The notes under the pieces were generated by a model that was given only the letters and a program-made list of their open reading frames with translations, searched no databases and was not told where the DNA came from. Shown here piece after piece: positions 1 to 33,446 of a DNA stretch of 33,446 nucleotides. Source of the DNA: a virus (lineage: Duplodnaviria > Caudoviricetes); IMG/VR virus record IMGVR_UViG_3300037461_000313, positions 1-33,446 of that record; one strand, 5' to 3'. Each line of letters opens with the position of its first letter. Within the stretch, counting starts at the first letter, position 1. The translations under genes and the position numbers were made by a program.

Positions 1-80
1 AGGCTTTCGATACAGGGTTTAAGCGCACCTTCAAAATTGACTCCGCAACTCGGAATTAGGATAGTTATTTTCTCGTTCAT
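1..80 (-). CDS. Glycosyltransferase family 2-like protein, N-terminal part (runs off window)
   Basis: Not in ORF track. ATG at 80-78 after SD AAGGAG; translates MNEKITILIPSCGVNFEGALKPCIESL, matching the GT-A/GT2 start pattern (I/V-x-I-I-I-P ... L-x-x-C-I-E-S). Confidence 0.6.
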   Translation of the reverse strand, partial: MNEKITILIPSCGVNFEGALKPCIES

Positions 81-112
81 CAAGAACTCCTTTCTAAAAT
101 ATCAATCTTATT

Positions 113-430
113 TTAATCTTTTTTGCGATTTATGATTGCCAAAATAATTGTCGTAAGCGTAGAGAGAATCGTGCCTGCAAAACCTAGGTACATTTTCATG
201 TCCTCTCTCTTTTCCTTTCTGAGTTCGGCTTCGGCGGCAGTCGCTTCAGCCCTTACTCTTTGTAAATCAGCCGCAGTTGGCCGCGGCGGATGTGCCACCC
301 CTCTGTCCACTTTGACCGTTGCCCTTTCCATCTTCATCAGGACGGGACTACTCTTCCCGAAGTATTGAACTCCTGTGAAGATGGCAAACACGATGCTCAA
401 AGCAATAAAAACCTTTACAATTTTTTTCAT
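113..430 (-). CDS. Small membrane protein with N- and C-terminal hydrophobic helices
   Basis: Likely start MKKIVKVFIALSIVFAIF at 430 after AGGTGAG; second hydrophobic stretch YLGFAGTILSTLTTIILAII followed by a basic tail. Confidence 0.65.
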   Translation of the reverse strand: MKKIVKVFIALSIVFAIFTGVQYFGKSSPVLMKMERATVKVDRGVAHPPRPTAADLQRVRAEATAAEAELRKEKREDMKMYLGFAGTILSTLTTIILAIINRKKD

Positions 431-439
431 TTTTCTCAC

Positions 440-760
440 CTACTTATATTTAGGTGATTTGCCTTTAAAAGTATTTTGAGGGGCAGTTTGTGTCTCTGGA
501 GACACGTTTTTCTTGAAGCAAGAGGTGATTTCTGAGCAAAGCATCCAATTCTTACAGAGGTGAGTGGTTGTTTTAACCCCTGCCGTCCTTGAAATGTAGG
601 TAGTAACAGCGAAAAAATCGGCCCGAGGGCAGGCCGCTCTACTTTCCCTGTCAGGGCTATGCTCACACGTCATGCATTGGCCTTCGTAGTAGGTTACGTT
701 TGCCACCCCGTTCTCTTTTTCTTCTTTCAGCAAACGCTTTTGATTGACGTGGAAAGCCAT
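440..760 (-). CDS. Cys-rich hypothetical protein (possible Zn-binding)
   Basis: ORF packed between neighbours; CMTCEH plus further Cys/His residues. Confidence 0.65.
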   Translation of the reverse strand: MAFHVNQKRLLKEEKENGVANVTYYEGQCMTCEHSPDRESRAACPRADFFAVTTYISRTAGVKTTTHLCKNWMLCSEITSCFKKNVSPETQTAPQNTFKGKSPKYK

Positions 761-761
761 T

Positions 762-1508
762 TTAACCCTTCACGACCAAGTTCTCAGCCTCGGCATCAAT
801 CTCTTCGGGGGAATGGTAGCCTTGTTTAATCAGGCCTGCCACGTCCTCTACGTTCTTGTATCCCGCCCCAATCCACCTTGCGGCTTCACGGGGATAAATC
901 ACAACCTCTTCCCACTTCTTCGCATCGTCAGGCTTCATCCTCAGCGACTTCCAAGCCTTCACCAACGAAGGATACTTGAATCCTGCGTCCAACCAACTCT
1001 GCAACTCTTGTAGAACCACGCCGGCTTCCAACCACTTCGGAACGTCAGCGAGTTCAAGAGCCTTGCTGTCGAGTAGGGGACGAACAAACTTCTCCAACTG
1101 AGTCAGGTCTAGTTTGTAGTCCTCGGAGAACTTAATCATCGTGTCGGGGTCTTGTATCCCGATTTTCGACCACTTGGCGTAGGTGTCGGAATTCACGCCT
1201 TTTTCCCTGAAGGCCAAGGCCACTTCGGGCTGTGCGTTAACTCCGTGCCACCCAAGTACTTCTTTGTAATCGGTGATGCCTGCGGTGTGATAGTTGCCGA
1301 CATCGTACACGTTAAGTCCCTGCTTCTTGTACACAGCGGCAACACTTGGCTCAATCCCAGGAACCATATCCCGCCAATAGGCGGCTTCTTCGGCGGCATC
1401 GCTGTCCTTGCCGAAGTTGGTCTGCCACCTTTCCCTGTCTATCTCGTCTGCGAAAAACTCATTCCACGCCGCAGTATCAGGCGATTCCATCGTATATTCA
1501 TCTGCCAT
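762..1508 (-). CDS. Hypothetical protein with tandem W-x-x-x-G helical repeats
   Basis: SD AAGGAG; repeats such as KWSKIG, KWLEAG, SWLDAG, RWIGAG, several at about 13-aa spacing. Confidence 0.8.
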   Translation of the reverse strand: MADEYTMESPDTAAWNEFFADEIDRERWQTNFGKDSDAAEEAAYWRDMVPGIEPSVAAVYKKQGLNVYDVGNYHTAGITDYKEVLGWHGVNAQPEVALAFREKGVNSDTYAKWSKIGIQDPDTMIKFSEDYKLDLTQLEKFVRPLLDSKALELADVPKWLEAGVVLQELQSWLDAGFKYPSLVKAWKSLRMKPDDAKKWEEVVIYPREAARWIGAGYKNVEDVAGLIKQGYHSPEEIDAEAENLVVKG

Positions 1509-1512
1509 AATT

Positions 1513-1797
1513 TTACTCCTTAAAATAATCTGTTATTTTGTGTACAGGTTCAAATAAAAATTTTTCTTTAATAAACTCTTCTAGTTCTTCTTCAAGTTTA
1601 GTTTTATCAGCAGGCGTCATTTTGTTGATATAAACGTTTCTCACAATTTGTTTATCTTTGGTGTTCATGTGTCTACTTTCGTGAGGGTCTATTTCTGGTT
1701 CTTGGTTTAAAATAGAATAAACGACATTGATTATTCCTGGTGCTTGGGTTATTTCTCTAATCAAAACAAATCCTGATTTTAATTTTTCAACTTTCAT
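1513..1797 (-). CDS. Hypothetical protein
   Basis: 94-aa ORF, SD AAGGAG upstream, operon packing. Confidence 0.7.
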   Translation of the reverse strand: MKVEKLKSGFVLIREITQAPGIINVVYSILNQEPEIDPHESRHMNTKDKQIVRNVYINKMTPADKTKLEEELEEFIKEKFLFEPVHKITDYFKE

Positions 1798-1820
1798 TAT
1801 AATTATTCTCCTTGCCCCTT

Positions 1821-2123
1821 CTATTTAGGGCTAAATTCCAATTGTAGGTATTTCCAAAGGGTTTCCACCTTCCCTCTGTCCGACATCCACCCCATTTCGA
1901 TGATGAAATCTCCTACGTAGTAGAACTGCTGTTCGGTGATGTGTTCGATTTGTTCTTCAACAGTAAGAAAGCCTTCCCTGTTGGCATCCACCTTGCGAAT
2001 TTTGTGCAGTTCTTTTACAAGTTGCTTGATTCCATCTGTCTCGTTAGGGTTAAAGTTCTTTAATAGCGTCTGCTGTTCTTTTAGCGTTTGCTTTTCTGAT
2101 TTTCTTTTGTTTCTCTTTTTCAT
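1821..2123 (-). CDS. Hypothetical protein overlapping the 3' end of bS21
   Basis: ATG at 2123 preceded by AAGGAG-ACTGT; fills the gap to 1821; 74-nt overlap with bS21. Confidence 0.6.
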   Translation of the reverse strand: MKKRNKRKSEKQTLKEQQTLLKNFNPNETDGIKQLVKELHKIRKVDANREGFLTVEEQIEHITEQQFYYVGDFIIEMGWMSDRGKVETLWKYLQLEFSPK

Positions 2124-2265
2124 ACAGTCTCCTTTTTTGAGACGGCTTCAGAAAGTACGTGCGCTCACGATAGTTCGTAACGATACGCTCGTCAATTACC
2201 TTCTTTTTGAACCTTCTCAACAACGACTCAAAACTTTCCTTTTCCTTCAAATAAACACTTGCCAT
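2050..2265 (-). CDS. rpsU: Phage-encoded 30S ribosomal protein bS21
   Basis: MASVYLKEKESFESLLRRFKKKV...I....RER.YFLKPSQKRR matches the bS21 signature (E-S-F-E/D-x-x-L-R-R-F-K-K ... Y/F-x-K-P-S-x-x-R-R); 71 aa, basic; SD AAAGGAG. Confidence 0.92.
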   Translation of the reverse strand: MASVYLKEKESFESLLRRFKKKVIDERIVTNYRERTYFLKPSQKRRLYEKEKQKKIRKANAKRTADAIKEL

Positions 2266-2266
2266 C

Positions 2267-2914
2267 TTATTCTCCTTTAATACCTTTTCTTTTTTGCCAC
2301 CATAATTTCATTCTTTCACTTTGTTCTTTTTTCTCTTTTTTAGTATATATTTTTCCCGAAGCGAATTGATTTCCTATCATTTTTTTTGATAATTCTTTTT
2401 TTAAAATAGGATTATTTTCCCAATATTCTACTTTTTGTTGTGAATTTATTATTTTTTGTTCAGGATTTTCTTCCCAATATTTTTTAGTCCTTTCTCCTGT
2501 TTTCTTCTTTTCTTCAGGATTTTTATATCGTAACTTTAATCTTCTTTTTCCTTCTTGGGGGTGAAGTTTAAAATATTCCTTTATTTGTTTACTTATTTTT
2601 TGCCTTGTTTTTTTATGAACGTGTTTATTTTTATGACCACCAGATTCTAGGTTATACCCATTAGGAACTTGACTTTTAAATTCTTTTATCAAAAAACTTT
2701 CTATCCAATCCAAATCTTCTTCTGGACAAGAAAACTGAATTTTTTTAAAATTTTCAAGCCCATATTTTTTAATTGCCCTAAAAAATACACGACAACCTTT
2801 ATCATTTTTATGTTTAGTTATTCTTTTTAATAATGGCATTGTTGTTTGACCCCACCATTGTTTGCCATTAATTAAATTAGTAAAACAGTAAATTATCCCT
2901 TGTTTTTCTTCCAT
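2267..2914 (-). CDS. Free-standing GIY-YIG (Seg-like) homing endonuclease
   Basis: GIIYCFTNLINGKQWWGQT...R...AIKKYGLENF...E...PNGYNL; basic NUMOD-like C-terminal repeats; AT-rich compared with flanks. ATG at 2914 (GTG at 2917 is an alternative). Confidence 0.88.
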   Translation of the reverse strand: MEEKQGIIYCFTNLINGKQWWGQTTMPLLKRITKHKNDKGCRVFFRAIKKYGLENFKKIQFSCPEEDLDWIESFLIKEFKSQVPNGYNLESGGHKNKHVHKKTRQKISKQIKEYFKLHPQEGKRRLKLRYKNPEEKKKTGERTKKYWEENPEQKIINSQQKVEYWENNPILKKELSKKMIGNQFASGKIYTKKEKKEQSERMKLWWQKRKGIKGE

Positions 2915-2919
2915 CACTA

Positions 2920-2961
2920 TTATTTATTGTTTTGGGTTGTCTTTGCAACTACTGTTGCCAT
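2920..2961 (-). pseudogene. 13-aa mini-ORF MATVVAKTTQNNK, probable remnant duplicate of the bS21 5' end
   Basis: TAAAGGAG-N6-ATGGCAA..GT......AAG aligns with the bS21 start region. Confidence 0.45.
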
Positions 2962-2964
2962 TTT

Positions 2965-3222
2965 TCACTCCTTTATCTTGTCAAGAATGTGCTTCTTGAA
3001 GCAGTTTTCACAAATATCTAGTTCGATTTTCTTATCATCCACCAACGTATCTCCAAGGATGGAGCCGTAATGGTTCGTCTTTTCGATGTGGACGAAATTT
3101 TGCGCTTCTATAAATTCTGTCTTCCCTAGGGAGATATCCCACGAACGAACCTTCCCGCAAAGGTCGCACCTTACAGAATCCAACTCACTTACTTTCTTCG
3201 TTACCGTTTTGTAGTTCCTCAT
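2965..3222 (-). CDS. Zn-ribbon hypothetical protein
   Basis: Start MRNYK at 3222 after GGAG; CDLCG ... ICENC pair of CxxC motifs. Confidence 0.75.
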   Translation of the reverse strand: MRNYKTVTKKVSELDSVRCDLCGKVRSWDISLGKTEFIEAQNFVHIEKTNHYGSILGDTLVDDKKIELDICENCFKKHILDKIKE

Positions 3223-3634
3223 CTTTCTTCTCCACAAATTCTACCAAATCAGGATTTTCAAAAGCGTTCCCGATAACTTCCAACCCGCAAGGACAACAAT
3301 CACAGATGGCAAACTCGCTCATCATTGTTGCTCCGTGGTAATATTGACCAATCCACCATCCTGAATTTTGCCACATCACTTGTCCTTTTGTGTAATCGAG
3401 CCTGTAGTCTTTTCCCAAATCCCATTCAGGTGATTTCAGTTTAAAGGCAGGGTGTTCAAGCCAAGGTTTGACAACATCACCTTCGTAAATCTCTTTGCCG
3501 TTCTTGTCCGTAAGGCCTGTGTACTGCATCACTTCCACATCGCCTGGTAGATTGTTGGTTTCGAACGCATCATCGTCCAACATCTTTTCTGCCACCAAAT
3601 CCCAATACCTAAATTTTATTTCTCTTCCGTTCAT
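3185..3634 (-). CDS. YopX family protein
   Basis: Start MNGREIKFRYWD at 3634 (SD AAGGAG); MQYTGLTDKNGKEIYEGDVV and EVIGNAFENPDL are YopX signatures. Confidence 0.9.
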   Translation of the reverse strand: MNGREIKFRYWDLVAEKMLDDDAFETNNLPGDVEVMQYTGLTDKNGKEIYEGDVVKPWLEHPAFKLKSPEWDLGKDYRLDYTKGQVMWQNSGWWIGQYYHGATMMSEFAICDCCPCGLEVIGNAFENPDLVEFVEKKDEELQNGNEESK

Positions 3635-4007
3635 CTTTCTCCTTCTGCCAATCGTCCTTGTGGATGATGCGGTACTCGTGGCTCCATCCAAAATCGTGTT
3701 CTTTTTGATGCCTCAAATGCTGATTCATCACGACCTCGGCGGTTTCCATATCGTAGTACTTCCCTTCCCTAGTCCAATCGTTGTTCTTTCCCGTTGTCCA
3801 AGTCCACAATATCCACCGTTTGTTTCCGAATTCTTCCTCTCTCCTTTTGTCTTCGGCTACCATTCTTTCCCACACTTCTTTCGTGTAGCGGTACTGAAGA
3901 TACCATTCCTTTTCACCCTTGTGGTGGCTTTTCGGTTTGGGAATTTCGGGGGCAGGAATTCGTTTTTTATCCCTGTGTGCCGATGCGATTTTCGCACGTT
4001 CGGTCAT
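3609..4007 (-). CDS. Hypothetical protein
   Basis: 132-aa ORF, SD GAGG, Trp-rich, operon packing. Confidence 0.7.
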   Translation of the reverse strand: MTERAKIASAHRDKKRIPAPEIPKPKSHHKGEKEWYLQYRYTKEVWERMVAEDKRREEEFGNKRWILWTWTTGKNNDWTREGKYYDMETAEVVMNQHLRHQKEHDFGWSHEYRIIHKDDWQKEKDERKRNKI

Positions 4008-4017
4008 TTTTACCTCA

Positions 4018-4593
4018 CTATCTAATGTTATTTATTAGTTCGTAAATTAATTTGGTTTGTTCGGGGGTGAACATCCAACGTTTGTTCACATTTTTCTCGG
4101 CCCAAAATTCTACAGAATTGTGTCGCTCTTTTGCAACGGAAAACCAATCAGCCACCATTTCCCCAATCGCCAAAGTACTCATCTTTGTGGCATCAATTAC
4201 CTGAGAGGCTTCGTCCCTTGCGTCAGGATTCACCAAGTTGGTCGTGATATCCGTCCAATACTCAGGGTGATGAGAGTTGTTCTTAATGTGGTGCGCCGTT
4301 GCCTCGTCCATCGGCTTCTTCATTTCTTCGGGCGGCGTGTAGGGAACAGGAGGGGTTAAATTCTTGCACCTGTACATCCAAGTGGTGAAGATGTACGGGG
4401 TTCTTTCAGGTTCTCTGAACTTGCTAGAATCGTGCCAACGTGCGGCTTCGACTAGTCCCTTGAATTTCTTAGGGTCGTAGTTTTCGATTTTCTTGCAGTA
4501 ATTCTGTACCGATTTTATGTGGGCTTGGGTTCGTTTGACGAACCAATTTTCCATTTCCTTCGTGTATTCAGGTTCAGAAAATTTGAACTTCAT
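4018..4593 (-). CDS. DUF5662-like / HD-superfamily phosphohydrolase
   Basis: H...WHDSSKF..PE...HHIKNNSHHPEYW...EMVADW motif set. Confidence 0.75.
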   Translation of the reverse strand: MKFKFSEPEYTKEMENWFVKRTQAHIKSVQNYCKKIENYDPKKFKGLVEAARWHDSSKFREPERTPYIFTTWMYRCKNLTPPVPYTPPEEMKKPMDEATAHHIKNNSHHPEYWTDITTNLVNPDARDEASQVIDATKMSTLAIGEMVADWFSVAKERHNSVEFWAEKNVNKRWMFTPEQTKLIYELINNIR

Positions 4594-4602
4594 TCTACCT
4601 TA

Positions 4603-4613
4603 ATTATACCACA
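4603..4613 (-). promoter_or_regulatory. Extended -10 sigma70-type promoter (TGTG-G-TATAAT)
   Basis: Minus strand reads GGTGTGGTATAATTAAGGTAGAATG: perfect TATAAT with a TRTG extension, 9 nt before the DUF5662 ATG; no good -35. Confidence 0.55.
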
Positions 4614-4614
4614 C

Positions 4615-4770
4615 CTAGTTTCTTGGCTTGATGTAGTCCTGTAATTTGAATTTATTGATAACGTCTTCAGGAGATACGGATTCATCTTTTGCATTGTAGG
4701 CTTCCATCTTCCCTGTATCGACCCATCTCTTGATAACGTCAGCCTTACTTTCTAGAAGGGTGAATTTCAT
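4615..4770 (-). CDS. 51-aa hypothetical protein (MKFTLLESKADVIKRW...)
   Basis: Below ORF-track cutoff; ATG overlaps the NTase stop (ATGA) and the ORF fills the gap to TAG at 4617-4615. Confidence 0.65.
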   Translation of the reverse strand: MKFTLLESKADVIKRWVDTGKMEAYNAKDESVSPEDVINKFKLQDYIKPRN

Positions 4771-5600
4771 ACCCAATACCTCACGAATCTTTGCATCAAA
4801 TCCTTCAACTCATCCTTCTTCAATTGACTGTCTTTCAACTCATCCTTGAAGATGGCTTGCCATTTAAAATAAAGCCACTTAACCAACAGTTTGTACACCA
4901 CGTTCCAAGGAAGGAAGTTGCGACTGCGGTACTTACGCACGATACCCAAGTCCGTCCCTTCCAAACTCTTTTGGAACTCATCTACCCGCTTCTTGTGGAT
5001 GGCATCCAAGGAGTTGATGTAATCATCCAACTCCAATTGGAGCAAGTTCAATTTTTCTTCGAAACTGCCGCCGTTCTTGTAATCGTCCACCAACTTCTGC
5101 GTCATCTCCGCTACATCATCCAATTGAGCGTCAAGTCGCTTGGCGATTCGGGCGGCGAGTTTCTTGGGGTTGGCTAGCACTTCCTCCACTTCATCCACAT
5201 CGGCGGGTTCCTTCACCCACTTGTCCTGAAGCAAGTCGTAGATGCCGTCAGCCAAGGTGTCCAAGTCCTTCACTTCGTCCGTGCGGAAGTAGAAGTTGAT
5301 TGGGAACGGCCCGAAGAAGTTGCGCTCGTTGATGACTCTTGTGAGTTTGCGGTATCGTTCCAACGTTTCAACATCGACATCGCAGAACACGGTGCAGTCG
5401 ATATCGGATTCGTGGCTCCAAAATTTGCCTGTGATGGAACCCACGATTGTCAGTTCCCGCCAAACGATTTTCAACTCGGTGAGGATGTCAACGATTTTTA
5501 CACGAATCAGCGGATTGATTTTTCCGTTTCGCCAGACGTAGGGATTTTCAGATTCCTGCGGCGGGTCGATGATGGATTCGCGTAAGTGTTTTAAAATCAT
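4767..5600 (-). CDS. DNA polymerase beta-superfamily nucleotidyltransferase
   Basis: LTIVGSITGKFWSHESDIDCTV = hGS-x10-D-x-D motif; GIYDLLQDKWVKEP; helical C-terminal domain. Confidence 0.85.
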   Translation of the reverse strand: MILKHLRESIIDPPQESENPYVWRNGKINPLIRVKIVDILTELKIVWRELTIVGSITGKFWSHESDIDCTVFCDVDVETLERYRKLTRVINERNFFGPFPINFYFRTDEVKDLDTLADGIYDLLQDKWVKEPADVDEVEEVLANPKKLAARIAKRLDAQLDDVAEMTQKLVDDYKNGGSFEEKLNLLQLELDDYINSLDAIHKKRVDEFQKSLEGTDLGIVRKYRSRNFLPWNVVYKLLVKWLYFKWQAIFKDELKDSQLKKDELKDLMQRFVRYWV

Positions 5601-5601
5601 T

Positions 5602-6603
5602 TTAGGCCATTTGTGGATGATTGGCTAGATAGGACAAGAATTCTTTAGCACTTTTAACATCTATTTTTGGAAATGCTGTTCGAATGGCATTGTCTGTAAT
5701 GTTTCCTGATTTGATAGCCGCTGAATTTTTTTTGATAAAATCCATTAGTGCTGAGTCTTTCTTAGCCTTTTCGATAACATCATTCCCCACATTTGGATTT
5801 CTTTTTACAACCTTATCCTCTGCGGCTTTAGTAAAATTTTTATAAATCAATGGCATCACTTTTTTGTAGAAATTTTGTGAAAGTGTTTGGTACTGTTGCC
5901 ATCCTTCAGGAGTAATATTCCCCTCAGTATCTCTTGGTAATTTTTGAATTTCTTCCTTCGGGGCATACTGCATTAAATTCTGTTGACCTAGTGTTGATAA
6001 CGTATTTTTAATCACATCATTTATTGTGCTTAGGATTGCTGTTTGGTCAAATCCAAATTGCTTCGTTAGAGGGGCAACCAATGTTTTTATCGAACCTACA
6101 TTTTGTGGTTTACTTTTTGCTAAAGTTTCTGTTGTTGTTTTTTTCTGTGCCTGTCCCGCCTGTTGAACCAAAGTTGTAAAATTTTGTGGCCCGACAGGGT
6201 TGCCCTTAGAATCATATAGATAAATTAAAGGATTAACAGTCCGACCTCTTTTATCTTGGTATTGTTGCATCAGGCCAAATACGGGGGTAGTCCCCCAACC
6301 ACTCATATACTGCGAAATAATTTTTTGTCCGTTGACATCTTTACCCAAATATTCAAGCATTTTTTCATCATTTGTTTTTTCTACTTTTTGAAAAGCATTT
6401 TTCCAAGTGTTATAAATATTTACTACGTCCTGCCCCATTCCTACTATAGTGTTGATTGCTTGTGTTTTTAACCCCAATGCGCCACCCAAAGAGGCCAAAG
6501 AGTTCAAAGTAGTCGCTGTGGCCTGCCCAACTTTGGCAATTTTGCTTTTTTTATCTACTTCCTGAATTTTCTTCTTAGTTTCTATCACTTTGAATTTGCT
6601 CAT
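5602..6603 (-). CDS. Hypothetical Lys/Gln-rich protein, possible internal head protein
   Basis: Start MSKFKVIE at 6603 after GGAGA, directly downstream of a late-type promoter box. Confidence 0.75.
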   Translation of the reverse strand: MSKFKVIETKKKIQEVDKKSKIAKVGQATATTLNSLASLGGALGLKTQAINTIVGMGQDVVNIYNTWKNAFQKVEKTNDEKMLEYLGKDVNGQKIISQYMSGWGTTPVFGLMQQYQDKRGRTVNPLIYLYDSKGNPVGPQNFTTLVQQAGQAQKKTTTETLAKSKPQNVGSIKTLVAPLTKQFGFDQTAILSTINDVIKNTLSTLGQQNLMQYAPKEEIQKLPRDTEGNITPEGWQQYQTLSQNFYKKVMPLIYKNFTKAAEDKVVKRNPNVGNDVIEKAKKDSALMDFIKKNSAAIKSGNITDNAIRTAFPKIDVKSAKEFLSYLANHPQMA

Positions 6604-6618
6604 ATTGTTCTCCAAAAG

Positions 6619-6640
6619 TATTTATTATATTCCATAAATA
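6619..6640. promoter_or_regulatory. Divergent pair of T4-late-like promoters (AATAAATA on minus 6626-6619; CATAAATA on plus 6633-6640)
   Basis: Two TAAATA boxes back-to-back exactly at the strand switch; similar to the T4 gp55 box TATAAATA. Confidence 0.75.
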
Positions 6641-6646
6641 TAGTTG

Positions 6647-6880
6647 ATGGCATTATACAAGTTCTCTAGACAGCAAAAATACTGTGGCCTTTGTAATTAT
6701 TGGTACGGTTGTAGAAAGTTGGATTCTATCTGGAATCCAATGTTTGTTGTGGTCGAGGGAGCAGGTGCAGAGGAAATTGGTCAATGTGGACATAGAAAGT
6801 CGGGTTGGTGGAACCAGAAACGCAAAGCAAACCAATCCTGTCCTTATTTTGACCTTATGGCTAGATTAAAAAACCTTTAA
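6647..6880 (+). CDS. Small Cys-rich protein (CxxC-x-x-W...C...C)
   Basis: CGLCNYW...GQCGH...SCPYF; ATG 6 nt after the promoter box, no SD. Confidence 0.7.
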   Translation: MALYKFSRQQKYCGLCNYWYGCRKLDSIWNPMFVVVEGAGAEEIGQCGHRKSGWWNQKRKANQSCPYFDLMARLKNL

Positions 6881-6881
6881 A

Positions 6882-7559
6882 ATGATAATTTACGAAATTA
6901 AAAACAGAATCAATAATAAAATTTATGTGGGAAAACACTCTAAATGTAACACTAATAAAGAATTTCAGCAAACTAATTATTGGGGGTCAGGAACTTATAT
7001 TAAACGAGCAATTAAAAGATATGGGATAGAAAACTTTGAAAAAAGTGTTATTGTTGAAAACATTATAAATGAAGATGAGTTAGATAAATACGAACGTTTA
7101 TATATCGAGAAAAAAAATAGTAAAGTCCCAAATGGATATAATTTAACGGATGGTGGTGAAGGTCTTTTAAATCCATCAGAAAAAACAAGAAAATTATTAT
7201 CAGAACATCAAATTGGAGAAAAAAATCATAGATTTGGAAAATCTCCTTCCCAACAACAAAGAGATAAAGTTTCACAAACACTTATAAATACATTACAATC
7301 AAAAGAACAAAGAGAAAAAATGGCAGAAAGGATGAAAGGCGAAAAAAATTCTATGTTTGGAAAAACAGGAGAAAATAGTCCTCATTTTGGTATAGTGAAA
7401 TCTAAAGAACATAAAAGAAAATTATCAGAGACGCATAAGGGTAAAAATAATGGAATGTACGGCAAAACTTTTTACGAAGTTTGGATTGAAAAATACGGAA
7501 AAGAAATTGCAGATGAAAAGTGGGAGAAATGGATGAAAACTAGACAGAGGGTAAACTAA
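6882..7559 (+). CDS. Free-standing GIY-YIG homing endonuclease with NUMOD3-like repeats
   Basis: MIIYEIKNRINNKIYVG...YWGSG...AIKRYGIENF...PNGYNLTDGGEG; GEKNHRFGK / GEKNSMFGK / GKNNGMYGK repeats; very AT-rich. Confidence 0.92.
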   Translation: MIIYEIKNRINNKIYVGKHSKCNTNKEFQQTNYWGSGTYIKRAIKRYGIENFEKSVIVENIINEDELDKYERLYIEKKNSKVPNGYNLTDGGEGLLNPSEKTRKLLSEHQIGEKNHRFGKSPSQQQRDKVSQTLINTLQSKEQREKMAERMKGEKNSMFGKTGENSPHFGIVKSKEHKRKLSETHKGKNNGMYGKTFYEVWIEKYGKEIADEKWEKWMKTRQRVN

Positions 7560-8704
7560 TGCTTCAATGGGGCAGTAATATTTGGTACTACAATAAAAAC
7601 ATCAAGAATATGCTCATCGGTTTTCTTAACCTATTCCCACAAATGAAGGTAAAGAAATTCGATGAAACGACAGGACTGCCCGATTCAGAAATGACCGTTC
7701 CTATCATGTTCGGTCCCATCGAAAGAAGTTCTTACGTCAACTCTAGGGGTGAGACAGTTCAACGCACGGTTCAGATGCCGATGCTTCATTTTGAATTGAT
7801 GGGGATGGAACATGATAAGACCCGTGCCTTCGCAGAGAAAACTCTACACCTGACGGGTGGACGTTCAGGGGTGGATTACGACAACCTGATGCCGATGCCG
7901 TGGAACTTCACCATCACCATGAACATCTATGCCAAGTATCAGGAAGACATCATGCAGTTGATAGAGCAGATTGTACCGATGTTCAACTACCATCGTGTCT
8001 ACTACACGAAGCATCCGATTTATCCCGAAGAGATAACTTTGTCTCATTGGGTGATGATTACTGCGCCGCCTAGTTTCGCTTTCAATTATGAATACCCAGC
8101 AGAAGCCCGTAGAGATATCCTCGCCGTTCCCGTTACATTTCAAATTGAAAGTTGGATGGTTCGTGAGGCTTACGAGGCCTACGGGATAGTCAAGGAAATC
8201 ATCACCAACTACAGAGAGTACTCGACCCATGCCGGACTCTCGCAAGTCGGCATTGTTGCCGACCCGACAATCCGTGAAGTGATTTACACGGCGAACCCGC
8301 TGTTCGTTGTGCAACTAGGACAACTGCTGACGGGTGCGCAATTCAATCACACGGGCGTAGTCGTGGACGTGGCATCGGGGTATTCGGGGGTTTCTGCCTA
8401 CTACGACAACGGCACGACTTCAGGGTGGTCAGGATATTCCAATGGCAAGGTCATTGTGAAATTTAACACGGAAAAACAGACGTTCTTGATAAAGGAACCT
8501 TTACGAGTTGGTCTTTCGTCTGCGGGTGTAACGGTCTTGTGTGAGCCTTACGACCCGTTCAAAGAGGCAGATACGGGTTGGTCAGGATACAGCCATCTCT
8601 TGTGGGCAAGCGGCACTCCTGGCACGAGCGGATATTCAGAGGCATGGACGGGCTACTCAGGATATTCGGAGTGGAAAGTTGACGGAATTTCGGGAATCCT
8701 GTAA
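7559..8704 (+). CDS. Tail sheath stabilizer/terminator, T4 gp15-like, with a C-terminal SGYSG-type extension
   Basis: YYNKNIKNMLIGFLNLF...VPIMFGP...PMLHFELMGMEHD..R...PMPWNFTITMNIYAKYQEDIMQLIEQIVPMFN matches gp15; located upstream of the sheath. Confidence 0.85.
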   Translation: MLQWGSNIWYYNKNIKNMLIGFLNLFPQMKVKKFDETTGLPDSEMTVPIMFGPIERSSYVNSRGETVQRTVQMPMLHFELMGMEHDKTRAFAEKTLHLTGGRSGVDYDNLMPMPWNFTITMNIYAKYQEDIMQLIEQIVPMFNYHRVYYTKHPIYPEEITLSHWVMITAPPSFAFNYEYPAEARRDILAVPVTFQIESWMVREAYEAYGIVKEIITNYREYSTHAGLSQVGIVADPTIREVIYTANPLFVVQLGQLLTGAQFNHTGVVVDVASGYSGVSAYYDNGTTSGWSGYSNGKVIVKFNTEKQTFLIKEPLRVGLSSAGVTVLCEPYDPFKEADTGWSGYSHLLWASGTPGTSGYSEAWTGYSGYSEWKVDGISGIL

Positions 8705-8738
8705 ATTGAAAATTATGAAGTGTAAGAAATCGAAAAAA

Positions 8739-8752
8739 CATAAATACTATTG
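8739..8752 (+). promoter_or_regulatory. Late-type promoter CATAAATA-CTATTG
   Basis: Intergenic box upstream of the sheath/tube operon, followed by SD GGAGG. Confidence 0.7.
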
Positions 8753-8765
8753 ATGGAGGAACAAG

Positions 8766-9068
8766 ATGACAGCAGAAGCAAAAGTAACAGTTGTAAATAA
8801 GAGTTCAAGTATCCAAACCGTAACCTACACGAATTGGACGGATGAAACATCCCTCGCAATTCAGATTCCTGCGGGTTGCACTTTCGTTACTTACAACTAC
8901 CATGAGCCAGACCCTGATGCTCCAGGGACAGAGATTGCCGTAACAGAGAATATTCTCAACCTCCCCATCGAAGACGGCAATCCGTTGACCAAAATTTTGA
9001 TTCAGGATTTTGGCTACGACAAAACCAAGGTATCCGTTACCTTGACAGCAGGAATTTATAGCGCATAA
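8766..9068 (+). CDS. Hypothetical beta-rich virion protein
   Basis: SD GGAGG; first gene after the promoter, before the sheath; Thr/Val-rich. Confidence 0.75.
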   Translation: MTAEAKVTVVNKSSSIQTVTYTNWTDETSLAIQIPAGCTFVTYNYHEPDPDAPGTEIAVTENILNLPIEDGNPLTKILIQDFGYDKTKVSVTLTAGIYSA

Positions 9069-9079
9069 GGAGAACCATT

Positions 9080-11791
9080 ATGGCAGAATACATCAAACCA
9101 GGTATTTACATCAACGAGTACGACAAGTCTCAGTACATCACCGAAGGTCCGACTACCATTACGGGTATTGTCGGCAGTTCTTCCAAAGGCCCAGCCAACG
9201 AAGTTGTACTGATGACCAATTATTCTGACTACGTGGCAACATTCGGTCAGGACAGCGGCTACCTCGATTTCTTCGCACGGTTCTTCTTCAAGTACGGCGG
9301 CAACAAGTTGCTCGTTGTTCGTGCAACCGACCAATTCAACTTCGCAGGCTTGACTAGCGGCATCGATTCCTACTATCAAATCGAAGATACTCTTGCATCT
9401 AGCGACACATCTCTCGACATCGAATACGTTACGGGTTCAGGCGTTCCAACAGTTTACGGTTGGCCGGAATCAGGCTTAGTGCGTTTGGACTACAACGGGG
9501 ATACAGAATACATCATCTACCGTGAAATCGATATGCCATCCGCAGGCGAAGTCATTTCGCTTCGTGGTTGCAAGCGTGGTATCAACGGCACGACCCCTAT
9601 CACCATTGGAACTTGGGGACAAGCCGTAACGATTAACGTTTCAACCGACAAATTGACAACCACAGACCCGCACGGGATGCAGAACGGTCAAAATATAAGA
9701 TTTAATGCTAGCACCAATGGTCTTTTCACAGGTACGGATTATTGGGTTATCAATAAAACCTCTTACACCTTCCAAGTAACGGCTGTCAACGGAGGCAACA
9801 TCCCACAGAACCTCACAACGGTTCTTACGATGAGTCCTTTTGGCTATACAAACTGCGTTGCTTCGGATATCGGACTAGTAGTTACTAATGGTGCTGGAAC
9901 CCATACAGGTATTTTGAGGGGATATGACAACACCAACAGGTTGTGGTACATTGACCCTACTTCTATTGCCCCTTTTGTTCCTGAAGCACTTACTATTACA
10001 ACAGGAACGGGAGCAGGAACTTGCGCCCTTGTCGGTGGCAACACCAATACGGTTAAAAAGTACCCTGAACCAACAAGATACGTCAACGTCATCTGCCCTG
10101 TTGTTTGTGGAGAGGTTAATGCCATGACCAATGGTGATGTAACAATTGAATTTGATGGTATCAAATATGGTCAGTTCATTATCGGCAAGACTATCAAGTT
10201 CGGGGATGCATTAAATTCAGAAAGAGTAGTACGCTCCATCGCTACTCCGTTTAACGAATCGCTTAGAACTCAAACAATCAATATGTTAACAGCAGTTCCA
10301 GCAGGGGCCCTTAATAATTGGGCTTGTATGCTTCTTGACCCGTTCTACGGTGGTATGGGAACTTACACACTACCGATGTACACCAACTTTGACGGATGGG
10401 ATGCTGTCAAGTATGACGAAAATGGCTACCCGATTAAGGGTGGCGGTATCACAGACCCAAGCGAACTGCCAATCTTTATGAACATCTATGCTCGTTCGTG
10501 CGGTGCTTGGGCAAATGACGAGATTCGGGTAACGGTTTACAACCATAACGATTGGGACTCGACAAGTTCTGTTCCTTATTTCAAGAACAAGGCAAATTAC
10601 GCCCCGACAACCGATGACGAATTGCTGATTATCGTTGAAAGTGTGGCTACAGGCCAAATCGAAGAGCAGTTCCTCTGCTCGTTGATTCCTACAAAGGTCG
10701 ATTTCTGGGGCAAGACGATGTTCATTACCGACCTTGTAAATGACAATTCGAAATGGATTCGTGTGTTTATGAATCCTAACTATACTTGCGTTGTGGGTGG
10801 TGGTTACAACTACGTTGATGGTTTGACAGGGGCAGTAACTTGCACCTACGTTCCGCAATCAATTGAACGTTTTTATCTCACGGGTGGAACTGATGGCCCG
10901 TCCACAAATATGGCGGGTGGTGTTTACGTGGTTCCACAAGTAAGGGAATACAAAATTTTGGCAGGCTACAATCTGTTTGCCAACACGAACGAGGTTGACA
11001 TCGACCTTATCTCGGCTGGTGGAAACCAATCACTCGCAATTCAGGCCAATATCAAGGCAATTTGCGAAACAAGAAAAGACTGCGTGGGTATCTTGAACAT
11101 TCCTTGGGGCTTGGAAGTCAGCGACATGGTTCGCTACAAGAACCTCTTGGGTAGTTCGACCTACTCGGCAATCTACGCTAACGGTTCGAAGGTTTTGGAC
11201 TCTTTCACGGGTTCGTTGGTCTCACTCCCGCCTGCAATTCAGGTAACTCCGTTGATTGTCAAGACCGACCTGATTAGAGACCCTTGGTACGCAACCGCAG
11301 GGTACAACCGTGGTATGTTGAACGAAGTTGTGGAACTTGAACAGGATATCGACAATGGCGAGTTCGAAACACTTTATGCCGCAGGCATCAATCCATGCAT
11401 CAACGATGGTTCGGGTCCAGTTGTGTTCGGTATCAAGACGATGTACACGGGTTCATCGGCCTTCAATAAACTTCCTATCCGCAGACTGATGTTGAAGATG
11501 GAGAAGGACATCAAGAACTCAATGAAGGCCTTCTTGTTTGAGCCGAACACTTTTGATACGAGATTGAGAATCGTTCGTACCGTGGAGCCTTACCTTGACT
11601 CAATCAGGGCAAGAAACGGTATCGAAGACTACAGAGTAATCTGCGACAGCACCAACAACACCAATCAGACGATTGCTCAGGGTCAAATCATCTGCGACAT
11701 TTACGTGAAGCCAGTCTTTACTGCTGAATACATCATCTTCAACTTCACGGTAACTAAGGACGAAATTTCGTCTATCATTAACAATGCATAA
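9080..11791 (+). CDS. Tail sheath protein, T4 gp18-like, with inserted domains
   Basis: PGIYINEYD.S...GIVGSSSKGPANEV; C-terminal PWYATAGYNRG, LYAAGINP, IRRL, FLFEPN...TR, DYRVICDSTNNT, IYVKPVFTAEYI. Confidence 0.96.
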   Translation: MAEYIKPGIYINEYDKSQYITEGPTTITGIVGSSSKGPANEVVLMTNYSDYVATFGQDSGYLDFFARFFFKYGGNKLLVVRATDQFNFAGLTSGIDSYYQIEDTLASSDTSLDIEYVTGSGVPTVYGWPESGLVRLDYNGDTEYIIYREIDMPSAGEVISLRGCKRGINGTTPITIGTWGQAVTINVSTDKLTTTDPHGMQNGQNIRFNASTNGLFTGTDYWVINKTSYTFQVTAVNGGNIPQNLTTVLTMSPFGYTNCVASDIGLVVTNGAGTHTGILRGYDNTNRLWYIDPTSIAPFVPEALTITTGTGAGTCALVGGNTNTVKKYPEPTRYVNVICPVVCGEVNAMTNGDVTIEFDGIKYGQFIIGKTIKFGDALNSERVVRSIATPFNESLRTQTINMLTAVPAGALNNWACMLLDPFYGGMGTYTLPMYTNFDGWDAVKYDENGYPIKGGGITDPSELPIFMNIYARSCGAWANDEIRVTVYNHNDWDSTSSVPYFKNKANYAPTTDDELLIIVESVATGQIEEQFLCSLIPTKVDFWGKTMFITDLVNDNSKWIRVFMNPNYTCVVGGGYNYVDGLTGAVTCTYVPQSIERFYLTGGTDGPSTNMAGGVYVVPQVREYKILAGYNLFANTNEVDIDLISAGGNQSLAIQANIKAICETRKDCVGILNIPWGLEVSDMVRYKNLLGSSTYSAIYANGSKVLDSFTGSLVSLPPAIQVTPLIVKTDLIRDPWYATAGYNRGMLNEVVELEQDIDNGEFETLYAAGINPCINDGSGPVVFGIKTMYTGSSAFNKLPIRRLMLKMEKDIKNSMKAFLFEPNTFDTRLRIVRTVEPYLDSIRARNGIEDYRVICDSTNNTNQTIAQGQIICDIYVKPVFTAEYIIFNFTVTKDEISSIINNA

Positions 11792-11803
11792 GGAGAGTAC
11801 AAC

Positions 11804-12346
11804 ATGGCTGATACACCTGTAATTTCACCGGGGTCGTTTTTCACAAAGACAATAGGGACGAACGGGCCGTCAACAGACTACCACCGTCAGTATTTGTTTC
11901 AGGTTATCCTGATGCCCATTCCTGGGGTTAGTGATGCCTCGCTTATCAGTTACTTCGTAGCGTCTTCGCAATCTCCTGTAGAAACCACAGGTGTTATCAA
12001 CGTGGCTTGGATGAACTCCGAAATCAAACTTGGTGGACAGACTAAGTACGCAGAATGGTCAGTTACCGTCAGAGACGATGCAACATCGCTAGCCTATAAC
12101 TACTTCAAATCATGGCGCAGACTAGTTTACGAGACCGCTTCGGGTCAGTCTAGTATTCCACGGGATTACAAATACTCTTGCGACCTTTATCTGTTAAACA
12201 ATCGTGGTGAACAGAAGAGAGGGTACAAGTTAGTCAATGCCTGGCCGGGGTCGATTGGTCAGATAACCTTGGATTACGCAACGGAAGGCATCATCACATT
12301 CCCGATTACGATGAACTATGACGAGTTTGTGCCAATCCCTCTGTAG
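11804..12346 (+). CDS. Tail tube protein, T4 gp19-like (probable major tube)
   Basis: R.YLFQV...IKLGGQTKYAEWSVTVRDD...YKLVNAWPGSIGQITLDY...F.ITMNYD; SD AAGGAG directly after the sheath. Confidence 0.9.
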   Translation: MADTPVISPGSFFTKTIGTNGPSTDYHRQYLFQVILMPIPGVSDASLISYFVASSQSPVETTGVINVAWMNSEIKLGGQTKYAEWSVTVRDDATSLAYNYFKSWRRLVYETASGQSSIPRDYKYSCDLYLLNNRGEQKRGYKLVNAWPGSIGQITLDYATEGIITFPITMNYDEFVPIPL

Positions 12347-12385
12347 TTGATAAATTTTTTGAAATGTTGTTAAGGCTGTTAAACA

Positions 12386-13036
12386 ATGGAAAGACTTTCA
12401 CCCACTAGTTTTGGTTCAATCATAGATAGCATCCAATTTCAAAAGTCTTACCTGTTCCGTATTCACCTTCCCGATGTTACTCTTAAAGAAGTTACATTGA
12501 AGCCGAATGAGGCATTTGAAATGTGTACTGCATCAACTGCCTTTCCTGTTATGCAGTCAGCAGTCCAACAAGTCCCTTTTTACAACAGCGAATTAAAAAT
12601 TCAAACTAGAGTAACCTATCAAAATTGGAGTGCTACGTTCAGATTGGATACAAATGCCTTGTCTTCCACAGGAGAAGAAAGAGAATGGAAGACGATAACG
12701 GTTCCTCTCCTAAATTTGAGTTATCAGACTTGGGTTCCGAAAGGTGGTGGCCCACAAGGAAGAAATACCTATCGGTACTTCTACAATTGGCAGTTGGCAG
12801 GGTATAATACCGAAAGTAGAACTTCAAATCTTCCAAAAGATTACAAAAAACCAATAGACTTGATTCTGTTGGATGAAATGGCAAATGAAATTCCTGAATC
12901 AAGTTTCACCTTAGAAGGTGCGTTTCCTGTTAGCGTTAGTGGAGCCAATCTCAGTTATGCCGATGATGGTATCGTAACCTACAGCGTGGAATTTGCTTTT
13001 GACAGGTTTGTTATGCCCGCTAAAAATGTAAAATGA
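12386..13036 (+). CDS. Tail tube-fold paralog 2 (gp19/gp54-like)
   Basis: YLFRI...TYQNWSATFR...FTLEGAFPVSVSGANLSY...YSVEFAFD. Confidence 0.8.
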   Translation: MERLSPTSFGSIIDSIQFQKSYLFRIHLPDVTLKEVTLKPNEAFEMCTASTAFPVMQSAVQQVPFYNSELKIQTRVTYQNWSATFRLDTNALSSTGEEREWKTITVPLLNLSYQTWVPKGGGPQGRNTYRYFYNWQLAGYNTESRTSNLPKDYKKPIDLILLDEMANEIPESSFTLEGAFPVSVSGANLSYADDGIVTYSVEFAFDRFVMPAKNVK

Positions 13037-13587
13037 GTGTACTAGATATTTTCAAAAATCAAGTCGTAGACGAGAAAATGTTGACGGTCAAGAACTTCAA
13101 CGAACTCGCCACATCGAAGGATTATTTCAGGGCTTATCTATTCTCTGTCTATTTCGTTGGTGGGGAAACTAGTTCTGAACCTTTTTATTGGATAGCCAAC
13201 ACAGCGACTCCCGTGATGGCAACAACCTCACAAGTCGTGGATTATTTACACACACAGATAAAGCAGGCTGGCAGAACGCTCCCGCAACAATGGCAAGTTA
13301 CCGTCAGAGATAATTCAACGGGCGAAGCCTTTAAGTATTTCAACACGTGGAGACTTAGCATCTATCCGAAAATTACAAAGTCTTCAGTAGATAGGTACAA
13401 AAGAATAGCCGTTGTAAAAATGATACCACCTACAGGTTCTTCTCTATATCGGGCTTATGTCCTTTATGGTGTGTGGCCTATGGAAATTTCCGCTACGCAA
13501 CTTAACTATGATGAAGATAATATTGCCACTTTTGGAGTAACTCTTTCAATGGATTACTTCGATGTAACAGGAGTGGGAGCAGAATAA
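13033..13587 (+). CDS. Tail tube-fold paralog 3
   Basis: RAYLF...IKQAGR...WQVTVRD...YVLYGVWPMEISATQLNY...IATFGVTLSMDYF. Confidence 0.8.
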   Translation: MSVLDIFKNQVVDEKMLTVKNFNELATSKDYFRAYLFSVYFVGGETSSEPFYWIANTATPVMATTSQVVDYLHTQIKQAGRTLPQQWQVTVRDNSTGEAFKYFNTWRLSIYPKITKSSVDRYKRIAVVKMIPPTGSSLYRAYVLYGVWPMEISATQLNYDEDNIATFGVTLSMDYFDVTGVGAE

Positions 13588-13588
13588 A

Positions 13589-14209
13589 ATGAGTACACTC
13601 GTACCGATGAAACCTTCAGAATTTCAGGGTGCTTTGAACAAGTATCTTGACCTCCATCGTGCTTATCTGTTCCGTATTATGATTTTTGATGGTTCCGCAA
13701 TTGGTTCGATTGCGGGGGCTGTTATCACCGAACTGCTTTCGGCATCTGCTACCCCTGTCGCTTCAACAACATCAATTGCACTAGGGTGGCAAGGAAGCAA
13801 ATCTAAAGTAGCAGGGAAGACTGATTTTCAGGATTGGAACGTAACTGTTCGTGATGATGCCATCAATGCTGCTCACACTTACTTTCAACTTTGGAGAGAC
13901 AAGGTTTACAACGTAAAAACAGGAGCAAGTTCATCACTTGGAACTAGTGGCAGTTACAAACGAACAGGCCTTATCATAATGCTCACGAACGGGCCTCTAG
14001 TCAGCGTTGAGTCGGCTGTAGGAATGAGAGGCTATATCCTTCATGGGATTTGGCCTAAAGAAGTCGGGCAAATCACTCTTGACTACTCGACAGAAGCCAT
14101 CGCAACCTTCCCCGTAACCCTTTCGATGGATTACTTTGAATCTCTCTCAGCCGCAGAAGTGGCTGTAGGTGCAGTTTCAAACGCTGTAAACACCCTAGTG
14201 GGAATTTAG
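13589..14209 (+). CDS. Tail tube-fold paralog 4
   Basis: HRAYLF...KVAGKTDFQDWNVTVRDD...YILHGIWPKEVGQITLDY...IATFPVTLSMDYF. Confidence 0.8.
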   Translation: MSTLVPMKPSEFQGALNKYLDLHRAYLFRIMIFDGSAIGSIAGAVITELLSASATPVASTTSIALGWQGSKSKVAGKTDFQDWNVTVRDDAINAAHTYFQLWRDKVYNVKTGASSSLGTSGSYKRTGLIIMLTNGPLVSVESAVGMRGYILHGIWPKEVGQITLDYSTEAIATFPVTLSMDYFESLSAAEVAVGAVSNAVNTLVGI

Positions 14210-14217
14210 AGAAAAAC

Positions 14218-14231
14218 AATAAATAATAGTG
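14218..14231 (+). promoter_or_regulatory. Late-type promoter AATAAATA-ATAGTG
   Basis: Lies within 19 nt (14213-14231) identical to the promoter region of the GIY-YIG gene at 2933-2915 (minus). Confidence 0.7.
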
Positions 14232-14311
14232 TAGGGACAGGGGATGCAACCCTTTTTAAATTGCCTACATCAATTTAGATTACCTATACTATTCATAATC
14301 TATGTAGGAGG
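14225..14311 (+). ncRNA. Putative structured leader RNA, copy A (three-way junction plus SD-sequestering pseudoknot)
   Basis: P1 14225-14235/14283-14293; P2 14239-14243/14250-14254; P3 14256-14263/14271-14278; loop CCTACAT pairs with ATGTAGG (14302-14308), which overlaps SD AGGAGG. Confidence 0.8.
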
Positions 14312-14319
14312 TTATTGGA

Positions 14320-14844
14320 ATGAGGAAGAAATATTTTACGGAAGAAGAAAGAAAAATAGTACAAAGAGAATTTAAAAGAAAATATTACCAAAATCATAAA
14401 AAAGAAATGAAATTAAAAATAAAAAAGTATGATGAAAAACATAAAGAACAAAGAAAAAAATATAATAAAAATTATCGTAAGACGCATTTAAAAGAAAGAA
14501 GAATTTATCAAAATAATAGAATACAGACAGATATTGATTTTAGACTTTCAAAAAACTTACGAAATAGATTAAGAATGGCTATTAAAAATAATCAGAGAAT
14601 GGGTTCCGCAGTCAAAGACTTAGGTTGTTCCGTTTCTGAACTCAAAACCTATTTAGAATCTAAATTTCAAAAAGGAATGACTTGGGATAATTGGAGTCGA
14701 ACAGGATGGCATATCGACCACATCATTCCTTTAGACTTTTTCAATCTTCAAAACAAAGAAGAATTCTTAAAAGCCTGTCATTACACAAATCTTCAACCTC
14801 TATGGGCTGAAGAAAATACAAGCAAGAAAAATAAATTTACATAA
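14320..14844 (+). CDS. Free-standing HNH-type endonuclease
   Basis: Basic helical N-terminus, then GMTWDNW...WHIDHIIPL...CHYTNLQPLWAEEN..KKN; AT-rich. Confidence 0.85.
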   Translation: MRKKYFTEEERKIVQREFKRKYYQNHKKEMKLKIKKYDEKHKEQRKKYNKNYRKTHLKERRIYQNNRIQTDIDFRLSKNLRNRLRMAIKNNQRMGSAVKDLGCSVSELKTYLESKFQKGMTWDNWSRTGWHIDHIIPLDFFNLQNKEEFLKACHYTNLQPLWAEENTSKKNKFT

Positions 14845-14854
14845 GGAGTAAAAA

Positions 14855-15790
14855 ATGCAAGAAACAGCCCCAAAAAATTTACAACAAATCGCAAGAGAGA
14901 AAGTAATCTCTTCACAAAATCAACCCCAAATGAATCCACCCCCAATTACCCAAAAACAAATCGAAAGTGTGGATTCTGACATGTCTCTAAATACATTACC
15001 CGATAATCATATCGTTAATGTTATTAAAGCATTAAAAACGAAACAAGAAAAGGCATACGTTTGGTTTGATTTTGAACTGCCATCCAACGGAAAGTGTGGA
15101 TATCCAAAAGATATCAAATTGAGAGAAATGACCACTTCTGATGAAAAAACATTAATTAAAGAAATGTTTAGTAGTAAAGAGAACTCCATCCTGAACGTGA
15201 TTCGCAAGTGTGCTAAGTTCGAAAGTCAGCCTACTTTTGACTTTGAGAATTTGACCACGTTCGACCAAGACTTCATCTTGGTGGAGTTGTCCGCAATCAC
15301 CTTCCCTGGCGAGAAAGACATCAACGTAACGGACGAGAACAACCACAAACTGACGATGAAGTTGAACAAGGAAGATTTGAGCCTTACTATCGCCCCGTTC
15401 GACTTGGAGTACCCCTTCAATGTGCTGTTGCCTGCATCGGGCATCTCGTGGTTCCTGAAATTCACCACGCTCAAAACCCTGAAGGAAATTGACAAGGCTA
15501 CCAAATCCTTGTCGGCTGATGTGTTGACCCGCTTGCTTGTATCCATCGCACTAGCAACTGAAAAAGTAGAGATTGGGGGGAAGCCAGTCCTGTTTGATAA
15601 CTTCTACGAAATCATCAGGTTGCTCGAAACCCTGCTACCTTCGGATTTGAAGGTGGTTATCGATTTCTACAACGACAAAACGGGTACTGCTTACGGCTAT
15701 AAACTCAGCAAGGAATATTATTGTAGCGAGTGCGGCAAGGGGGGCCAGATGGAGTTGGAACCTCTGAACTTTTTTCGGATTACAATATAA
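14855..15790 (+). CDS. Baseplate hub / tail assembly chaperone, T4 gp26-like
   Basis: FELPSNGK...IKLREMTTSDEKTL...LTTFDQDFILVEL; C-terminal CSECG and ...LNFF; upstream of the tape measure gene. Confidence 0.82.
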   Translation: MQETAPKNLQQIAREKVISSQNQPQMNPPPITQKQIESVDSDMSLNTLPDNHIVNVIKALKTKQEKAYVWFDFELPSNGKCGYPKDIKLREMTTSDEKTLIKEMFSSKENSILNVIRKCAKFESQPTFDFENLTTFDQDFILVELSAITFPGEKDINVTDENNHKLTMKLNKEDLSLTIAPFDLEYPFNVLLPASGISWFLKFTTLKTLKEIDKATKSLSADVLTRLLVSIALATEKVEIGGKPVLFDNFYEIIRLLETLLPSDLKVVIDFYNDKTGTAYGYKLSKEYYCSECGKGGQMELEPLNFFRITI

Positions 15791-15977
15791 TGCCAATTTC
15801 CTAGTCGGACGATACAGAGACCTGTTGACGGAGATATTTAACCTCTGTTATTTGGGACACGTAGGCGGGATAAACGATATCTTGGAACTGTCAATTAACG
15901 ACAGGATTATTCTGCTCGACATTCTCTACAAAACGAAAAAAACAGAGGAACCCAAGGAGCAACAACGGTTAATGTAA
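15771..15977 (+). CDS. gp51-like / GT-type chaperone extension, probably reached by a +1 frameshift
   Basis: 68-codon frame FFGLQYNANFLVGRYRDLLTEIFNLCYLGHVGGINDILELSINDRIILLDILYKTKKTEEPKEQQRLM with no usable ATG or SD; frame opens only after TGA 15765-15767 and overlaps the slippery run TTT TTT CGG. Confidence 0.7.
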   Translation, partial: FFGLQYNANFLVGRYRDLLTEIFNLCYLGHVGGINDILELSINDRIILLDILYKTKKTEEPKEQQRLM

Positions 15978-16003
15978 ATTTGATTTCACCGCTACAGCCC
16001 AAC

Positions 16004-16017
16004 AATAAATAATATTG
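16004..16017 (+). promoter_or_regulatory. Late-type promoter AATAAATA-ATATTG
   Basis: Intergenic box upstream of the tape measure gene. Confidence 0.65.
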
Positions 16018-16050
16018 AAGATTTCGTTCGTTCGATAAGGATTTTTAAAT

Positions 16051-18699
16051 ATGCCAACCCCAACACCAACGGGAACTCCGTTAAAAGACATTCCAACAAC
16101 CGAATATCAGGCTTGGAAAAAACAGCAAACGAATATCAGCGGTCTGCTTCAAGGCAGTCTTGATGCGTTCGTAAAAAACGAGCAAAAATATCAGAAGAAA
16201 AAACTCCAAATCGTAACAGATTTCAACACAGAAGAACTGAAGAAAAAACTAGAGACCCACAAAAGACTCACCGAAATCCGCAAGCAGATGTTCGAAAGTC
16301 AAATACGGGCAGAGCGAGAACACTACAAGAAACTACAAAGAGAGCAAACGAAAGCCGCCGAAGAAAAAGAGAAACTAGAAAAGAGAGGGTTCAAGGCCGT
16401 AACAGACAAGACAGAAAAACTCACAAAGACCTTAGAGAAAATATTTACGCCTGGATTATTAGCCTCACTCAATAAATTTTCTTCAACAATTAATGAAATC
16501 AAGAAACAGGCTGAAGCAAGTGCAACTGTTACACGAAGAAAAACAACAGGAAAAATTGTGGAGGAAGGAACAAAGGCAATAGGTGGCGATTCAGCCCGAA
16601 TGTCGAGAAAACAGGAACAAAGGGAAAGGGATGAATTCCAATTCGACACAAGAACGTCAGGAAAAAAGACTGCGAACGCAACCACAACAACTCTTATGGA
16701 ACAGTTGAAATTTTTCAGTTGGTATCAGAAATGGGAAAAATTGAAACTGATGATACAGATAGCGAAAATGGGTGCGGGGGCAATTGCGGGTTTGCTAGGA
16801 AAAATTATGCCTAGTTTCATAAAGAAAGGACTATCGGGGCTTTTAGGTAAATCAAAAATAGGTCGGGCTATTAAAGGTTCAAAAATAGGAAAACAATTTT
16901 TCAAAAAAACAAAGCCTGGAAAACTAACCAAAATCACTAGGAAAATATTAAGTCCGAAAGGAAAATTAGGTAAATTTTTCGGGTCGAAAGCAGGCCGATT
17001 CTTGGGAGGAACAAAAGGCGGCGTTGGTGCTAAACTGATTAAATCAGGTTTAGGTATCAGCGGAGCCATCGGTGGAATTAAAGGCTTGATGAAAGGGATA
17101 AGCGAATTTGGTGCTGTAGCAAAGAAAGAAGGTTCAGGAATGGCTGTTGCTAACGTAGCCAAAAACCTATCAAGCGGCATCCTTTCAGGACTCACAATGG
17201 GTCTAGTTTCCCGTGAAACGTTCAACAAAATGACTGATGTTGCAACCAAGTGGACGGGTAAACTCGTAGATGCTCTTTCACCATCACAAGACTTCTATAA
17301 CAAGATGAGCGAGATGAAAACAGGGTTGAGTGAACGCTCAAAAGCGATAGGAGCAAGCCTAGATTCCATTATGGAGAAGACGGGAATAAAAGGCTCAGGC
17401 GCTGCACAAATGAAGTCGGTAATGGCTGATAAGGAAAAATGGAACAAACTAACCAAGGAAGAACAAGACCTAGTTAAGAAGAGAGTCGAAGGAGCAGAGA
17501 AAAGACAGAAGGCAGAAAAGGCCGCAAAACCACCTAAGTCCTTTGCCCAAGGTACTGCGGGAACAGGAACCCCTTCAAAGACAACAGACCTGTTCCGTGA
17601 AGCGAAGGGGATGGAAAATATCACCATCCACGGCGGTGAAAAATACGCAGTACTGAACAAAGACCAATGGGATAAGGTAAAAGGTAAATTCGACTCTTCG
17701 TTGCCTACAGGCATGACTCCTACGATGGCGGCGGGTGTAGATAAAACAACTGCAAAGTCCATCAACAAAACGATGAAAACGTTGGGCGGTGCAGTTAAGA
17801 ATTTACTCAGTCCAAAAAAACCAGAAGCAGAGAAGAAAAACCAAGACGAAGATGCAAAGAAATATGGCGGCTCAGTTGCCAAAGGTGCTTACGTCCTGAA
17901 GGATACGACAGTTGATATCACCCCTCTTCCGTTCAAGGCTAGATTGGAGGCGATGATTGCTGAACGTTTCAAACTGACAGGTAAGAAAACGCAAATCAAC
18001 TCAGGTTTCCGCAGTCTTCAGGAACAGGAGCGGGTATACAAGGAGATGCCTAACAGAGCGGCCAAGCCAGGCCGTTCACCCCACGGCCCGCCGAATCCTA
18101 GAGCCGTAGATATGAACTCTAGTGATGTGGCAGATATGGTCTCGTTGGGGTTGATTCAGAAATACGGATTCAAATTCCCTGTTGCAAAAACAAAGAGCGG
18201 CGAATGGGAAACTTGGCACATTCAGGCACAGAAAGGAGCCTACATCAAGGATGCTCCAAAAGAAGGCCGTCTAGACTTTCATAAGAACGAAGGCCTCATT
18301 GTAGACAAGCCAAAAGCGATTAGTGCGATGATGCAGTATGCCGAAATGGGTAAGAAGGTTTCGGAGATGGCATCGGGGGCAATCAAAGATGTGTCCTACG
18401 CATTTACGAAGGATATGCCTGGCAAAGCAGTCAAAGGTTTACAACGTGGAGATGCCGCAAAGGACAATACTTCAGAGCAGATGGTTAAACTTCTAACCGA
18501 AATCAAAAGTGAGTTGGAGACAGGTAGAAAGGAAACAAAAAACCAGAAGGGTGAAGAAAAGGGAAAAATTTCCACGCCAGCAACAACTTCTGCTTCCGCA
18601 GGAACAGGAAATTTTACTCAAAAAGAAAACGTATTCCCATCTGATACATTGATGACGAATATGTATGCGATGATGACACAATTTAGTGGAGGATATTAA
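16051..18699 (+). CDS. Tape measure / hub protein with an M15 (VanY-like) peptidoglycan peptidase domain
   Basis: Coiled-coil N-terminus and Gly/Lys/Ala-rich middle; INSGFRSLQEQ...AAKPGRSPH...AVD...ETWHIQ is the M15 Zn-peptidase motif; follows the chaperone gene. Confidence 0.8.
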   Translation: MPTPTPTGTPLKDIPTTEYQAWKKQQTNISGLLQGSLDAFVKNEQKYQKKKLQIVTDFNTEELKKKLETHKRLTEIRKQMFESQIRAEREHYKKLQREQTKAAEEKEKLEKRGFKAVTDKTEKLTKTLEKIFTPGLLASLNKFSSTINEIKKQAEASATVTRRKTTGKIVEEGTKAIGGDSARMSRKQEQRERDEFQFDTRTSGKKTANATTTTLMEQLKFFSWYQKWEKLKLMIQIAKMGAGAIAGLLGKIMPSFIKKGLSGLLGKSKIGRAIKGSKIGKQFFKKTKPGKLTKITRKILSPKGKLGKFFGSKAGRFLGGTKGGVGAKLIKSGLGISGAIGGIKGLMKGISEFGAVAKKEGSGMAVANVAKNLSSGILSGLTMGLVSRETFNKMTDVATKWTGKLVDALSPSQDFYNKMSEMKTGLSERSKAIGASLDSIMEKTGIKGSGAAQMKSVMADKEKWNKLTKEEQDLVKKRVEGAEKRQKAEKAAKPPKSFAQGTAGTGTPSKTTDLFREAKGMENITIHGGEKYAVLNKDQWDKVKGKFDSSLPTGMTPTMAAGVDKTTAKSINKTMKTLGGAVKNLLSPKKPEAEKKNQDEDAKKYGGSVAKGAYVLKDTTVDITPLPFKARLEAMIAERFKLTGKKTQINSGFRSLQEQERVYKEMPNRAAKPGRSPHGPPNPRAVDMNSSDVADMVSLGLIQKYGFKFPVAKTKSGEWETWHIQAQKGAYIKDAPKEGRLDFHKNEGLIVDKPKAISAMMQYAEMGKKVSEMASGAIKDVSYAFTKDMPGKAVKGLQRGDAAKDNTSEQMVKLLTEIKSELETGRKETKNQKGEEKGKISTPATTSASAGTGNFTQKENVFPSDTLMTNMYAMMTQFSGGY

Positions 18700-19454
18700 T
18701 GGGCAGTTGGCCTTCGGAAATTACAGATTATAAAAAATCGTCAAATGTCAGGGTTGAATTTCTTGATGTACAAGCATTACCAAAACAACCACAAAATCAA
18801 AAAGACGGCGACCCAAAAATTATCGGAGAGGGTACAATATATCATAAACTTTGTGGTTTTCTTTCTGACGATGGATTGACGATAGATTATAAAAATAAAT
18901 TCGATTCTGCAATTAATTTGGCTGGAGGGATATTAGGACAATTTAATGAATTGGTAACTTCTGCCAAAGGTCTTTTTGATTCTTTTCAAGGCTCCCAAGG
19001 AGTTAGAGGCTATGTGGGGCTTTCTAAAAACGCTAGTCTTATTTTAAATGCTCCTTATTATTGGCAGGGTACAGACCCAATTGGTTTTAAACTTACGATG
19101 ATTCAAATTGCTGACTCAAACAATCAAATTATAGCAGATTATCAGAAAGTATTAGAAGCAGTTTCTCCTGACGGTGGGCCTGGAATCAGCATTGGAGCAG
19201 GTCCGATGCTTCTTATGGTTCATTATTTTCCCGTGAGCGGAGATGGACAACCTGATGCAGAGAATGGACAAGGTAAAATGATATTCGGCCCTTGCCTCTG
19301 TCATAATGTCAGTATGCAAATCAAGCCGCCATATTCGATGGGGTTTGAGCCACTTATAGGAATATACAACTTTGATTTGATGGTATCTAGAATAATTTCT
19401 AGAGAGAAAATCAAAGATATTTTCCATTCTTGGGGACCACCGAAAACAACATGA
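18699..19454 (+). CDS. Putative tail tube initiator / baseplate-tube junction protein (gp48-like)
   Basis: Synteny between tape measure and gp53; YWQGTDPIGFKLTM...PCLCHNVSMQ beta-rich pattern. Confidence 0.55.
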   Translation: MGSWPSEITDYKKSSNVRVEFLDVQALPKQPQNQKDGDPKIIGEGTIYHKLCGFLSDDGLTIDYKNKFDSAINLAGGILGQFNELVTSAKGLFDSFQGSQGVRGYVGLSKNASLILNAPYYWQGTDPIGFKLTMIQIADSNNQIIADYQKVLEAVSPDGGPGISIGAGPMLLMVHYFPVSGDGQPDAENGQGKMIFGPCLCHNVSMQIKPPYSMGFEPLIGIYNFDLMVSRIISREKIKDIFHSWGPPKTT

Positions 19455-19464
19455 GAATTATAAA

Positions 19465-19851
19465 ATGAAATACACATACACCAAGACAACAAAAAACATT
19501 CTAGATTTTTTTAATAATAAAGTAAGATACACCTACACTAAACTAGATGGCATTATCTACAAAGATGAAGCCAACAATGTACACTTTCAAAATGTGGATA
19601 TGGAGTTGGATATCGAAAAAGGAGTGAATGAAGACTCGCAATTCTTTACCATCAATCAAGAAATGCAGTATCGTCCTGACAGGGTGGCCTACATCGCCTA
19701 CGGTGATGAAACACTCGCTTGGCTTGTTCTGCGCTTTAATGAAATTACCGACCCATTTGAACTTGAAATTGGAAAAATAATCGAAGTTCCTTCACTTTCC
19801 AAGGTCAATACAGCACTTCAGAAAAAGAGACAGAGGTTACAGTACCGCTAA
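19465..19851 (+). CDS. Baseplate wedge protein, T4 gp53-like (LysM-like)
   Basis: YRPDRVAYIAYGDETLAWLVLRFNEITDPFELEIGKIIEVPS. Confidence 0.88.
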   Translation: MKYTYTKTTKNILDFFNNKVRYTYTKLDGIIYKDEANNVHFQNVDMELDIEKGVNEDSQFFTINQEMQYRPDRVAYIAYGDETLAWLVLRFNEITDPFELEIGKIIEVPSLSKVNTALQKKRQRLQYR

Positions 19852-21125
19852 TGTTACTACAAGGCATAGGGAATTCCCCAAAAATAAAAATCAAAGGAAC
19901 CAAGGAAGAGATTTCCCTAGACGATTTTCATTTTCAAAACTTCCGCTACGTAGAGGATATCAACTTAGGGTTTCCCACAATTGAATTTGATTTAAGGGAC
20001 AACGCCTACGAGTTGCTTCGCAAAAATCTTTTCGGAGACGAGGAACTCATCATCGAAGAGTTTAATAATGACCGTTTCAAGATGACGCAGAAAAGTTTCA
20101 GGATTAAATCGGTAGGGTCTTTGGGAGCCGAACCAAAGCCTGTTGCTGCACAGACCCTTAAAATCATCGCCATCGACAAGACCTACGATTCCATCCTGAA
20201 GAACCAAAAATCCCACTACTTCAAGACAGGGGAAGTTAAGAAAATTTCAGACCTCTTGAAGAATTTTCTAACTGCCTTGGGAATTGAAGAGATAAAGGAC
20301 TTTAAAATCAACATCGAAAATACCGCCCCGATAAAGGACCAGGGATTCAGTAATCTCTACATCCCTTACAGCAGAGACCCGATGAAGGTCATCCGCAAAC
20401 TTTGCAACTACGCCATGACCCCTGACGGCACAGGAGCGTTTGTATTCTTCATCAACCGCAAGGGATTGAATTTCGTACCTGTCAGCAAGTTATTTGTTGA
20501 CGTTACCGACAAGACCCCTCACTTGCAAATTACAGACCTTAGCGACACCTACGATGTTGCCAAGTTCAGACTTTCCCCGTTCAACGCTTTTTCCAACTTC
20601 ATCACAGGCCACGAGAAGAAGGTGATGGGATTCAACCTCTTAGAAAAGGAGTACGATTCGGTTTGGTACAAACCCAACGCTCGGTACATCGAACATTCGG
20701 AGTACATCGACAAGCCTGAGACCACATCAAACGTGAAGACGATGCCTGTCAGCGTGGGTGGCAAGGCTATCTCAATCCCGTTTTCCAAGGACTTCGTAAC
20801 AGGCAATATCAAGACGTACTACACGCCGCTCGACAATCCTTTGGCGTTGAAGGCATTTGCCGACAGGTTGTACTACTCGCAGATGTTCAACTTCAACTTG
20901 GAACTTGAAGTCAAAATGCTGACGGAGATGATGGACTTTGCAATCGGAGAAATGGTCAACGTGGAGTTCCCGATTTCCGATACGGAAACGTGGTCTGAGT
21001 TGAACGGTGGGTGGCTCCTGAAGTCGATGTCCTACATCTACCCTGGAGATTCCTTGCTGTTGAAGTTGACGAGAATCGGGATTGGAACGCTTCCCGAAGA
21101 TTATTACGTGAAGGTAGGAGAATAA
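19851..21125 (+). CDS. Baseplate hub protein, gp27-like
   Basis: Between gp53 and gp5; YVEDI..GFP...D; AFVFF; IGEMVNVEFP...LNGGWLLKSMSY...LKLTR. Confidence 0.65.
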   Translation: MLLQGIGNSPKIKIKGTKEEISLDDFHFQNFRYVEDINLGFPTIEFDLRDNAYELLRKNLFGDEELIIEEFNNDRFKMTQKSFRIKSVGSLGAEPKPVAAQTLKIIAIDKTYDSILKNQKSHYFKTGEVKKISDLLKNFLTALGIEEIKDFKINIENTAPIKDQGFSNLYIPYSRDPMKVIRKLCNYAMTPDGTGAFVFFINRKGLNFVPVSKLFVDVTDKTPHLQITDLSDTYDVAKFRLSPFNAFSNFITGHEKKVMGFNLLEKEYDSVWYKPNARYIEHSEYIDKPETTSNVKTMPVSVGGKAISIPFSKDFVTGNIKTYYTPLDNPLALKAFADRLYYSQMFNFNLELEVKMLTEMMDFAIGEMVNVEFPISDTETWSELNGGWLLKSMSYIYPGDSLLLKLTRIGIGTLPEDYYVKVGE

Positions 21126-21128
21126 ACG

Positions 21129-22961
21129 ATGTTTGATATTGATTCCATCAAGTCCTTAGAGGACACACAGCGAAGCAACTTTTACCGTGCCAAGGTTGTG
21201 TCCCTAGATGACCCGATAAGCCTTAACAGGGTTCAAATCCTGATTTTCGGACTGACGGACGATATCCCGAATGAAAGCCAACCGTGGTGCGAGTTGCAAT
21301 TCAGGGACGGCCTGGTAACGTATCCGAACGTGAACGATGTGATTTGGCTGTTCTTCGAAGGCGGCGATATTTTCCGACCAATTTATCTAGGAACAATCTA
21401 CGCAGGGCTTGACGTGGATACGGATGTCGGATACGAAAAATTTGCGGCGAACCTAGGAACCACAACTCCAGAGCCTTCATCGTACACAGGACTTGGTGGA
21501 AAAGCATCGTACAATTTTTCAGCAATTGCTGACGTGGAAACTTACAAGTCGGGTTTGCGTACTGCGAACGCCGTAGAAACCGACAAACACACCATCCTTA
21601 AAGATACTCCTTCACACTACGATGTTTTGACAAAGGAGAACACTTGGGGACGAGCCTTCGAAGGATTAGACCCGATAGATACTGACAATATTGCACTAGG
21701 TCAATTTTTGTGGGTAACAGGCCGCGACCCTGCTTACGGTGCTTGTCCTTTCCCATCAGGTCAACCCGTTTATCCGTGGTACGAACTGCGAGAAACAGGA
21801 ACCAACACTACGAATTGGAAGGCCATCTACGGCGGGTGGAGGATGATAACTGAAGCCGATTTGAAGAAGGGGCTAGCCCCATTCCCCGATAACGTTCGCC
21901 GCACGTATCTGAAAAGGTATAAGAGTTGGACGTGGTGGACAGTCAACCGTTGTTTAAACAAGGATATTTGGGCCCCTGATGCGGGAATGTTCGCAAATGC
22001 AAGTCCGAAGAGTTGGACATTTATTCCTTCATCGCCGTGGATTTATACCGACCCCGAATTATTCAGCGTGGCTTATACAAGAGATGCACTAGGAGTTCAT
22101 TCTGAAGAAATGGGTGGCTACTGTCGTATCAAACCATCTCCATTCGCAACGATGAAGATAAAGAATCGCAAGTACTACAAGCAGTCCACTTGGCTCAGTT
22201 ACGATGGGAAATCGGCAGTTGAAATGGACGATAATGATTTGTACGAGAGATTGAGGCTTGATTTCAACTACGGCGAAAGCGGTTTGGAATTTTCCCGTGT
22301 CGGTTGGCATGGTATCAATATGTGGACTGAAGGTTCGTTCAGAATTAGGGCATACGGAAGACAGTCAGGGGGAACGGGAGAAGGTGCATTTGTTCCTTGT
22401 GCCATCGAAGTAATTGATACATCTCTCTCCATTCAGGCTGATGGGGCATTATGGTGCGGCGGCAATCGTAGTGCATCATTCGGTTCATTAGGACCTGTCG
22501 GTATCAGGTCGAAGATGAACGGCGTTTCAGTTTCAGGAAAGAGTGTAACGATACAAACAGAAACAGGCTTGTCAACGAGAGAAGGCACAACGGAAGCGAA
22601 TGAAGGAGTTCAATTTGGCTCACCTATCCTTTTGGGTCCAGGCGGCGATGCCTTAACAGGTGGATTCAACGGATGGACCCCTGTACTACAAAATAAGGAC
22701 GCAGGCGATGCCGCAAAATATTTTAAAGCCCTCAATTTACTCTTGTTGATGGTAAAGAAATTGGCTTGTGATGTTGGGATAGATAAAACACCACCTAGTC
22801 CCTCCTTACCAACTTTATCTGGTTTTTGTTGGGGTATTTATTTGTGGGCAAAAGGGGCTAGCCAATTGATAAAGGATATCGAAACAGGCACACTTGATGG
22901 TGTTTCAATCATGGGTGCAGCAGATACTATCAACGTAGAAGGGGCTGGAAAAGCCGAATGA
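21129..22961 (+). CDS. Baseplate central spike, gp5/VgrG-like
   Basis: N-terminal OB-fold YRAKVVSLDDP..LNRVQI..FGL...PWC...PNVNDVIWLFFEGGDIFRPIYLG; beta-helix-like region after EMDDN...ERLRL. Confidence 0.85.
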   Translation: MFDIDSIKSLEDTQRSNFYRAKVVSLDDPISLNRVQILIFGLTDDIPNESQPWCELQFRDGLVTYPNVNDVIWLFFEGGDIFRPIYLGTIYAGLDVDTDVGYEKFAANLGTTTPEPSSYTGLGGKASYNFSAIADVETYKSGLRTANAVETDKHTILKDTPSHYDVLTKENTWGRAFEGLDPIDTDNIALGQFLWVTGRDPAYGACPFPSGQPVYPWYELRETGTNTTNWKAIYGGWRMITEADLKKGLAPFPDNVRRTYLKRYKSWTWWTVNRCLNKDIWAPDAGMFANASPKSWTFIPSSPWIYTDPELFSVAYTRDALGVHSEEMGGYCRIKPSPFATMKIKNRKYYKQSTWLSYDGKSAVEMDDNDLYERLRLDFNYGESGLEFSRVGWHGINMWTEGSFRIRAYGRQSGGTGEGAFVPCAIEVIDTSLSIQADGALWCGGNRSASFGSLGPVGIRSKMNGVSVSGKSVTIQTETGLSTREGTTEANEGVQFGSPILLGPGGDALTGGFNGWTPVLQNKDAGDAAKYFKALNLLLLMVKKLACDVGIDKTPPSPSLPTLSGFCWGIYLWAKGASQLIKDIETGTLDGVSIMGAADTINVEGAGKAE

Positions 22962-22973
22962 TAAATAAGTGTG
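22960..22973 (+). promoter_or_regulatory. Late-type promoter GATAAATA-AGTGTG
   Basis: Box directly after the gp5 stop, upstream of the wedge operon. Confidence 0.6.
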
Positions 22974-22985
22974 AGGAATAAAACA

Positions 22986-23162
22986 ATGTCGAAAGCAGTA
23001 ACAACCCCGCCTGTAACGCTAGCAGAAATGAACTCTGCTTTTAGTAATGCCGTTTTTCCTCCTCCTACTCCTGCACAACTAGGTAAAGAGGCAAGAGAGG
23101 AAGCACAAAGGGAATTTAGGAATTTTCTAGATAGGGAAGGATACGTACCCAATCAAAACTAA
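22986..23162 (+). CDS. Small hypothetical protein
   Basis: Start MSKAVTTPP after GAGG; fills the gap before gp25. Confidence 0.6.
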   Translation: MSKAVTTPPVTLAEMNSAFSNAVFPPPTPAQLGKEAREEAQREFRNFLDREGYVPNQN

Positions 23163-23165
23163 AAC

Positions 23166-23597
23166 ATGGCAGACACAAAGACACTAACCAATTATTACAA
23201 CAACAGTATTGTCATCGACAAGGATATCCAAAAGAATTTTCAATTCTTTCAAGGAGACCTGAAAAGTGTAACGAACTACGATGCCATCGTGCAATCCATC
23301 CGCAACATTCTGAATACGAGAAAGGGTGAACTTATCGGATTGATTGACTTCGGTTGTTCGATTTATGAGTTCTTGTTCGAACAGTTGACTGTTGGTAATG
23401 TGGAGTCTTTGCGGGAAACGCTGATTTCTGATGTACAGAGATGGGAAAATAGAGTAAATATAGTTGACTTCCGATACGAAATCAACAATCCCGTTGGTAC
23501 TTTAAAACTAGACATGGTTTTTAGCATCAAGGCGATGGGTCCTAATCAGTTGTTTCGTGAAGAATTTTTGTTAAGTAATTCAAGCGAGGTAAGATAA
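23166..23597 (+). CDS. Baseplate wedge / sheath initiator, T4 gp25-like
   Basis: DAIVQSIRNILNTRKGE....DFGCSIYEFLFE...VQRWENRV. Confidence 0.93.
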   Translation: MADTKTLTNYYNNSIVIDKDIQKNFQFFQGDLKSVTNYDAIVQSIRNILNTRKGELIGLIDFGCSIYEFLFEQLTVGNVESLRETLISDVQRWENRVNIVDFRYEINNPVGTLKLDMVFSIKAMGPNQLFREEFLLSNSSEVR

Positions 23598-23598
23598 A

Positions 23599-25101
23599 AT
23601 GGCAGACCGCATCAATATGTTAGCAGGCGATTTCGATACAATCCGTGCCGAACTTAACGCAAAGTTGGCAGTACTGCCAGGATGGAAGGATATGGTCGAA
23701 TCGGGGGTGGGGAGTTCTCTCGTTCGTATGTTCTCTTATGTTGCTGACCTGTTGAACTACCGTGTCAACGTTCTTGCCAACGAGAACTACTTGGATACCG
23801 TGCAGATAAAAGAGAATATGCTCAAAATCATCAAACTCTTGAATTACAAGGTCAAAAGAGCAGTTCCTTCGCATGGAGAGGTTACGCTGTGGTTGAAGTA
23901 TGCAGCGGTAAACAATATTGTCATCCCGCAGGGAACCCGCCTAGCCACGGCAGACAACATCCTGTTCTACACCGTTTTTGAAAACGAAATCATCGCAGGC
24001 GAAACGGAAATCACAGTCAAGGTCGTACAGGGGACTGAAAAGGAAATCTCCTATATCTCAGACGGCTCTAAGAATCAGGAGTTCATTCTTAATTCCGACA
24101 GCAAGAGTTACTACGTTGGTGATGCTATCTGGCCGAACTCGGAATACGAATACTCAGGTCTAAAAGTATACGTTGATGATGTGGAGTGGACGGAAATCGA
24201 TTCGTTGGTAAATGCGACAGCCAACGATACGGACTACTACGCAGAACAATATTCCGACTACGCTATCCGCATCGTATTCGGTGATGGAGAGTTGGGAAAA
24301 ATCCCGACCACAGGTTCGACTATCAAATTCGTGTTTAACCTGAACATCGGCAAATTTGGTAACGTCAATGAAGGCACTATCACCACTCTTCTTGACACTA
24401 TCAGCGACACAGAAAGCAACCCCGTAACACTCTACGTTACACAGGGTTCTTCATTCTTGAACGCCGGCGACCCTGAAGACTTGGAATCCATCCGGGCCAA
24501 TGCCCCGAAGTACTATACCACGGGGGACAGAGCCATTACTGACGATGATATCACGGCGATGATAAATGCGAACTTCTCCAACATCCTAGAGGTCTATATC
24601 CTCTCCGAAGAGGACAAGAATCCACCCAACTTCAAGGAGTTCAACCAAATCACCATCGGCCTATTGTTGATGGCTGATAATGGTGGGCCGCTCGTGCCTT
24701 CGGCAAATGGCGAGAACTACTTGTCCTACTACGAATCGGTAGACGAACTCATCAAGAAGAAACGCTCCATCACGGTCCATCGCAAATATATCATTCCTTC
24801 TCCGATTGAGATTATGTTCAAGGTGGACTATAAGAGGTACTCAGGGTTTACTGATTCATCAACCAAGGCAAAAATCCAGACAGCCATCGAAACCTACCTC
24901 AAAAACTACGGCAGGCTTGGTTCGACTGTAAAATACTCTGACTTGATTTATGCAATCGAATCGTTACCTGAAATCGATTGGTGCTACCTACAGATGAAGC
25001 GGAGTACCGATGTCAGTTATTCAACGCAAAATATTTCCTGTGGAGAGACGGAATTTCCTGTTAAAGCAACAGCAACATTCTTGACACTAACGGCGGTATA
25101 A
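23599..25101 (+). CDS. Baseplate wedge subunit, T4 gp6-like (baseplate J family)
   Basis: DFDTIRAEL...ANENYLDT...LLNYK...IVFGDGELGKIP...G..GNV...EDLESIRANAP...RAITDDD. Confidence 0.92.
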   Translation: MADRINMLAGDFDTIRAELNAKLAVLPGWKDMVESGVGSSLVRMFSYVADLLNYRVNVLANENYLDTVQIKENMLKIIKLLNYKVKRAVPSHGEVTLWLKYAAVNNIVIPQGTRLATADNILFYTVFENEIIAGETEITVKVVQGTEKEISYISDGSKNQEFILNSDSKSYYVGDAIWPNSEYEYSGLKVYVDDVEWTEIDSLVNATANDTDYYAEQYSDYAIRIVFGDGELGKIPTTGSTIKFVFNLNIGKFGNVNEGTITTLLDTISDTESNPVTLYVTQGSSFLNAGDPEDLESIRANAPKYYTTGDRAITDDDITAMINANFSNILEVYILSEEDKNPPNFKEFNQITIGLLLMADNGGPLVPSANGENYLSYYESVDELIKKKRSITVHRKYIIPSPIEIMFKVDYKRYSGFTDSSTKAKIQTAIETYLKNYGRLGSTVKYSDLIYAIESLPEIDWCYLQMKRSTDVSYSTQNISCGETEFPVKATATFLTLTAV

Positions 25102-28100
25102 ATGTCTATCAAATTTGTTAACTTACTCAGTAAGTACTTGCCTTCACACTTCAAGATTGCCCCGAAGGACGTAGAACTCTATCTAGATGAAACTCTAGAA
25201 TTGACTCCAACCACGAGAACTCGGCATCTTTTAAGCACTCTCACCCCTACTTCGACTGAAATCGAATACGACTACGGGGATAACCTCAATTTATTTAAGG
25301 ACAGAGGCCTCGTCAAGATTGAGAACGAGTACATCAAGTACGAGACGAATGACTTGGTAAACCACAAGTTGACAAACCTTGAAAGAGGCTTCTTGGGGAC
25401 TGAAGCCGTGCCGCATTGTAACAATGTATTATGGAGTGGTTTACTAGCCGAAGACTTGGATGCCTACACCACAACCATTAAATTCACGTCCGTAACAAAT
25501 ATTGATGCTATTCCGAAGCAGGGAACATTTGCAATTTTTTCAGACGATGCCCAGGATGACCTTGAACAAATTTCCTATACAAGTTACAGCCAATGGTTAA
25601 ACGGCTACCAATTTGAGGGGGTTACGAGAGGAGACAACGGCACGACTGCTAGCAAACACGCCCAAGGCTCCTACATCCAAGAGTACGAGAACTTACTTAT
25701 CACGCAATTAGACACCGTGAAGTACGACAAGGGGTTGTGGACAGCCACACTCGCCACAGCCTTGACTGCCACATCGACAGAGGTGGTAATCAATCAGAAA
25801 TTTTTAGCACGACTAGCATCATCTACAGTTATCAACGACAAGACTATTTTCTTACAGAGTATTACGGGAACTGTTCCAAAGAACGGCTACATTTTAATTG
25901 ACAATGAAATCATCCGCTACGGAAATTTCATTGTAGATTCCACAACGCCAGACAGCGGCAGGCTTGAACAATGTACTAGAGGAAGTCAGGGGACAAGAGC
26001 AAGTTCTCACGTTGTAGATATTGTCAATTCTTATTATCCTTACGTTTACTGCACATTCCCGAACAACGGCGAATTCCTGATTGAAGATGAGTACATTCAA
26101 TACACAGATTACGATGAAGTAACGAGAACGTTTTCAGGCCTTCACCGTGGCCTCTACGGAAGCACCGCAGATACACACGCCGTAGGAGCGGCCTTGACTG
26201 AACGCCGCCACACGGAATTGGAATCCACAGGATTCTTCCGCATCGGCAACGAGTACTTCAAGTATTGGTACTTAGATGAAGACTTCTTCTACATTGATTC
26301 TAGACCCGCCCTAGTTTCTAAAACAACCTATCACACCACAGGCTCAAATGTTACTTCGATAATTGAAGGCCACGACACAGGCTCTATTATCACTACCTAC
26401 CACTTCGAAGATGAGAACTCGTACTTGATTGACTTCATCCACTCTGTAGCAGAACACTTAGACTTGGCAATCAACACGAAAATCAATCAGTTTGAAAACT
26501 TCTCCGATGCCGACAAAGTGGATGCTGACTACCTGAAATACATCGTGAACCAATTGGGCGAGAACCTAGAGGACTATCAGAACTTGCCTTTCTTCACCGT
26601 ATCGAGCCGCACGAGAAACGTAACGGCAACTGCGGGAGATTACTGGACCGCCACGACAGACCACAAACTTAACAACGGGGATTCGATTGTCTTTTCAGGT
26701 CTTGGAGGTGGGGTCAACCCGAACAAACACTACATCGTTACGAACAGGACAAGTATTAAATTCCAAATCACAGAAATCACGACAGGGGAAATTGTTCCTT
26801 TGACGTTAGGCGAAAGCAACACCATTGTGGGCAACGACTACCGTGTGCGTCTTTTCACAAAGGAATTGGTAAACATCTACAAGGAGAAAGGCCTGATTTC
26901 GGCGTTGAAGTTGTGGCACTTGGTCATCTCTGAACCGCTAACATCGTATCAGGATTTGTGGACATTCAACTACTGTTCCTTCTACTCTTTACCGTTCCTT
27001 GTCTTGATTCTCTACGAGTCGCTAAGAACATTTTATCCGAACAACGAGAACTTCTTCCGTCCGCAGATTTCGAAAGCGTTGCAAGAGGAATTGGCTGAGT
27101 TCTACGAAAATAAAGAAATTAACACCCACGCTGTTCCTGACTTGAAACTTCTTGTCTACGATTGGGAATACTTCCGTAAGACGGATGATGACGTGAAGAG
27201 TTCTGATGGCGGTAGTTTCGATGACAAGGTTGTTCCTTGCGACTCCTTGGATGACCTCGGCATCTTCTACGACACAGCGAATGTGGAACTCCAAGTGCGC
27301 TCAACAGGAGACACGATTCCGCTTCCGTTCTACGTGGAAGACTATGACGTTGACCTGTTCAAATTTGAGGAACAGTTGGATGCTGAGAAAGATACGATGC
27401 CTACTGAATCCACGAACTGTTCTCCGACTAAGACAGATGAAGGCCTTATCTCGGACATCCCGTTCGAGTGGATTACAGATATCGACACCGAAAGCATCTT
27501 CGACTATTGCACGGTGGCTGACCGTTTAGAACCAATACGTACTGACCTTGAAGTTCTGCGAGATTTCACGAGCGACCAAGGCAACGCTAGAATAATTCTC
27601 GACCACAATACCTCGGCTTCCGACACGGAAATCTTGGTGAAGGTCTTGGAAGGAAAACTGTATGACCCCGCCGACCACATCGTACTAGGCACAAATCCAA
27701 AAATCGCCCCCAAGGGGTTTATCAAGTTCGGGGATGAAGTAATCTCCTACACGGGAGTTGAATTCTACGACCACCATGAAGGCACTTTCATAAACAAAAG
27801 GTACTTGCTTACAGGTTGTAAAAGAGGAGTGAACAGCACGACAGCCGCAGACTACAGAATCAACTTGTATCAATACGAAGACAATGAAAGGTTGTTGAAC
27901 GATTGTTATGTCAGAGTGGTTTATGTACCTACTATTATCGACTGCGATGTGGACATCCCTACAGATACGTTAACCCACATCAATCACGGACTACAAACAA
28001 ATGATATTATTCTGTTCGCACCTGATGTTGGCGGCGGTGGTATTACGGGAACAAAGACAGAAGATGCCGTACCATATTATTACTACGTTTATTTAGTAGA

Positions 28101-29829
28101 CTCCGATAGGTTTCAAATCTCGGAAACCCCAATCACCACTTCAGTAACCCCTGTCAATATCACATCAAACACTCGTGTTGACTGCTACAAGATTTATTTC
28201 CAACTTGTGCTGACACGAGACCCGCAGGGCTACGGAGTTCAGGCGGGCGACCACTTGCGGTTGGTGCAGACAGGGTATGATTACCTTCATCTCATCACGG
28301 GTGCGGTAAATACTTACGACTACTGCGCAGAGACTTATACTTACGGTATCAATTTTGTGGTTGGAACCGACCCGATACCAGCGGTGAAGACAAAAAATGG
28401 CGCAGGGTTGCCATCCATCTCTTCGTCCACAGAATATGACTGCGAAATTAACGAAAGCACTTTTCAAATTAGGCATATCGATACTGCAACTACTCCTTAT
28501 ACAACACTCACCCATGACCTTTCAGATGGAGATACGGTATTCTTCTTGAAAAGCGTGGGTAATATAGATGCTTACGATAACTACTACGTGAAATGCCCAT
28601 CCTCTACAACTTTTGAAATCACTAAATCGATGACTCCTTGGGGGAAAGTCGTAGTAGCGGGGGTGAATGATACCTGGACTTGTGCCACCGCCCACGGTTT
28701 GAACGATGGGGATTTAATTGTTTTTGAAGATGGAGGTCTTTTATCAGGAGGAGTTAATTCAGGTCAGCATTATTTGGTGTCGAATGTTGGTCTTACAGGA
28801 TTGACTTTCAAAATCAAAGATATTTCAACAGGAGCAATTGTTCCATTAACTGTGCCAGGTAGTAATACTATTTTGTACTCGTCCATAGCACTTACAAATG
28901 TTCAAGACCCAGTTAACACTTATATGGTTTCGGGTACGAGGGTTCTCTCTGTTGAAGAGGGATATCAGCATCGTTATTCGCTCATCCAACACTTGCTGTG
29001 GAGACTTGATAATGAAGTTAACGGAAACGACTTGCCACTAGTCTATGGCTTGACAACGACAGAACTTGCGGCAAAGAAATTAAACACTTATACGGGAGTT
29101 AAGGACGGAATTATCTGGCCAACATCACACTTTAAATACGGTTTTGAAATTACAACTGAGGATATTGCTAATTTTCCACCTGATGAAGTAGTTGAACTTG
29201 TGCTAAAAAAATTGAAGCAGTATAAACCAAAACATACAGTAGCAGACATAACCATCAATTACCCAATTGGGGGTAATCAGGTAGGTATGACCCCAATGAT
29301 GGAATACTACGAGACGGAAAATTTGATGAGCGATGCATACCGTACTTTTGCTGGAACTATTACGGCAGGGTTAACAGAAATTACAACAACAAGTCCCGCC
29401 CACCATGATTTACATATTGATGAAATTGTATATATTGAATTTGGTTCACCAATGGTTTTTGGTACTCCATATTATGTGGAAAGTGTCCCTACACCAACAA
29501 CTTTTACAATTTCTGATACTTTAGGTGGCGCACCAATAACAATGACAGGTACAGGAGTCGTAGCAGTAACACAAGCCCCACCTTCAGAATTTCGTATCGA
29601 ACTTGACCACAATACGGCTGATGGTGTTATCGACAAAACCTATGATTTACCTATCATTACTTTGGACTCGGTATATGACTACGGACAATCTACTGACTTT
29701 TATTATATATGGAGAGACGGCTATCCTGAACAAACACTCATCTACTACGCTCCGTTCTCTGCTTATCCGAATGGATTAACCACAGATACGTACAGAAACA
29801 GAAAGAGGTTTTTGAGTTATGTGGACTAA
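25102..29829 (+). CDS. Large baseplate wedge protein, gp7 / P2 gpI-like, with many inserted repeat domains
   Basis: YLPSHF...; DADKVDADYLKYIVNQLG...RLFTKELVNIYKEKGLISALK; LKQYKPKHT; repeated RGxxGT and HGLxxGD modules. Confidence 0.75.
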   Translation: MSIKFVNLLSKYLPSHFKIAPKDVELYLDETLELTPTTRTRHLLSTLTPTSTEIEYDYGDNLNLFKDRGLVKIENEYIKYETNDLVNHKLTNLERGFLGTEAVPHCNNVLWSGLLAEDLDAYTTTIKFTSVTNIDAIPKQGTFAIFSDDAQDDLEQISYTSYSQWLNGYQFEGVTRGDNGTTASKHAQGSYIQEYENLLITQLDTVKYDKGLWTATLATALTATSTEVVINQKFLARLASSTVINDKTIFLQSITGTVPKNGYILIDNEIIRYGNFIVDSTTPDSGRLEQCTRGSQGTRASSHVVDIVNSYYPYVYCTFPNNGEFLIEDEYIQYTDYDEVTRTFSGLHRGLYGSTADTHAVGAALTERRHTELESTGFFRIGNEYFKYWYLDEDFFYIDSRPALVSKTTYHTTGSNVTSIIEGHDTGSIITTYHFEDENSYLIDFIHSVAEHLDLAINTKINQFENFSDADKVDADYLKYIVNQLGENLEDYQNLPFFTVSSRTRNVTATAGDYWTATTDHKLNNGDSIVFSGLGGGVNPNKHYIVTNRTSIKFQITEITTGEIVPLTLGESNTIVGNDYRVRLFTKELVNIYKEKGLISALKLWHLVISEPLTSYQDLWTFNYCSFYSLPFLVLILYESLRTFYPNNENFFRPQISKALQEELAEFYENKEINTHAVPDLKLLVYDWEYFRKTDDDVKSSDGGSFDDKVVPCDSLDDLGIFYDTANVELQVRSTGDTIPLPFYVEDYDVDLFKFEEQLDAEKDTMPTESTNCSPTKTDEGLISDIPFEWITDIDTESIFDYCTVADRLEPIRTDLEVLRDFTSDQGNARIILDHNTSASDTEILVKVLEGKLYDPADHIVLGTNPKIAPKGFIKFGDEVISYTGVEFYDHHEGTFINKRYLLTGCKRGVNSTTAADYRINLYQYEDNERLLNDCYVRVVYVPTIIDCDVDIPTDTLTHINHGLQTNDIILFAPDVGGGGITGTKTEDAVPYYYYVYLVDSDRFQISETPITTSVTPVNITSNTRVDCYKIYFQLVLTRDPQGYGVQAGDHLRLVQTGYDYLHLITGAVNTYDYCAETYTYGINFVVGTDPIPAVKTKNGAGLPSISSSTEYDCEINESTFQIRHIDTATTPYTTLTHDLSDGDTVFFLKSVGNIDAYDNYYVKCPSSTTFEITKSMTPWGKVVVAGVNDTWTCATAHGLNDGDLIVFEDGGLLSGGVNSGQHYLVSNVGLTGLTFKIKDISTGAIVPLTVPGSNTILYSSIALTNVQDPVNTYMVSGTRVLSVEEGYQHRYSLIQHLLWRLDNEVNGNDLPLVYGLTTTELAAKKLNTYTGVKDGIIWPTSHFKYGFEITTEDIANFPPDEVVELVLKKLKQYKPKHTVADITINYPIGGNQVGMTPMMEYYETENLMSDAYRTFAGTITAGLTEITTTSPAHHDLHIDEIVYIEFGSPMVFGTPYYVESVPTPTTFTISDTLGGAPITMTGTGVVAVTQAPPSEFRIELDHNTADGVIDKTYDLPIITLDSVYDYGQSTDFYYIWRDGYPEQTLIYYAPFSAYPNGLTTDTYRNRKRFLSYVD

Positions 29830-29838
29830 ATAAGTATG
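29825..29838 (+). promoter_or_regulatory. Late-type promoter ACTAAATA-AGTATG
   Basis: Box overlapping the stop of the wedge gene, followed by SD GGAG. Confidence 0.55.
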
Positions 29839-29848
29839 GAGAAGAAAT

Positions 29849-30349
29849 ATGGCTATTAATAGTATTCAAATTGCAGTTACTTCTGAAGGTTTGGAAAGCA
29901 TCGCCACTATGGTAGGAGAGCAAACAATTTTTACAATAGGAAAATTTCGTCTGACGGATAAGGGGGATGAAACATTTTATGAAGCCCACAAGGAATATAC
30001 AGGTTTAGACCCTGATTCATTTTATATGCCAATGACTGCGGAAGACTTTGATGAAGAACATAAAGATTTAACTATTGCACAAGCCCTTGAAGCCGCAGGA
30101 CTTAGTGATGATGCAGTAAATGGTTACGTTACAGTCAACACCGTAAAAATGGCTGACAGTATCACAGTTGAAATAGATTGCTATATTCCACCAACTGCGG
30201 GTATATCATTCGCTTGCAACGAAATAATGTTATATACAGGTTCAGGAACGCTAGTAGACCCTTATAAATCTTTTATGTGGGGAATTTTTCCTGAAATCAC
30301 GAAGACCTCGCAATATGGAGTAAACTTTAAAGCGTTTCTGCAATTCTAG
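29849..30349 (+). CDS. Baseplate / fibre-attachment protein (tail-collar-like)
   Basis: IAVTSEGLESIA...FTIGKFRLTD...NEIMLY...FPEITK resembles the fibre-attachment N-terminal domain; synteny. Confidence 0.55.
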   Translation: MAINSIQIAVTSEGLESIATMVGEQTIFTIGKFRLTDKGDETFYEAHKEYTGLDPDSFYMPMTAEDFDEEHKDLTIAQALEAAGLSDDAVNGYVTVNTVKMADSITVEIDCYIPPTAGISFACNEIMLYTGSGTLVDPYKSFMWGIFPEITKTSQYGVNFKAFLQF

Positions 30350-30361
30350 GATGAGAAAATC

Positions 30362-30375
30362 AATAAATATTAGTG
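30362..30375 (+). promoter_or_regulatory. Late-type promoter AATAAATA-TTAGTG
   Basis: Box directly before structured leader copy B. Confidence 0.7.
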
Positions 30376-30455
30376 AAGGACAAGGTTCGCTACCCTTTCG
30401 TAGTGCTTATCTCACTCCGAATTACTTCACTATTAAATTTGACTTAGATAAGGAG
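30371..30455 (+). ncRNA. Putative structured leader RNA, copy B (same fold as copy A)
   Basis: P1 30371-30378/30425-30432; P2 30382-30385/30394-30397; P3 30398-30405/30413-30420; loop CTTATCT pairs with AGATAAG (30446-30452), which overlaps SD AAGGAG. Confidence 0.8.
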
Positions 30456-30461
30456 TTGAAA

Positions 30462-31043
30462 ATGAATCAAGAAAATGGAACAATTTATATTGTTACTAAT
30501 TTACTTAATGGAAAACAAAATATAGGACAAACAACAAGAAAATTAACAGAAAGAATTTGGGAACATAAAACAGGAGTAGGTTCTGTACTTCTCCATAAGG
30601 CTGTTAAAAAATATGGTATGGAAAATTTCAAATGGGTTTCTTTTTCCTGTCCTGAAGAAGACTTGGACTGGCAAGAAACCTTTTTGATAAAGGAATTAAA
30701 TACTTTGGTTCCTAATGGATACAATTTAGAAACAGGCGGCCATAAAAACAAACATCACCATGAAATAACAAAACAAAAAATGAGTAAAAATCATTCTAAT
30801 TTTAATGGAAAAAATAATCCCTTTTATGGAAAAAAACACACAGAAGAAGCAATTAAAAAAATGAAAAATAGTTGTCCTGATAGAAAGGGGGAAAATAATC
30901 CTAACTATGGAAATCATAAATTGGTGGGAGAAAATAATCCGATGTATGGTAAACGATTTTATGATATTTGGGTTGAAAAATACGGAAAAGAAATAGCAGA
31001 TAAAAAACATACAGAATGGGTACAAAAAAGGGTAAAAAAATAA
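30462..31043 (+). CDS. Free-standing GIY-YIG homing endonuclease with NUMOD3-like repeats
   Basis: Start MNQENGTIYIVTNLLNGKQNIGQT at 30462 (SD AAGGAG); AVKKYGMENF, PNGYNLETGG; GKNNPFYGKKH, GENNPNYG, GENNPMYGK. Confidence 0.9.
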   Translation: MNQENGTIYIVTNLLNGKQNIGQTTRKLTERIWEHKTGVGSVLLHKAVKKYGMENFKWVSFSCPEEDLDWQETFLIKELNTLVPNGYNLETGGHKNKHHHEITKQKMSKNHSNFNGKNNPFYGKKHTEEAIKKMKNSCPDRKGENNPNYGNHKLVGENNPMYGKRFYDIWVEKYGKEIADKKHTEWVQKRVKK

Positions 31044-31044
31044 A

Positions 31045-32379
31045 ATGCCGATTAATTATTCTCTAGATGGTACGCAAGCGGTAAATTGGCACTACAAGAC
31101 TAGACTGATTTCCTCGTACCAAAACAAGTTGTTCCAAAATATCTTCACCACAGGAGTGATTCCCGAATCAGGAATACCGATAACGGTGGATGCTGATTAC
31201 AATGCAAGCACTAAGGGAACGCAAGTCAGAATCCCTGCGGGATTTTCTTTTCTTATTGCACCGAATAACCGTTATGAAAGTGGTGTTATTCAGGAAAATT
31301 TTGAAGCCCTGTCAACACTAGAACAACAAATTCTTGAACAACAAATTTTGAAGTGCGATATCGTAAGAGACTTTTGCGTAATCCCAACTAATGTAGGCGA
31401 AGGTGGTTGGCTAATTGCCAAATATGATTATTTGGAATTTTCAGATTTACCTGTAGAATTTAGTATTGTTCCAGCCAAACCTACCGATAACAGCGTAATT
31501 TTAGGAGAAGTAACACCTGCCGCTGGATATTTACAGGGGGTTTATTTTCAAAATCAAACAATTGCAGAATTAAACCCTGTCATCCTTTACGAGATGAACG
31601 TTCATAAAATTGACGGATACCACGCAGGCAACGAATCGGGATACGTCCCGATTTCAAACGGCATGATGTGTTCAGGGTTGAACGCCGAAATGATTAACGG
31701 TTACTCAGGTAACGAAGTGGCTGTAAAATGGGAACAGAACTCAGGACTTAACGTTGAGTACGTGGCCGATGAATTTGGTATTTTTTATCAGCCAGGCAAC
31801 GCTATCAGAAATATTCCGTTAAGCAACAAAACGCTAAACGTGGGGTTGAACGCTGAATTTGTAGGCGGCTCAGGATATACGTCTTTCGCACGGTCTACTC
31901 ATCAGCACAACCTAGATGATATTCAAGATATGAACTCCGTCTTTAAGCGGCCAGTAGGAGTTAACGTAGACCATCATTTGACTCACAATTCGTTCAAACC
32001 CCGCGCTATCACGAGAGAGAAGATTGGGGACGAGTGCTTCTTCGCTCGGAACGATGACCGCGGCGGCCCGCCGCTGATAATCACGGGGGAAACAACGGTA
32101 ACTGCCAACTACACGCACATTCCGTTCAATCCTGAAAATCAGTTATACTTTGCCTTCGATGACCCGCCTGATGTCATGCTTCAAATAATCGATAAGACCC
32201 CGACCTATGACGCTCGACACTATATAAAGGTAGAGGCAGTCGATGTTCACCCATCTCACTTCACCCTGAAGTACACAGGCTATTCAGGACTTGACACGGA
32301 GCAGTACACATCGATGACGATATCAACCCTTACGGTTCAATGGTTCGCAGTAGGTTACTACAGCGGGAGTGCTTTCTAA
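31045..32379 (+). CDS. Tail fibre / baseplate-attached fibre protein with a C-terminal lectin-like beta domain
   Basis: Repeats P-I/L-S-N...GLNAE..G; HQHNLDDI; C-terminal FAFDDPPDV...HFTL...VQWFAVG. Confidence 0.65.
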   Translation: MPINYSLDGTQAVNWHYKTRLISSYQNKLFQNIFTTGVIPESGIPITVDADYNASTKGTQVRIPAGFSFLIAPNNRYESGVIQENFEALSTLEQQILEQQILKCDIVRDFCVIPTNVGEGGWLIAKYDYLEFSDLPVEFSIVPAKPTDNSVILGEVTPAAGYLQGVYFQNQTIAELNPVILYEMNVHKIDGYHAGNESGYVPISNGMMCSGLNAEMINGYSGNEVAVKWEQNSGLNVEYVADEFGIFYQPGNAIRNIPLSNKTLNVGLNAEFVGGSGYTSFARSTHQHNLDDIQDMNSVFKRPVGVNVDHHLTHNSFKPRAITREKIGDECFFARNDDRGGPPLIITGETTVTANYTHIPFNPENQLYFAFDDPPDVMLQIIDKTPTYDARHYIKVEAVDVHPSHFTLKYTGYSGLDTEQYTSMTISTLTVQWFAVGYYSGSAF

Positions 32380-33446
32380 TGAAGACCTTAAATAACGGCG
32401 CAGAAGTACTGAATATTCACTACCGCCAAGAACTAGCCCCTGATATCCTGAATAAGATTTTTTATCAGATGTTCACAGACGGCATAATCGAAGGAAATTT
32501 TGACTTCAGCCCTAGCACGGTTACAATCAACTCCGTAGCCTTTCTTATTCACCCGCAGAATCAAACAGATTTACTCGTGCGTATCGACACTACTGAACCG
32601 ATTACGATAACGAAGACTTCTCCGACAAGCATCTACCTAGTGGCAAGATATCGTTGGGAAAATGCCAACGTAGGTGCAGAGTTCCTGTTCGTAGATGATA
32701 CGACTGTCGTGGGGACGGATGTGATTCTCGTTGGCTTGACCCTCGACCAAGACGGGAAAATCACGGCTCTTGATTACGATGTTCAGGAGAGAGCGAGACT
32801 GAAGGTAATTCAGAAGGACACCGCTTTTCCTCTGATTGCAAAACTTGATGGCTACTACGCAGGCCACAAATCGGGTCAACTCCCTGTATCGGATGGGGAA
32901 CTGAATATTGACCTTAACGCTCAATTATTCAACGGCAAAGAAATTACAGAGTACGTGGTTTCCAAAGATGTTTCAAGCATTACTCTTGATACTGGTGGCA
33001 ATACCGTCATCACATATCCCGTTTATCCATCTTGGATGGACACGACTGCTGTTGACCTCGGTGAAGGGGTTACGGCTGAGTACGTGATGGGTAAGAAAGT
33101 TCAACCGCAAGACGGCTCAACCTTGCCAGGATTCCAAGACCAAATCCCTGTGGCAAATACGGTCTTGCAGAAAGACCTTAACGCTGAGTTCGTGGGCAAC
33201 TACCCGCAGTCGGAATTTTCTAAGTCAACCCACGTCCACACGCTAGACGAAATTCTTGACGATGCAAACCCATCAAGCACGACCTATTACCGTGTGGCAG
33301 GGGTAGAAGGCAACACACCGACTCCCGACTCCATCGAAGAAGACGATATCGAATACACCAATATCGACGCCATCGCCTACGATGCGGCAGTTATGAATTG
33401 GTATCAACCTGTTTATGAAACAGGAAGTTGTACTTTGACGGGGGTT
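32379..33446 (+). CDS. Paralogous tail fibre protein, partial (runs off window)
   Basis: Not in ORF track; ATG overlaps the previous stop (TAATG); MKTLNNGAEVLNIHYRQEL...NKIFYQMFTDGII and LDGYYAGHKSGQLPVSDGELNIDLNAQ align with the preceding protein. Confidence 0.75.
   Translation, partial: MKTLNNGAEVLNIHYRQELAPDILNKIFYQMFTDGIIEGNFDFSPSTVTINSVAFLIHPQNQTDLLVRIDTTEPITITKTSPTSIYLVARYRWENANVGAEFLFVDDTTVVGTDVILVGLTLDQDGKITALDYDVQERARLKVIQKDTAFPLIAKLDGYYAGHKSGQLPVSDGELNIDLNAQLFNGKEITEYVVSKDVSSITLDTGGNTVITYPVYPSWMDTTAVDLGEGVTAEYVMGKKVQPQDGSTLPGFQDQIPVANTVLQKDLNAEFVGNYPQSEFSKSTHVHTLDEILDDANPSSTTYYRVAGVEGNTPTPDSIEEDDIEYTNIDAIAYDAAVMNWYQPVYETGSCTLTGV

Follow-up and report, generated by a model that had tools for sequence, protein, structure and literature searches.

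Two copies of a structured RNA leader about 90 bases long, in which one loop of a three-way junction (helices P1, P2 and P3) is complementary to the loop of a hairpin (P4) at the Shine-Dalgarno sequence (SD), precede homing-endonuclease genes in the stretch of viral DNA analysed here (33,446 nucleotides; the window), each lying between a promoter motif and a start codon. Prediction and covariation indicate that the SD of the endonuclease gene is sequestered by this structure. The leader is real, widespread and uncatalogued in Rfam 15, and would represent a new structural form of homing-endonuclease translational control. It probably acts in cis as a translational throttle, tighter on read-through RNA, where P1 is long, than on its own transcript, where P1 has 4-5 bp. 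The window (a linear record of 33 kb) covers the tail genes (sheath, four tube genes, hub and baseplate) of a large myovirus of T4-like type, and carries four endonuclease-like genes, three of them GIY-YIG and one HNH/EndoVII-like. It has a close relative in G003, a complete 223-kb record with 70-98% protein identity over the window genes compared, and a more distant one in G002. The gp19-like tail-tube paralogues, four in tandem (11804-14209, + strand), are conserved in both.

Copy A is found on the + strand between a tail-tube gene (13589..14209, +) and a baseplate-hub gene (14855..15790, +), both assigned by profile matches. A T4-type late-promoter motif, TAAATA (14220..14225), is followed by a putative start site at G14231, placed by comparison with leaderless genes. 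The three-way junction (14225..14293; folding, covariation) is made up of an 11-bp P1 (14225-14235/14283-14293), the letters GAC (14236-14238), P2 (14239-14254), a 9-bp P3 (14255-14263/14271-14279) with the loop CCTACAT (14264-14270), and the letters TTA (14280-14282). The hairpin P4 (14295-14315; folding, covariation) carries the complement of the P3 loop, ATGTAGG (14302-14308), as its own loop; the SD TAGGAGG (14305-14311) is followed by the ATG at 14320. The free-standing gene thus led (14320..14844, +; 174 aa) matches the endonuclease VII family PHROG 1035 (phrog_1035, E 7e-12) and shows a WHIDH...N...N motif; no match to its protein was found in Pfam, nor any related solved structure.

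Copy B, also on the + strand, has the same arrangement: TAAATA at 30364..30369 with a putative start at G30375, a junction with GAC, P2, P3 and TTA at 30371..30432 (77 bits with the covariance model), an 8-bp P1 (30371-30378/30425-30432), GAC at 30379-30381, the P3 loop CTTATCT (30406-30412), and P4 (30438-30460; folding) with the complementary loop AGATAAG (30446-30452), the SD AAGGAG (30450-30455) and the ATG at 30462. Its free-standing gene (30462..31043, +; 193 aa) encodes a GIY-YIG/NUMOD3 endonuclease by domain matches. Thus the original prediction, in which both copies were placed with their stems and loops and two unrelated nuclease families were named behind them, agrees with sequence and folding. 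The pairing which it described between the P3 loop and a 7-mer overlapping the SD also stands, but not as a simple SD pseudoknot: the 7-mer is the P4 loop and the contact a kissing loop. Similarly, the GAC junction is conserved, while the supposed junction ATTA is not one, the basal pair of P3 being an invariant U-A and J3/1 reading UUA; the supposedly conserved loop NNGCNA gives way to 33 variants of P2.

The junction cores fold better than shuffles in both copies (z -3.67 for A, with 0 of 200 shuffles equally good; z -2.68 for B, with 2 of 200); taken alone, the full stretches of 98-131 nt show no such advantage (z -0.09 to -1.78). The core pattern common to A and B occurs exactly twice in the window with three mismatches allowed. 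At copy B, an ATG right behind the upstream stop opens a frame through the leader into the nuclease (30351-31043, +), adding 37 residues, and the homologous G002 site (L065) also has an in-frame ATG through the leader. A leader peptide as general release mechanism was nevertheless rejected: upstream starts through the junction are found in 22 of 54 T4-type copies and 7 of 26 others, spread over all three frames, and copy A has none.

The covariance-model search proposed in the original prediction, built here from 39 copies and combined with pattern scans of viral, genome and metagenome contigs, extended the family to 93 non-redundant elements in phage and metagenome contigs, with up to 11 per contig. 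This total comprises 85 automatic parses, after three false ones were dropped, and eight added by hand; the copies are related to each other, so that counts overstate their independence. The model finds 11 copies in G002, eight in G003 (one a deleted remnant), five in G001 and none in G004, and three of the five genome-contig matches were true elements. On inspection, about half of 59 early pattern matches were discarded, being either chance matches or a promoter palindrome unrelated to the element. No match of copy A to cultured phages or plasmids was obtained with blastn, and for copy B and three other copies the matches were all partial, with a coverage of 42% at most, and attributable to chance. 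That GGAC and ATTAC are conserved is in part a circular finding, most search patterns having demanded them; a pattern lacking ATTAC and P2-P4 recovered the whole fold in 34 of 49 matches, the other 15 being one deleted copy, nine phoH leaders and five others, and the hits found by the model only brought in the variants AGAC, GAAC, AUCA, AUAA and AUUAU.

The covarying fold that had been proposed is borne out across homologues, P1, P3 and the kissing pairs all showing compensation. On 86 model-aligned copies, 14 of the 15 P1/P3 pairs compensate and 97.2% are paired, in an alignment fitted to the model; on an unfitted alignment 13 of 15 still compensate. The P1 closing pair is G-C in 87 copies, A-U in four and G-U in two. 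About nine letters are conserved in the whole element, the invariant ones being G and A of GAC, the basal U-A of P3 and the first U and last A of UUA, the middle position of which varies (U in 90, C in two, A in one). P2 is short, variable and the least supported helix: its pairing in fixed columns is only 66%, since its register shifts between variants. A palindrome of at least six bases is present in 14 of the 33 P2 variants, whereas 16, including window copy B, have none of even four, contradicting the idea that P2 is always self-complementary. A conserved T-loop was likewise rejected on the family alignment, and P3 length shows no positive compensation with spacer length (rho -0.31).

The unfitted alignment also bears on whether the signal is RNA at all. 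Its P1/P3 cells include 20 G-U and two C-A appositions, pointing to an element that acts as + strand RNA. An operator or a single-stranded-DNA fold would suit the short palindrome which P2 forms just 3' of the promoter in many copies, and T4 intron nucleases do have operators at late promoters, according to the accessible part of PMC2988022; the G-U excess on the + strand, and a pairing that involves the SD and keeps a constant spacing to the start codon, make such a DNA-level signal highly improbable.

For the kissing pair, the P3 loop was compared with the stretch before its own and all other start codons, in the 80 copies with an assigned start (the 13 without one were left out): pairing with the own partner is complete in 71 of 80 copies and in 7.3% of 6280 cross-pairs, with a mean of 6.2 Watson-Crick pairs against 3.4 when crossed and a maximum of 3.8 in 10000 permutations. 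The nine misses consist of two wrong start calls, two long-loop parses and five copies lacking one or two pairs. In an alignment made from sequence only, all seven pairs change on both sides, 87.3% of cells are paired, and the covariation score is 0.653, as against 0.241 when shuffled and at most 0.217 in slid controls. There are 64 distinct P3 loops, and 58 of 60 kissing helices are purely Watson-Crick. P4 likewise pairs better with its own partner, with 5.4 contiguous pairs against 2.5 when crossed and at least five in 50 of 77 copies, and the distance from the junction to the P4 loop is 18-21 nt in 61 of 77.

In most copies the kissing segment ends 7-10 nt 5' of the start codon and so overlaps part of the SD, which is held by the end of the P4 loop and the 3' arm, while the main P4 stem is compatible with kissing. 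Both observations stand against an activating role, in which pairing would hold the initiation region open, or the fold would mainly stabilise the 5' end of the mRNA. Pairing does activate translation in the pseudoknots of plasmid rep genes; moreover, the predicted P4 stem of some copies extends into the segment complementary to the P3 loop and would lose one or two pairs on kissing, and replication-type genes follow two copies. Activation is given a very low probability all the same.

The loop code is hypervariable on a nearly fixed scaffold. In 26 close pairs of copies, with at most two differences in about 50 scaffold bases, loop positions differ at 44% and scaffold positions at 1.6%, and only two of the 26 share a loop; this could reflect gene conversion that spares the code, or selection for distinct codes. 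An address code working in trans, with intermolecular pairing of copies or with a small RNA of phage or host as the key to a particular lock, would draw on this divergence, and the often palindromic tip of P2 could add dimer formation. No identical codes occur among 127 within-record pairs of copies, as such a code would have it, but this result is not significant (P 0.21), and exclusion of identical codes within a genome was therefore dropped. The two partners are in cis, with a constant distance between them, almost half of the P2 variants have no palindrome, as described above, and the same pattern would arise from gene conversion that homogenises the scaffold and is penalised when the code breaks, so that a code in trans seems quite improbable.

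The genes behind the 93 copies are mostly of nuclease type: GIY-YIG in 31, WHIDH-type HNH in 22, other HNH in four, HNH_3 in two, EndoVII in one, LAGLIDADG in four and cut homologues of it in two, DUF7487-repeat proteins (with a putative nuclease domain) in four, TnpB in two and a GIY remnant in one, with one primase and one HTH replication-type gene in addition; the GIY-YIG assignment is Pfam-confirmed for most of those scanned and made by motif for the others. Short, broken or cut frames follow the remaining 18, and most of these start like nuclease genes. Identical or near-identical scaffolds precede different families, as in L026 (GIY-YIG) and L002, L015 and L040 (HNH), or L029 (HNH) and L047 (DUF7487 protein). 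The leader would thus be shuffled independently of the nuclease, as originally proposed; this argues against autoregulation by the product, and the alternative idea of the nuclease as partner of the RNA fares no better, the downstream proteins having no domain in common. A search with the HNH protein of copy A gave six loci, one of them with the leader, and no loci related through the hub protein were found.

Some copies lie in other genomic contexts. Group I introns are found at L174 and L264, L247 lies upstream of such an intron core and L257 near one, and L145 lies in a tRNA cluster, behind a tRNA. Both TnpB copies sit just 3' of group I intron cores; the order of intron, leader and TnpB gene in L174 (808-2432, +) and L264 (66-1557, -) is presumably an IStron-like layout. 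In the G003 copies L094, L193, L199, L204, L206 and L208 the nuclease genes behind the leader are mostly broken or deleted, and a perfect 7-base kissing pair is nonetheless kept in four copies of that kind. Three LAGLIDADG-like genes carry a lone early in-frame stop (codon 16 in L179 and L242, codon 3 in L247) and are otherwise open, which means either inactivation or a recoded stop.

Comparison with the relatives provides defined empty sites. G003 is without either insertion: at site B the genes abut, with stop, SD and ATG within 10 bases, and at site A in both G003 and G002 the nuclease is absent and a short spacer with TAAATA precedes the hub gene. In the window, promoter, leader and nuclease stand in place of this spacer; as the close relative is empty at both sites, the sequences indicate that the three, the promoter being a late one, are inserted together as a single cassette. 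There is no further + strand TAAATA between 14225 and the hub start in the window, so the hub is likely to be transcribed through the nuclease gene.

The leader is not required for an endonuclease gene, since two of the four in the window lack it. The third GIY-YIG gene (coding part 2267-2914, with its promoter 2267..2926, - strand) has its ATG 6 nt past TAAATA, the promoter string of copy A being fused almost directly to the start codon (2912-2935, -); it is either a leaderless version of the cassette or one whose leader was lost, and G003 lacks it at the corresponding site. The fourth (6882-7559, +; domain matches) lies stop-to-start behind a leaderless 77-aa cysteine-rich ORF (6635-7559, +), at a site where G003 has an unrelated short ORF.

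Leaderless genes also serve to place the transcription start. Of the 55 genes close to a promoter in the window, G002 and G003, ten have their ATG 5 or 6 bases past TAAATA and none has it at 1-4 or 10-14 bases; this leaderless class is unusually clear for a T4-like phage. All ten genes, some of them mutual homologues, show T at position 5 and a purine at position 6, for which reason position 6 after TAAATA was taken as +1. TAAATA lies directly 5' of both window copies, 10 (A) and 9 (B) bases before GAC, and 9 or 10 nt before it in 60 of 60 T4-type copies, all of which have T/G at the resulting -1/+1. Measured from this start, five pairs of P1 remain in 36 copies and four in 24, while upstream of it P1 extends by a mean of 4.0 pairs, by at least three in 45 of 60 copies as against 10% in shuffles; thus only read-through RNA could form the whole of P1. 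In 54 copies the mean probability of the P1 closing pair falls from 0.83 on read-through RNA to 0.55 from the putative start, where the window copies fold no better than shuffles (z -0.02 and +0.17; nested models), and for copy A the P1 probability is 0.19 even as read-through RNA, in a nested model without the kissing pair.

According to the proposed mechanism, the three-way junction would present the P3 loop for docking on the loop of the weak SD hairpin P4, which would lock the ribosome-binding site and lower translation of the nuclease. At about -4.5 kcal/mol, P4 would by itself be unable to keep ribosomes away; the lock is predicted to come from the kissing helix, which as a free duplex has about -7.6 kcal/mol. 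Read-through transcripts, with a long P1, would fold firmly and be tightly repressed; own-promoter transcripts, with 4-5 bp of P1, would fold marginally and allow a leaky, low expression. The cassette could thereby be tolerated in strongly transcribed tail operons, introns and tRNA clusters without overproduction of the nuclease. Several findings weigh against such a throttle. The putative start lies upstream of the whole of P4 and of the kissing pair, so the own transcript keeps the lock, and its relief there is an inferred step. Moreover, in the 33 copies which are not of T4 type, where sigma70-like -10 assignments are less sure, the situation is mixed, some keeping the whole P1 and some 0-2 pairs: in L005, L007, L215, L219 and L255 P1 starts at about the putative start and is kept whole, so that promoter choice cannot relieve those locks. 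Finally, the primase and HTH replication-type genes behind two copies are not nucleases.

The closest functional parallel is found in T-even phages, where RBS-sequestering hairpins precede I-TevI, I-TevII, I-TevIII, segB and mobE of Aeh1 (PMC2988022, accessible part) and control translation through structure at the RBS (PMC2988022 and PMC3014915, both in part). In both systems a late promoter lies directly upstream, and the SD of a homing-endonuclease gene is covered by an RNA structure that is stronger on read-through RNA, which in our case is a prediction. The T-even structure, in the same portion of PMC2988022, is a single hairpin whose 5' arm is missing from late transcripts, whereas the phage leader has four helices and a tertiary contact; late transcripts from its putative start would lose part of P1, of which 4-5 bp are left, and nothing of P3 or P4, so that both the SD hairpin and its partner are still present. 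Furthermore, here one homologous leader serves many nuclease families. By analogy, the leader resembles the T4 endonuclease hairpins in purpose, without their defining layout.

Among catalogued RNAs no counterpart was found, in agreement with the novelty first claimed for the fold. Rfam 15 gave no match in the window up to E 5, only two chance matches for copy A alone (16.8 and 13.1 bits, with cut-offs of 60.8 and 50), and no over-threshold match on an element in 40 homologous loci. The nearest architecture is int-alpA (RF02996), also a phage three-way junction before a gene, with a third-arm loop complementary to a segment near the RBS in two members, which were obtained by pattern search. 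Its junction reads UA / GAAAA / CU, as against GAC / U / UUA in the leader; its P3 has 5 bp and a loop of about 8 nt, as against 7-9 bp and 6-7 nt; and its target lies 5' of the SD hairpin in the two members, that of the leader being the SD hairpin loop itself. The cyclic order UA-GA-U is loosely alike in both. RF02996 (threshold 35.8 bits) matches neither copy, nor G001-G003, nor 20 diverse loci, true members scoring 65.7 and 68.7 bits, and neither of the int-alpA and leader models scores the other's members. No RF02996 members were found in 24 records and 150 genomes, and one permuted int-alpA junction pattern gave 22 viral matches, none with the permuted fold and 0 of 20 scanned matching Rfam.

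The invariant junction also raises the question of a gated switch, in which a small molecule, ion or host protein at the junction would control kissing-loop docking. In cobalamin riboswitches a junction arm kisses a downstream expression-platform hairpin, a contact governed by cobalamin (L5-L13; PMC9600662, accessible part), and the leader has this general plan, with a P1 that is short at the transcript start, a weak P4, and G-GAC, U-A and U-U-A near-invariant across very different phages. It differs from the cobalamin riboswitch, as far as that part of the paper describes it, in having no Rfam match, three arms, no conserved T-loop and no cobalamin-related genes. Against gating, the roughly nine conserved letters fit an architectural signature, that of the UA_handle / UAA-GAN motif: in the portion available of PMC2615604, the UA_h three-way junction is described in terms which the leader appears to satisfy by eye, its letters fitting 5'-XU/ANnX-3' if P2 is taken as inserted in place of the bulge, with a G-A apposition alongside on the closing pair of P1. 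Invariant letters explicable as architecture, with no ligand pocket, weaken the ligand idea; besides, the bulged base is variable, the P2 loop is free to vary, the almost purely Watson-Crick kissing helices would probably dock unaided, and no domain is common to the downstream proteins. We regard gating as unlikely.

Self-cleavage or nuclease-targeted processing, which would free the endonuclease message from long transcripts or remove the lock after a delay, is suggested by the compact junction, conserved core and loop-loop contact at the 5' ends of cassettes, features that small ribozymes also have. None of the ribozyme models in Rfam scores, the conserved letters are few, and the SD itself is a partner in the tertiary contact, which indicates translation, so that processing has only a slight probability. 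Literature searches, mostly in journals open without subscription, gave no paper describing the motif. It is not mentioned in the main text and three of six readable supplement files of PMC10690425, nor in the main text of PMC5737381, and an entry is possible in the large alignments of the former and the supplement of the latter; PMC13612085, in its accessible part, has the same name in an unrelated use.

What is known of how free-standing homing endonucleases persist in essential, strongly transcribed phage operons comes chiefly from a small number of T4 hairpins. In the leader, one homologous and modular RNA solution serves six or more nuclease folds in phages that differ widely, which could explain how cassettes colonise late operons, introns and tRNA clusters. 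The system offers a defined empty-site comparison together with a swappable code of 6-7 bases, and is predicted to provide a compact, orthogonal translation lock. A further reading, possible but doubtful, is a portable signal-gated lock, whose invariant junction would sense a universal infection cue (nucleotide, ion or protein) and time homing, each copy having a private loop code; it would be a new or trans-addressable riboswitch class, common to every major class of selfish nuclease in phages, including TnpB. Ligand binding by the junction, if true, would in itself mean a new riboswitch class.

Two other structures came to light in the scans. In the phoH genes of other viruses (L060, L068, L078 and L088, at about 1500-1580) another kind of short structured leader comes after TAAATA, a single hairpin bordered by GGAC and UUAC. 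Promoter and GGAC are common to both, but these leaders score at most 12.5 bits with the model and were rejected as family members; they are possibly a separate conserved leader. Finally, a P2-like palindrome with apparent -35 and -10 boxes on either side, seen in a different group of phages (L006, L011, L014, L022, L032, L035 and L057) was set aside as unrelated to the nuclease-leader RNA, and looks like an operator.
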